DNA of 64,000 nucleotides, taken from contig OX597830.1 in assembly GCA_951406725.2 (NCBI GenBank), forward strand, positions 372,001-436,000, written 5' to 3'. The position numbers were made by a program, and so were the translations under genes. Positions 1 through 64,000 of this stretch are shown here, piece after piece (positions within the stretch are counted from its first letter, which is position 1; each line of letters opens with the position of its first letter). Under the pieces are notes generated by a model. The model saw only the letters and a list, made by a program, of their open reading frames with translations, was not told the origin of the DNA and did no database searches. Origin of the DNA: Octopus vulgaris. Taxonomy: Eukaryota.

Positions 1-1968
1 CCTTCTTCAGCTGCCCCTGTTTCGACTCAATGCGTGTTTCGAAGGTAAGTGTAGGACACGACCACGCCGAAGCAGTCCTTCTCGCAAAATGAATTAAATA
101 AAAAATTTTTGTGGAGGGGTAAAAAAAAAAGTTGACAAAAACAGGACGTAAAAGCAATACAAATGAAGAAAAAAACCCCAGTACAAATAAAGATAAAAAC
201 AGTAAAAGAGAGGACAAGGAAACCAACAATAAGGGCTTTTTTTGAAAGCCTAGACCGTGGAAAAATTCGTTAGAACGCATTCTGAAGATCGGCTTGCGAT
301 GTCTGTCTGTCACTCTCTCTCTGTCGTTCTTCTTATAAGTACGGAATTACGATAAAAGTAAGACTGGACGTTCAACCCTTATCCAGCGTTTCCAAGACTT
401 GTAGAATGATGGGGAGAAAGTTATCCGGGAATCTGACCTAAAACTTTGAATTCTATTAAAGGCCTCTATGTGTCAGCTATGAGAATTGATAGGATGACGG
501 ATGACGTACACAATTAAAGCTCTAACCAGTGTTCGGTCCAGCAAATATTTCACCCAGTGGGCTTAAATCCAGAAATATTTTGTAGCCAAGTGAGCAACTA
601 GTAACTGCACATTAGTCTGCTTGTCGTAAGTTTGTACACACACACACACATACAGTCACTCACACAAATACACTCTCACGCACACGCACATACACTTACT
701 AGCACATACACACATGCACATACAATCACAGGCACGCGTGCGTGGGTGCGTTTGAGTGTGTGTCTGTGTGTCTAATCCCCTGCTTCTAATCCCATACAAC
801 ATTTACAAAATCACCACCACGACGAACTTCACTCTCACCACCACCCATATCATCATCATCAGCAGCAGCAGCAGCAGCTTTATATAACTACTTCCATTGT
901 GCTTCATCATTTTTAATATTTTTCTTCATTTTTTTTTTACTGAGCGCGAGTGTGTGCATGTATGTTCGTGTGTTCGTGTTTGTGTGTGTGTGTGTGCGTG
1001 CGTATGTGTGTGCTTGTGTGTGTGTGTGTGTATGCGTGTATGTCTTCGTACGCATAACATTTTTTGGTTTTCTATTTGTGTTTGAATTCAATTTTTAAAA
1101 AATCGGGCAAAAGGGAGACTATTAAAACAAGCAACACAAAAAGAAGAGATTAGGAAATAGCAATTTCTCTGTTGGTTTATTCCTTCCTTCGGCTATTTTT
1201 CCTTTCTCTCCCCTCTCCCCTCCCCCTCTCTCTGTCTATCTCTATCCCTCTCTCGACCCTTCTCTCTCAAGGGGGAAGTGTCTTGTTCTTTTTGCGGTTA
1301 AAATTAAATTAAAAACAAAAAACAAGCAATATTCTTCCCTAATGATGAGTTGTGATGTTGTTTTTGTTATGTTCGGTATGTAGAAGTAGAACATGATGAT
1401 GACTATTGGTTGATAACAATTGTAAAATCAATCATTAACCGTGATTGGGGGATATCGAAGAATCGGTGAAAGTGACAACGGAATCTGCGCGCTCAACATA
1501 ACAGAAAGAAACACCCAACCATAAGAAGAATACATCAGCAAATGGAAGTTTCTCGCTTAAAAATAGCGGGAAGGTGACGGCTAGATGACATTTGATCGGG
1601 TCTCACATCACAACTAGTCTAAGACAACTAGTCTAAGACAACTAGTCAACACCAATACCATATAGGGAAGAACCAGCATCTGCCAAAAATCGTTTCTTTT
1701 TATCCGTAGAGAAGTTGTTTCCTCATATCAAGCCATATTTAAATAAAATATGACCCCCATTCAATCAATAGATACTTCATCGAAGTGGGAAATCGACGAG
1801 CTGACAGATGAAGGGTCTTTAAATCATAGGTTATGTGCCTGTACATAAAATAAACAAAGAGTTGGAAGTCTACTTAAGATAAATACAAGCTCAAATATTA
1901 GGATGTAAGATAGGTACACTTCACATGCATGCTTACATAAACATGTACGCACACACATACAGATATGC

Positions 1969-2041
<73 letters not shown>

Positions 2042-2303
2042 AAGAGAGAGAGAGGGAGAGGGAGAAAGCGAGAGAGATAGGTATATATATATATACACAC
2101 ACATAGTTATATGTATGTGTGTATATGCATATATATATATATATACACAAATGCACACATATATTACATATGTTTGTACACACACACATACGCACACACA
2201 CATATATATACGTATAAATACATGTAATATAGATATTTTTCCTAAGGCGCTCCTCCAGCGTGGACGCAGTGAAATGACTGAAACAAATAAACGATTGTGA
2301 GTG

Positions 2304-2347
<44 letters not shown>

Positions 2348-2576
2348 TATAAGAATATATACACACATGTATGAGCATATATACTTTCACTCACATATAT
2401 GTAGGTTTACACACGCGCGCATATACAGAGGGGAAAGAGTTGAACAAAGCGGCCAACATTTGCATTGCGGAACACATGAATATTTGATCAGAAAACACTC
2501 TCAGATCTAATGAATAAATATTTCAGCATCTATCAAGAGTTAGGGGGAAATATATAGATAGATACATAGAGAACGA

Positions 2577-2652
<76 letters not shown>

Positions 2653-3559
2653 GAAAGGAGAAGGAGGTAAGAGAGAGAGACTGAGAGACTGAGAGTAAGA
2701 GAGAGGAGAGAGCCAAGAGTGTAAGTTAGAGATACAGAAAGAGAATGGATGCTTATCTTCTGCCTGTAATCTTGAAATCATGCACAACACTACAGACAAC
2801 AAATATAAAGAAACATCCGTAAATAGATTCCCAGGTGGACTTGCATCACAGGTAATAACTGCACAAGAGTCTCTGACACATTCTTAAATTTATGGCACAC
2901 TCATGGCCAAAGAGAATTTGGTTTACAGTTTATATTTATTCTAATACTTTGATGGTGCATGTGTGTGCGTGTGTGTGTGGGCGCTTCCAAAGCGATGCAC
3001 GCTTCATTTTGTGCAACTAGAAAGATCAATGCATATGTAAATTTGAATGCACATTTCATTGCAATTCATTTGAAGCAGAACGACACACAGTGAAGCTGAT
3101 AAAGCGTACACTTTATTGCAGCAATCTATCGGGTGAGGTTTTTAGAGAACCGTAGAAATTCCCGCCCCACTCACGAAAATGGCAATGCTTTCAGATAATA
3201 AATCCTCAGTCTCTCTGTCCAATAAGCACTTGCTAGATGGAACCAATGAGCGCGCCTCTACAGACATGGAAACTAAATGTTGCTTGAATCAAGCTTCACG
3301 AAGAAGTTCAACACAACGGATGCTGTCGATAACGGTGCTGAGTAAAACCCTTAACTTGGAACGGTATTTGGAAAAATGTATATATAACCAAATTCTATAC
3401 ATGTCTTTATTAGTTTCTTAGAAGTAGAAAGTCTACTCGAATTCATAAAGATATTATATCACTTGCAAATGAAAGTAGGGTTTGAAAATGTCATAATAAA
3501 TTGAGGTGCTAGTGTCCCATAGAAGAATTTTATGTAACGAGGAGCTGATGCCGTAAGAA

Positions 3560-4030
3560 GTCAAGATGCGGATATAGACCAGAATACATAAATTCCACCG
3601 CCTCTCCAACCAGTTCATCGACGACAAGCATCAACCTCTTAACTAGCACCTTAGCCAAAATTTTCAGCTCTGTATTTAGCAGTGATGGTCCTATCTTCAA
3701 TTACGTTATCAATTACGTTTCCCTTGCTTGGGTTCTTCCTTAGCAGCACTACAGCCCCTCGGCTCACAGACCTGCCATTGGGCGTTTATGCTTGACACTA
3801 GGCTCCCAAATAGGTCTAGCATGTTGTAAAAGAATTCAAAGGGCAGACCATCCAGACAGCGCGATTTGCCCCCGTCGCAGCCAGACATGGCTTCTTCTAC
3901 CTCCACAGTTGAGATCGGCCCTTCTCACCACTCCGCCTCTTTTACCGAAATTTGCGGCGGGCCAACGAGGAAGCCCGAGAAGTTCATCCTGCATTCCAGC
4001 CCACTGCTCGTCCCAAATAACTGGGCGAAC
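3560..4030 (-). pseudogene. Degenerate Tx1/L1-clade LINE RT fragment
   Basis: ORF 3709-3906 (EAMSGCDGGKSRCLDGLPFEFFYNMLDLFG) aligns by eye to DAMAGCARDKSPGLDGLPYELYCQMPDLFG in ORF2 of the 28.9-34.8 kb element. Confidence 0.8.
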
Positions 4031-4039
4031 GGCTAGTAA

Positions 4040-4232
4040 AGAAGGTCATACATTGCTGACGGAGCGGCCATGCTCACACTGTAAAACCAGAAAAACATAT
4101 GGCGCATTCAGACTCAAACTTCGATCACGCGACTATAGTGGCACCAACAATAAGCACGCATGCGCAGAAGGCAGTGTGAAAATAATAGAGATATGTTATC
4201 GTGAAAGTGCGGATAATTTTTGACACTCCCTC

Positions 4233-4233
<1 letters not shown>
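4040..4233 (-). mobile_element. Mariner-like DNA transposon terminus in (TA)n
   Basis: Minus strand reads TA-CGAGGGAGTGTCAAAAATTATCCGCACT, resembling mariner TIR starts (TACGAGGG..TCAAAA). Inner boundary is approximate. Confidence 0.55.
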
Positions 4234-4286
<53 letters not shown>

Positions 4287-4362
4287 GCAGCGTGGGAGGT
4301 GTTTATAAGCCATTTAAGAAACACACAAAAGCCGTTCGATTCACTCCAACATTTAAGTTTAA

Positions 4363-4412
4363 TTTGTCAAAATATTTTCGTCGCTAAAATCCGCGACCTG
4401 TTCACTGACAAA
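4363..4412 (-). ncRNA. Type I hammerhead-like motif, G3:C8 variant (left-arm copy)
   Basis: Reverse complement of 6085-6134. Confidence 0.65.
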
Positions 4413-6084
4413 GTCCGTGCTGCATCTAAGAAAGTAACAGTTAGTTCGTCATATATATGTATGTACGTATGTATGTGTGTATGTATGCATACATGTGTGT
4501 ATGTATGTACGTATTCATGTCCGCACATACGCCTGTGTATGCATGTATGTATGTATGTATGTATATATGTATGTGTGTGTATAAGCACGCACATACACTC
4601 TATAAAACATAAAGTTATAAACCTGTAGCGATGGATGGATGTAGAGTGACCACTCATCACAACGCTATCAAATTTCAACTCCCTACGGCCGAGGCTAGAA
4701 AGTGAATTTATGACGCTTGCTCACAAGAACTATACCCTAAAATCTATTATCAGATTTTTATCTCTATATCACAGAACTAATGTTTTACTATTGTTCGTAT
4801 GTATGTATGTATGTGCGTATGTATGTATGTATGTATGTATGTATGTATGTATGTATGTATGTATGTATGTATGTATGTATGTATGTATGTATGTACATAC
4901 GTACGCATGTGCGTATGTATGTATACGCGCCCGTATGCATGTGCCCATGTATGTGTGTGTACATGTACGTGCGTATGTACGTGTGTATGCCCATACGTAG
5001 GTATGTATGTATGTTTGTATTCATGTGCTACGTATGTATGTGAGTGTCTAGGAGAATGGGCAGATGTGTCCGTGAGAGTGTGTACATGTGTATGTGTATG
5101 TGAACGTATGTCCGTGTACTGGCATGTGTCCGTCCAAGTTGTGTACATGACTGTTACTTAGCTGAAGGTTGTATACATATTTACATATATGTTTGTATAG
5201 ACGCACACACATATATATATATGTGTGTGGGTGTGTGTTTGTTCCTCTCATCGTCGTCTAACCGTAGACGACGATGAGAGGAACAAACACACACCCACAC
5301 ACATATATATATATGTGTGTGCGTCTATACAAACATATATGTAAATATGTATACAACCTTCAGCTAAGTAACAGTCATGTACACAACTTGGACGGACACA
5401 TGCCAGTACACGGACATACGTTCACATACACATACACATGTACACACTCTCACGGACACATCTGCCCATTCTCCTAGACACTCACATACATACGTAGCAC
5501 ATGAATACAAACATACATACATACCTACGTATGGGCATACACACGTACATACGCACGTACATGTACACACACACATACATGGGCACATGCATACGGGCGC
5601 GTATACATACATACGCACATGCGTACGTATGTACATACATACATACATACATACATACATACATACATACATACATACATACACATACATACATACATAC
5701 GAACAATAGTAAAACATTAGTTCTGTGATATAGAGATAAAAATCTGATAATAGATTTTAGGGTATAGTTCTTGTGAGCAAGCGTCATATATTCACTTTCT
5801 AGCCTCGGCCGTAGGGAGTTGAAATTTGATAGCGTTGTGATGAGTGGTCACTCTACATCCATCCATCGCTACAGGTTTATAACTTTATGTTTTATAGAGT
5901 GTATGTGCGTGCTTATACACACACATACATATATACATACATACATACATACATGCATACACAGGCGTATGTGCGGACATGAATACGTACATACATACAC
6001 ACATGTATGCATACATACACACATACATACGTACATACATATATATGACGAACTAACTGTTACTTTCTTAGATGCAGCACGGAC

Positions 6085-6134
6085 TTTGTCAGTGAACAGG
6101 TCGCGGATTTTAGCGACGAAAATATTTTGACAAA
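6085..6134 (+). ncRNA. Type I hammerhead-like motif, G3:C8 variant
   Basis: Stem I TTTGTCA/TGACAAA; core GTGAACA-G; stem II GTCGC/GCGAC; GAAA; palindromic stem III AATATT; UUU site. Confidence 0.65.
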
Positions 6135-6272
6135 TTAAACTTAAATGTTGGAGTGAATCGAACGGCTTTTGTGTGTTTCTTAAATGGCTTATAAACACCT
6201 CCCACGCTGCAATTGTTTTCGTTTCAGCACACGATCTCAGATCAAATTACTTGCTATGCGAGTACATCTCCG

Positions 6273-6311
<39 letters not shown>

Positions 6312-7184
6312 CGTATATATATATATATTTTTATAAAAAATTCTTTAATTTTATCTAGTTTCAGCTCACGAGCTGTGGCTATGCTGGGGCACCGCCATTC
6401 AGTGTTGCTACATAATTTTACTTCACGAAAGCTTTTTAGCAATTGATATTTGGTGCATGAGAGAATTTGATGCAGCTGCCCTCATCTGCACCTCCTGCCG
6501 TGAAGTTATGCAGGTCTCTCAGGTTCATCGGGAGCATATTGAAGAGCTCCGAAGCCCAGGCTATCACAGTATCTTGTCCTACATCTTGATGGCAAATTTG
6601 GAGTCCTTGGCACTATACAGTGGCGCCCAGTTCTGGCATTTGTGTAACACTCGATGCCAAAGTTTGGGACAAGTCCTTCTAGGATCTTCCAGATGTATAT
6701 TATGGCATATCTTTCTCGCCTACGCTCTAAGGAATACAGTCTTAATCTCTTGAGTCTTTCCCAATAGTTTTATGCTGCACAGAGGCTATCTTCGTGTAGC
6801 TTCGTTGGTTCGCCTCAAATTCTGTGATTAACTTGACACTGGTTGGTGACCATAGCTGAGAGCAATAGTCAAAGTGGCTTAGGACAGGTGTCCTCCAAGA
6901 GAACCATCATGGTTTCCTGGTCTCTTGTTCTAAAAGCTCTAAGAATCCATCCGGTCAGCCGCCATTGTATTCATTGGGTATTGCATTTAGTTTTGCATGC
7001 TGATAGCATAAAGCTTGAAACTTTTCAGCATTGAACTGCATGCTATTTTTTCAGCCCACTTGTATATTTTGTCCAGGTTACATTGCAGGTGCATAGTGTC
7101 TTCAGGGTTCCGTATTACCTGTGAAACTTTTGTATCATCTGCATAGCTTGTGATCGTGGCTCTCTGCGTGGCTGAGGGCATGTC

Positions 7185-9074
7185 TTAGAGGGCCATTATG
7201 AACAGTAGTGGTCCCAAAACAGTGCCTTGCGGAACACCACTCACTATTTGCGTATTATTGGAGGTGGCCCCATTGGCTACTACCACCTGACTTCTATCCT
7301 TCAGAAAGTCATGAAGCCATTCTCCCAATTTTCCAACTATGCCAAGATCACGCAGTATGTGACATATCATTTCATGATCGACTTTATCAAAGGCCTTTGC
7401 AAAGTCGAGATATATCACTTCCACATGTGAGAGGTTGAGCAGTCGTTTCAGCACCCAGTCATAGTGTTGTAGGAGCTGAGTTAGGCTGCTTCTTCCTGGT
7501 CGGAAACCATGTCGGGTATCAGACAGCAAGTTATTTTCTTCAAGGAAGGCGATTAGTTTCCTTCTGACTATTCGTTCCATGACCTTGCTGATGTGTGAGG
7601 TCAGACAGATAGGTCTGTAGTTCTTGGCCTCCGCACTACGATCTCCTTTATGAATAAGGAATATTTTACCTTCTTTAAGTTTTCTTGGAAGTTTGCTAGT
7701 TGCAAGAAAGCTCTGAAAGAGGAACTGCAGTGGTCTTGCTAGGACTCTCTTACATACTTTTAGAAGAATTGTTGGGAATCCATCGTGGCCAGTAGCTGAG
7801 TTTGGGTTCATTTTATCTATAGCCTTTATTACACCGTCTTCCTTTATATTGATGTAATCAATCATCACTGCCTCTGATTTTATATCTGCAGTGGTAAAGA
7901 AGTCATTTGGATTGCTGATTTGAAAATGCCCTAGGGGTGGAGTGAAAATACTCTTGAATTGCTCATTTAGTATTTCACTTATCCTCATTGGATTTCCTGT
8001 GAGTATACCATCTTTTTCAAGGAGTGGCTCTATCCTACAATTCACCGCAGCTGTTTCTTTGGCAAACTTGTAGAAAGCTCTGCAGACAAGTTGCAGACAT
8101 TTTTCAATTTCCAACAGTTTTATTTTCAGGCGGGACTTTTCACTGCTTTCAATTTGTTTGTTTAGGAGATTTGAAACTTTTGTACGCCGTCTCATAAGAA
8201 TTTTCCTTTCTCTGGAGATTTTGTTCTTGTGTACAGTGGCTTTTCTCTCTGGGACACATTTGTAGCATATGGCTTGCATTACAGACATGGATTGTTGAAG
8301 TTTCATGTCGATGTCTGGCGAGGAGAGACATTCAGGCCAGTTTTGTTTGAGGATCTCTTTCTCAATTTGTTTCCAGTTTGCCTTATGGAAGTTCAAGCTG
8401 GAAAGATTCTGAGGGTTTCTTGTAGGCTGCATGTCCGTGCTCTCTTTTGGCGCGTACATGGTCAGCTCTACCATGTTGTGATCCGAGAGTAGTGTCGGTG
8501 TCACTTTCACATTAGGGATGAGATCCATATTATTTGTGAAGCAGAGATCCAGTATGTTACCTGCCCTGGTTGGCTGGAGTATTACCTGCTCCATGTACAG
8601 AGTGTTGATGAGGTTCAGGAGGGACCTCACCTGTCCTCGTTTGCATCGTGTCATTCCTGGGAGAGAAAGGCCCTCGGGCCATCTGACATTGGGCAGATTG
8701 AAGTCTCCCATAAGAAGTACACTTACGTGTTGTTCTAATGTGACTAGAACTTCTATTTTTGTAAGGCAATCTTCAAAATTGCCTACATGACTTGGAGCGT
8801 CTGGAGGGCGATATGTAGCACATATAACTACACCGAGTTGCCTAATATGTACAATTAGTGTGTCACACACCGAATTTGAGTCTGACAAATGGACCTGGTG
8901 TGTGAGGTCCTCGCGGATGTACATAACAACTCCACCATGACTCCTTTCTTTTCTGTCGGTCCGTAGTACAACATACTTTGGTATGTGTATTTCCGCATCT
9001 GCTGTGTCCGGTTTCAGGTGTGTTTCCGTAAGTACTATGCATAAGGCTTGATTGCAGGCAACAAGGTCTCTCAA
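7185..9074 (-). CDS. LINE ORF2 (APE endonuclease + RT), 629-aa open segment ending at a premature stop before YADD
   Basis: Motifs as above; reading continues in 6987-7181 (SYADDTK). Probably non-functional. Confidence 0.85.
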   Translation of the reverse strand: MRDLVACNQALCIVLTETHLKPDTADAEIHIPKYVVLRTDRKERSHGGVVMYIREDLTHQVHLSDSNSVCDTLIVHIRQLGVVICATYRPPDAPSHVGNFEDCLTKIEVLVTLEQHVSVLLMGDFNLPNVRWPEGLSLPGMTRCKRGQVRSLLNLINTLYMEQVILQPTRAGNILDLCFTNNMDLIPNVKVTPTLLSDHNMVELTMYAPKESTDMQPTRNPQNLSSLNFHKANWKQIEKEILKQNWPECLSSPDIDMKLQQSMSVMQAICYKCVPERKATVHKNKISRERKILMRRRTKVSNLLNKQIESSEKSRLKIKLLEIEKCLQLVCRAFYKFAKETAAVNCRIEPLLEKDGILTGNPMRISEILNEQFKSIFTPPLGHFQISNPNDFFTTADIKSEAVMIDYINIKEDGVIKAIDKMNPNSATGHDGFPTILLKVCKRVLARPLQFLFQSFLATSKLPRKLKEGKIFLIHKGDRSAEAKNYRPICLTSHISKVMERIVRRKLIAFLEENNLLSDTRHGFRPGRSSLTQLLQHYDWVLKRLLNLSHVEVIYLDFAKAFDKVDHEMICHILRDLGIVGKLGEWLHDFLKDRSQVVVANGATSNNTQIVSGVPQGTVLGPLLFIMAL

Positions 9075-10050
9075 GAACGGGATTTTGTCCTGTTACTGAG
9101 CGTTAGCAGTCCTCTTATGTTCAGTAGGCGCTTCGAGGTAATGTGTGTGTTATTGCCAGTGGTGTCCACCTTGGGTCTATTTGCTGTGGTGGTCTTGTGT
9201 ATTGTGGATAGTCCCATCTGCGAGTTTGAGTTTGATGGAGCCTGGTTAGCTGCTGTACAATCTTTTGTGCCATGCACAAAAAAGATTCTTGTTCAGCAGC
9301 TGCCCTTTCAATATCATGTTGATGGTTTGTAACACGCACTACATCTGCGTACCTCCGTTTTGGGGCAGGTGGTGCGTGGTCCATTCCTTTTCCTTTTGGA
9401 AGTTGGTTTCTGCCCTGTTTCATGTTTATGTGACAGGGTCTTTGGTGTGCAAAACGGCAGTGTGCACCTTCCTCTCCATGTCAGCAGACACCTTTCATGT
9501 AGAATTTACACATGCGTGTGCGCTGTCTCTTTCTATCCTTTTTGGTATATGGATAGTCAGGTTTGTTTCATCTTTTGGTTTTGTTTGAGTCTTAGCTTTT
9601 CCTTCTTTGGCTGTTTCATCCTTTGTTTTTCTTTTAGTTTTTCCGCCTTTTACTTCTTTTTTGGCTCTTTCATCTGCATGGTTTTGGCTTTTGATGCTGG
9701 TAGGGGCACTTGCACTTGGGTTTACTTCCCAGGCAGGTTTCTCACTTGAATCGTCTTTGTTGTCCTGGGTGTCTACCAAGTGGGGGTAAAATCCTTCATC
9801 TGCACCCGTGCCTCCATCCTTGCCATCTTTACTTTGTTTGTTGTCAAAGATGACATCAAGCGTGCCAATGTGGGATCTTATAAGTGCATAGGAGCGTGTA
9901 AACTCCTGTTTCTTTCGCTCTATCTGTGCTAACTTCCTTGTGTATCCACTGCTCTTCAGCGCAGCTGTAATTATGTTGTTTGAATTATCTCCGTCAGCAC
10001 ATTGCAGGCTCTCAAAAACAATGCCAATTCCATGGTCTTCCAGGTATTTA
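9071..10050 (-). pseudogene. LINE ORF1 remnant with CCCH-type zinc finger
   Basis: About 9445-9510 translates CKFYMKGVC*HGEEGAHCRFAH; Lys-rich segment at 9495-9779. Confidence 0.6.
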
Positions 10051-10116
10051 TCTATCTAGTTATATCTAAAATTTAACAGTGTGATAGACGGCAGAGAAGA
10101 AATAGAGAAAGAAAGT

Positions 10117-10505
10117 GTCTATGTATTTAGAGAGATTGAGAGCTGAGAGAAGATAAGAAGAGAGTAAGAGAGAGTGAGAGGAGAATGTTCGCGTCTATAT
10201 ATTTAGAAAAATTGAGAGGCTGAGAGAGGAAAGATGGTGTGACAGAGAGAAGTGAAGAGACAGAGAAAGAGGCGTGAAGGAGAGAATTGAAGAGACAGAG
10301 AGAGAAAGAAATGAAAGAGAGGAGGTTATGCAAAAACTTGAGCGGCTGAGAGAAGATAAAGAAGAAAGTGAGAGTGAGTGAGAGGAGAATGTTCACGTCT
10401 ATATATTTAGGAAGATGGAGGGGCTGAGAAAAGGAAGATGTTGTGATAGAGAGAAGTGAGGAGACAGAGAGAGAAAGAAAAGAAAGAGATGAAGTTATGC
10501 AAAAG
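10117..10505. repeat. Purine-rich tandem repeat, about 200-bp period, about 2 copies
   Basis: GAGAGGAGAATGTTC.CGTCTATATATTTAG and GTTATGCAAAA each occur twice. Confidence 0.7.
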
Positions 10506-11134
10506 ATTCTACTTGGATAGTAGAATATATAAATAAAGTAACAAATAAATATATCTATCTGCAGCTACGAAAGTTCTCTTCTAAACTAATTATAAATATA
10601 TATCTATCTGTAGATATATATATTTATAATTTATATCATAAATAAATGAAAAGGATTTTTGAATTATTTTAAAGAGATATAGTGAGAAATTGATAAAAGC
10701 AAAGTGGGCGCTGCAACAGAAATTGAAAGAAAATTATTCACAGAATGTAAACAAAGATGAGGTCCTAACTCAGACGTTACATTGAATTACAGGTAATTAA
10801 ACAAATGAAAATGGTACTTATCCGCAAAAGGCAAAATTTCCAAATCCGTGTCCCTATGCGGCTGGAAATAAACTTACGAATTGCCACCACGTGCTTTTTT
10901 GACGGAGAATCTTGCGTGCGTAACTAACTTTAATGTATTATATTTGGATTGAAGCGAAATATATAAAACGGTTTTTAACTCTTATATCCTAGTAGACCGC
11001 TATGAGATAACAAGTTCTACGTTTTTTATCAGTTTTAGCAGATTATTTCGTCGATTTATGCAATCCCTTTTTTCCTTGTTTTTTCTTTTTCCCCGGAACG
11101 AAGGAAACACGTCGTTCTTCTACGAAACCGGAAG

Positions 11135-11193
<59 letters not shown>

Positions 11194-11194
11194 C

Positions 11195-11308
<114 letters not shown>

Positions 11309-11309
11309 G

Positions 11310-11357
<48 letters not shown>

Positions 11358-11689
11358 CGTATATATATATATATATATAAACGTATATGTGTTTATATGC
11401 ATGTACATATGCACGCGCGTATATGAATGTGAATGGATGTACAGGTTTCTGTGCATGTGGGTGTATATATGCATATATATTTTATGCATATGGGTGTGTT
11501 TGTATATATGTGCTTATACTTATATGCACATATGGGCGTGTGTATACGTATGTATGCATATGTACGCAGGTGTGTGTATGCATGAACTTGGGTGAACACA
11601 TACGGACGCATACATGTAGGTGTATGTATGTGTATGTATATGTATGTGTACATGTGTGTCTGTATGTGTATATGTATATGTGTATATAC

Positions 11690-11734
<45 letters not shown>

Positions 11735-12642
11735 GATATATATGTGTGTGTGTATATATATATGTATATATGTATATGGGGGTGTGTGTGTGTATGTGCG
11801 TGTGTGTATATGTGTGTATATGCGTATATATATGTGTGTCGATTTGTGTATGTATGTGTGCTTATATATGGGTGTATGTGTATATATATATATATATGTA
11901 TATATATATACACATGTGTATGTATATGTATATATGTATATGTTGATTGAGGATGTCATGGACTGTATATTAACACCGACTTCCAGACTAGCACCAGACG
12001 CATATGTGAAAGTAGATAAGTATGTAGACACACACGTACATACAGACTTATTGGACTTGGAGCATGTAGCTTAGGACTGCCACTAACTGACCATTCGCCC
12101 ACTACTATATCGCTCCCCCCAGATAATTAAAAATAATTTACGACACCCACCACGGCATCAAAACTCGAACCCATCATCTCTAACCGCCATGTATTCTTCT
12201 GTATCTCTTTATTTTTATCTCACTTTATCTTTATGTTCACCTTTTTATTTTTTTTATTTTTCGCTTTTTATCTCTTATTTTTTTCTTTTTTATTTTTATT
12301 TCTTACTTTTTATTTTTGTTACTTTATTTTAGCTTTTACCCTTTATTTCTTGTACCGTTTACACTTTCACAATACATTTCTAGAATTTATGACTCTATAC
12401 GTGACGTCCTTTGTATCTTTATATACTTATTATTTTTTACATCTTTACTTTTATTATATTTTATATGTATCCTTTATAATTATGTTTAAATTTATATATA
12501 TATATATATTTTCTTTTTTGTGATCCCAACTTCATTAAAGTTTCACCCCCTTCCCCTCCTTTCCTCTTTCTCTCAACATCCAATTCTTTCCCTTATATGA
12601 CGTAATCTACTCAGTATTCATTCTTTACCGAGTGAAGAAACG

Positions 12643-12720
12643 GTAATCGACTTAATCCCTTTGTCTGTCCTTGTTTGTCCCCTCTATGTTTAGCCCCTTG
12701 TGGGTAGTAAAGAAATAGGT
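12643..12720 (+). mobile_element. 3' fragment of the tRNA-derived SINE
   Basis: Matches the 3' part of the SINEs at 16942-17175 and 40184 onward (TGTCCTTGTTTGTCCCCTCT..GTGGGTAGTAAAGAAATAGG). Confidence 0.85.
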
Positions 12721-12857
12721 ATGGACGATTTGTTTTGGAGTCTCGCAATACCATGTACGCCTATGAGGATTTATTTTCCCAATGAAACTCGGTTTTTTCT
12801 CAAACTCTTTCTGAAACCTGTTATAATGTGATACATGCCTTTGGTGTGGTAATTGTA

Positions 12858-12952
12858 TGCGGCTGAAGAAGGCTTTTGATCTATCTGTTATATCAATTAT
12901 GCATTGATATAAGAATAAGTTGTTCAATAAAGCCTGAAACATATGTACCGCA
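12858..12952 (+). ncRNA. Canonical type I hammerhead ribozyme with long stem II
   Basis: Stem I TGCGG/CCGCA; CTGAAGA; stem II AGGCTTT/AAAGCCT plus inner hairpin TATATCAAT/ATTGATATA; GAAA; stem III ACATATGT; GUA site. Confidence 0.85.
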
Positions 12953-13063
12953 AAATACTTTGCGTCCTGTTTTTCTTTTGATACATATATCCTAACACCT
13001 ATACAGGTGCTTACATTTATCAAGTATTCACCCTGAATTTATATATATATATATATATATACG

Positions 13064-13118
<55 letters not shown>

Positions 13119-13145
13119 GTATATATATATTACGTATATATATCA

Positions 13146-13845
13146 CCTTGCCAATGACACACCGGTCTCACGCCATTTCCGCTCCACCAGTCACTCCTTG
13201 CAAAACCTGTCTGTGTTCGGATTGTCCTTGCACAGAGGCCATCCGGATTCCCTCTTGCGCCGTGAACAGGGATTAATCTTCTCTCTTCGCTCTTTTACGC
13301 CATTTGGTCTCAACTCTCCCCCCTTTTCATCTAACCTCCCCCGACACCTACTTCTCTTCAGTCCTTCATCTTTTCACCCCTACTTTCTTTCCCTCCTCTT
13401 CCCTTCTTTCCCTCTTCTTTCTTCTTTCTTCTTCCCTCTTCACCTTCTCTATTTCTCTCTGCTCCCTCACTCACCTTCTCTCCCCTCCCCTCCTCCTCCC
13501 CTCCCCTCCTCCCCTCCTCCCCTCCCCTCCCCTTCCCCCTCTCACCTCCTTTCACCCCCTCCTCCTCTCCCCCTCTTTCTCCTCCTCTCCTTCCTTCTCC
13601 TTTCCCTCCTCCTCCTCCTCCTCCTCCTCACTCATCCTCATCTCATTTCCCCTACTATCCCTCTAGCGTCTAACGTCTGACCTCTGATCTCTGACTTCTG
13701 CCTGAAATCAGAACGCCGTATTGGATCGTTGGCTCCTACACGCATTTTTTTCTCTCCTTGTTTCTATTCTGTGTATCTTTCTGTCGAAGAGCGTAGGCTC
13801 GAAACGTAAAAGACTTGTTTTATTTCTATTCCTGAGCGCCAGAAT
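13146..13845 (+). mobile_element. Penelope-like (Neptune-type) 3' end: GIY-YIG C-terminus, pyrimidine tract and HHR
   Basis: DTPVSRHFRSTSHSLQNLSVFGL...RREQGLIFSLRSFTPFGLN matches the typical PLE endonuclease tail (PV..HF...H...RE..WI..L....P.GLN). Confidence 0.85.
13776..13813 (+). ncRNA. Minimal type I HHR (A6U variant)
   Basis: TCTTT-CTGTCGA-A-GAGC gtag GCTC-GAAA-CG-TA-AAAGA. Confidence 0.7.
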
Positions 13846-13847
13846 CA

Positions 13848-14392
13848 CCCCAGAGAGCACTCACTAAACGAATTGAAGGCATAGCTGCTCTCGATTATTG
13901 GGACCGCCTTAAAGCCTTGAAACTCTACTCTCTCCAGCGTCGCCGCGAGCGGTACATCATTTGCACGATGTGGAGAATATACCGCCAACTTTGCCCAAAC
14001 GACCTGAACATTAGCTTCAAGGTTCATCCAAGACTGGGACCACGGGCCATACGTCCCCTGCCCAATTCGAGATCACAGCATACATGTACACTGCAACATA
14101 ATTTCTTTTCCTCAACAGGCCCTGCCCTATTTAACATTGTCCCGAAAGAGATCAAAGAAGAAAAGGATCCCATCAACTTTAAACGGAGTCTGGATAGATT
14201 CCTCCAAGGAATACCAGATAAGCCACCCATAATTGGATACAACTCACCCAACAAAAACTCACTAATTGAATGGGCCATAAACAAAACTTGAACAAAACTT
14301 GACTTAAACAGGATTTAGATAATCCTATCAGGTGATGCTATTAAGTTAGACATGGCCTGGACCAATCTTTGGTCGAAACATATCTAAGTTTT
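13848..14392 (+). mobile_element. 5'-truncated CR1/L2-group LINE 3' end
   Basis: YWDRLKALKLYSLQRRRERY...LFNIVPKEIK...FKRSLDRFLQGIPDKP, then a 3' stem-loop GACCA/TGGTC-GAAAC. Confidence 0.85.
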
Positions 14393-14398
14393 ATATAC

Positions 14399-14471
<73 letters not shown>

Positions 14472-14511
14472 TATGTATATATATATATATATATACACGT
14501 ATGTATATACG

Positions 14512-14558
<47 letters not shown>

Positions 14559-14607
14559 GTAAATATATATACATACACACACACACATACACACACACAC
14601 ACATACA

Positions 14608-14685
<78 letters not shown>

Positions 14686-14686
<1 letters not shown>

Positions 14687-15085
14687 GTTCTCTTTTAGAG
14701 AGACTTAGTAATTTTAATATTTCTATTATTGAAAACAAGTGGATGTATTCCACCGAAACTAGGTAAATAAAACCTTCGAACAGTGATTGTCAGAAGCGAC
14801 ACCTACTGGTATGGCTACGCTGCATTGAAAAGGGGCAATACCCCGAAACGCGTCTGTAGCTGCCGGTCAAGTAGTGTGGAGCGACTGACCTCCCTTGTTC
14901 GAAGGTTATATGGATACAGTTGTGTATCAAATAGCTAACTTAAGGCGATGGCCTCATGGAGCTAATAAGCGGACAGCTTTATTCTTATTTTTATAAGAAT
15001 GCCATATTAGTATGGCGATAACTATTATTTTCCGGGAACGCTGCCGCTGTTCTCTTTTAGAGAGACTTAGTAATTTTAATATTTC

Positions 15086-15091
<6 letters not shown>
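14686..15091 (+). mobile_element. Non-coding 362-nt retrozyme-like unit with 44-bp terminal direct repeat
   Basis: Direct repeat 14686-14729 = 15048-15091; internal HHR; several hairpins; (TA)n flanks. Confidence 0.75.
14819..14860 (+). ncRNA. Type I HHR, U3:A8 variant, with extended stem I
   Basis: GCTGCA-TTGAAAA-GGGG caata CCCC-GAAA-CGCG-TC-TGTAGC; GUC site ending at 14854. Confidence 0.85.
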
Positions 15092-15124
<33 letters not shown>

Positions 15125-16061
15125 CATACAAAAGAATTAACGTATTGTTAGAATGAAATAGAAAGAAAATGGAGGAAAGAAAATAAAATGACTAGAAAAG
15201 GGCTGAACGCGCTGCATGTTGCAGTATTCGAACGGGCGAAATCTGGGTTGTAAGATTTATCATGCTTGATATTTGTCTATGACAGTCAGCTAGAATACAA
15301 TATTATTTGTGTATAACAATTTTAGCTTGGGTTTGTGTCTGCTATGTTTTTTTTGTGTATCTTAGATTTGTGATTTTGCTTGTGTTGACGATGTTTAGGT
15401 TTTCTTTTATCAGTGATGATTCACGTCCAATGTTGATTCTGTATAAAAGTCAAATGGTGTTCCACTTACTCAGAGTGTCTGCAACGACAATATTATGTTA
15501 CCGTTATATTTACCATCATTAAAAGACTAATAGAAAGGTGTTAAAAGAATGTAGAGAGGAAAAGCATACAGGCTGAAAGCAATAAATCTGACAAATCGGC
15601 AGCTATGAGAGGAGAGAATAACTGGAACAAATAAACCTAAAATCCATTGCTTGTCTTTCTCGACAGAATAATAAGATTAAAAGCCATCAAATAGGCTTTG
15701 CTAAAACTTCAAAGAATAAAAGAATAAGCGATTTAAAATCACAGAGATCCTAAAGTGCGAATCGATGTAAAAATATGTTGGCCAGACTTACCTTGTGGTT
15801 CACTTTGAAGGTTAAATAATAAATTGTATGAAATAAGAAATATATTACATTACGGATCGTGAAAACAATCCAGAAAGAGAGACAAAAATTGTATAAAAGA
15901 AAGATTTGCTTCAATGAATTTTCAGTGAATATTAAAGCTGATTCTATGGATTGACAAATTGAGGTGGCTGTTTGTTGTATGTTTTGTTTGTTTGTGTTAA
16001 CGGTGAAAATCCATTCTTCATTACAATGAAATATTGAAAACAAAGTGTAGAATTTACATAC

Positions 16062-16112
<51 letters not shown>

Positions 16113-16477
16113 CGTATTGAAGGGCGTGTACATAGAATGTACACACCCATACACACGCACACACACAAACGTATACACACACAGTTAGCGCGTATATGTA
16201 CATGTATATATGTGTGTATATAGATATATATTTTTTTCGCATCTGAATGAACATACACATATATATATGTGTGTGTGCGTGCATGAATGTATGTATGTGT
16301 GTATGCATGCATTCACACACATACGCATTCATATTTAAATAAATATTGTTTAATGCGCGAATGTAAAAGCATACAGAAATAGAACAGCCTCCGTCTCACG
16401 TATACGTCGCTCTCAAAAACCTTTATGTGTTAAACAAGAATATTTTTATACAGACATTTGTACACGTAGTTATATGT

Positions 16478-16781
16478 ACAGTAGGATCACTCCGTCGGTT
16501 ACGACGACGAGGGTTCCATCTCATACGATAAACGGAACAGCTTGCTCGTGAAATTAACGTGCAAGTGGCTGAGCACTCCACAGACACGAGTACCCTTAAC
16601 GTAGTTCTCACGGAGATTCAGCGTGACACAGAGTGTGACGAGGCTGGCCCTTTGTAATGCAGGTACTACTCATTTTTACCAGCAGGAGCAACGTGAAATA
16701 AAATGTGCTGCTCAAGGACACAGCGCGTCGCCGGGAATTGAACTCACAAGCCGAATGCCCCAACCACTAAGCCACGCGCCT
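16478..16781 (-). mobile_element. tRNA-derived SINE (CORE-like) with LINE-like tail
   Basis: Minus-strand head GGCGCGTGGCTTAGTGG..GTTCAATTCCC (A/B boxes) and TGTCCTTGAGCA core; tail shared with 18748-19126. Confidence 0.8.
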
Positions 16782-16941
16782 TCACATATAGGCATATGTA
16801 CAGTATGTATGTATGTATGTATGTATGTATGTATGTATGTATGTATGTATGTATGTATGTATGTATGTATGTATGTATATATGTATGTATATATGTATGT
16901 GTGTCTCTGTGTGTTGATGTAGATGCTAGTACTTCTGTGTG

Positions 16942-17174
16942 AAGGCGGCGAGCTGGCAGAAACGTTAGCACGTCGGGCGAAATGCGTAGCCGTATTTCGT
17001 CTGTCGTTACGCTGTGAGATCAAATTCCGCCGAGGTCGACTTTGCCTTTCATCCTTTCGGGGTCGATAAATTAAGTACCAGTTACGCACTGGGGTCGATG
17101 GAATCGACTTAATACCTATGTCTGTCCTTGTTTGTCCCATCTATGTTTAGCCCCTTGTGGGTAATAAAGAAATA
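16942..17174 (+). mobile_element. tRNA-derived SINE with 14-bp target site duplication
   Basis: GGCGGCGAGCTGGCAGAA head; central GCCTTTCATCCTTTCGGGGTCGATAAA domain; TSD AGTACTTCTGTGTG at 16928-16941 and 17175-17188. Confidence 0.9.
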
Positions 17175-17310
17175 AGTACTTCTGTGTGTATGCACGCACG
17201 TGTGCATAGATGTTCACGCAACGAGTATCCCTGTAGCCTTGATTCACATAATGTATCGTTACCAATTTTCACATGTCCTTTTATATATCTATCGATATGC
17301 ACGTGCACGT

Positions 17311-17346
<36 letters not shown>

Positions 17347-18047
17347 ATACATACAAACATACACACACAGACACACGCATACATGTGAATTTCCGAGTGC
17401 AGGAGTTGCTTTGGAAACATAACCTGGTGTAGTTTAAACTACTTTAGTATAGGTTTCTTGAAGTTTTGAAGAACAAATTTCGAGAAACCATAACATACCT
17501 TCGACATTCCTCATCGACCACAATCTCTGTGTCACTCATTATGTTTCATATTTAAGTTCGTCTTTTATGTCTTAAAAATGAGATTCCTGAAAATTTCATT
17601 CTTCCAACTTATTCACAAAGCTTCGAAATTTACACCTGTCTTACATAAAATTTGAGGTAATTATTTCCACACACTCACACATTTCGAATGTGTATGTGTG
17701 TGTGTGTGTGCGTGCGTGCCTGCGTGCCTGCGTGTATATGAGTGTGTGCGCTCGTGTTTGTCTTCATTTTGGCCTTAGATTTTAGCTAATGCGTCCTTTA
17801 ATCGTTTTCTGGAAAATATAATTAATGTCGATGTGTGATTTGCTGATATCATCTTGTCTAATTTGTTTTTGCGGCACGGCGAAATGTGTTGCATTTAGCC
17901 ATTCTGAATGCATATTGTGTGTTTATGAAGGCTTGTAGCAATTTTATAGCCAATGTAACAGTAGGAACCATCCCGTTTACGAGTTTCACTTTTGTAATCT
18001 ATCTATGTCTGTCTGCCTGTCTGTCTCTCTCTCTTTCTATATATATA

Positions 18048-18681
18048 CAGTAGCGAGCAAATAAAAGAACGATTACATTTTTTTTTAACGTACAAATTGG
18101 TAATTGGTTTCATAAATACGATTAACCACTCGCTAAATTCTCTGAAAAATCTAAATTTGTACAATGATCTTAATAAAATTTAACACCAACACTAATTTCG
18201 TCCAAATGTCTCAAGTGCAAAATAAGAGAACGATTAGATTCTTTCAGAAATTTCTGGAAATGTCAAGCATTGTTCACATTTGCAGGCTCAACGTTACTCC
18301 CCTCCCAGTATTGTGCTAGGTTCCGAACATGGTCAGCCACGCTGAATTTACTCATGGCCTCCGAAAAGAAATTGTCAGGATGAAAGTTTCAGAAATGACT
18401 CTCTCGGCTATTTCACGAGATGTAAGGAGATCTAAGAGTGTAGTTCCACGTGTTCTTAAGCACTATGAAAAAACTAAAAGTTTTGAACTGAAAAAGGCAA
18501 CTGGTAGACCACACAAAACTACGGCACGAGATGATTGAGATGATTGAGCCATGAAATGGTACGTATTGAAGGATCCTTTCGAGACTGCGGCTGGAATTTC
18601 TAAGAAAATAAAAGTAAACAATGGTACAGAAGTGAGCCGCTTTTCTGTGACAAGTCGGCTGAAGTAATTTGGATTAAAGAC

Positions 18682-18682
<1 letters not shown>
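18048..18682 (+). mobile_element. Tc1-family transposon 5' fragment (IR/DR-type end, N-terminal HTH)
   Basis: TA-CAGT start; direct repeat GCAAATAAAAGAACGATTACATT (18057) and GCAAAATAAGAGAACGATTAGATT (18217); ORF 18329-18538 with HTH and GRPHKTT motif, stopped prematurely. Confidence 0.85.
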
Positions 18683-18722
<40 letters not shown>

Positions 18723-18747
18723 GATGCGTATAATATAATATTGGAAG

Positions 18748-19126
18748 CACTCCGTCGGTTACGACGATGAGGGTTCCGGTTGATCCGAATCAACGGAACA
18801 GCCTGCTCGTGAAATTAACGTGTAAGTGGCTGAGCACTCCACAGACACGTGCACCCTTAACGTAGTTCTCGGGGATATTCAGCGTGACACAGAGAGTGAC
18901 AAGGCCGGCTCCTTGAAATACAGGTACAACAGAAACAGGAAGTAAGAGTGAGAGAAAGTTGTGGTGAAAGAGTACAGCAGGGATCACCACCATCCCCTGC
19001 CGGAGCCTCGTGGAAATTTTAGGTGTTTTCGCTCAATAAACACTCACAATGCCCGGTCTGGGAATCGAAACCGCGATCCTATGACCGCGAGTCCGCTGCT
19101 CTAACCACTGGGCCATTGCGCCTCCA
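18748..19126 (-). mobile_element. tRNA-derived SINE
   Basis: Head GGAGGCGCAATGGCCCAGTGGTTAGAGCAGCGGACTCGCGGTC..GGTTTCGATTCCC; probable TSD TATAATATAAT. Confidence 0.9.
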
Positions 19127-20023
19127 CAATATAATATAATGTAATGTAATATGTGTGAGTAAGTCAGGCTTCCACTTGTTTTATGTTAGAAGAGATATAT
19201 CTTAACAACTACCAAGTCTGTCACATTGGAGGTTGGTGTTCGTCTCCATCTGAGTTTTACTAAAGTGCTTTAACTTAAACGTCACAACCTCACCATCAGG
19301 GAGTCTGAATGTTGGCCCGAGTTGCTAAGTGTTACAGTAGTCAGGGTCAAAGGGATTATGGGAGACGCTGCCGAACAAATTCAAGAATTTGATAGATTTT
19401 TACGCCAGGGTGTGAATGAGTGTATGTGTGCGTGCGTGTGTGTGTCTGTGTGTTTCTATGTTTGTTTTTTGTGATGTCCCTACAATCTCTCACATCCACT
19501 ACTGCAATATCATCGAGGCACGTAAGCAACATAGAAAGTACTGTCTTATATTTGTTGCAAACTTCATGTTAACTAACAGACCTAAATAATACAAAATACA
19601 CTTTCATATATAATAATCATTTTTTGTCTTTTAATTTATAGTTTCAATTTAATTTCTTTTGTTGTTTTCTTCTGAACTACATTTATTTGCATACACTTCG
19701 ATTTTACAGATAAGGAAAAATATTTACTGAAATTATGGCATCCAAAATTTAAAAAATAGCGAAAAAGTAAGCAAACAAAAAAGAAAACACAGGAAACTAC
19801 TTCCTGATTCATAGATTTATTTGTAACTGGACAAAGAAATGCTAGCAAAATAGTTGCAAATTTACAAAGACAGCAAACAAAACCGGAACGTGAATAAATT
19901 CACAACAAACGTAAATAATCGAAATGCATTGTTATAATATAAATAAAAGTACGCGAAATAAATATTCAAAACTTAGATGATTCATATATTATCTAGACAC
20001 ATAGACACACATACGCAGTATTT

Positions 20024-20099
<76 letters not shown>

Positions 20100-20100
<1 letters not shown>

Positions 20101-20442
20101 AAGGAAATGAAGAAAATGCTGACAAAATAATTTAAGTAAAGGAGAGTGTATTTAATTAGGTGAAAGTTCTTTTTACCGGTTGCGCATTTGTTATGCTTAT
20201 CAAAAGATATATTTTAAAGAGAGATAGAGTTCCTTTCTGATAGATTTTTTTCTCAAAAATCTATCAGAAAGGAACTCTATCTCTGTTTAAAATATATCTT
20301 TTGATAAGCATAACAAATGCGCAACCGGTAAAAAGAACTTTCACCTAATTAAATACACTCTCCTTTACTTAAATTATTTTGTCAGCATTTTCTTCATTTC
20401 CTTTTTTCATATATCACAACTCGTGTTCCACATCTCCTTTTT

Positions 20443-20445
<3 letters not shown>
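20100..20445. repeat. 305-bp fold-back palindrome (150-bp arms, 5-nt loop) plus tail, in (TA)n
   Basis: Arms 20100-20249 and 20255-20404 with one mismatch seen; a diverged single-arm relative lies at 45191-45336. Confidence 0.95.
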
Positions 20446-20493
<48 letters not shown>

Positions 20494-20543
20494 ATCTATA
20501 TACATATATATATATACATATATATACATATATATATATATAT

Positions 20544-20574
<31 letters not shown>

Positions 20575-21149
20575 AAGACACCTATAATGGACAAAGTTGC
20601 TTATGAATATATTGATTGGAATTATGTAACTTTTACTAAAATAAAGCAAATATTAAAGAATATTAAAGGCTAAGCTGTGGGCAATTTCTTTTCATAAGAT
20701 ACAGGTTTAATATATTTGCATCAAAATGTGGTTTTGAAACATTCTTTTATTATTCAGTATTGCAAGTACATGCTTCAACTTCATATCTTATTAGTTGCTG
20801 TATTTCGTATTACTGCACTTTAGTTTAACGTCCGCTATACTTCTGGCAATATAATAGTTGTTCAAATTTATGCAACTCTACTTTCTACAGTGTCAAGCAA
20901 ATTGCATTGTTCCCGGTAAATGTTCGTATTTATAGGGTGTGACTAAAGAAATACGAGCTAAAGGGTGTAAATTGGATCTCAGTTACCTACATTAAGTGGG
21001 CATAACTACGGGAATGTATACCTCCACCTCTAGATTTGGTCTCCTCGTAACAATTCAGAAAAACAGAACTTGATGAAATTTTCTGCAAATACCTTTTAGA
21101 TGGAGAGGATTGCGGTTATATGGGAACTTAATGTGTAAAAAAAAAAATT

Positions 21150-22120
21150 TTTATCTTAGAGACAGAGACAGAGGATAAGTCACGCTTCCCAATTCTGTTT
21201 TCCTTTTTAAGGATTTCATTATAATTATGTTTAAAAATATTACTCCTGAGGACTATTTTGCCTTTCCCGAAAATTCTCTGAAAGAAATCTTCGTAGATAA
21301 GAGAGTACAATGCTAACAGTAATTATTAAATACATATTTCTTTCATTATTTCATCGCAGCCTCTCCTATTTGAACAAACTGAAAGCTGGTCCGTTTCCTA
21401 CGTATTATTTTTTATGGCTACAAACTCATTATAAACGATGGTAGAGTATCGTAGTCCGAAACAGGCTGAACATATGATTTGTTTATAGAAATCAAAATGT
21501 TTGTGGTGTAGCTCACTCATCTCCACCAAACTGATGCTGCCTGCGCAAGTGGCCAGTGTGCCACATGTCAGGTGTCGAAGGGAGCAACATGTAGAGCAAC
21601 ATAAGATAAAGTATTTTGCAAAGAAACTCAATGCACCATCTAGTCTAGGAATGGAAACCGCTATCTCGATTTTGAATGCACCAACATCAAATTATTATAA
21701 AGCCGGTGGATTGGAAGAATCGAAGAAACCTTAGATAATAGATCTCGGGTCAATATTTTCCGGGTCTTTCGGTTCTGGGTTCCAGTCACAGTTTTTCATT
21801 CTTTGAAGCTCAACACACACACAAAAAAAGAAACCCAGTCAAATAATGGTTTAGTCTCACTCTAAAATAATATTTCTTACAAAATACGTGGCAACTGGGA
21901 CTTTAAATTTACAATAAATTCCTAACATAAAGTTAAAATGCGACGAGCGGCCAACATCTGAAATAACTCAAAGAATTTCATTTCTCTTATGCACTGCGGT
22001 CAAACCTGTCACGCGTCGATGGTGCTTTCCAGCGTGTCTGAGTGGATAAAATTAATACCACATGCATCTGAAAAGCTCAAGAATTGATCTTGTAGTGTAC
22101 TGACTCCAATGAATTAGTCA
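21150..22120 (-). pseudogene. Possible highly decayed piggyBac-like transposase
   Basis: Weak resemblances only (IICSACFGLRY to the Cys-rich tail; YNNLMLV to YN..MGGVD). Confidence 0.25.
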
Positions 22121-22299
22121 TGATATGTTCTCCTGATATTGTCCTTATAATTTACTGTAACCATGTATTTTTTTTCTTTTATCTCAGAGAAGATTATTTG
22201 AAATCAAATATATTCTGGGTTCATTTTAAGAGTTTAATTTGGGGAATTTGTTTTGACTTTTGTAGTACCGCGTTTGTTTATTCTCTTTCAAAATTATTC

Positions 22300-24168
22300 T
22301 CTTTCTAATTTATCCGATGAAGAATCGAATGCCGCAGTTCACAGTAGAGAACAGAACGACCATTTTGCCCACTCAAGATCAGCAATCATTTATGGTAAGG
22401 CTGAATCCACCTGTGATACAGGCATAAACCGCCTAAAAGAAGGCATAAATTTTGTTTCCGTTTTAGTTGGAGAATTGTTCTCTGTCAACGAAAATGTCAG
22501 TATCCATTAGGTCGCTCGGCTAGGAAGATTCCAAGTGAACTCAACCTCAGACACTAGACCACGCCCAATAAGAGTAATCTTTTCTTCCGATCAGGAGGCT
22601 TCAACCTTTCTGAACAGAGCTCAGAAGCATGCCTGGGAGGACCCCAATATGGGTTTTCGCGAAGAATTCTCACTGAGAGAGAGAATTCGTCGGAGAAACC
22701 TGATATCCGAGCTGAAGATCAGAAAACAGATGGGAGAGAAGGGTTTACGCATCCACGATGGACAAATAATCAAGTCCTACCTCTGGTCGCATGCTCTAGT
22801 GCTGACAGGTGAATCGAGGGCGAATCGAAGTAAAGTAGATACCCCCGACAACGATGCTATCTCTGATATCCCTTATTCTGCTTGTTCCCTAATTCCCGCC
22901 CTCAAACTTCACAGCTCAGCATCGTCTATACCAACTCGTGCTCCTTATTTCCAAAGTTCAGCGAATTATTTACACTGGCCATGCGTGATTTCCCAGATGT
23001 GATAGCTATCACCGAGACTTGGCTGACTCCAGCAGTAAAGGACTCGGAAATCCACCTACAGGGCTACGACCTCTTCAGATGTGATAGAGAAAAAAATGCG
23101 AGGTGGAGGTGTTGCTGTGTATGTCAAATCTGATCTCAAACCGTCCAGCGGTATTCTACCCAATAATGCTCAACCTACAACAAAATTCGATGCCGTCTAT
23201 TGCAAGCTGAGCCTATCCGGGTTTTGCCTGCCCGTGTTAGCTGTCTACAGGCCGCCTCTTGCCGACCCCCAGGACGATGCTCATTTACTCAAAGCGATAA
23301 GATTCGTTTCAGCTTCTCATGACTGATATTAGGAGACTTCAACGCTCCCACGATCGACTGGCCCGCATCAATTTGTACATCATCTTCCCGGTTCGGCCAG
23401 ACCCTTCTTGACGTGGCTGAAAATTGTTTTCCATCGCAACATGTTGAATCTCCGACAAGGCATCGGTCTGGGCAGCAGTCATCTATGCTGGATCTGGTAT
23501 TCTCCCGCTATCCAAGATCAGTGTCAGGCTTATCTGAGTGCGCCCCTCTTCCCAAGAGTGATCACGCGGTCCTGATGTTCGACAGGCACACAACTTTTTC
23601 TACGCCCACGACTACTTCGCTACCACGTAGAGTCTTCTCTGCAATCAATCTTGAAATTCTAACCGAGGCTTCCGCGCTTCTGGACTGGCGATCCCTGATG
23701 ACGATGTACTCAGTTGACGAACTATGGTCGTCCCTCAAAGCATATGTAATCTGGTTGACTGACCAAGCAGTTCCCGTTGGGCTTCCCAAGAAGAAGAAAC
23801 ATAAGCCCTGGGTGACGAAGAAGGTTAAACGAGAACTTCGCCTCAGAGATATTGCTTGGGCTGAATTAAAAAGTCAAGATTCGACTGCAGCTTTTTAGGT
23901 GTACAAAACTCAACGAGACCGAACCGTGAAAATTGAAAAGGAAGAACGCTTCAGATATGAATGCAAAATCGCAGCAAACGCCAGTCGCAATCCAAAAACC
24001 TTCTTTGCCCATGTCCAACGGAATTCCCGCTTGAACAACCAAATTGCAACGTTAGTAGACTCAACAGGCGTATCGATTGAGGACCCTTATCAGCAGAGTC
24101 AGTTATTTTTCGAGGCTTTTTCGACATTTTTCAAACAAGATGATGGTCGTGAACCCACTCCACAATAA
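22300..24168 (+). mobile_element. CR1-group LINE fragment (ORF1 C-terminus, APE and linker), lacking RT
   Basis: RPRPIRVIF; PDVIAITETWL; GGGVAVYVK; YRPP; GDFN; LDLVF; SDH; NPKTFFAHV; with stops and frameshifts. Confidence 0.88.
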
Positions 24169-24694
24169 AAACGAAAAACTTTCTAAAGTTGGAAACTGAA
24201 GAAATTCCATTAACATTCGAATGTTTCATTGAGTGCTCCTGTAAACTAGTTTCGTTATTGTTGTCTCCGTTTACTTTATGGTTTCCTTTCACCTGGCTTC
24301 TATAAACTTGGTTACTGTTGATGGTTTTGCTACTACTGTCATAATCGTTGTGGTTGTTGCTGCTATTTCACTAATTATCATAGCTGTCTATACTTCTAAT
24401 ATTTTCTTGAGAGCGATTTTTTAAGAGTTTCTGTTGTTCTTCCAAAACACAGCTGCTGCTCTTGGGCTGCGATGCCGAAAACACACAAAATAATCCTTTT
24501 CTCTTTGCTCAAACAGTAACTCTTCACTTCTACATTTGTGAGTATCATCTCCCACCGTCACTCCGTCGTCTGATTAAAAATGAAAAAGGATGTGTTAATA
24601 TAAACTAAACATATCGGGGTCAAAACGGAAGGAACTTGCGTCAATTATTGTGTTGATATTATTTCATTATTCCAAAAATATTTTACCATTACTA

Positions 24695-25100
24695 AGGCGG
24701 GAAAGCTGGCAGAAATGTTAGCACGCCGGGTTAAATGCTTAGCGGTATTTTGTCTGCCGTTACGTTCTGAGTTTAAAATATGCGAGGTCGACCTTGTTTT
24801 TCATCCTTTTGGGGTCAATAAATTAAGTACCAGCTGCGTACTTGTTCGATCTAATCGACTGTGCCCCCTGCCCCAAAATTTCGGGCCTTGTGTCTAGAGT
24901 AGAAAAAAAATTCAGTACGACGAGTGACATGCTTAGCGGTATTTCGTCTGCCGTTACGTTCGGAGTTCAAATTATGCCGAGGTCGACTTTGCCTTTCATC
25001 CTTTCGGGGTCGATAAGTTACGTACCAGTTGCACACTGGGGTCGATATAATCGACTGGCCCCCTCTTCCCAAATTTCTGGTTCTTGTGCCTAAGGCAGAA
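24695..25100 (+). mobile_element. Two adjacent SINE copies (same head/central domain as 16942)
   Basis: GAGGTCGAC..TTTCATCCTTT.GGGGTC.ATAA domain occurs twice. Confidence 0.85.
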
Positions 25101-26418
25101 AATATTATATCATAAATGTATCATTACTGTATTATTACAATATTAATACTATTTGCATAATAAGTCAATGTATTCTTACCAAATCATTATTATTTTATGT
25201 GAGTCTCAGCATGAAATATCCTGGGAGAATGGAAGCAAAGATATGTAAATGTTTATGAACACAAATACGCGTGTGTGCGTATATTATGTATGTGTTTATG
25301 TACATGTGAACCCAAACATACAAGCATATAAGTATACATAAAGCTCATACACACACACATATACATGCATACGTGCATAGACAAATATGCACGTAAGTAC
25401 GAATATATATATACACACACACATAGGTGTATAGATAAATGTAGAACGAGATAGGTTGGTAAAGAGATAACATAATTAAGTAAAATAACGCCACAAAGGA
25501 CGTAATAATGCAGCCTCACTCTCTCTCACACACATATGCTTGTTGAAGAAATTCCTAATTAGGCTCAACTCTACTTAAAACATCCACTCAGACATTGGGA
25601 AATATTTTTGACCATTATACTTTCATTGCACAGTGGAAACTCTTTTATTACTGCCGTCGCTAATGTTCTTCCCTTAAAATATTAACTCCCCCTCTCTCTA
25701 CACCTATTAACAATAAGCAAATTAGTTTTCCGATCATTTCGTGCCAAATGTACTTATATGTAAGGGTGTATGTTTGCTTATGTGCGTGTGTATATGTGTC
25801 TATATCTATGTGTGCCTGTGTGCGCGTAAGTAAGTGTAGATATGTATCATCTAAGTGTGTGCGCGCGCATGTGTGTACATGACTGTATATGTCGGTATAA
25901 GTGTGGATATGTGTGTGTATGTCTGACTGTCTGTGTTATTCCGTCTCAATATCCTTTTATAAATGAATGTGCGTCTATGATTGTCATAGTTTGTGTTTTT
26001 CGGTTTAATTAGAAACTATTTTGTTTCTCTCCAAACAATTGTATATAAAATAAAATACAGAAAAAAAAAAAGATATTTTTTCAGTAGGTCCCAAACGATT
26101 TCAGAGTTAGTGTTTCGTCTAGAATTGGCTTCTGTTTGATTGATGGAGCATCAGTAGAAATAAGCAGTGAAGCATTATGGGAAAGATAGTTTTACCGGTT
26201 ATTTACAACACAAGTTATTGACCTGGAACATATTCAGAAAATATTTAACAATAAGAACGGCACAGAGAGATACGCAAACGAACAGACAGTGAAATATATA
26301 TGTGTATGCGTGTGTGTGTTTGTGTGTGTGTATCGGGAGAGTGTGTGAGAGAGTGAGAGAGAGAGAGAGAGAGAGACGAGTGAGAGAATGTGGGGGAAAC
26401 CTCAGTGTATACACACAT

Positions 26419-26547
<129 letters not shown>

Positions 26548-26689
26548 GACATATTTACATTCATGTGCGTATATACGTGTACATATATGCGTGGGTGCAG
26601 AGAAACACATACGCGTGTGGACACAAAAGTACACACAAGAGAGAGGGAGAGAGCGAGAGAGAGGGAGAGAAAATGAAAGAACAAGAGTG

Positions 26690-26762
<73 letters not shown>

Positions 26763-27211
26763 AATGTAATTGTGGTCGAGTCGTTGGTTCGATAAAAATG
26801 TATTTAAGCTGTAAGTATAGAGAAATAAAGATTTACCTAATAAGAGAGAATGGGCTAGAGAAGAAGTTAGAGAGAGGAAGAGAAAGAGAGTAGAAGAGAG
26901 GAAAAGAACTGAAAGAATATGAGGTGGGAGAATGGGTGGAGGAGTAGAAGTAACAAAAATGAAAGGTGAAAAGATATAAAAAAACAAAAAGCATTAGCAA
27001 CAAAATAAGCTTTGTTAGAGAAATTTGAAATTAGAGAAAAAAAAACATGGAATAGTTAAAGGTGTTCAGTCAGACATTGGGTGTTCTAAATGACCAATGG
27101 TGCGACTCAGTGGCAAAACAAACTAATGAAAGCCACAAGAATGGAATGGAACAAACAAAACTAAACAAGGAGAAATTGCTAACAAGTTATATCTATCTAC
27201 ATACACACAAA

Positions 27212-27340
<129 letters not shown>

Positions 27341-27378
27341 CACACAGACACACACATATATATATATGTATATATAAC

Positions 27379-27511
<133 letters not shown>

Positions 27512-27545
27512 TGTAAGTATAGAGAAATATATATATATATATATA

Positions 27546-27621
<76 letters not shown>

Positions 27622-27655
27622 TGTAAGTATAGAGAAATATATATATATATATAAG

Positions 27656-27703
<48 letters not shown>

Positions 27704-27707
27704 CATA

Positions 27708-27780
<73 letters not shown>

Positions 27781-28792
27781 ATGTATATATATATAGTGTA
27801 GACGAGGTTGATTGTTAGAGACATCTGTATATTTATTGAAAGAACGGTTAACCAGGCAGAAATGGGTATATGTATGTGTGTGTGTGTATATATAACCATA
27901 TGGATGTCCAAGTGTGAAAACATAGGCACACACATACATACATACATACATTCACATACACACACACACACACACAGAACGTGTGTGTGTGTGTCAAGAA
28001 TTTTGAACTGATATGAAATCATAGGTTTGTAGCATTTGATAACATATGTAAAGTCAGCGTTAACAACTTTGAATTGTTATACGACAGTGAATTGTTACAC
28101 AGTCGACAGAATAACGAAATGATCGTACATCGATGGATGTTGTTTGGTCACAGGTGTTGCCCCGTCTCATTGCTTACGACGCACTCACATGGTCCACAAC
28201 AGCAATACTAGAACAACGCTGAACTTTGCCTTATAACAACGGGGTACGTTCATTTTTTTTATGTCTGTGAATGCATATTCCGATGAATGTATATTCCGAC
28301 TGTTTACATAAGCACATACACATGCACATTTACGCACACATCTAATTGTACACACTTATATATATATAGACACACACACACACATATGTATCTATCAATA
28401 TATTGAGAAGAAACAAAATTTATTTTATAAAATATTTATTCACATCACACTACACACGTTTCATGAACAAAAAATGACTGTCAGCTAAATAAAATATACA
28501 AATTATTAAATTCCTAATCCATCTTTCAATCCTATTTATATATACAAACTAGATTAACGATAGTGTTGCCTTCAGTAGTAACGTAGTAGGCACTCTGAGA
28601 GGCATACCCAGCTGTGATTAGCACCGATATAACACGTTCTTTATAATACGAGTCAGTGCTTCCCCTCGGAGATATGGGAATAGGCGTAGGGGTCCAAATA
28701 CTTTTATGATGGTTCATGAAGTGTCAGCAAATCCAAATACATGTCAGTCTGTCTGTTTGTTTGGCTGTCAGACAGAAAGACAGCCAGACAGA

Positions 28793-28886
<94 letters not shown>

Positions 28887-29083
28887 CGGACGTGCTGTCA
28901 CTTCGGCTCCGAAGGTAATCGTTTATTTTGACTATTTATAGCCCATATTTTCTGTATATTTTTGTAAATAAGGTGTGTAAGGCACCCAACTTTCGTTTGA
29001 GTGCTTTCCTAAGGGAGGAATTCGCCCCTAGGGGCAGTTTCAACGCTATTTAATTTGTGTAATTTTCTTCTCGACATTAAAAA

Positions 29084-30965
29084 ATGTCGAGAAATTTTAT
29101 TGTAGAACGCTGGTCGAATTCCTTTATGGACCAGCATTTTCCTAGTCTAGAAACGCCAGAAGAAAAAAAGAACTTATGCACGCAAAGTGCAAACCTGAAT
29201 GACGTGGTAGTGAACGCTGCAACCACTTGCGGTAACAGCCCTGTCACCACCACCACCACCACTAGCAACAACAACAACGAGACTACTACTGCTACCACCA
29301 CCACCTCCACCACCGCCACCACTACCACCACCACGACAAACATAAATGATAAAAATGAAACTCACGCGAATACTATTAACAAAAACAACAACAAGAAGAA
29401 CAACAATAAAAATGAACTATCTAATAGTGAAGATGTTAATATAAAAGAATCAATAACACCAGTAAATTTCGCTGACACTCTGCGTCAGAAAAAAAATAGT
29501 AAAATTTACGAATGAAGAGTTAATAGAAACGAGAGCACTCTTTACAACACGTGGGCAAGATTTAGTGCTGCATACACCTCAACACATAAAGGAACAAATA
29601 GAAAATAAGACAATTATATATAAAATTATAAGAAAAAACAAAAAACAAAATGAACAGATTACAAAAACGGATATAGAAAAGTGTTTAAAAAAACATAATG
29701 AAAAAACAAGAATATATAAACTGGGGTACCCAGTTGAACACAGTAGTGGTCCGTTTCCCTAACTAGGAAGTGGCAAAAGCTCACTCTACCGAGTCTTTGG
29801 AAAATGATGAAATCATCATGGTACCATACTACAAAGGCCAGAGAGTGAGTAGAATTACTATTAAAAATGTACCCCCCGAGATTCCTAACAAATGGATAAC
29901 AGGTGCAATCTGTTACCATTTGAAAACTATAAATATCTTAGAGACTGCCGTATATCTAAACGACAATTGAGGTGGAAAAACAATAGTAGTGACCATACAG
30001 ATTGAGGGGGCCTCTATCGAGAACCTACCTGATAGGATCCACTTAGAAAATGGGCAAAGCCTACATGTTGTAGCAGAAGGCAAAAAGCCTAGATGCTACA
30101 ACTGTGGCAGCCCAGAACATTTAATTGCCAAGTGTGCTCTGGCACAGAAAAAACAAGAAAGAACTAATCAGAAAACAAATAAAAAACCCTTGTTGCCAAC
30201 ACCAACACCAACACACTCAATTATGGAACAATGCCAAGAAATACAACAAACCAGCAAGCAAACCCCAACAACATCACCAAGAAAAGAAACAGTACCAACA
30301 CAATCACTGTTGACGTCGCAACCAATTCAACATGCTGAACCAAAAGATAGACCAACACCAACACCGAGGACAACAATTAAAAAGACAGAAAACAGTGACG
30401 AGAAGACAAATTCTACCCCTAACACCACAACAACACAAACACCACACAAAACATCAACAATTTCTACAAGCATACATATTAAGCAAATGCTTTGCCTTTA
30501 CCCCCTTCTGATTCGTCGGACGACGAAAGTTCGACGGAATGGCAAATAGCCACAGGGGGTAAAAGGAAAAGATCAAAAAATCCCACCAAACAAGGAAGTA
30601 AAGCAGGGAGATATTTAACTCCAGACAGCATCCTCCTAGACAATCAAAAAATCAATGAAACCGCAAAACCACACACACAACTAACTGCAATAGACACAGA
30701 CAATAAAAAATTAATGGATTATATTGCATCCAACACGGGCATCTGTGAAGATGACTTTAAGACAAACAATCATCCGCGAACCACACCACCGAAACACATA
30801 AGAATTGTACACATAACACAAACACAACACCATACACTGAAAACAATATTTCCAAATGCGGTAGGCGGGTTTCAACGATACCTCTCCAAAAAACTATACA
30901 AACACCTCATCAAAGACACTACAAAAGAAGAAGAAAAAAATAAAACTTTCGAAATGAGTAAGTGA
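29084..30965 (+). pseudogene. Tx1-type ORF1 (gag-like, CCHC knuckle), disrupted
   Basis: RITIKNVPPEI; CYNCGSPEHLIAKC; stops and frameshifts. Confidence 0.8.
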
Positions 30966-31031
30966 CCTTCCCTCTTGCCTCTTGTCTCTTCCAATGTAGT
31001 GTGTGAAACACAATTTTCGTAAACGTCAATT

Positions 31032-34000
31032 ATGCTTAAATTAGGTTGTGTGAATGCGCGTGGCTTGGCGTCGGCTTGGAAGCAAGGTTACCTTCTAAAC
31101 GATATCAAGTCACTGAACGTGGATATAGTAGCTATCAGCGAAACCAGACTCAGCAAGCCGCGGGCCCTCGCGTCCATGTTTGGCGGTCAATTTGACATTT
31201 ATTTTTCTCCCTGTCTGCCGAACATGGGTGGTGGAGGTACCGCGGTGCTTTTTTGAAAGAGTCTAAATGTAAAAGTAAGAACAATAGTCCTAGACCCGGA
31301 GGGTAGGCTGGTTGTCTTGGACGTGGATGGCAGAAATGGGTGTGCATTCCGTCTGATGGCAGTTTATGCACCGTCCTTAACGGGTCGGGTGGATTTCTTC
31401 AGACGTCCAGAGGTTTTCCTGGGTACGTCTAGACCTTTACTGTTAGTAGGGGATTGGAACGCTACCTTGGACACGCATCTAGATTATATGGGAATGGATA
31501 GGAATAGAAGGGGGTGTAAGTGCCTCAAAGACCTACTCAGACGTTTCCATTTGTCTGACAGGTTCCGACTCGACCATCCGAACGTGCCAACGTGGACAAA
31601 CCGCGTCGGATCGTCGAGATCTTATCTAGATAGAATTCTTTGCAGGACAGCGGATAGGGATAGTGTAGGATGTCCACAATTTAAAATAGTCAGCTACACA
31701 GATCACAAATTTGTGACGTGTACGCTCGACTTAGATAAGACACATAGACAGGGTCCCGGTTACTGGAAACTGAACACGTCGCTCTTAGCCGACAGGTTTA
31801 CAGGAACCGGATTAGCGAGTTAATTAAGAGGGCGCTGACGGGAGCCGTCGTTAACAACCGCTAGTGGTACACACTGAAAATGGCAATAAAATCGGAATCA
31901 ATTAGGTTTAGCAAGGAATTAGCGATAGATCGAAATAGAGTAGAGGGAGACCTGGTTAAGAAACTAGAAGAGGCACTTACCACTGGCAGCGCAACCAACG
32001 TGCTGGCTGCGAGGATGGCCCTCGACTAACACCTCAACGCCAAGCACGAAGGTTGCGTCGTCAGAGCTAAAATGCGTGCCTTAAGGAACGAAGGGATCGA
32101 AGCTGCGCGAGAGGCCCGGGTAGCGGAGGCGCAGCGTGGCAACAGAGCCACCATTCGGTCTTTAATAGATCAACAGGGATGCAGTTTACTCGAACCCGAA
32201 AGGATGTGTGAGGCCTTTCAACAGCACTTTGCTCGACTGTTTGGTGCGAGTGGTGGGTCGGAACGCGGGATGGATTTCAATGCCTACCTGACCGACCTGC
32301 CGCGGCTCTCGGCAAGAGAAGTGGAGTGTTGTGAAAGTCCTATCACAGCCGCTGACGTGCGGGATGCGATGGCGGGCTGCGCGAGGGATAAGTCGCCTGG
32401 ATTGGATGGTTTACCCTACGAGCTGTATTGTCAAATGCCAGACTTGTTTGGCGACCTCTTGGCATCAGTCTACTGCAACTGGCAACAAAACAGGAGAATC
32501 CCCGGTTTCGTGAGCCGAGGTGCAGTGACGTTGCTGAAGAAAGACCCAAACAAGGGGAATTTTATAGATAATTTCAGGCCCATCATTCTGCTCAACGCAG
32601 ATTTGAAAATTTTGGCCAAAGTAATAGCCGAGAGGTTGGCGCTTGTCATTGGTAAACTGGTCGACTGGGCGCAAACATGCGCCGTGCCGAGCAGGACCAT
32701 ACATGACAACCTCCATCTGATGCGATACATTGTGGACAGGGTAGTTAAGGATCCTTGTATGAGTGGGGCGCTGATAAATTTGGATCAGTCTAAAGCCTTC
32801 GATAGGGTCGACCATCGGTACTTGGCGGCCGTCCTCAGAGCGGCTGGCTTCGGTCCCGTCTTCCGCGGTTGGATAGCGACATCTGATTGGTGATTCGGGG
32901 GAACGGTCACCTGTCGAAACCGTTTGACATCACACATTCGGTCCGTCAGGGGTGTCCTCTGTCGGCGCTTCTGTATGTATTGACTCTCGAGCCGCTACTA
33001 CGGAAGCTGGCGACACTGAGGGGGTATCCCACGGGAACTGGGTTGCGGGACGAGCGTGTCGGCATATGCGGACGATGTCACCGTCATAGTGTCGAGCGAC
33101 AAACACATCCAGATGATAGGCGAGACACTAAGAAAATACGAAACGGTGACGGGAGCGAAGATTAACCCGGAAAAGTCAGTGGGTTTGCTACTCGGCACCT
33201 GGAGAAGCAAGCCCATGCCGTCCGACTGCGGCTCAATAGTGGGACGCTGGACGGATGGACCGGTTAGATTGCTCGGGGTCTGGTTCAGTCCGTACCTCCA
33301 AATGAATAAGAACTGGGACGAGATCACGAGTAGAGTGGTCGCTCTCAGCCAAACATGGGCCGAGAGAAAGCTGTCTCGAAAAGGCCGGGCGGAGGTGGCG
33401 AACGCGTACATCGCATCCGTCATCGATTACCGTCTGACCGTCGTACCTTGTCCCGACGCCACCATCACCAAACTGGAACGCATACTCTTCCGCTTCCTGT
33501 GGAAGGGTGGCGTTCCGATGGTGAGGAAGTCCATTTGCTGTCAACATCCGTTGAATGGTGGACTGGGCATGCAGTGGTTGATGATGCGCAGGCATGCGCT
33601 GAGACTGCGACATCTCTGGAACTTCATCGACGACGGTGAACAGGTGTGGGCTCCGTTTGTGAGGCGCGCCTTCCCGCAGATCGTCTCACTGACCGAACTG
33701 CAAACGTGGATCAAGAAGAGACCGAAACTGGGCGATTGGCAGCCGAGAGTGTCGCCAAGCTCTACAGCAGCTCTGCCGACCGGGGTCAAACTTGTGCAAC
33801 TTACAAACGACTAAAGCGTTCTATAGAGGACTAGTGGAGGGGAGGTCCGACGACACACTCGGGGCAAACCTGGGCGTCGACGAGAAATTCCTAACCCGCC
33901 TGTTCAGGACGACGTTCGGGCCGGGGCCTATGGATAACTTCCAGAAATCCCTGGCTTGGCAGTGCTATCGAGACGCATTACCTGTTCGAGAAAAGAGCTA

Positions 34001-34420
34001 CAGACACGGTTCGAAAACCATCACCGGACCGACCAGCCCGAGATGCGGTCAGAGCGACGAAACCGTTCTGCACGCATTCGTGCAGTGTCCAGATATTTCA
34101 GAGCTGTGGACCTTCGTCGAACAGCTGTTGTCACGTGTAGGTCGGGCCCGCCTATCGGCCGAGTCTATCGTCTATATTGTTCCACTATCTTCCTTCCTTT
34201 AAACGGGAAGGGAAAACGGTTTTCGTTACGCTGATGGCTATGGCGAAAGAATGTGTGTGATGGACGTGTTTGAAAGGACTGCAAACAAACACCTTCCTCT
34301 CTGGTCAGTCTCTCGTCAACTTTTTCAAGTACCACTTGAAAAGGGGGATGAGAATAGAGAGGAAGGCTTTGTCGAACGAATGTTTTAATAAAAAGTGGGT
34401 AAAAGTGGCAAAAATGGTCA
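31032..34420 (+). pseudogene. Tx1/L1 ORF2 (APE + RT + C-terminal Zn domain), frameshifted
   Basis: NARGL, SET, VYAP, GDWN, YLDRI, TDH, YWKLN, KSPGLDGLP, NFRPI, LDQSKAFDRVDH, VRQGCPLS, AYADD, GGLG, RCGQSDETVLHAFVQC. Confidence 0.92.
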
Positions 34421-34559
34421 GTATTTTAAGCATAAATCTGTAACCAAAAGAGACAACGAGAAGTAAGGGGACTTGCTCATGTGTTCTTTTTCGAACTGTC
34501 TGAGGTGACCTTGGTCTTTTTTGTAAGTTTTTCTTTCCAAGGCTACACCTAAACTGTGA

Positions 34560-34624
<65 letters not shown>

Positions 34625-34772
34625 CTTTTTTATACACCACACAACCCATAGATCCCTATTGATCAAATGTTTTTTTTTTGCCCCACCCATCCCACCTCGA
34701 AAAGAAAAAAATCTACATAGTATTTCGTCCATTTTTATTCTGTGTTTAGCCCTGTGTGGCTACAATAAAAAG

Positions 34773-35718
<946 letters not shown>

Positions 35719-35829
35719 GCTGCTTGTATGTAAAGCTCAACAGTGTTCAAGCTATGCCATTAATCAGCTTCCGATTGGCAAGGTCCCAAGATTGAGCAGA
35801 ATTCCATTGGCCATCACGTGTGATCTTCA

Positions 35830-36450
35830 ATCAGACGTAGAAAAAAAAAATAAATGGAAGGAGAGAGAAACGTGTGCAATAACTATCCAAGAATCTCCTT
35901 GTTGAGACGGCCCTCACTTGTGTACTCCTAAATCGATTGCAGAAAGTCATCTGTCAGAACACTGCTCCATTGTCATGATCCGCTCTCTGCGACAATTACA
36001 TGTAAAATGCAGAGAGCCAAACAGCTTCTCCACAACAATTTGGTTGGTCACACGAAAGGTGTGGCCTTTGTGAGCAGAGAGAGTTTCTTGATAATTCTTG
36101 CCATGATTTCCTGCCCACCGGTGTTATACAAGATGGTTCAGTTATTCTACAGAGATATCAATAGTGTCACTCATTTCCATTGATCTTCTTTCTAAACACT
36201 TGAATGTTCGCTGTGGAATGGAAAAGAGTTGCGTGCTGTTTTATGGGATATGTCCCAGGACCATCTTTTCCAGACATGTTTGATATATCAATGCCTTTCA
36301 CCTATGGTTTCTCAAGATCAAAAGATCGGAGCATCGAGTCATCAACTCTGACATTGTGATCCATACAGAGCCCCAGATTCCTCTTGCTGCAATAATGATA
36401 CCGACTTAGGTTGGGTCATGTGCGCCACATGTCATATAGAAAGACTTGAT
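35830..36450 (+). pseudogene. Decayed RTE-clade RT fragment
   Basis: MIRSLRQLHVKCREPN (cf. DMIFSLRQLQEKCREQ); TKGVAFVSRESFLIILAMISCPP; RCGMEKSCVL (cf. GVKQGCVL). Confidence 0.7.
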
Positions 36451-37407
36451 ATTTAAAACGCAGGCATCCAGTAAGTGCGCACTTGGATAAGCCTATGTTA
36501 ATTGCAAGCATGTTTATGAGAAAGACATGAAGTCTGAATACGAAAGGTGAAAAGTGAGAAAACATTTCTGACGGCAGATCCCATTCGAAATGGGAACTAG
36601 ATACAGGTTTAAAAACATGAGAGGTAAGGCTGGTCTTGCTGATGAAGAAAATTATATTCGAAAAGGTATGGCACCAAAGCAAGACTAGCAGACAGGGACT
36701 TCCCTTGTATTCAGGACTACAACCCATATGGAGGTCTTTATAGTCTCAACTAATGATGTTCTGCTAAGACGAAGACAAGACTTTCCAGACACAGATACAT
36801 GTTCTCTCGAGACAACCGGATGTGTCCTCCCATGAATACCCACACACGTACTCACACAAACATGCACGTGTGCACACACATATGCACTACGCACACACAC
36901 ATACATACATGCACACTTAAACATACACATACACAAACGTATATATATATGTATATACATATATATATATACATACACACATATATATATATACATACAT
37001 ATATATATACATACATATACATACATATATACATACATATATATATACATACATACATATATATATACATACATACATATGTATATATATACATACATAT
37101 GTATATATATACATACATATATATCAACAATTGAGGGTAAAATTAATTAATCAATTTCACCAAGTGTTCAGTATGTAAAAGGACCATTTAAGGCGAATTC
37201 AAAATATTACATTATATAATTAGGGCTTAGTAAAATAAAATAAAATTACTTTGCCACATACTGAACTTAGTAGAAATAGCAGCCAAAAAAAATTTTTTTT
37301 AGCCGTTTCTACTACTTAAAGAAAATTTCTCTCAGATAATGTTTACTCCAGACAGCTCACGAAGGTTTGGAGGTAAATACAGAAAAATATCACAAGTACA
37401 TAGATCG

Positions 37408-37470
37408 TTTGAGTACGTTAACGTTTCAAGATTAGCCAAGTAAAATCAGCATTTCTTTCGTCTGCTCAAA
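37408..37470 (-). ncRNA. HHR copy with core mutation (CAGACGA)
   Basis: Reverse complement of 38484-38546 with U4A. Confidence 0.65.
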
Positions 37471-37981
37471 ATTTCTTAATTTGGATTTGGAAACACTAAA
37501 AAGAAGGAACCTTACCTATCTGCGAACTTGTCGCTTCAAATGAACCAGCTCCGACTGACAGTGCTAACAAATTCAAAATGCGCAGGCGTAAATCTCTGCA
37601 CTCCTTTGCCACCCACGTGGTCTATCTAGCAAACATTATATTTTAACCGCGAGAACCGAAGCAGTATGACAGAGAGAAATGAATTATAATATCAACAATT
37701 GAGGGTAAAATTAATTAATCAATTTCACCAAGTGTTCAGTATGTAAAAGGACCATTTAAGGCGAATTCAAAATATTACATTATATAATTAGGGCTTAGTA
37801 AAATAAAATAAATTACTTTGCCTGCCACATACTGAACTTAGTAGAAATAGCAGCCAAAAAAAATTTTTTTTTTTAGCCGTTTCTACTACTTAAAGAAAAT
37901 TTCTCTCAGATAATGTTTACTCCAGACAGCTCACGAAGGTTTGGAGGTAAATACAGAAACATATCACAAGTACGTAGATCG

Positions 37982-38044
37982 TTTGAGTACGTTAACGTTT
38001 CAAGATTAGCCAAGTAAAATCAGCACTTCTTTCGTCAGCTCAAA
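37982..38044 (-). ncRNA. Canonical type I HHR
   Basis: Reverse complement of 38484-38546; core intact. Confidence 0.85.
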
Positions 38045-38483
38045 ATTTCTTAATTTGGATTTGGAAACACTAAAAAGAAGGAACCTTACCTATCTGCGAA
38101 CTTGTCGCTATTTCTACTAAGTTCAGTATGTGGCAAAGTAATTTATTTTATTTTACTAAGCCCTAATTATATAATGTAATATTTTGAATTCGCCTTAAAT
38201 GGTCCTTTTACATACTGAACACTTGGTGAAATTGATTAATTAATTTTACCCTCAATTGTTGATATTATAATTCATTTCTCTCTGTCATACTGCCTCGGTT
38301 CTCGCGGTTAAAATATAATGTTTGCTTGATAGACCACGTGGGTGGCAAAGGAGTGCAGAGATTTACGCCTGCGCATTTTGAATTTGTTAGCACTGTCAGT
38401 CGGAGCTGGTTCATTTGAAGCGACAAGTTCGCAGATAGGTAAGGTTCCTTCTTTTTAGTGTTTCCAAATCCAAATTAAGAAAT

Positions 38484-38546
38484 TTTGAGCTGACGAAAGA
38501 AATGCTGATTTTACTTGGCTAATCTTGAAACGTTAACGTACTCAAA
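38484..38546 (+). ncRNA. Canonical type I HHR
   Basis: TTTGAG-CTGACGA-AAGA...TCTT-GAAA-CGTTAACG-TA-CTCAAA; stem III palindrome ACGTTAACGT; GUA site. Confidence 0.88.
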
Positions 38547-38835
38547 CGATCTATGTACTTGTGATATTTTTCTGTATTTACCTCCAAACCTTCGTGAGCT
38601 GTCTGGAGTAAACATTATCTGAGAGAAATTTTCTTTAAGTAGTAGAAACGGCTAAAAAAAAAAAAAATTTTTTTGGCTGCTATTTCTACTAAGTTCAGTA
38701 TGTGGCAAAGTAATTTATTTTATTTTACTAAGCCCTAATTATATAATGTAATACATACATATATATATATATATACATATATATATACATACATACATAC
38801 ATACATACATAAATACATACATACATATATATATG

Positions 38836-38899
<64 letters not shown>

Positions 38900-38906
<7 letters not shown>

Positions 38907-39547
38907 TGCCTCCTCGTTATCGAGTATGGCCATTGCACGAAGCTTAACTGTTGTTGGTGCTGAGATCGAATGTGAGTTTTATTTGCTTTTTAAGGCTACA
39001 GCCAGCCATTCAGTTGAGACTCACAACACTAGCAACAATCATGAACAATGTTGCTATCGTGCAATGCCTGTGCAAGAAGATTTTTTTTAAAGTGAGGAAA
39101 GGCTGTGCACTGAGTCAATCCCACTCACTAAGCAACAGCAGCCATAATCTGAAAAGAACAAGTCAACATCACCGGAAACCACTGAGCCGCAGGTTTTATG
39201 TCGGAGTTATCCCAGTTACCTGAGTTACCTTCTCCTAGAAGGATGCTCTAACAAAGGCTAGGAGTCCTTCACTCCCAATGGTTTAACTGTGCGATCGGGT
39301 ATTCAGTACGATTATTTCTATGTCCCCGCGCATGCCTTTAAAAAAATATACATTTATTGGATGGCCGTTGACTCTCAAGAGTTCCTCCGCCCTTTGACGC
39401 GCTTTGTTTTTCATGCCGCAGGGTGTTCAATAAACACCCTCCTCACTAAGCAAGCTTGGTGGGCTTGCCGGTTTAGACGCCGACGACCCGACCATGCAAC
39501 AGGTTGTTACTAGGTTACATGTGACCAGTAGCACACGAAAGTGACCT

Positions 39548-39550
<3 letters not shown>
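38900..39550 (-). mobile_element. Probable non-autonomous RTE derivative (5' UTR-like region joined to a 3' end)
   Basis: Minus strand GTCAAAGGGCGGAGGAACTCTTGAGAGTCAACGGCCATCC and TAGCCTTTGTTAGAGCATCCTTCTAGGAGAAGGTAACTC recall RTE 5' UTRs (from memory); no RT ORF; (TA)n flanks. Confidence 0.5.
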
Positions 39551-39614
<64 letters not shown>

Positions 39615-39936
39615 AAAAGTGAGATATATTGGAGAAAACATCAGGTAAAAATTTCTATTTGTAGGATTTTCAATTTAAAAAGGAACTTTCCTAACTTCAT
39701 TTCGCGAAGAATTTTTATTTACTTGTCCAACACAACATATTTTTTTTATTCGAAATACGTAAAAACTTAATTGACACTTTTAGTAACGAAGGCAAAAGAG
39801 AAAAATCTACAAAACAAATATAAATAAAAAGAAAAACTCTGCAGTAAATATTTGCAGCACACCATTCCATGTCTACAATGGCTTGTTAGTGATGATGATG
39901 ATGTTGATGATGGTGGTGGTGCTGCTGCTGGTGGTG

Positions 39937-39971
<35 letters not shown>

Positions 39972-40183
39972 TGTGTGTGTGTCTGTGAGTGTGTGTGTGT
40001 GCGTATGTGTGTGTGTGTAAGTAGTTTCCATATCTGAATGTGATTTGTCCTTTTTTTAATAAAGTAAATTGAACTTTTTTTTTCAGTTAATTACATTCAG
40101 TTAATTATTACTTTCAGAATCGTCTTTGCTGAAACCTTTTCAAGACAACTTAACTCAGCTCTACATTATGCAAATATTTTAAA

Positions 40184-40656
40184 GGCGGCCAGCTGGCAGA
40201 AACGTTAGCACGCCGGGCGGCGACATGCCTAGCGGTATTTCGTCTGCCGCTACGTTCTGAATTCAAATTCCGCCGAGGTCGACTTTGCCTTTCATCCTTC
40301 CGAGGTCGATAAATTAAGTACCAGTTACGCACTGGGGATCGATGTAATCAACTCAATCCGTTTGTCTGTCCTTGTTTGTCCCCTCTGTGTTTAGTCCCTT
40401 GTGGGTAGTAAAGAAATAGGTATTTCGTCTGCCGTTACGTTCCGAGTTCAAATTCCGCCGAGGTCGACTTTGCCTTTCATCCTTTCGGGGTCGATAAATT
40501 AAGTACCATTTACGCACTGGGGTCGATGTAATCGACTCAATCCGTTTGTCTGTCCTTGTTCGTCCCCTCTGTGTTTAGCCCCTTGTGGGTAGTAAAGAAA
40601 TAGGTATTTCGTCTGCCGCTTCGTTCTGAGTTCAAATTCCGCCGTGGTCGACTTTG
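40184..40656 (+). mobile_element. SINE with tandem head-less repeats (184-185-bp period)
   Basis: GGTATTTCGTCTGCCG at 40234, 40419 and 40603. Confidence 0.9.
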
Positions 40657-40869
40657 AAGTTATGCAAAGTTTCATGTCCATGAAGAATTGCACACCTGAT
40701 GTTCAGAAACACTTTACGAACATGAGTATGAGCCTGCCCTGCCTGCTTCTCTGCCTGTCTGCCTGCCTGCCTACCTACCTACCTATCTACCTACCTACCT
40801 AGCTACCTACCCAACCCATCCACCCACCCACCCACTACTTATCTACAACTAATTAAGCAGCTCTGCAAA

Positions 40870-41135
40870 CAAATGAACGAACATCTGAAACCAACAACAG
40901 AACCAACGCCATCATTGCCACCACCAACAACAACTCCACAGGAAGAAGAGGAAACTATAATAACCCAAACACCTCATCCCAACTGTCATCAACCAGCATC
41001 AACAACAAAACCAACACACTCAGAAATAGATCCCAATATCCTTTCCCTGATTTCTCCGACATGTCATCAGATGAAGACGACACAGATGATTGACAAGTGG
41101 CCACAGGGGGAAGGAGAAAAAGGGGAGGGAAAGAA
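40870..41135 (+). pseudogene. Fragment of a related Tx1 ORF1
   Basis: SDEDDTDD*QVATGGRRK resembles SDDESSTEWQIATGGKRK at about 30520-30570. Confidence 0.6.
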
Positions 41136-41169
41136 TAGAGAATGTACATGCATACATACACACACACAT

Positions 41170-41241
<72 letters not shown>

Positions 41242-41242
41242 A

Positions 41243-41457
41243 AAGTTAATCCAAACAAGAAAACACAAAAAACACAACAACGCGAGGACGTGGAACAAAT
41301 ATAGTGTTATTGGATGCTCAGGAAAGAAGGGAAGAAGGCAGGTTTAACGTTTCGAGCGGAGCTCTTCGTCAGAAACATAGGAGAAGGAAAGATCCAGAGA
41401 AGGGAAGACAGAGGGAAAAATCGCCAACGGTACACACGAGGTCACATTTTGAAAGGT

Positions 41458-41465
<8 letters not shown>
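41243..41465 (-). mobile_element. Penelope-type terminal (pLTR) fragment with minimal HHR at 41342-41376
   Basis: Minus: GTTT-CTGACGA-A-GAGC tcc GCTC-GAAA-CG-TT-AAAC; same family as 44051-44323; similar in layout to the 13776 HHR. Confidence 0.8.
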
Positions 41466-41525
<60 letters not shown>

Positions 41526-41763
41526 CTACAAAATTAGAAAATGGAGAAACATACTTAAATCAATCAAACATCAACCATCAGATGATACCCAATCAATACT
41601 TTATTACACCATTACATAACAGCAAAGGCATTATACAAAATATATTGTAAATATAATTAGACAAGGAAATAGAAATATAAAATATAAAATATAATATATA
41701 ATTATATCATATCTGACAGCTGTTTCGGCCGTAAGGGCAAGTATGCCTCATTTAACCTATAAG

Positions 41764-41825
<62 letters not shown>

Positions 41826-44008
41826 CCTTTCTCTATCTAGTATCTGCCTCTCACGTCGAATCTAACGCTTTCCTCAATCAACCCTATTATACTCAATAAG
41901 GCAGTCTGGCATGCATACAATAAAGTAGGTCTCTCTAGGGAAGAAATTACTGTGGTACTGGCTGCTAGAAAATCATTCATCAAGTTCGATAAGAAGTTGT
42001 GGGCCCGGAAGGATACTCCCAATGCGTTCGATGTCCTAATGGGAAGTACAGATTCCGCTCAAATTGCTGATTTGGTCGGAATATATATACTTTATGATAT
42101 GGCCGACCAGTTCCCGGACATCTGTGGAGGTCTTTATCTCGATGATTGTCTGCTTTACCTCCAAAACATTTCAAATAAAAAAATACAGAAGGTTAAGAAT
42201 AGATTAGTTAGGTTTTTAGTAGAATGGGCTTTCACATCGTTTTTGACGATGAGTTAACTAAAGCTAACTTCTTACACATTACTCTCAATTTACAAAATAA
42301 CTCGTACTTCCCATACCATAAACCTTCCACAAATCTCAAATACATTAGCCCTTACAGTAATCACGCTAGGGCAATTACTAAGAATTTAGTTAAAAACATT
42401 TCACTTAGATTATCTAAATTATCCGCCAATGTTGACATTTTTAACGACAAGGCAGAATTCTATAACTCTGCCTTGGTTAAAGCTGGTTACAAAGAGAAAG
42501 TGACATACACTGATTCTGCTCAATCTAGTCCTTTATCTACTTTTCAAGGCAAAAAATCTAGTTGTAATAATAAGAGTGATTTTATTTCTAATATTGTAAA
42601 CACCGCAATACATAATATAAATCCTTTACGGAGGAAGGGAGGCAAACGTTATTTAAGCTCAAATTTTCACTCTAGAGATTTTTCATCTTCCTTTAAAGAC
42701 AATACCACTTATAATTTAAATGTTACTAGGAAAGATATCTGGTTTGTAATTCCGTTTGTTATTCCGTGAAGTGGTTGGTAAATACTTCCCAAAAAATTCT
42801 TGATATTATTCGATTATTAACTCTCATATAGTTACAGTCGCCTTCTCCAACAAAAAGCATCTTTCACAAATTATATCTTTTCACAATACCAATCTGCTAA
42901 ATAAAAGTTCATTTTCCGGGAGTTCCAACATTAATCTTGTTAATTCCAACCCCTCATATAACAACAACAACAACAACAGTCATCGTCGTCGTCATCATCA
43001 TCATCGCAATAAAAAACTTGGTTTGGGTCTCTGAGGACAGCACCAACAGAATTAAATTTATGTCTAATAATTCTAAGATCAAAAATTCTATATTAAATTT
43101 CTTACCGATGTCTACTTCTACATAGGCGCATCGTCTTCCCTGTTATCTAAGAGAATTTCCAATCATTACTCATCATTTAGGGATAGCAGAAAACGCCATA
43201 GCACAGGGCTAAGTAAATTGGTTTTGCATCTTAAAGACAATAATAAAGATTTTAAGTTAGATTGGTTCATCCTGTGCATATCTTTTCCTTACGATAAGGG
43301 CAAGGGATTTTGTAACATTTGCAACTCTGAACTCTTCTATATTCTCTTCTCTAAGAATCACCTTGTTAACACACTTATAGAGCGATCTTACAAATGTAAA
43401 CACTGGCAGAAACATACCTTTAGCTCATATAAGTGATTTCGCCAGTCTTTATAGTTTGAACATTTATTTTAACTTGCATTTTACTTCAATAGAGAAATCT
43501 ACTTCTAAGCCTTTGAACATTTTTTCAGTCAACGTATCCCTCTTTATTTGTTCTCTATTTATTATTTCTTTAACCCTTCTCTTCCTAGTATCTGCCTTTG
43601 ACGTCAAATCTACTAACGGTTTTTTATAATAGTTAATAACGTTCTGTTTATCATTTAGGCAGTCATCGGAATTGTGATAATGTCTTGTTGTTGAGAAGAA
43701 AGGCTCTCTTTCTTTCCTGATGAGAAGATTGCATTTTACACCGTTTGTTCCTTTGGAATTAAACCAATGTTGTCTTCGAAACATATGTCGAAAGTAAAAG
43801 AATTTTAATAACATCTTCGTTCAACTCCATTTATTTACTTATATATACATATATATATTTATTTACTTATACTGTACATTAACCCAGAGTTTCTACCTTT
43901 GAATAGGTCGTTTCATGCGTGTTACTTGCGTGAATTTTGCTACCCTGGTGAATGTTTATTGAATTTGCCATGTTAAGGGTAAACAAAGGATAATTCATTT
44001 ATCCATTT
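41826..44008 (+). mobile_element. 5'-truncated Naiad-type Penelope-like element (RT + GIY-YIG remnant + 3' UTR HHR)
   Basis: FDVLMGSTDSAQIADLVGIYIL, GLYLDDCL, NFLHITLNL, PYHKP, SNH, IWF, CNICNSELFYIL..N...E..YKCKH; frameshifted. Confidence 0.88.
43712..43794 (+). ncRNA. Canonical type I HHR in the Naiad 3' UTR
   Basis: CTTTC-CTGATGA-GAAGA...TCTTC-GAAA-CATATG-TC-GAAAG; GUC site. Confidence 0.9.
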
Positions 44009-44050
44009 ATACACACACACACACACACATATATATACATATATATATAT

Positions 44051-44323
44051 AGTTAATCCAAACAAGAAAACACAAAAAACACAACAACGCGAGGACGTGG
44101 AACAAATATAGTATTATTGGACATATGACCTCGTGTGTACCGTTGGCGATTTTTTCCTCTGTCTTCCCTTCTCTAGATCTTTCCTTCTCCTATGTTTCCG
44201 ACGAAGAGCTCCGCTCGAAACGTTAAACCCTCATTCTTCTCTTCCTTCCTGACCGTCCAATAATACTATATTTGTTCCACGTCCTCGCGTTGTTGTGTTT
44301 TCTCTTTCATGTTTGGATTAACT
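44051..44323 (+). mobile_element. Penelope pLTR fragment with about 71-bp inverted termini and HHR (44194-44228, U4C)
   Basis: 44051-44122 is the reverse complement (few mismatches) of about 44255-44323; core CCGACGA. Confidence 0.85.
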
Positions 44324-44363
44324 ATATATATATACATATATATCTACATATATATATATATAC

Positions 44364-44394
<31 letters not shown>

Positions 44395-44398
44395 CATG

Positions 44399-44514
<116 letters not shown>

Positions 44515-44520
44515 TGTATA

Positions 44521-44552
<32 letters not shown>

Positions 44553-44571
44553 CATACATATATATATACGT

Positions 44572-44604
<33 letters not shown>

Positions 44605-44632
44605 CATATATATATATATATATATACATATA

Positions 44633-44866
44633 GGCGCAGGAGTGGCTGTGTGGTAAGTAGCTTGCTAACCAACCACATGGTTCCGGGTTCAGTCCCACTG
44701 CGTGGTACCTTGGGCAAGTGTCTTCTGCTATAGCCTCGGGCCGATCAAAGCCTTGTGAGTGGATTTGGTAAACGGAAACTGAAAGAAGCCTGTCGTATAT
44801 ATTTATATATATATGTATGTGTGTTTGTTTGTGTGTCTGTGTTTGTCCCCCTAGCATTGCTTCACA
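44633..44866 (+). mobile_element. CORE-type tRNA-derived SINE
   Basis: GGCGCAGGAGTGGCTGTGTGGTAAG..GGGTTCAGTCCC..ACCTTGGGCAAGTGTC. Confidence 0.85.
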
Positions 44867-44867
44867 A

Positions 44868-45119
44868 CCTGCATAACTTGTGATCGTGGCTCTCTGCGTG
44901 GCTGAGGGCATGTCTGAGAGGGCCATTATGAACAGTAGTGGTCCCAAAACAGTGCCCTGCGGAACACCGCTCAATATTTGGGCAGCTGCATCGAACTCTC
45001 TCATGCACCAAATGGCAGTTGCTAAAAAGCATTCGTGAAGTAAAACCATGTAGCAACACCAAATGGCGGTGCCCCAGCATGGCCACAGCTCATGAGCTGA
45101 AACTAGAATCAATCAATCA
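44868..45119. mobile_element. 5'-inverted short copy of the 6.3-10 kb LINE family
   Basis: 44868-44979 is a minus-strand RT piece ([13 protein letters not shown]); 44980-45119 is the plus-strand 3' end with an (ATCA)n tail. Confidence 0.9.
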
Positions 45120-45128
45120 TATATATAC

Positions 45129-45190
<62 letters not shown>

Positions 45191-45195
<5 letters not shown>

Positions 45196-45336
45196 GAAAT
45201 GAAGAAAATGCTGACAAATAATTGAAGTAATTTAAGTAATTTAATTAGGTGAAAGTTCTTTTTACCGGTTGCGCATTTGTTATGCTTATCAAAATATAAA
45301 AGAGAGATTAGAGTTCCTTTCTTATAGAATTTTTCT
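45191..45336 (-). mobile_element. Single diverged copy of the 20.1-kb palindrome arm
   Basis: Shares GGAAATGAAGAAAATGCTGACAAA and GGTGAAAGTTCTTTTTACCGGTTGCGCATTTGTTATGCTTATCAAAA. Confidence 0.9.
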
Positions 45337-45375
<39 letters not shown>

Positions 45376-45444
45376 CATACATATAAATATACAGACATAT
45401 ATATATATACATATAAATATACATACATATATCTATATACATCC

Positions 45445-45511
<67 letters not shown>

Positions 45512-46304
45512 GTTCAGAGATGTGATCCAGATATTCTCAGTATAGAAGATACTTACTTGTGGTTGAATGATTTAAACTTAGACTCCGATGTCTTTGCCGG
45601 GGGATCAGTTGCAATGACTATAAGAGGGATCAAGTTGAGCAGAAATGGAGGTAATTATGCGAATAAACAAATTAGATATGGCAAATATAACACTTTTGGC
45701 TACGAGATACAAAATATGTATATATGTATATATGCAAGACGAGAGAAAGCCAAAAATGTAAGACTTTCAGACGATGAACATTTAAGAATAAATATATGCA
45801 TATTTATATCAATAGGTTCAACTTAGAGTGCAAACAGCAGAAGTTATTAAATGGGAGGAAGAAAAGTGTTATAAGTTCAACAGTTGTTTCTGGGGGTTTG
45901 GAGATCCAACATAATTTTGCTAGATGCAGTTTGTCACAATATGCGGTCGTCTTCAAATACGCCAGCTGAGTTCAATTCGTCTAAGTCGAAAGACGCCTGT
46001 TGTTATGTCTTGTTATTATTAGTATTGTTTTTTGTATTTATACTCGTATTATCTTTTTTGTATTTATATTCGTGTAACATCGTCCGTTTTTCTGTCCTTG
46101 TTTCGTATACATTCGATCCTTTTTCCAAGAAATTTAATGCTCATAGCTTAGTTTTTCCTTGGGTCTGGCCAGACCGGAAATTAATCAGCCGAAATTGCGA
46201 GGATGATCCGGTTCTTGACTGAAAATTAGAGGCTTCGAATAACCCATCCATGTTTTTTGTGTCGTCTATTTGAATGTTTTCGTTCTTGTCCCATTTTGTA
46301 TTTT

Positions 46305-46361
<57 letters not shown>

Positions 46362-47243
46362 CCAAAGAGATAAATGGATAGCTGTCTGATATATACGACA
46401 TGCTTTTTCTACACAGTTACGATTAAACCAGTATGGACGAATTAAACCAGTGTGTAGAATTATTTTAGAATCCATAAAGGTTTGTCGTGGAGTGAATGCA
46501 GTGGACTGGATGTAAAGGGAAGAGAGATAATGGTTCAGTGCAGGTCCACTGCTTCCGGTCAAGCTGCACTTCAACCTCCCGTTCCTCAACCTTCTGAGAA
46601 AGGACCCCAATCGCGGCAATCTTTAGAAATCCATCTCATATTTTAAATCATCTAACCCCTCAGCCAATTATATTGTTTATTGGTTTCTCAAGGTCACATG
46701 GGCTGCATACTGAGGTATGAACATTGAACAAACACATTACAAAGAACGAGCAGAGATGTAAAGAATTGCAAGCTATTCTGGTTTTTGTTCTGTAGCTCCA
46801 GGTCAATCCTGGTTGAAGAAATCCATGATCAAAGCCAATTAATACAAAGAGAATTCGAAATTGAATTTATTAATTATGCTGTATAATGAACTTCCACCAT
46901 TATCATTGTACTATATTTATTTGGTAAATAAACCCAATGACCTCACAATATCTGGTTATTTCTACATTATCTTTATTCTTCATCTTTAGACGCATTCACT
47001 AAAATTGGTTTCAACTTTTTAACTATGATATAAAGTGAAACCGCTGAAAGCAATTTGAAGCAATTTGTTATAAATGCCCTGTGCTGATTTACTGCAGGAT
47101 ATGAACTCTACACACTTACAATTGCATTTTCTTGTTGTATCTACCTTTGAAGAGTTCACGCGTGCAGCGATTTTAATGTTACCTCAGATACAGTATTTAT
47201 AAAGCGATTCTACGTCGACTGGGGTTTGAAACAACGCCACAAT

Positions 47244-47482
47244 CTCAATTTGTTTGTTCTTAGTTCTCCCTAACGCCTGTGGTTGTAGGCAATGAGAAAG
47301 TTACGAGTTATTGTCGTGAACTCTGAAGTAACTCAGCAAGTTCTGTTGTAAAAACATGTTTAGGTACAGTTTCAATATTACGCTTATCTCTCCTGAATTT
47401 AAGAGGCGATTTAGATAATATCTTCTAACTCTCTTTCAGAGTAAAACAGAATAATATCTTCAAATTATTAATATAGAATAAG
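47244..47482 (+). repeat. 239-bp dispersed direct repeat, copy 1
   Basis: Identical by eye to 51268-51506. Confidence 0.9.
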
Positions 47483-48461
47483 ATTAGTCAAGTGGGAGCA
47501 CGACAGAGGAATCGTAAACTAATATAGCATCTAAGATGTTTGAGGCGTCTGGCATGTTGATTTGTGTCTCTCGGTATTAGTTCCAAGATACCCTGATAAG
47601 ACGCATTCCATTCTGGTATATGTAGAATCTTGATAAAGATAACCTACATGCAATCTACATTCGCTGATGACGTTAAATTGGTAAAAACCATTGTATCACA
47701 CGGCTAACACCACCAACAAAATAAGTCATCGTTTTGAGAAATGAAACATCTTTAAAGAAGAATAAATAATTTTTGTAAATAAAGATGAGACAATAATGAT
47801 AAAAGCTAAAAATAGTGAAAATAATTGCAGTTCTATATAGATGTTTTATGCCGCCGTCGATTTCGCTGAAAAGGAAGAAATAAGATGCTGTCTCGGTTTT
47901 CCTAACAACTCTGCTAGCGAGAAAAACAGGGATAAAACAAAATTAGCAGAGAAATAATAAAGAGTAAAAAAGAGAAAATTGGGAGAGCTTTAATGATTTC
48001 ATGGAAATGTAGAGAGAGATGTGGTATGAAGCGGCTATCGTGTGTTAAACAGTTTTAGAAGAGTTTTGTGGCTGACTGCCAACTCTAAATGACAGAGATA
48101 TGAGTTCAATCCAAAGGCTGCAGATTTATATGTAGTTGAGAAGCCATGTAAAAATATTTCAATATTATTTAGAAATACATGGCAAATAATACATATGTGA
48201 TCAGACACACAGATATACATACATATAGGATGTGTGTGTGTGTATGTACCTATGTACACAAACATATATGTACGGATATTTAAATAGATGAATATGTAAA
48301 TATATATGAATGTGTGTGTGTATGTTGTGCGCGTAAATATATAAGGAGGGTGACTACATGATACACACACATACAGATTAATATGTAACGACTAACGTCA
48401 GTCTCCAGGCGTGTTCACAGACACAAGCACACGCGCGAGCATGTGTGCGTCTATCCATATT

Positions 48462-48564
<103 letters not shown>

Positions 48565-49027
48565 GTATGTATATACTGGCCGAAAACTTACAGCCGTTAA
48601 CATTCTGTTCCCTCAAGCGTCAAACTAATGTCATTGATTATGAACAAATGTCGCCTCTTTTTTCGTTTTGCTTTTGGTAATTTGATTTTTGTTCTTCGTA
48701 ATACATTACACGTATATATATATATATATATATATATATGACAACAGAAGTTATGTGTGTGTGTGTGTGCCCTCATGTGCGCAGTGATTCCCGTGTACAT
48801 CAATATTTAAATTGGAATTCTCTTGTTATCAAGATGCTGTAAACTTCGAATAACCACCAAAGGGTATCTTCTAGAAAATCAATAGAACTTTGATAAAAGA
48901 GCCAACAGATTTTGAAAATATCCGACGAGAATTTTAGAAACTCAGAAAGGAACACTCATCAGAAGTTTCATTTCTTCTACTAGAAATAAAATAGCTATTC
49001 AACGAATCTGGTGACAATATCGCGCCG

Positions 49028-49084
<57 letters not shown>

Positions 49085-50399
49085 GCGGCTTTGTTGCAGA
49101 TGAACAGATCTGATAGAGCTAACATTTGTTAGTTACGAATCCGGTGAACGTTTTGTGATGTTGAATTCCTTTTCCGAATTAGAGCTACTAAAATCTAAAT
49201 GAACCAAAGTCAGAATTAGAATAACAGCGATAGTGCTTGATGGTTTTTTTTTTCCCACAATAGATATGACAGTACATATTAATTAACAAGTTCAAGTGAA
49301 TGTATGTCTTTGCCATTCGATAGAATAATTCCCCCATAAATAATTGCAGGATTGTTAATCTGGCGATTATTTCGTTAATTTTCTGAACTGTTTCTAAATT
49401 TTCTTCGTCGATTTCACTTCGAAAAGATATATTTACCCCAGAAGAAGTTTACAACAGCTAATAATTCAACTCTGAACCTTCCGTTTTGATTGTTCAAGAA
49501 AGACATTCCCTATAAATCATGTTTTAAGGAATGCCTTCTGAAGTTATTCAAAGATATTCTTCACTTCATGCTCATATTACACTCACCTAGATATTCCCGA
49601 TTTAATGTTTTCTGAAAACAAGCATTTATAAGTGGGAATGGAGAGACAACAATGTGTATATTCACCTAGTTTGTGGGGTAAATATAAAATTATAGAACAG
49701 AACCATGAAACGAATAGGATTTCACTCAGTTACTGAAAGATTTTAAGTAGATTATTGTCATTAATAGTTTTAGTTAAAACACCAACCCCCAAGAAATACT
49801 TTGTAGGCGTTACTGAATTTCCCACTGAATATTTGACTATTGCTGTTGTTATTGTATTGATGGTGTTATTGCTACTGTTGTTGTCGTTTATATGAGTAAG
49901 AATACCCATGATGAAAGGTGTCCATTCCAGGCGTAAACTCATTCAAAGCATCTAGCACTCTATTATGGAATGTATTCTTCTTTTCTTTTTAAAGATAGAA
50001 CACAAGAGAGAACGATACACCGTTGCTGCAAATCCTCCACCAACACCAAAGCCTATACACCATCGCCACCAAGTCTCGCCACTTCACTAATACACCGAAA
50101 CTGAATTATGGTATTATTTCTAGCATGTCAAGCAACCACATATAAGCTCTTTTATTGACTGATGCAAACGATTATTTAGTATGGCATTCTGTTCTGAAAG
50201 ATGAAACTGAATTCTAATCGCTTATTGTTCTAGGCCTGATTACAAATACATAATTATCTCTGGAAAGAATACACATAAATCAACGGCATCGATCTTTTAA
50301 ATCCACGCTTCCAGAACTAAAATCAAATATGTTCTGAAGATCACATGGATCATTCTAACCAGTTTGTATGAAAACAATAACAACGATGAAAATGAAAGG

Positions 50400-50760
50400 A
50401 AAATGGTAATCGCATGTATATTATTCATTAGAAGACGTTTTGGCCATTATTAACAACTTAGCTTCTTACAGAGGTGAAATGACGAATGACAAAGCCTGGT
50501 TTGAATTCAATCAAGAATGGTGCCTACCGCTTTGCATTAGAAACCACTATCACACAGAATTTATTCATATGCTGCTGGAATTCAAAGTGGTCTATTGAAT
50601 GATGGATTATCACACCAACGTTTCGCATTAATAAAGATTCTCTAGAATATTTATTATCATGATATGATAATAAAATAATAGATATGAATGTATCATAAAA
50701 GATGTTCCTGGTCAAGTTGAAACCTTCTGGGTTATGTTAGTTGGTCGAGAAATTCTATAT
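50400..50760 (-). pseudogene. Decayed piggyBac-like transposase fragment
   Basis: MTRNIF...LSYHDN resembles MSRNRF...LHF.DN. Confidence 0.35.
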
Positions 50761-51267
50761 TGTTACAAATGTGTTGTGATGTTGGATAAGAATCTTACCA
50801 ATGAAAGCTTCGTCTATCTACGTGTAAATAGGTGCCCTACCCTCGTAATTCTCACTTCCGTGTAGTTCGCATATACAATTTAACGAGTGTACATATCATC
50901 TATATTCCGACTTCTAGGACTGCATATTCTTCTAAAAATCTATGAAGATCAATTAGAGATTTGACTGCTATTTCTAGCAATGGTAGCCACAACAAAAGAT
51001 CTTTACAGGTATATTTAGTGACGTAGTTGTGCTGCTGTGTCAGGTGAGTTCATTCATCTGTCTACATCTACCAGTGAAGACGAATATGCCTTTCTTTCTC
51101 TAGGTCATTTAAGCGAAATTTGAGAGACATATTTTGACTGCTGTTTCTATCAGTTCAAGCGACGCTATATCCCCTTACATATTAGCTCCTCACGTTAAGA
51201 TAATTAGTTAGTCCCCAAAACGAGCTGGTGAGGAATATTTGATGCAGTACCAGGGAAAGCTGACAAC

Positions 51268-51506
51268 CTCAATTTGTTTGTTCTTAGTTCTCCCTAACGC
51301 CTGTGGTTGTAGGCAATGAGAAAGTTACGAGTTATTGTCGTGAACTCTGAAGTAACTCAGCAAGTTCTGTTGTAAAAACATGTTTAGGTACAGTTTCAAT
51401 ATTACGCTTATCTCTCCTGAATTTAAGAGGCGATTTAGATAATATCTTCTAACTCTCTTTCAGAGTAAAACAGAATAATATCTTCAAATTATTAATATAG
51501 AATAAG
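51268..51506 (+). repeat. 239-bp dispersed direct repeat, copy 2
   Basis: Identical by eye to 47244-47482. Confidence 0.9.
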
Positions 51507-51666
51507 CATTTGCTCAGATTTCATTGTCAAACTGAAACAGTATTTGAAGTCACCCGATGTACTGTCCGATGTTATCAAATAACATGTCTTATTTTTATAT
51601 GATACAGTTGATGCAGAGGATACTGTAGTCGTCTGTCCTTAGAAAAACGGGACAACCTTCACTTTC

Positions 51667-51847
51667 ATCGTTGGTTTTTTTTCCAATCGAATTTGGTTTG
51701 GTGATAATCAACATCACCACAACCACGTTAATAAATCAATAAAGCACCCATTAACTATCGTTGGTTTTTTTCCAATCGAATTTGGTTTGGTGATAATCAA
51801 CATCACCACAACCACGTTAATAAATCAATAAAGCACCCATTAACTAT
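51667..51847. repeat. About 90-bp tandem duplication
   Basis: ATCGTTGGTTTTTTTCCAATCGAA...CACCCATTAACTAT occurs twice. Confidence 0.9.
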
Positions 51848-53007
51848 TCGTTAAAAGTTAACTTTTTTAAGTGTAAATATATAATATAAACTGGACATGG
51901 GCGATCGTTGTATTCTTTCTTGTCTTGAGGTTCACAGCCAAACGGCTGGGTGGATTCGCATGAAAAATGGCACACATGTGGAAACAGGTGCATAGATTGG
52001 AATGCAGTTTCTATTTTTTTTTCTAACCCCCATACTTACTGAGAAAATTGATTAAGACTTTTTGTAATGGAATTTCCCTCTTTCGTCTGCCATTAAAACA
52101 ACCAGTTGCTCAGAAGCTATTTTCTGACGGGGTTGGGTCAGGACATTTTCATACAGCTGGAGGCTCCAATCGAAATAGGGGATCCGAAATGATAAGATTG
52201 ACAAACGCTGTTATAGATTATACCTAACAGAAAACGATCACAGCCACATCATCCAAACAGACCGGGTGAAACCGGGCTTAGCTGCTAGTGAAATATAAAA
52301 TACTGACATGGTCACGAAAGCTTTCAATTGCATCGAAATAACATGTACCATGATAAGATCGAGATTCGAGCCAGACTCTTCTGTATATCTCGAAAGAAAA
52401 GAAACGAAATCTAGTTTAAGCAATTGACACAGAGAAACTTGGATGGTGAAGAACTTTCTCCATAATAAACAAATTTTCGTTGACCATAACTATAATTTAC
52501 TGTTTAATACAAGAAATGTAAAAGGCCAGTTTATGTTGCATGACGAATGAAGGAAACGTAATAAATGTCTCGGAATTCAAAAGTAACTGTAAAATCTTAA
52601 CTGCTGCCCTCGTAATGGCGAATAGAGAACAACAAATTGTATTGTTTGACGTATTTCTACAGAAAGTAAGCGACAGTAAATACGAAACTAATTCGGATTT
52701 ACAGGACGAGAAAAAAATTTTAAAAAGAGTTTCAGAGTCGTCGTCCAGAATACATTATTTACTTGAAATATGTCAGATGAAGACAACGAAACCAGTTTTG
52801 TTATGAGAGAAAAGAGAAAACGTATAGGGGAAAGAAATATGTCGGTAGCGAGGCAGAGAAATACAGGTTTTTGACAGAAAATTATTGTCTCGGCACTAAA
52901 ATATAGATTTATTCTCAAAGTGCTGACACTAAACTATTTTAACATGGTAAGTTTATATGCGAACAACTGGGAGATTGTAAGTTTGCAATTCTACACAATA
53001 CAGACAG

Positions 53008-53067
<60 letters not shown>

Positions 53068-56000
53068 GTACAGTCTTTGGTTCAGTTAAGTTATATGTAG
53101 GCGAAATGGGTCTCCGTCAGTTTCGACAATTTTTTCAAAAGTCAGATTTTAGATCAGCTAAAGCATCGGCTCATACAAGTGTACAAGTGGCTGAATATCT
53201 CACAGACCCTTGTACTCCATGCATAATCCCACGTCAAACTAAGGGAGATTCAATGTTTAGCACCTCTAAATCATCTTATGAGTTTTGAAACAATTCACTC
53301 GACCTAATATCATCCAAATGGTTTGAATGATGTGAGACTATGATCGGCAAAATACACTTTTACCGATCTGCCAACAAATGAGATTGAAACCATTGCCTCG
53401 CGATTGCTTAAAGATTCTGATTTTTCAGCCATACTCCACCGGTACACACAAGCATCACACATACACACCAAAATATCATCACGTTTTAGCAGGAAAACGG
53501 CAGTACCCAAAGTTCACTTTCACCATCATTGTGTGTGTGGGGGTGACAGAGATTCGATGCATCCATCAATCAAATCATGAATGATATTACCAGTGTAATA
53601 TATTCATTAAAGCTGCAAAAAGTATACTTAATCCTTTCTCGTCATTAAAATTTCGACTACAAAATCTCATTTTCAATTTTCTCCTTTCGATTTATTTATT
53701 TCTTTTTACATTTTGGCCGGAAACGGACGAATGTTGAAACTACAAAACTGTAAAATAAACTTTTGAAATTGTGAAAGTGCGTTATATTTTCTGCTTTAGA
53801 ATGTCTTCTACTTATGTAATCATATATAAACATTCTTACAATTTAGTAGAAACATATACACACATGCACCTCTCCCCCCATACACATTTATTAAGAGACA
53901 GAGTTTATTAGACCAAGTTTTTGTTGCGTTTCGAATAGATTAAAATGCAAACCATGCAATGGGTTAGACTTGCTAACGTCTTCACTATTAAGCGAGTCAG
54001 ATTGGCCAATTTAGTTAGTCATACTATAAACGGTTTTAAATTAATTTACTCCCCGGTTGCAGGAAATGGATGGCCGCTTAATGTTGCGATTGTATTAAAC
54101 ATGGGAAATACTCTCCTAGGTTTAGCAATTTGGTCAAGATTTTCCACTGATATTTCTGTTTGGTTTTCTTGTTTTTGTTTTTGTTTTCCAGTTAACCTCG
54201 GTGTATTTTCGCAATGAAAGTATATGTTGTTTAGGAAAAGCCCATTTCGTGTGAACCTTATCTTTCAGTTCAGTTCATGATAAAGTGATTTTTGTAGCTT
54301 CTGCTGTGAATTTATTTTATGTTTGCAGTGTTCTTGTTAGGAAAATTAGTCAGTTGTGTTCTCGTTTGGATATGCTATAAATATCATTAATATAAAGTTG
54401 GTTTGAGATATTTACAAATATATTCTGTGCTGAGAGCGAATGTCCACACTGTTATACTGTATTGAATAAGATTCCCCACGTCAAATTGGAGTCGACTAGA
54501 TGAAGATATTGTATAACCGAGAGCATGAATCTGTGAGTTGTGCCTTGAGAATCGGCGGAGTAAATCACTACCTTAATATTGGTAGACCAGAGTTTAATCG
54601 ACATTAGTCAAGGACAACGATAACGAGGGCTGCAGCAACAATAAGACCGTTATTATTGTTTAACCTTAAGCGAATCCTGACTGAGCAAACATGATCAAAG
54701 ACATTGCAGCCGTGAACATCTATTATATGGGAAGATAGGACTATATTGTCTCATATGTATGGTTTGGGGTGATATGACTACTATTTCTGTCAATTTGAAC
54801 CTCCAGGTCGATGTCTCTGATTTGTGTTAAACCTTTATTTTAAATTTATATCAGCTAATATAATTTATAAAAAAAATCAAATTCACTCGTCCGCAATAAA
54901 ATGAAAAGACTTTACAAAATCTGGTATATTAGTAATGATGTAATATATTTTTTATGGTATTTGGTTGGCCAATATTTTTAAGAAGAAACTTGGGAATTTG
55001 CCACTGTCATTCTACTGGACAAAAAAAAAGACATTTCATTGAGATAAACCATTGTGGAGGAAATACAGATAATAAACTCTATATTTGGCTTCTGGTCAAT
55101 ACAATTCGGAATTTATGTCGAGTCTATTGAGGTGTGATGATGCTAGAAAACAGTAAACAGGTACGAGATATCAGTGGCTCTGTTGGTCTTGTGAGAAGTT
55201 TGGTCCTGTAAAGAAAGAATCAAGCAAAACATTGGCAGACTTCACGAACTTCCTACCTCCTGCAGTTCTGAGGTTTTCATCATTCACAGAATGGATAATT
55301 CAGAAACAAAATTATTGTTGATTAGTCGTTAATTAAACCCTGACTGAAAATGTTCCATTCGTGGCCATCTCGTCGTATTGTCCAATGTATCTTTATTTAA
55401 GGCAGAAGATTGTGCTTTGGGAAAAATTTGAGTCTTATTTTGTGGCTTGGTCAAAAGAAGAAGCACAATGTCCATATTTTCAGAGCCTCTGTAAAAAGTG
55501 GGACAAATGAGAAGGTTTTTCCCCAAGCCGGAGTTCTTTTCAGAATCCTTGGAACCGATAAGACCTTGTTAAAGACAATATGTATTACGATGTATTAAAG
55601 ATATAACGTGACCATCACTCCTGACCCTCTTATCTCTTATTAAACTAAGAAGAAACGATATAAATACTGGTTTCAATATTACACGTCATTGTTTTACATT
55701 GAATAATATCCTTGAATAATTATCATTAAGAAAGAATATAATTGAAAATAACTCTTAAAGAAATTAAGAGTTAAGATGTCGAGGCATCAGCGAATAAACA
55801 ATTTTAACATCTACGGGTTATTTATTTTAAGGCCCTATAATATGATATTCTTTTATCTGTTGCAGGTTCAATGTCCATTTATGACAAATGTCTCGTTGAC
55901 ATCAAAGATGTTAATTTATTTTTATATCGGCACTCATTGCATGAAAATCGGTTTGAAGTAGCGATAGAAGAATATAAACGGCACTTTGAGCAGAAGTTCG

Positions 56001-56685
56001 TTTGCATACAACTAACAAGAATCTAACAAGAATCTGAATGATACACTCGGAAATTTATGGAAAGACAATAGGAATTATTATAATCAAAATTATGAAAGTA
56101 ATTTTAAAATAATTGTGAAATGATTTGGAAATATTAAAAATAAACGGTGTGTATATGTAGGGGGTTCTTAAATGAATTGACATAAATGGTATTGCCGACT
56201 ATTTTAAGCGAATATGAGAAGTGACAGCGAAATAACCATGAAAGAAATCGGAAATAATTTATGAAATGGCGAAGAATCGGGAGATAAAATCCACTCCACA
56301 TCACACCAGCACCATCAGAGAAAAAAGAGAAAATATCCATTAAATAATTAAGAAATCACAGAAGCAAAAATAAACGCGTATGAGCGAGTTCTTTGGAATC
56401 ACAGATAGAGGTATCTGGAAAGAAGGAAAAGATGAAGAATTTCGCTAAAAGTTTTGGAAATAATTATCAATGAACAAAAGAAAAAATTGTTAACAGAAGA
56501 AAATTTTGTTCATGTAGTTTTGTTTCGAATAAATTCTTGACAATTACAGATGTTAGAAATAGAAGAATGCCAAAGTGAAAAGAGAAGCAATCAAAAAATT
56601 AGGGGCATATATTACGAATTTTTTGTTTCGATAAATTCATCACTGGTACAAATATTTTAACATAATGAAATACGACATATCAGAA

Positions 56686-56728
<43 letters not shown>

Positions 56729-57345
56729 TTCTCTCTGTATATATATATATATATATTTGTATGCAAGTGTATACATATATACCTATATGAATAGCTATCA
56801 AACCAACAGAATCTTTATCCCTGCCCAGCATGTACATAAATTCATACATACACGCATACATGAATATATACATACATACATACAAGCATGCATATATACA
56901 TGCATACATATATACATGTTTACAATGTGTATGTATGTAGCTCGGTCACGGAGTCAGGTCTGTAATTCATAGCTACAGCACGATAGTGAATTGAAAATTA
57001 AAAATTTATTTGATAGTGATGATGATGATATATAACCACATGTGTGTTAATACATGCATGTATTTATATATTCATGTAGGTATGTACATATGCATGTGTC
57101 TGTGCATGTTTGTGCGTGTGTGTGTGAATGAGACACATGCGCTCACACACACACACACATACATCTCTACAATTAAAATCATTTGCTTGCTTTTCACCCA
57201 TGCAGTTCAATGATTTAATTATTTTTAATAAATGGCTTTGCTACTTTTCTTAATTAGAAATGATTTACGAAGGGGGAAATAATTTTGTTCATGTTTCATA
57301 ATTCGAGATTTATGAAGGGGTTGGGGTTACGGTAACAGGAAAATA

Positions 57346-57720
57346 CAGGGCTATGCAAATAAAATCGGGACTCATGAAAATTCTATTGGAATAATAATTG
57401 ATTGGGTGTACACATAACGGCGAGAATACCGTTTCTGTTCATTTTAATGCGTTCTGGCAGCATATATTCACGTTCGTCGAAGACCCTTCACATGGAAGAA
57501 TCGCGTAAATGGAGGAGGTGGTCCCTTCTGTAAAAAAAAAAGCAAAAATCAATGGCAAAACAATTGAACGCCTTCCTTGAGCTATCATCAGTAACTTGCA
57601 CGAAGTCAGTGAATCAAGGTTTTCTACATTTATCATGCAGAGTATTTCTAATGTTGAATCGTGTAAAATATGCAAGCTTTGGGTGATTTGCATATGATAT
57701 CTGATAAACGAAAGTGAGAT
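57346..57720 (+). mobile_element. Decayed mariner fragment
   Basis: TA-CAGGG start; FVEDPSHGR (cf. SVED.PRSGRP); CKICKLWVI (cf. KVCARWVP). Confidence 0.5.
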
Positions 57721-58067
57721 CAGTCAAATTAAGTATAATCTGTGGTAATAGTCATAGGCTGGTATGAAATAAAATACAGAAACTGAAAGAGTGAAATCTG
57801 GAAAACAATAAATACCACGAGAGAATGGAAACATTTGAAGATAGAGAACGATTATTTACTCTAAGAATGTTGAAGGGTTTCTCGTAGTAGGTTTCTCGGC
57901 CCAGGCCAAAGATATAAAGCTGGTGTGTTTAATCTATGTTGATAGGTCCAGATAGAAATTTAGAATATTAGTGGTGCATCGATCAATCAGAGAAGTGAAA
58001 GAAAATTATAATATAGAATTCATAGATTAATGCGCGCGTGGGTGTGACTGCACGCGCATTCCTTCTA

Positions 58068-58295
58068 TTAGCATATCCACATAATCTGTTCATCAACTGA
58101 ATAATTCGTTGGCATCATAACGTTCAAACAAAAGCCATCTAAACGTTTGTGAATAACGGAAACAAAACGCAATAACTGCTGCAATCTGCGAGGATTGTCA
58201 AATAATGGTTCACAGATTACTGACATAAATTTATACCCCACTAATTTGTAATAACTCACTAAGATGCCGTAGGGATAGTGTTCAATATCCTTCAC
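58068..58295 (-). pseudogene. piggyBac-like transposase fragment
   Basis: FDN...CLNVMMPTNYSVDEQIM resembles the first catalytic Asp motif P...SIDEQM. Confidence 0.55.
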
Positions 58296-58569
58296 CCATC
58301 CACCTAATGGAGTGTTTTAACCTTGCTTGTTACCAACATCACATGAAGCTCTTTGTGAAAGATTGTCTCAGTGAGCCTGGTTGACAAACACGTTCCAGTA
58401 CAGCTAGAGATATGTGCTCAACGCTTCTGTTTCCACATTTAAAATAAGAATTCGGTTGTTTCTGGCAGATAAAATGATTCTTATCACACCCTGCTATCGT
58501 AGAAAGAGAACGTACATGTTAGATACATTTGAATATACTAGAGTTGATGCCAAAATAACCTGGATGATT

Positions 58570-59330
58570 ACGGCTGGAGCACCGTCATCATATATCTGCT
58601 CTTGAACACTGACCTGACGGTGAACAGCAATGACTTGTTTGCATAGACCTGTATGCGATTTAATAAAGCACAAATATCATCGCAAAGCAAATATCACCAT
58701 GAGTGATATCCAAACTACAGTGAAAAAGGATAGCCACTGGATTTGTTGGAAAAGAAACGATGAGCGGCAGCGAGAAGAATATTGAGCTATATCTGATAAA
58801 CAGTTGATCTAGCAAGCGGGGCCGCATTTCAGTGAGCGGGGCCAGTGCACAATGATGCCATCGAGAGGTAGGTCCTGAAACGGAGGACATTCTCACATGA
58901 TGACCCCATACACTTGTTGGCTTCCGGTATGTGGAGTTTTCGACTGGTAGGTAACCACTGATATACCGGAAAAACGGTTAGGCATCTTGGAAAGACAAGA
59001 GGACTTCTCAGAAAGAGCTGACAATGGGAAAGACTATCGACTACAGAAGAGACTGGCGGAGGCTGCGGACTCGCTTCTGTAACATTTTATAACAACTACT
59101 TTTGAGAATGACAGCCCCGTGATAGACCGAGAGGTGGGTCGAAAATCAATCAAACCCAGTTGACACGGACGTTACCTTGGACATGAATATGGCTCCGAGC
59201 AGCGAACGAAGTATAAACAAGTTTGGATGCAAGCTGTGCTGTAGAACCTTTACAATCGAGAGAGACTTGAAGATACATTCGGGAAAGACTTGTTAGAGGG
59301 GGACAAAGCATCTTTCTCGACGGCAAGATA
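58570..59330 (-). pseudogene. Highly decayed LINE RT
   Basis: Ordered remnants SCLSKM, SLDI, IYDD. Confidence 0.35.
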
Positions 59331-60389
59331 TGAAAGATACTTTAGTGAAATGTAGTTAACTGTTATCTCTCTGTCGATAGTTATCCCTATTCTACACATG
59401 GTGCCTCCACATGACTTTGATCAATGACAATAGCATTCACTCTCATGTGGCACAATTCTGCGCCATTATGATGGCACGATATGAACAATGAACAGTGCGG
59501 CACTAGTTCGCTGTTCCACTGATTTCAGCCGCTATCTACAGAATTTGTATTTATTGACTAAACTTTTCCTGTAATACTTCAGAGGCAGATGTAAGCAATG
59601 ATTTATATTCAACTGAAATAGGTTTTTTTCTCCTTCTGATGATTCATATTTTAGTCATCAGAAAATGTCTGAAACCTGATGCAAGAAACATGTCCACCCA
59701 GCAAAAATAACTGAAACTTGTAATTATTTTTCTTTTCTTTCGCTTCTCATTTATTTTTGCTTAGCTTTTGTTGCTTTGCCTTACTTCAAAGGAGCGAAAC
59801 AAATTGCAGAAGTATTGTAAGAAACATGAAAGAATGAGACGATGCTGCTACATTCCTTGAAAGATCTCTTAATGATATTTTATGGAAAGAATATGTTCAA
59901 GTATTTATTTATATAAGAATATTCTAGATTGTAAATGGTAAAAAGTTTTGAAGGGGAAGTATGTGTGCCTGGGTGAGGGATAGAGACATGTTGCAAATAA
60001 TGTAGAAGGAATAACAAGTCTATTTAGAAAATATATTTCTTTCAATAGATTGATATTCAGAGGTGGGTCGGGACTTGCTTGAAACTGCATTGTTTGGAAA
60101 ATAAAACATCCTTGTATTTATTAATTTTCATCAAAGTTTCACGTTGAAATCTTGCTCAGGTCTCTTTTGAAGTCCATACTTCTGGTGTTGATTAAACCGT
60201 TAGTACGTTGTTACTAGAATCGATTTAATCGACTGCGTCCTCTTTCGGATGTTAGCAAAAGTTAGGCTTTCTTTTCTTTACTTATGGCGTCTTCTTTCAA
60301 AGAGTACGTGTGCGAGTGTTGTCTATGTGCGCGTGTGTGTGTGTGTATGCAGGGGAATGAAGAAGATAATGCGTATGTTCTGTATTTCG

Positions 60390-61093
60390 CGATTTCATTG
60401 CAATTTTCAAGGGAATTGAATCTTCTCGTCTACACCGGAGGTCTTCAAACTCCAATAGTGAAGTACATCTTGTACTCTTGCTCACTGTTTCTTGTCTGTC
60501 TCGAAGTCAAAGTCCCAGAGCATTTTTGCCTTCCCCTTTTGGTCCATTACATTTTCGGGTGTATGTTGGTACCAAGCACCCGTTACCTCGGATCCATACT
60601 TGAGGCGTAGTAGCCAGTGAAGGTTTTGGGCTACCCAGTCATTTCTGCGCTTGTATTCTTTCGGTGCAAGACTTTCACAGGAACTAACAATGTAACACTT
60701 TGGACCCGCTTCCCACACATGCTGAAGAGGTTTGTTGCAATTATGTGGAATCCCTTTTCACTGAGTTGGTATTTAATGACTGTTCCTGGGCAGCAATGAT
60801 TAGGCCTTCAGTATTCTTTTTCAGGCCACACTTGCTGAGCCACCTCCATAATGCTTCCTGGTCATTTAATTTGTTAGTTTCAGGGTGGAACTGACCATGA
60901 AATTCCATGAGGAGTAGGGTTTCTTCGCTCTCGTTGTTTCTTCGTGATCGGAATTCATAAGCACTCCCAGGTCCATTTTTGGTAAATCCTTCTGCATTAG
61001 TAGCCTACTGTAGCAGGTCTTTGCTGTTTACCAAATATATGTTTCTTCTTTCCCTGTTGATGCACTCCCCTACAGTAATCAGCCCATGTGTCC
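60390..61093 (-). pseudogene. R4/Dong-like (restriction-like endonuclease) non-LTR element C-terminal fragment
   Basis: GLITVGEC, FHGQF, IVSSCESLAPKEYKRRNDWVA, WYQHTPENV, MLWDFDFETDK. Confidence 0.8.
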
Positions 61094-61198
61094 TCTTCTT
61101 CTTCTTCTTCTTCTTCTTCTTCTTCTTCTTCTTCTTCTTCTTCTTCTTCTTCTTCTTCTTCTTCTTCTTCTTCTTCTTCTTCTTCTTCTTCTTCTTCT

Positions 61199-61229
<31 letters not shown>
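61094..61229. repeat. (TTC)n(GTC)n microsatellite
   Basis: Seen directly. Confidence 0.95.
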
Positions 61230-62453
61230 GCTCACTTCAAATCGTCATAGTTGTTTATTTTTTCTTCTTTCACATTGATCTTGTCACCGGGTTTTTCCCG
61301 GACTGATAGCCATTATTACTAGTAGTAGTAGTAGCAGTATTAGTATTATGATGATGATGAAGTGACTGAAATATCGAAGGCCTCTTTACAGTATTGAGCA
61401 ATGTTCCTTTATCATGAATGTGAATTCGAAGAAATGACGGAACCCAGATTTAAATGTATTGAGACAATTACCTCCCGAATGAGTAAATCCCGTCATGATA
61501 GCCTTTGCCAGCCGTCGTTCTTCCCGGGCTCGATAAAATAACAATCACAAGCTATTTATTATATTCCTCCTCTAAAATAAGTGGTCGTGCTTCAGGTTTG
61601 GAACCATTATTTCTATGGGATTTTATTCTCCATTTCACCATTTATCTTCGTGAATATACATAACTTTTAAGTTCTTAGACTCTGATGAAATGCGTGAAAG
61701 AAAATAAACCCATTAAAATGATCAATACAGTCTCTTAGAATCATTTTCCTACTCAGTTGTGAAATAATTTCAATTTCTTCCTAATCTGATAGCTTTCTAT
61801 ATTTCCAGACAACCGAACAGAACTAAAATTACCACAGTTATCTTCTGGATTATTTTATTGTCAGAGAATATTGTTGTGCAGAAGCATTAGCGGATAATTT
61901 GTTTATAGCGTTTTTTTTTTTTGTTTTACCGCAATGTTCTTCGTTCTTAGTTTGTAATATCATCAAATATTTTATTAGACAACTGCTATCATATTGAGAT
62001 GAAATAGTGGAACGATCTTCTGTTTTTGTCTCAGTCAGTATGTCAAATGAGTAATCTTAGATTATTCTAGAAGCAGGCTTCCATTTAATATTTGATATTT
62101 GACAGAATTGTTTTGCGGCCACAAAAAGAAGAATTAAACTCAAATCGAACCAATACTACAGACAGAATTTCAGTATCAATTTAAAAAGATTATTTTGATA
62201 TATTTAACCTTTAACGAAGACTTGGAAATATATGAACATCTCAGGGATACGTTTGCACCAGCATTAAAATCTAGACTCGACTAAACACGTGCAATTACTA
62301 ACTGGAGGAAATGAGTAGACAACCGTGTAAATTTCCCAATGAAGTCTTAGCAGAATATGTGTCACTTGTAGCTAGCAGTAAATCGGTTTCCGTTCACACG
62401 GATCACGAACTGAGGCATATTTAACTTCACTTCTCTGATACATGTGTGCAACG

Positions 62454-62498
<45 letters not shown>

Positions 62499-62849
62499 TA
62501 CACATACACACTCACATGTCTTCTGTGCTTAGTCGAAGTAGTATAAAATGAAAATAGCCTCCTGTGTATCATAGGTAACGTATATGCACCGCTTACAGGC
62601 AAAATATTACGGTTTACTTCCACGATAAACATTTGCATATGTCTCCTTTTCTCGCCTGGATGACTTTTCGTTCCCCTTCGATATATTTGGGTTTTTTAAC
62701 ACATCACGTCTATATGTTATCTCAGTCGAAAACTGCATTATCTTGCATGTCAGTGGCAAACATACCGTTACGTTGATGCATGCATGGTTATTATATACAT
62801 ATATGTATATTTATGTACACATATATAGTATTGGCGGTGTCGAAGTGGA

Positions 62850-64000
62850 TGACGCAGCCTGACTCCAAGAAACTGATGATTACAACTACATCAACGTGAC
62901 TGAAGGGGGTAAATCTGGCTCTGAGGTGAGGGTGGGGTTGCGCTCCATCGAAATCCGAACTGATTCGACTACTGTGCTTCGATGGGGAGGATCAGTGATC
63001 ACCGATGTAAAGAGAGTTCGAACCAAAGTGACTGCAGATATGTTAGTAAAGCATCTCCTAGGGGTTTCGGGAGACCTAGCTGGCGAATTTGGCTTGAAGC
63101 TGTACGTGATCTTTGTGCCCTCAGAAAGGAATAAGGCAAACATTCTAACTAGGGTTTAAAATGCCTGGTTGGCGGTACCGGAAGATTCGGAGCGGGAAAT
63201 AGCTGCAGTGTGTCGGTTAGTTGACTCGGAACTAAGGAGGCTGCATGCCATGCATCATATGGACGTGGATAAAACCTGTATCTTACCAGGAGGGTTGACT
63301 CTGACGTCACTACGCAGAGTATTCATAAGGTGGTCGGGAGCTGTGATAGGTGTCAATTCATCGACCCTGCTTTGGGTGTGCATGGACCAGGAAACATCTC
63401 AGTAGAGCGCAGCTGGAGACGACTGGCGGTGGATGTGACGCACTACCACTTATTTCTCGATGGTCGACTGCAAACTGAGTCGGAGGGGCGTATGGAGGGA
63501 AATGAAGACGGGTTCTGCAGATGCGGTTGTACATATTCTGAATGAGATATACCTGGAGCTATGGACGAATTGCTGTTGGACAACGGCACCGCGTTTCGTT
63601 CGGAGATACTGAAAGAGATGCTTGATAAGTGGAACGTGCACTGCTTCTTCAGAGCGGCCGAGTGGAAATGGGATCGTGGAAAGACACCATTGCACAAAGA
63701 TGAGCGAGTAAGATGTCTGCCCGGGTGGACGGCAAATTTGAACATGGAATGAAGTGAGGAGATGGGTTTTTTGACAATGAGGTGAACCGGAAGGAAATAG
63801 CAATGACGTCAAAGACCGAGGGGCCCCATCAGAAGAGAACGAGGGAGAGACGAAGTGAGGGAAGTAAGACCAGCGTGGATCTCTTGTATCTCGGTGCAGG
63901 CATGTTGAACGGACGTGTGTGGAGGTGAGGGCGAGGCAGGGCTTAAGCAATAGATACTGGTGATAGGCGAGACGGGTTGGGCACGTTTTCGACTTAACAC
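62850..64000 (+). pseudogene. Gypsy-like LTR retrotransposon pol fragment (RNase H end + integrase)
   Basis: IRTDS, NKANILTRV, HAMHH..CDRC zinc motif, WRRLAVDVTHY, ELLLDNGTAFRSE; frameshifted. Confidence 0.8.

What the first reader, a model, noticed from the sequence alone, without database searches (positions are those of the whole stretch)
14686..15091. 362-nt non-coding, terminally redundant HHR unit: candidate cephalopod retrozyme/circRNA
Seen: the first 44 bp recur exactly at the end (period 362), with (TA)n outside both copies, so it is not a simple TSD. There is no ORF. A U3:A8 HHR (14819-14860, GUC) sits at the tip of a long interrupted stem (AACCTTCGAACA 14771 / TGTTCGAAGGTT 14896; GTCAG/CTGAC; GGC/GCC leaving a TAC bulge). 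Loop II CAATA recalls the Schistosoma type I loop that docks on a stem I bulge. The rest forms hairpins (GATACA/TGTATC, ATTCTTAT/ATAAGAAT, GCCATA/TATGGC). A second, degraded HHR-like motif lies at about 14729-14769. Established: metazoan non-LTR retrozymes are monomers of a few hundred nt with type I HHRs that yield circRNAs. Inference: this is a roughly 1.1x reverse transcript of a circular or multimeric RNA.
Basis: partly seen in the sequence, partly recalled or inferred. Interest (0 to 1): 0.85.

Follow-up and report, generated by a model that had tools for sequence, protein, structure and literature searches.

The report
Young Penelope-mobilised hammerhead retrozyme family
This is one of many hundreds of near-identical copies of a 362-base non-coding repeat with a hammerhead-ribozyme motif, inserted into TA microsatellites with the same end pattern as the genome's protein-coding Penelope-like retrotransposons, which likely copy it, probably from a circular RNA.

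Summary
The window copy is 1.12 units of a young family: 892 exact hammerhead-core hits, plus relatives 83-86% alike with compensatory base changes. The 44-bp redundancy is not a fixed feature; it results from 5' truncation. Copies show Penelope-like-element (PLE) anatomy: 230 of 255 arms stop at one of two fixed 3' ends 63 nt apart, mostly in (TA)n; 5' ends are ragged; 87 of 152 loci are head-to-head. Where both arms end canonically, they use different ends in 74 of 74 junctions. An intact 781-aa Neptune-type PLE family here follows the same rule (8 of 8) and carries the same U3:A8 core variant, but its pLTR does not align with the unit. One of 82 scanned loci abuts a PLE ORF, mid-domain. Units within an insertion share haplotype, sometimes rare variants, and cross the cleavage site without scars, which fits a circular monomer template; a linear multimer is not excluded. 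Cleavage, expression and circularity are untested. Verdict: new member of the animal non-LTR retrozymes, with unusually clear genomic evidence of PLE mobilisation. The scan noted a similar tRNA-bearing repeat in another genome.

The parts
14686..15091 (+). Whole insertion: 1.12 units, single arm, 5'-truncated, ending at fixed end E2
   Evidence: L001
14686..15047 (+). One 362-nt repeat unit (phase set by the truncation point), non-coding, strongly folded
15048..15091 (+). First 44 nt of the next unit; its last base is fixed 3' end E2 (unit position 44)
   Evidence: 130 of 255 arms end at unit 38-49
15022..15028 (+). Fixed 3' end E1 (unit position 343), after two hairpins; same 7-nt motif as at E2; inferred reverse-transcription start
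   Evidence: 100 of 255 arms end at unit 335-349; hairpins
15029..15091 (+). 63-nt PLE-type 'tail' between E1 and E2
   Evidence: concept from PMC11167929 and PMC8557442
14811..14866 (+). Type I hammerhead motif, U3:A8 core, helix I 6 bp plus bulge and extension, helix II 4 bp, helix III 2 bp within a self-complementary 6-mer; predicted cleavage after 14854
   Evidence: activity untested
14771..14907 (+). Long interrupted stem carrying the hammerhead; its 3' arm is the main 5'-truncation/inversion hotspot
   Evidence: 31 of 147 family-A arm 5' ends at unit 208-225
14695..14753 (+). Block around E2 identical between one A and one B unit that differ about 17% elsewhere; candidate binding site of the mobilising protein (inference)
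14666..14685 (.). (TA)n target microsatellite, left part
15092..15119 (.). (TA)n target microsatellite, right part

Best explanation
It is a recently spread, non-coding 362-nt hammerhead-motif repeat that is likely a non-autonomous Penelope-like retroelement (animal non-LTR retrozyme), likely copied into (TA)n by the RT/GIY-YIG protein of a Neptune-type PLE, probably from a circular monomer RNA. Shown: high copy number, short head-to-tail arrays, two fixed 3' ends, ragged 5' ends, head-to-head arms, TA targets, conserved fold. Inferred: a tandem copy is transcribed, the hammerheads cut (probably as dimers through the self-complementary helix III), the monomer is ligated, the PLE protein nicks both target strands and primes one cDNA at E1 and the other at E2, each runs round the template for 0.1-5.5 units, and the two are joined head-to-head by microhomology or one is lost. 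Odds: PLE-mobilised non-autonomous element 0.9; circular monomer as template 0.6; the 781-aa Neptune lineage as the enzyme donor 0.5.
For: 892 exact core matches, 0 for the control; 2195 matches of a tail motif shared by subfamilies. 152 distinct loci, 255 arms: 230 end at E1 or E2, 211 are followed by TA repeats, 87 loci head-to-head. Of 90 inversion junctions, 74 have both ends canonical and all 74 are E1+E2; 31 of 31 in the sample picked by the core pattern alone; junction overlap mostly 1-6 nt. Three insertions outside TA show 6-13-nt duplications (L077, L092, L188; 9 non-TA loci examined). Intact PLE family: 9 of 10 fetched copies have a 781-aa frame, 95-99.7% alike, RT and GIY-YIG, U3:A8 minimal hammerhead, two ends about 40 nt apart, TA target, E1+E2 in 8 of 8 inverted insertions. 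A genome-wide U3:A8 pattern gives 3882 hits against 315 control; of the first 100 listed about 60 are this family and 21 that Neptune lineage (counted by eye). Template: units in one arm differ at 3.7% of shared polymorphic site comparisons, two arms of one locus at 3.5%, different loci at 22.4%; 8 rare variants in 6 loci occur in every unit, and 2 of 3 further arrays show the same; 105 of 147 arms cross the cleavage site, 36 twice or more, with no indel at unit 165-175 in about 158 segments. Fold: 8 of 74 pairs change on both sides across subfamilies, 0 of 500 shuffles, slid controls 0-3; the helix III 6-mer stays self-complementary through a double change.
Against: No cleavage, expression or circularity data. 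The unit does not align with the Neptune pLTR (best E 0.29), and other young PLE families exist, so the donor is not pinned. Three haplotypes cover most loci (25, 14 and 10), as master tandem loci would give. Nine rare variants sit in only some units and 73 in one unit. 5' ends are only weakly enriched at the cleavage site (6 of 147, p 0.037 uncorrected). A lizard PLE used uncleaved RNA in vitro and showed no strand bias between its two start sites (PMC11167929). The covariation rests on about six related subfamilies and on a structure drawn from the window copy.
Confidence: 0.72

Rival explanations
1. Same non-autonomous PLE-mobilised element, but the template is an uncleaved linear multimer read from a few master tandem arrays; circles, if made, are a by-product.
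For: Three dominant haplotypes; seamless read-through of the cleavage site fits this too; weak helix III; PLE hammerheads cleave poorly (PMC4209133) and cleavage was dispensable in vitro (PMC11167929); variants in only some units.
Against: Rare variants present in all 3-6 units and in both arms need a one-unit bottleneck; among variants seen in 4 or more loci, 145 of 157 non-CpG cases are in all units of the insertion; arrays reach 5.5 units.
Confidence: 0.3
2. These are ordinary pseudo-LTR fragments of an autonomous PLE that is rare, missed or lost from the assembly.
For: Full PLE anatomy; one copy (L089) abuts a PLE ORF in the same orientation; only 152 of perhaps over a thousand loci were read.
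Against: Arms continue into more copies of the unit, not into an ORF; 1 of 82 loci scanned for ORFs abuts one, inside the endonuclease domain of a family with an unrelated 3' UTR; 2 of 60 PLE loci hold a unit, both as separate tail-to-tail insertions; the 359-366-nt unit persists through subfamilies 83-86% alike.
Confidence: 0.06
3. A DNA-level satellite or rolling-circle DNA element spread without an RNA stage; the hammerhead is incidental.
For: Tandem arrays; a few arrays show signs of local duplication (L097).
Against: Fixed 3' ends with ragged 5' ends, strand-specific fold with compensatory changes, arrays short and dispersed over many contigs, same end rule as a coding PLE.
Confidence: 0.03

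Closest known systems
Animal non-LTR retrozymes (Cervera & de la Pena 2020, PMC7229834; Li, Clavereau & Pollet 2026 preprint 10.64898/2026.07.22.740005)
   Same: Short tandem non-coding unit (mussel units 350-390 bp), under 45% GC (41%), type I hammerhead with 6-bp helix I, 4-bp helix II and weak palindromic helix III, stable predicted circular fold, co-existing PLEs.
   Different: U3:A8 core; circRNA not shown here; insertion anatomy (two fixed ends, inverted arms, TA target) is not described in the parts of those papers that I read, where PLE mobilisation is a hypothesis resting on co-occurrence and, in Xenopus, pLTR similarity. No pLTR similarity was found here.
Endonuclease-bearing PLEs, Neptune type, and their 'tail' (PMC8557442; PMC11167929; PMC4209133)
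   Same: 5' truncation, partial tandems, inverted 5' arm, tail at one end only, microsatellite bias, two RT start sites, U3-A8 core (reported for Schistosoma Cercyon PLEs).
   Different: No ORF; tail 63 nt rather than 30-40; full-size rather than minimal hammerhead; strict one-E1-plus-one-E2 rule, whereas the lizard PLE showed no strand preference in vitro.
Non-autonomous Chlamys PLEs such as MRC1 (PMC8557442)
   Same: Non-coding PLE passengers with multicopy head-to-tail insertions.
   Different: Those resemble their autonomous partner at the 3' end and that clade lacks canonical hammerheads; green algae.

Membership tests
Animal non-LTR retrozyme | Short (about 150-450 bp) unit in head-to-tail tandem copies | tested here: met
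   39 complete units of 359-366 nt; arms to 2000 nt
Animal non-LTR retrozyme | Type I hammerhead in each unit | tested here: met
   Motif with all core positions (U3:A8 variant), core 97-100% conserved in about 150 segments, partly by selection of the sample; covariation; Rfam does not score it
Animal non-LTR retrozyme | No protein coding, no LTR/PBS/PPT organisation | tested here: met
   Longest ATG frame 38 aa; no fixed 5' end or LTR pair; PBS/PPT not searched separately
Animal non-LTR retrozyme | Self-cleavage of the RNA | not testable with these tools
   Bench assay needed; 8 of 9 Xenopus dimers did not cleave in the 2026 preprint
Animal non-LTR retrozyme | Accumulates as circular RNA | not testable with these tools
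   Only assembled contigs of runs not on record as RNA were offered; genomic pattern fits a one-unit template
Non-autonomous PLE | Two fixed 3' ends separated by a tail, 5' truncation, inverted 5' arm | tested here: met
Non-autonomous PLE | Microsatellite / AT-rich target | tested here: met
   211 of 255 arms followed by TA repeats
Non-autonomous PLE | Sequence similarity to the pLTR of an autonomous partner | tested here: inconclusive
   No alignment with the 781-aa family junction or 58 of 60 PLE loci; only the U3:A8 core, helix III 6-mer of subfamily B and a hairpin-plus-7-nt end motif are shared; not all PLE families were sampled
pLTR of an autonomous PLE | Copies continue into an RT/GIY-YIG ORF at a shared junction | tested here: not met
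   1 of 82 loci, mid-domain and unique
Plant LTR retrozyme | Type III hammerhead in LTRs with 4-bp TSDs | tested here: not met
   Type I motif, tandem units, duplications of 6-13 nt where visible

The most novel reading that the evidence does not exclude
A viroid-sized circular RNA with a U3:A8 hammerhead is being retrotransposed now by rolling-circle target-primed reverse transcription: a Neptune PLE dimer primes the two target strands at two different fixed sites on the same circle, a strict rule (74 of 74, and 8 of 8 for the PLE itself) that would give the missing mechanism for animal retrozymes together with a matched intact enzyme and substrate.
Probability: 0.35. Interest if true: 0.8.

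Novelty: new member of a known kind. Interest (0 to 1): 0.55.

Why it matters
Which enzyme moves animal retrozymes, and whether a circle is the template, are left as hypotheses in the papers read. This family is young (about 98% identity among copies), abundant, and sits beside intact PLE ORFs that leave identical insertion footprints, so both questions become directly testable. The one-E1-plus-one-E2 rule sharpens the known remark that the PLE tail sits at one end only, and says how the two target strands are primed. No paper on an octopus or cephalopod hammerhead retrozyme came up in searches; Repbase/Dfam and the papers' supplements were not seen and may already hold the family, and the host was not identified here.

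Tried and rejected
Rfam: no hammerhead hit. Second hammerhead at 14729-14769: rejected. L089 as the true parent junction: rejected, it cuts the endonuclease domain and that family's 3' UTR is unrelated and CA-rich. L066 and L149: separate tail-to-tail insertions in one microsatellite stretch. Widely spaced same-strand hits (L061, L202, L203, L204) are separate or duplicated copies by their unit maps; L061 was also scanned for ORFs, the other three were not. Peak of 5' ends at the cleavage site: weak. Imprecise template jumping at the cleavage site: disfavoured, no indels there, though indels are rare outside homopolymers anyway. Expression: no RNA holder listed; four runs only guessed to be RNA were laid as contigs and cover parts of the unit, which is no evidence on expression or circularity. 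The empty site in other samples was not examined, so polymorphism of this insertion stays open. Host taxon not tested; the 2.8-Gb genome fits an octopus only by recall. The Schistosoma loop II/bulge contact is recalled, not tested; subfamilies D/E have a 6-nt loop II.

Full report
Observation. The 44-nt repeat at 14686 and 15048 is exact, period 362, inside (TA)n. The unit is non-coding and folds far better than shuffles (z -7.18). The hammerhead is as described: helix I 6 bp, core UUGAAAA (U3:A8), helix II 4 bp, GAAA, helix III 2 bp, C17 at 14854. Rfam does not score it. The second hammerhead-like motif is not conserved and cannot form helix I.

Family. The own genome (2.8 Gb, 227 contigs) holds 892 exact copies of the 30-nt core pattern and 2195 of a 28-nt motif near the end; controls 0. 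The 40 best BLAST candidates are 96-100% identical in their full-length matches and lie on many contigs. Related subfamilies have units of 359-366 nt, 83-86% alike. On 16 aligned units, 8 of 74 predicted pairs change on both sides (0 of 500 shuffles; slid controls 0-3), including helix I, helix II and the stem below. These rows are related and the structure came from the window copy, so this is support, not proof. The helix III 6-mer changes at two positions between A and B and stays self-complementary, which fits dimer cleavage as described in PMC4209133 (passages). Twenty runs under six organism codes hold most of its words; four were laid.

Anatomy of insertions. I mapped 152 distinct loci (duplicate fetches dropped by hand) from four samples: top BLAST hits for A (27) and B (28), the first core-pattern hits on contigs 1-2 (57), and 40 picked from the end-motif list. 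Of 255 arms, 100 end at unit position 335-349 (E1), 130 at 38-49 (E2), 25 elsewhere; 211 are followed by TA repeats; 87 loci are head-to-head. Both ends carry the same 7-nt motif whose last bases are in phase with (TA)n. 5' ends are scattered, with a hotspot at the 3' arm of the long stem (31 of 147). Of 90 inversion junctions, 16 have a non-canonical end; the other 74 all pair an E1 arm with an E2 arm, 31 of 31 in the sample chosen by the core alone; two loci hold duplicated insertions that count twice. The window copy is a single E2 arm cut after 406 nt; 6 of 255 arms are like it. These are the PLE hallmarks in PMC8557442 (passages) and PMC11167929 (parts 1-2 of 4): two RT start sites bounding a tail, partial tandems, inverted 5' arm, microsatellite bias.

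Is it just a pLTR? Among 82 loci scanned for long frames, one (L089) abuts a PLE ORF in the same orientation, inside its endonuclease domain, and that family has an unrelated 3' UTR. The B and end-motif loci were checked only by reading 45-80 nt of flank (part was cut). Of 60 PLE endonuclease loci, two hold a unit, tail-to-tail.

Candidate enzyme. A GIY-YIG search found a young family with a 781-aa frame, RT plus the Cys linker and GIY-YIG of Neptune type (clade named from the linker motif in PMC8557442, no tree built). It has a U3:A8 minimal hammerhead, two ends about 40 nt apart, TA targets, partial tandems that run into the ORF, and E1+E2 in 8 of 8 inverted insertions. Its E2 follows a small hairpin and contains the same 7-nt motif as both ends of the unit. 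In a genome-wide U3:A8 pattern (3882 hits, 315 control) the first 100 are about 60 this family, 21 that lineage, 19 other (by eye). But its junction region does not align with the unit (best E 0.29), and two other abundant PLE families exist. Donor odds about even.

Template. In 89 family-A loci, units of one arm differ at 77 of 2097 shared-polymorphic-site comparisons, two arms of one locus at 51 of 1456, different loci at 22.4%. Rare substitutions in loci with three or more units: 73 in one unit, 9 in some, 8 in all; two of three further arrays, picked because their core variant recurred, show all-unit variants. 105 of 147 arms read through the cleavage site with no indel at 165-175. All-unit rare variants need a one-unit bottleneck, which a circle provides; homogeneous master arrays and later local duplication can mimic part of this, and three haplotypes dominate. 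I put the circle at 0.6.

Comparison. It meets the sequence-level features of animal non-LTR retrozymes in PMC7229834 (passages and parts 2-4 of 6) and the 2026 preprint (parts 1-3 of 5); cleavage and circRNA are untested. Those texts propose PLE mobilisation without the insertion evidence seen here. Supplements were not seen. Five searches showed no cephalopod case. An earlier scan note describes a tRNA-bearing repeat with like behaviour in another genome; I reached my reading before seeing it and did not test it.

Verdict. A real, young, non-autonomous PLE-type retrozyme; new member of a known kind; interest 0.55, raised by the strict end rule and by a matched enzyme candidate.

Noticed in passing
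window 13773-13820 (+): Another minimal hammerhead-like motif (core CUGUCGA, A6 replaced) at the end of a CT-rich stretch; a similar intact-core motif at about 41372 (-). Probably ends of other PLE families.
   Followed up: no
window 38038 (-) and 38490 (+): Head-to-head pair of identical C3:G8 hammerhead motifs with a longer helix II and III, about 450 nt apart: an inverted PLE-type insertion of a different family.
   Followed up: no
window 13836-14393 (+): 3' end of a LINE-like element (151-aa frame, no Pfam hit) that ends in a short hairpin right at the (TA)n block; the same end lies beside L088.
   Followed up: partly
L161-L170, L267-L296, L327-L336: Young intact Neptune-type PLE: 634 exact hits of its hammerhead motif, 4.7-kb partial tandems, two 3' ends, ORF start about 30 nt after the tail.
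   Followed up: partly
L243-L266: A second very young, C-rich Neptune-type family with 884-1008-aa frames, CA-rich 3' UTR and about 6.2-kb tandems.
   Followed up: partly
L089:1853: A unit's 5' end joined directly inside the endonuclease domain of that C-rich PLE: deletion at insertion or a template switch.
   Followed up: partly
L097: Two adjacent units of one arm share three variants that the third unit lacks, a sign of local duplication after insertion.
   Followed up: partly

What the first reader, a model, noticed from the sequence alone, without database searches (positions are those of the whole stretch)
37123..38751. 568-nt HHR unit integrated as a tandem multimer plus an inverted multimer
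Seen: copy 1 (37123-37690) and partial copy 2 (37691-38108), then a strand switch at GCT microhomology to an inverted arm (38106-38751) that is itself longer than one unit and crosses the same junction. There are three HHRs: two intact CTGACGA and one CAGACGA. The unit is non-coding and structured (TAGTAGAAA/TTTCTACTA, GTTCAGTATGT/ACATACTGAAC). Copies differ at several positions. Inference: both arms crossing the junction implies a circular or concatemeric template. Read-through of copies 2 to 1 on the minus strand would place two HHRs one unit apart, able to release a monomer if the mutated core still cleaves.
Basis: partly seen in the sequence, partly recalled or inferred. Interest (0 to 1): 0.8.

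Follow-up and report, generated by a model that had tools for sequence, protein, structure and literature searches.

The report
Penelope-borne hammerhead repeat, two-armed insertion
This is one aged copy of a many-copy, non-coding 568-base repeat that carries a predicted self-cutting hammerhead RNA and sits in a TA microsatellite in the two-armed pattern described for Penelope-like retrotransposons, so it is likely a new member of a known kind of animal genome parasite (a retrozyme), probably copied from a single RNA circle.

Summary
Observation confirmed (junction 38107-38109, inverted arm to 38753). The locus is not unique. The genome holds 96 exact TA junctions at the unit's first base. Of 83 loci analysed, 60 have an inverted arm, and 56 of those arms end at a second fixed site 74-93 nt into the unit. 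This is the tandem + inverted + tail + (TA)n signature of Penelope-like elements (PLEs). The unit has no ORF and matches no autonomous PLE end tested, so it is a non-autonomous, PLE-mobilised retrozyme. Units within one insertion share one haplotype (1.4% mismatch against 17.5% between loci), which favours one monomer copied repeatedly. In a young 589-nt sister family, 5' truncations pile up just before the predicted hammerhead cut (11 vs 2 expected); in this family they do not (5 vs 4.9). One of 87 anchored ends has a Neptune-type PLE as its second arm, a hint at the helper. Cleavage and circular RNA are not shown. The CAGACGA core is private to window copy 1. The scan has noted similar octopus elements before. 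New member of a known kind.

The parts
36892..37122 (.). Left target: (TA)n/(TACA)n microsatellite
37123..37690 (-). Copy 1, full 568-nt unit (hammerhead-sense strand is minus); its left end is the family's outer start site
37123..37213 (-). PLE-type 'tail': stretch between outer start (unit 1) and inner start (unit about 83-91), present at this end of the insertion only
37166..37266 (-). Predicted stem GTTCAGTATGT/ACATACTGAAC whose loop holds the inner start site; part of the region best conserved among sister families
37268..37314 (-). Predicted hairpin TAGTAGAAA/TTTCTACTA
37408..37470 (-). Type I hammerhead of copy 1, core CAGACGA (U4A, private to this copy); predicted cut between 37413 and 37414
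37691..38109 (-). Copy 2, unit 1-413, 5'-truncated at the strand switch
37982..38044 (-). Type I hammerhead of copy 2, core CTGACGA; predicted cut between 37987 and 37988
38107..38109 (.). GCT microhomology joining the 5' ends of the two arms head to head
38107..38753 (+). Inverted arm: unit 158 to 1, then 568 to 83; ends at the family's inner start site
38484..38546 (+). Type I hammerhead of the inverted arm, core CTGACGA at 38490; predicted cut after 38540
38754..38900 (.). Right target: (TA)n/(TACA)n microsatellite

Best explanation
This is one insertion of a many-copy, ORF-less 568-nt hammerhead-bearing repeat, likely pasted into a TA microsatellite by the reverse transcriptase-endonuclease of an autonomous Penelope-like element, which probably copied one RNA monomer (most likely a circle) from two fixed internal start sites. 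Shown: the anatomy, the fixed ends, the TA targets, variable 5' junctions with microhomology, one haplotype per insertion, and intact young PLE genes in the same genome. Inferred steps: (1) a tandem donor is transcribed, the hammerheads cut out a monomer and a host ligase closes it; (2) the PLE protein nicks both strands of (TA)n and primes cDNA at unit 1 on one strand and at unit about 83-91 on the other; (3) each cDNA runs a variable distance, sometimes round the circle more than once; (4) the two cDNA ends anneal at a few shared bases (GCT here), giving tandem arm + inverted arm with a tail at one end. The helper is unidentified; a Neptune-type family is the best single lead, and Hydra-type families are alternatives. 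This copy is likely a dead end.
For: Family: 123 matches from 40 of 1301 candidates scored; 96 exact TA-to-unit-1 junctions, 0 for the reversed control. Of 83 non-redundant loci anchored on that junction, 60 have an inverted arm, 56 of those 60 end at unit 74-93, and 77 have the far end in TA. Autonomous PLEs here make the same two-ended pattern, and Craig 2021 and Frangieh 2024 describe it and tie the tail to two internal RT starts. One template per insertion: mismatch at subfamily-informative sites is 26/1826 within loci vs 33260/189936 between; in the sister family 6/1899 vs 14199/68260. 12 of 136 arms are longer than one unit and 44 of 50 arms reaching the hammerhead pass its cut site, which a cleaved linear monomer read once cannot give. 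Hammerhead kept: 90 of 93 cores intact; 5 of 12 stem pairs change on both sides across three families, 95% of cells paired vs 19-48% for slid controls. In the 589-nt sister family 11 of 54 arm ends fall in the 21 nt before the predicted cut (2.0 expected, p 1e-5, top window) and none in the next 30 nt; with one arm per locus, 7 vs 1.7, p 0.002. Chimeric locus L394: unit arm from its outer start joined without TA to a Neptune-type 3' end finishing at its inner start.
Against: No RNA evidence: no holder is on record as RNA, and contig depth in guessed-RNA runs follows the same tail-heavy profile as large runs. In the 568-nt family itself there is no pile-up at the cut (5 observed, 4.9 expected). 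Its stem II closes with A-U, and in some copies with a mismatch, instead of the conserved G10.1-C11.1. Frangieh 2024 found cleavage unnecessary and unprocessed RNA the main substrate in vitro; Li 2026 saw no cleavage for 8 of 9 dimers. L009 has tandem units of two haplotypes and L276 shows an A-B-B-A-B unit pattern, so other routes to multimers exist. The pile-up could partly be stalling at stem I. No autonomous PLE end tested shares sequence with the unit. The chimera is 1 of 87 anchored ends and could be a deletion between neighbours.
Confidence: 0.6

Rival explanations
1. Same non-autonomous PLE-mobilised element, but the template is an uncleaved read-through transcript of a young, homogeneous tandem donor; the hammerhead is incidental or regulatory.
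For: Frangieh 2024: unprocessed RNA is the main substrate in vitro. No pile-up at the cut in this family and 44 of 50 arms pass it. L009 has mixed units. Variants 'private' to a locus are private only within my sample of 88 loci.
Against: Arms end at about 0.0045 per nt, so a lineage that only copies donors would shrink below one unit unless multimers are remade (inference). Within-locus mismatch at informative sites stays near zero in both families. The sister family shows a sharp edge at the cut.
Confidence: 0.22
2. The template is a cleaved linear monomer, and RT jumps from its 5' end to a 3' end to make multimers without covalent circles.
For: Pile-up at the cut in the sister family. The first base after the cut varies in 4 of 91 sister copies, 3 of them in one insertion whose units otherwise share a haplotype (L283).
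Against: That base is in a CpG and the cases come from 2 loci. 83 of 91 junctions read are the modal sequence with no insertions or deletions. Circles dominate in coral, mussel and axolotl retrozymes.
Confidence: 0.1
3. The unit is only the pLTR of an autonomous PLE, and the copies are its 5'-truncated ends.
For: The hammerhead, two starts and TA targeting are pLTR features. My survey of autonomous families is not exhaustive (best 61-150 candidates per search).
Against: Arms longer than a unit return to the unit's own start. Of 87 anchored ends, 8 had a PLE protein hit beyond the element: 7 across a TA tract and 1 in opposite orientation. Sister units of 560 and 589 nt align end to end and are also ORF-less.
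Confidence: 0.04
4. Tandem and inverted copies arose in DNA after insertion (unequal exchange, fold-back) or are assembly errors.
For: L276 shows later DNA-level duplication. Long reads were not available.
Against: The two arms start at different fixed sites in 56 of 60 loci. The three copies here differ by several substitutions and indels. The same geometry recurs across many contigs and families.
Confidence: 0.04

Closest known systems
Metazoan non-LTR retrozymes (Cervera and de la Pena 2020, PMC7229834, parts 2-4 of 6 read plus a term search; Li, Clavereau and Pollet 2026, 10.64898/2026.07.22.740005, parts 1-3 of 5 read; supplements of neither seen)
   Same: Non-coding, low-GC (34%), highly self-paired unit with one type I hammerhead, in tandem and dispersed copies. 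Both papers propose PLEs as helper and circles as RT template.
   Different: Unit 568 nt (170-400 nt in Cervera; within the 51-972 nt range of Li). The words 'inverted', 'microsatellite', 'octopus' and 'cephalopod' do not occur in the Cervera main text. Cleavage and circles are not shown here.
EN+ Penelope-like elements, Hydra and Neptune clades (Craig et al. 2021, PMC8557442: section 11, passages and supplement search hits seen; Frangieh et al. 2024, PMC11167929: parts 1-2 of 4 read)
   Same: Partial tandem, inverted 5'-truncated copy, tail at one end, (TA)n target, hammerhead near the 3' end, two internal RT starts.
   Different: No ORF. Tail about 82-90 nt rather than 30-40 (autonomous families here: about 42, 75 and 150 nt). 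No sequence match to any autonomous end tested.
Non-autonomous Chlamys PLEs such as MRC1 (Craig et al. 2021, passage)
   Same: ORF-less PLE derivatives forming pLTRs and multicopy head-to-tail insertions.
   Different: Those generally resemble an autonomous family at the 3' end, and their clade mostly lacks canonical hammerheads.
PLE hammerheads and the circle-template proposal (Cervera and de la Pena 2014, PMC4209133, passages only)
   Same: Short helix III; proposal that cleaved, ligated circles give more-than-unit cDNA.
   Different: Long helix II extension here; helix III is palindromic only in the window's sub-lineage and in the sister families.

Membership tests
Non-LTR retrozyme | Type I hammerhead in each unit | tested here: met
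   90 of 93 family copies have CTGACGA; covariation; window copy 1 is the one CAGACGA
Non-LTR retrozyme | Non-coding, low-GC unit of a few hundred nt in tandem | tested here: met
   34% GC, no ORF, no PLE protein hit; up to about 3.4 units in tandem
Non-LTR retrozyme | Two consecutive units with complete hammerheads (Li 2026 'active' criterion) | tested here: inconclusive
   Not met at this locus (U4A in copy 1); multi-unit loci exist elsewhere in the family
Non-LTR retrozyme | Highly self-paired predicted circle | tested here: met
   z -6.8, -6.1 and -4.4 for three families, 25 shuffles each
Non-LTR retrozyme | Self-cleavage | not testable with these tools
   Indirect only: pile-up at the cut in the sister family, none in this one
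Non-LTR retrozyme | Expressed as monomeric circular RNA | tested here: inconclusive
   Only contigs of guessed-RNA runs were available
PLE-type insertion | Partial tandem plus inverted 5'-truncated copy | tested here: met
   60 of 83 loci have an inverted arm
PLE-type insertion | Tail between two fixed RT start sites | tested here: met
   56 of 60 inverted arms end at unit 74-93 in loci anchored on unit 1; longer than the 30-40 nt in print
PLE-type insertion | (TA)n target preference | tested here: met
   Far end in TA in 77 of 83 loci
Autonomous PLE or its pLTR | RT + GIY-YIG ORF joined to the repeat in sense | tested here: not met
Non-autonomous derivative of a named PLE family | 3' end similar to an autonomous family | tested here: not met
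   No blastn or nhmmer match to ends of the Hydra-type (899, 842, 980, 727 aa) or Neptune-type (781 aa, L150, L152, L394-type) loci fetched; survey incomplete

The most novel reading that the evidence does not exclude
Octopus retrozyme insertions are direct genomic records of PLE transposition. A PLE protein dimer primes both target strands at two sites of one hammerhead-processed RNA circle and rolls round it; cleaved templates leave 5' ends at the ribozyme cut; and a Neptune-type enzyme can pair a retrozyme arm with an arm of its own RNA. With a very young sister family and intact helper ORFs in the same genome, the origin of PLE tandem/inverted structures and the role of their hammerheads becomes directly testable.
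Probability: 0.4. Interest if true: 0.62.

Novelty: new member of a known kind. Interest (0 to 1): 0.36.

Why it matters
The element class is known and this copy is probably inert. Its value is as evidence. That PLEs mobilise animal retrozymes through circular templates has been proposed (PMC7229834, PMC4209133, Li 2026) but, in the parts I read, not shown from insertion anatomy. Here the PLE signature, one haplotype per insertion, 5' ends at the predicted cut in a young sister family and one retrozyme-Neptune chimera all point that way and name concrete reagents for a test. I did not find these points in the listings of 7 literature searches; most subscription papers, Repbase/Dfam entries and several supplements were not searchable.

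Tried and rejected
Rfam scan of the window: no hit. Pfam on two PLE ORFs: nothing significant. Search for the autonomous partner: five protein or family searches of the genome found Hydra-type and Neptune-type families, none sharing DNA with the unit. A faint likeness to the 980-aa Hydra-type 5' region was not supported by nhmmer and was dropped. Neighbouring PLE fragments were rejected as partners where a TA tract intervenes. Expression: no RNA holder listed; contigs of guessed-RNA runs cover the unit and bridge the 568/1 junction, but that junction exists in DNA, so this is no evidence of circles. Pile-up of 5' ends at the cut in the 568-nt family: tested, absent. Four motif searches in the Craig 2021 supplement found no copy of the unit's tail; one 10-mer hit an unrelated GC-rich sequence, and line breaks can hide matches. 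The search of earlier findings by sequence gave nothing. Rows dropped before counts: 4 of 87 anchored ends as duplicates, 1 sister locus as a likely duplicate, chains with more than two pieces for the second arm, and arms under 90% (568 family) or 96% (sister) identity, homopolymer and AT-repeat columns and 8 nt at each copy end were masked. Full-length copies of the L394-type Neptune family were not obtained, so its 5' region is untested.

Full report
Observation. The structure is as described, within 1-2 nt. A tandem arm (unit 1-568, then 1-413) and an inverted arm (unit 158 to 1, then 568 to 83) meet at GCT 38107-38109, between two TA-rich microsatellites. On the hammerhead-sense strand both arms point their 3' ends outward. 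The three hammerheads are type I: 6-bp stem I, CUGACGA, extended stem II, GAAA, 2-bp stem III, cut after GUA. The copies differ by a few substitutions and indels. The unit is non-coding. The host looks like an octopus: 2.8 Gb, an Argonauta homologue among the PLE hits, and a SINE that I recognise from recall only.

Family. The unit had 1301 candidates in the genome, 40 scored. An exact pattern for TA followed by unit 1 matched 96 places, against 0 for the reversed control. I fetched 85 loci for these matches, giving 87 anchored ends and 83 non-redundant loci. The outer end is fixed by that selection, but the far end is not: 60 loci have an inverted arm, 56 of these end at unit 74-93, and 77 far ends lie in TA. 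The central junctions are scattered. In the first, differently selected set, 24 of 27 distinct loci have an end at unit 1 beside TA (my count; that query favours such loci). Craig et al. describe partial tandems, an inverted truncated copy, a tail at one end and TA targeting for PLEs. Frangieh et al. show that the tail is the distance between two internal RT starts and that the enzyme nicks and extends both strands.

Not a pLTR. Long arms return to the unit's own start, and no locus joins the unit in sense to a PLE ORF. Two sister families, 560 nt (77% identical) and 589 nt (young, mostly 98-100% between copies, 476 exact end junctions including older relatives), align end to end and share the predicted fold: a rod holding the hammerhead, and a tail domain closed by pairing across the outer start. 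The genome holds intact young PLEs of Hydra type (899, 842, 980 and 727 aa) and Neptune type (781 aa and others). Clades were assigned by motif comparison with Craig's text and alignment rows and partly from recall; no tree was built. None of their ends matches the unit by blastn or by a tail HMM.

Helper lead. At L394 (G000:C18, about 37.287 Mb) a unit arm from the outer start is joined head to head, through a short microhomology and duplication with no TA tract, to about 640 nt of an abundant Neptune-type family that ends at that family's inner start. That arm is 94-97% identical to 29 other copies, similar in age to the unit family. This is the geometry expected if one enzyme complex used two RNAs, but it is 1 case in 87 and a deletion between neighbours is possible.

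Template. 44 of 50 arms that reach the hammerhead pass the cut site, and 12 of 136 arms exceed one unit, so the template is uncleaved, re-ligated or re-entered. All units of an insertion, on both arms, carry the same subfamily alleles: 1.4% mismatch within against 17.5% between loci (54 multi-copy loci), and 0.3% against 20.8% in the sister family (40 loci). 117 variants are shared by all copies of a locus, 10 of them seen in no other sampled locus. Since arms end at about 0.0045 per nt, multimers must be remade from time to time; a monomer copied repeatedly is the simplest source (inference). Exceptions are L009 (two haplotypes) and L276 (A-B-B-A-B, later duplication).

Ribozyme. 90 of 93 cores are intact, and CAGACGA occurs only in window copy 1. 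That U4 changes impair cutting is recalled knowledge. Across the three families 5 of 12 stem pairs show double changes; the 10 sequences are related, so this is modest support. In the sister family I noticed ends at the cut in three loci and then tested the fixed window cut-20 to cut on a separate, pattern-derived set. There were 11 of 54 ends against 2.0 expected, it was the best-scoring window of the unit, and none fell in the next 30 nt; with one arm per locus, 7 of 38 against 1.7. Including older relatives gave 15 of 123 against 4.4. The 568-nt family shows no such excess (5 against 4.9), with a deficit just beyond the cut (1 against 4.5). The sister has the canonical G10.1-C11.1 pair with a U4C core, while this family has A-U there, which may mean weaker cutting or fuller ligation; the data do not decide. 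Stalling at stem I could explain the ends at 293, but less well the sharp edge at 297-299.

Expression could not be judged: only contigs of runs guessed to be RNA were available, and their profile mirrors the large runs.

Comparison and verdict. The element works like, and meets the testable criteria of, a metazoan non-LTR retrozyme, and it carries the PLE insertion signature. The circle-template and PLE-helper ideas are already in print as proposals. Earlier notes of this scan report similar octopus elements; they are unchecked and I saw them after forming this reading. Verdict: new member of a known kind, interest 0.36. Confidence is about 0.9 in the identity as a non-autonomous PLE-mobilised hammerhead repeat, and 0.6 in the full mechanism with a circular monomer. 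Supplements of the Li preprint are closed, and those of Cervera 2014 and 2020 were not read; they may list cephalopod families.

Noticed in passing
L096, L276-L295 (e.g. G000:C1:50.431-50.436 Mb): Very young 589-nt sister family with CCGAUGA core, arrays of up to about 8 units with inverted arms, and 5' ends piling up at the predicted cut; a better experimental subject than the window copy.
   Followed up: yes
L394 = L476, G000:C18 about 37.287 Mb: Chimeric two-armed insertion: 568-nt unit arm joined head to head to the 3' end of a Neptune-type PLE that has a U3-A8 hammerhead core.
   Followed up: partly
L283 (G000:C4 about 1.503-1.506 Mb): Three of five units differ at the first base after the predicted cut (two different changes) although they share a haplotype elsewhere; the base is in a CpG.
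   Followed up: partly
L276: Units of one arm alternate A-B-B-A-B, pointing to duplication in DNA after insertion.
   Followed up: partly
window 41826-43838: Frameshifted, internally shortened Hydra-type PLE fragment (RT motifs, hammerhead core at 43717) between TA tracts; unrelated in sequence to the unit.
   Followed up: partly
window 41243-41440 and 44050-44320: Another short TA-targeted repeat family with a compact hammerhead and an inverted partial copy; frequent in fetched loci.
   Followed up: no
L061, L077, L143, L156, L158, L249: Several young intact PLE families (Hydra type 899, 842, 980, 727 aa; Neptune type 781 aa with an upstream 479-aa ORF), where examined with two 3' end sites 40-150 nt apart.
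   Followed up: partly
L067:1484-2313, L118, L151, L070: A 560-nt sister (77% identical) and more distant relatives, many reduced to tail plus fold-back; contig depth over the tail is far above the rest of the unit.
   Followed up: partly
window 12863: A further hammerhead-like motif with a long stem II.
   Followed up: no
window 40234-40656 and 24735-25092: Tandem SINE-like copies of 184-195 nt.
   Followed up: no
window 7185-9092 and 31257-34202: LINE remnants with endonuclease- and RT-like reading frames.
   Followed up: no
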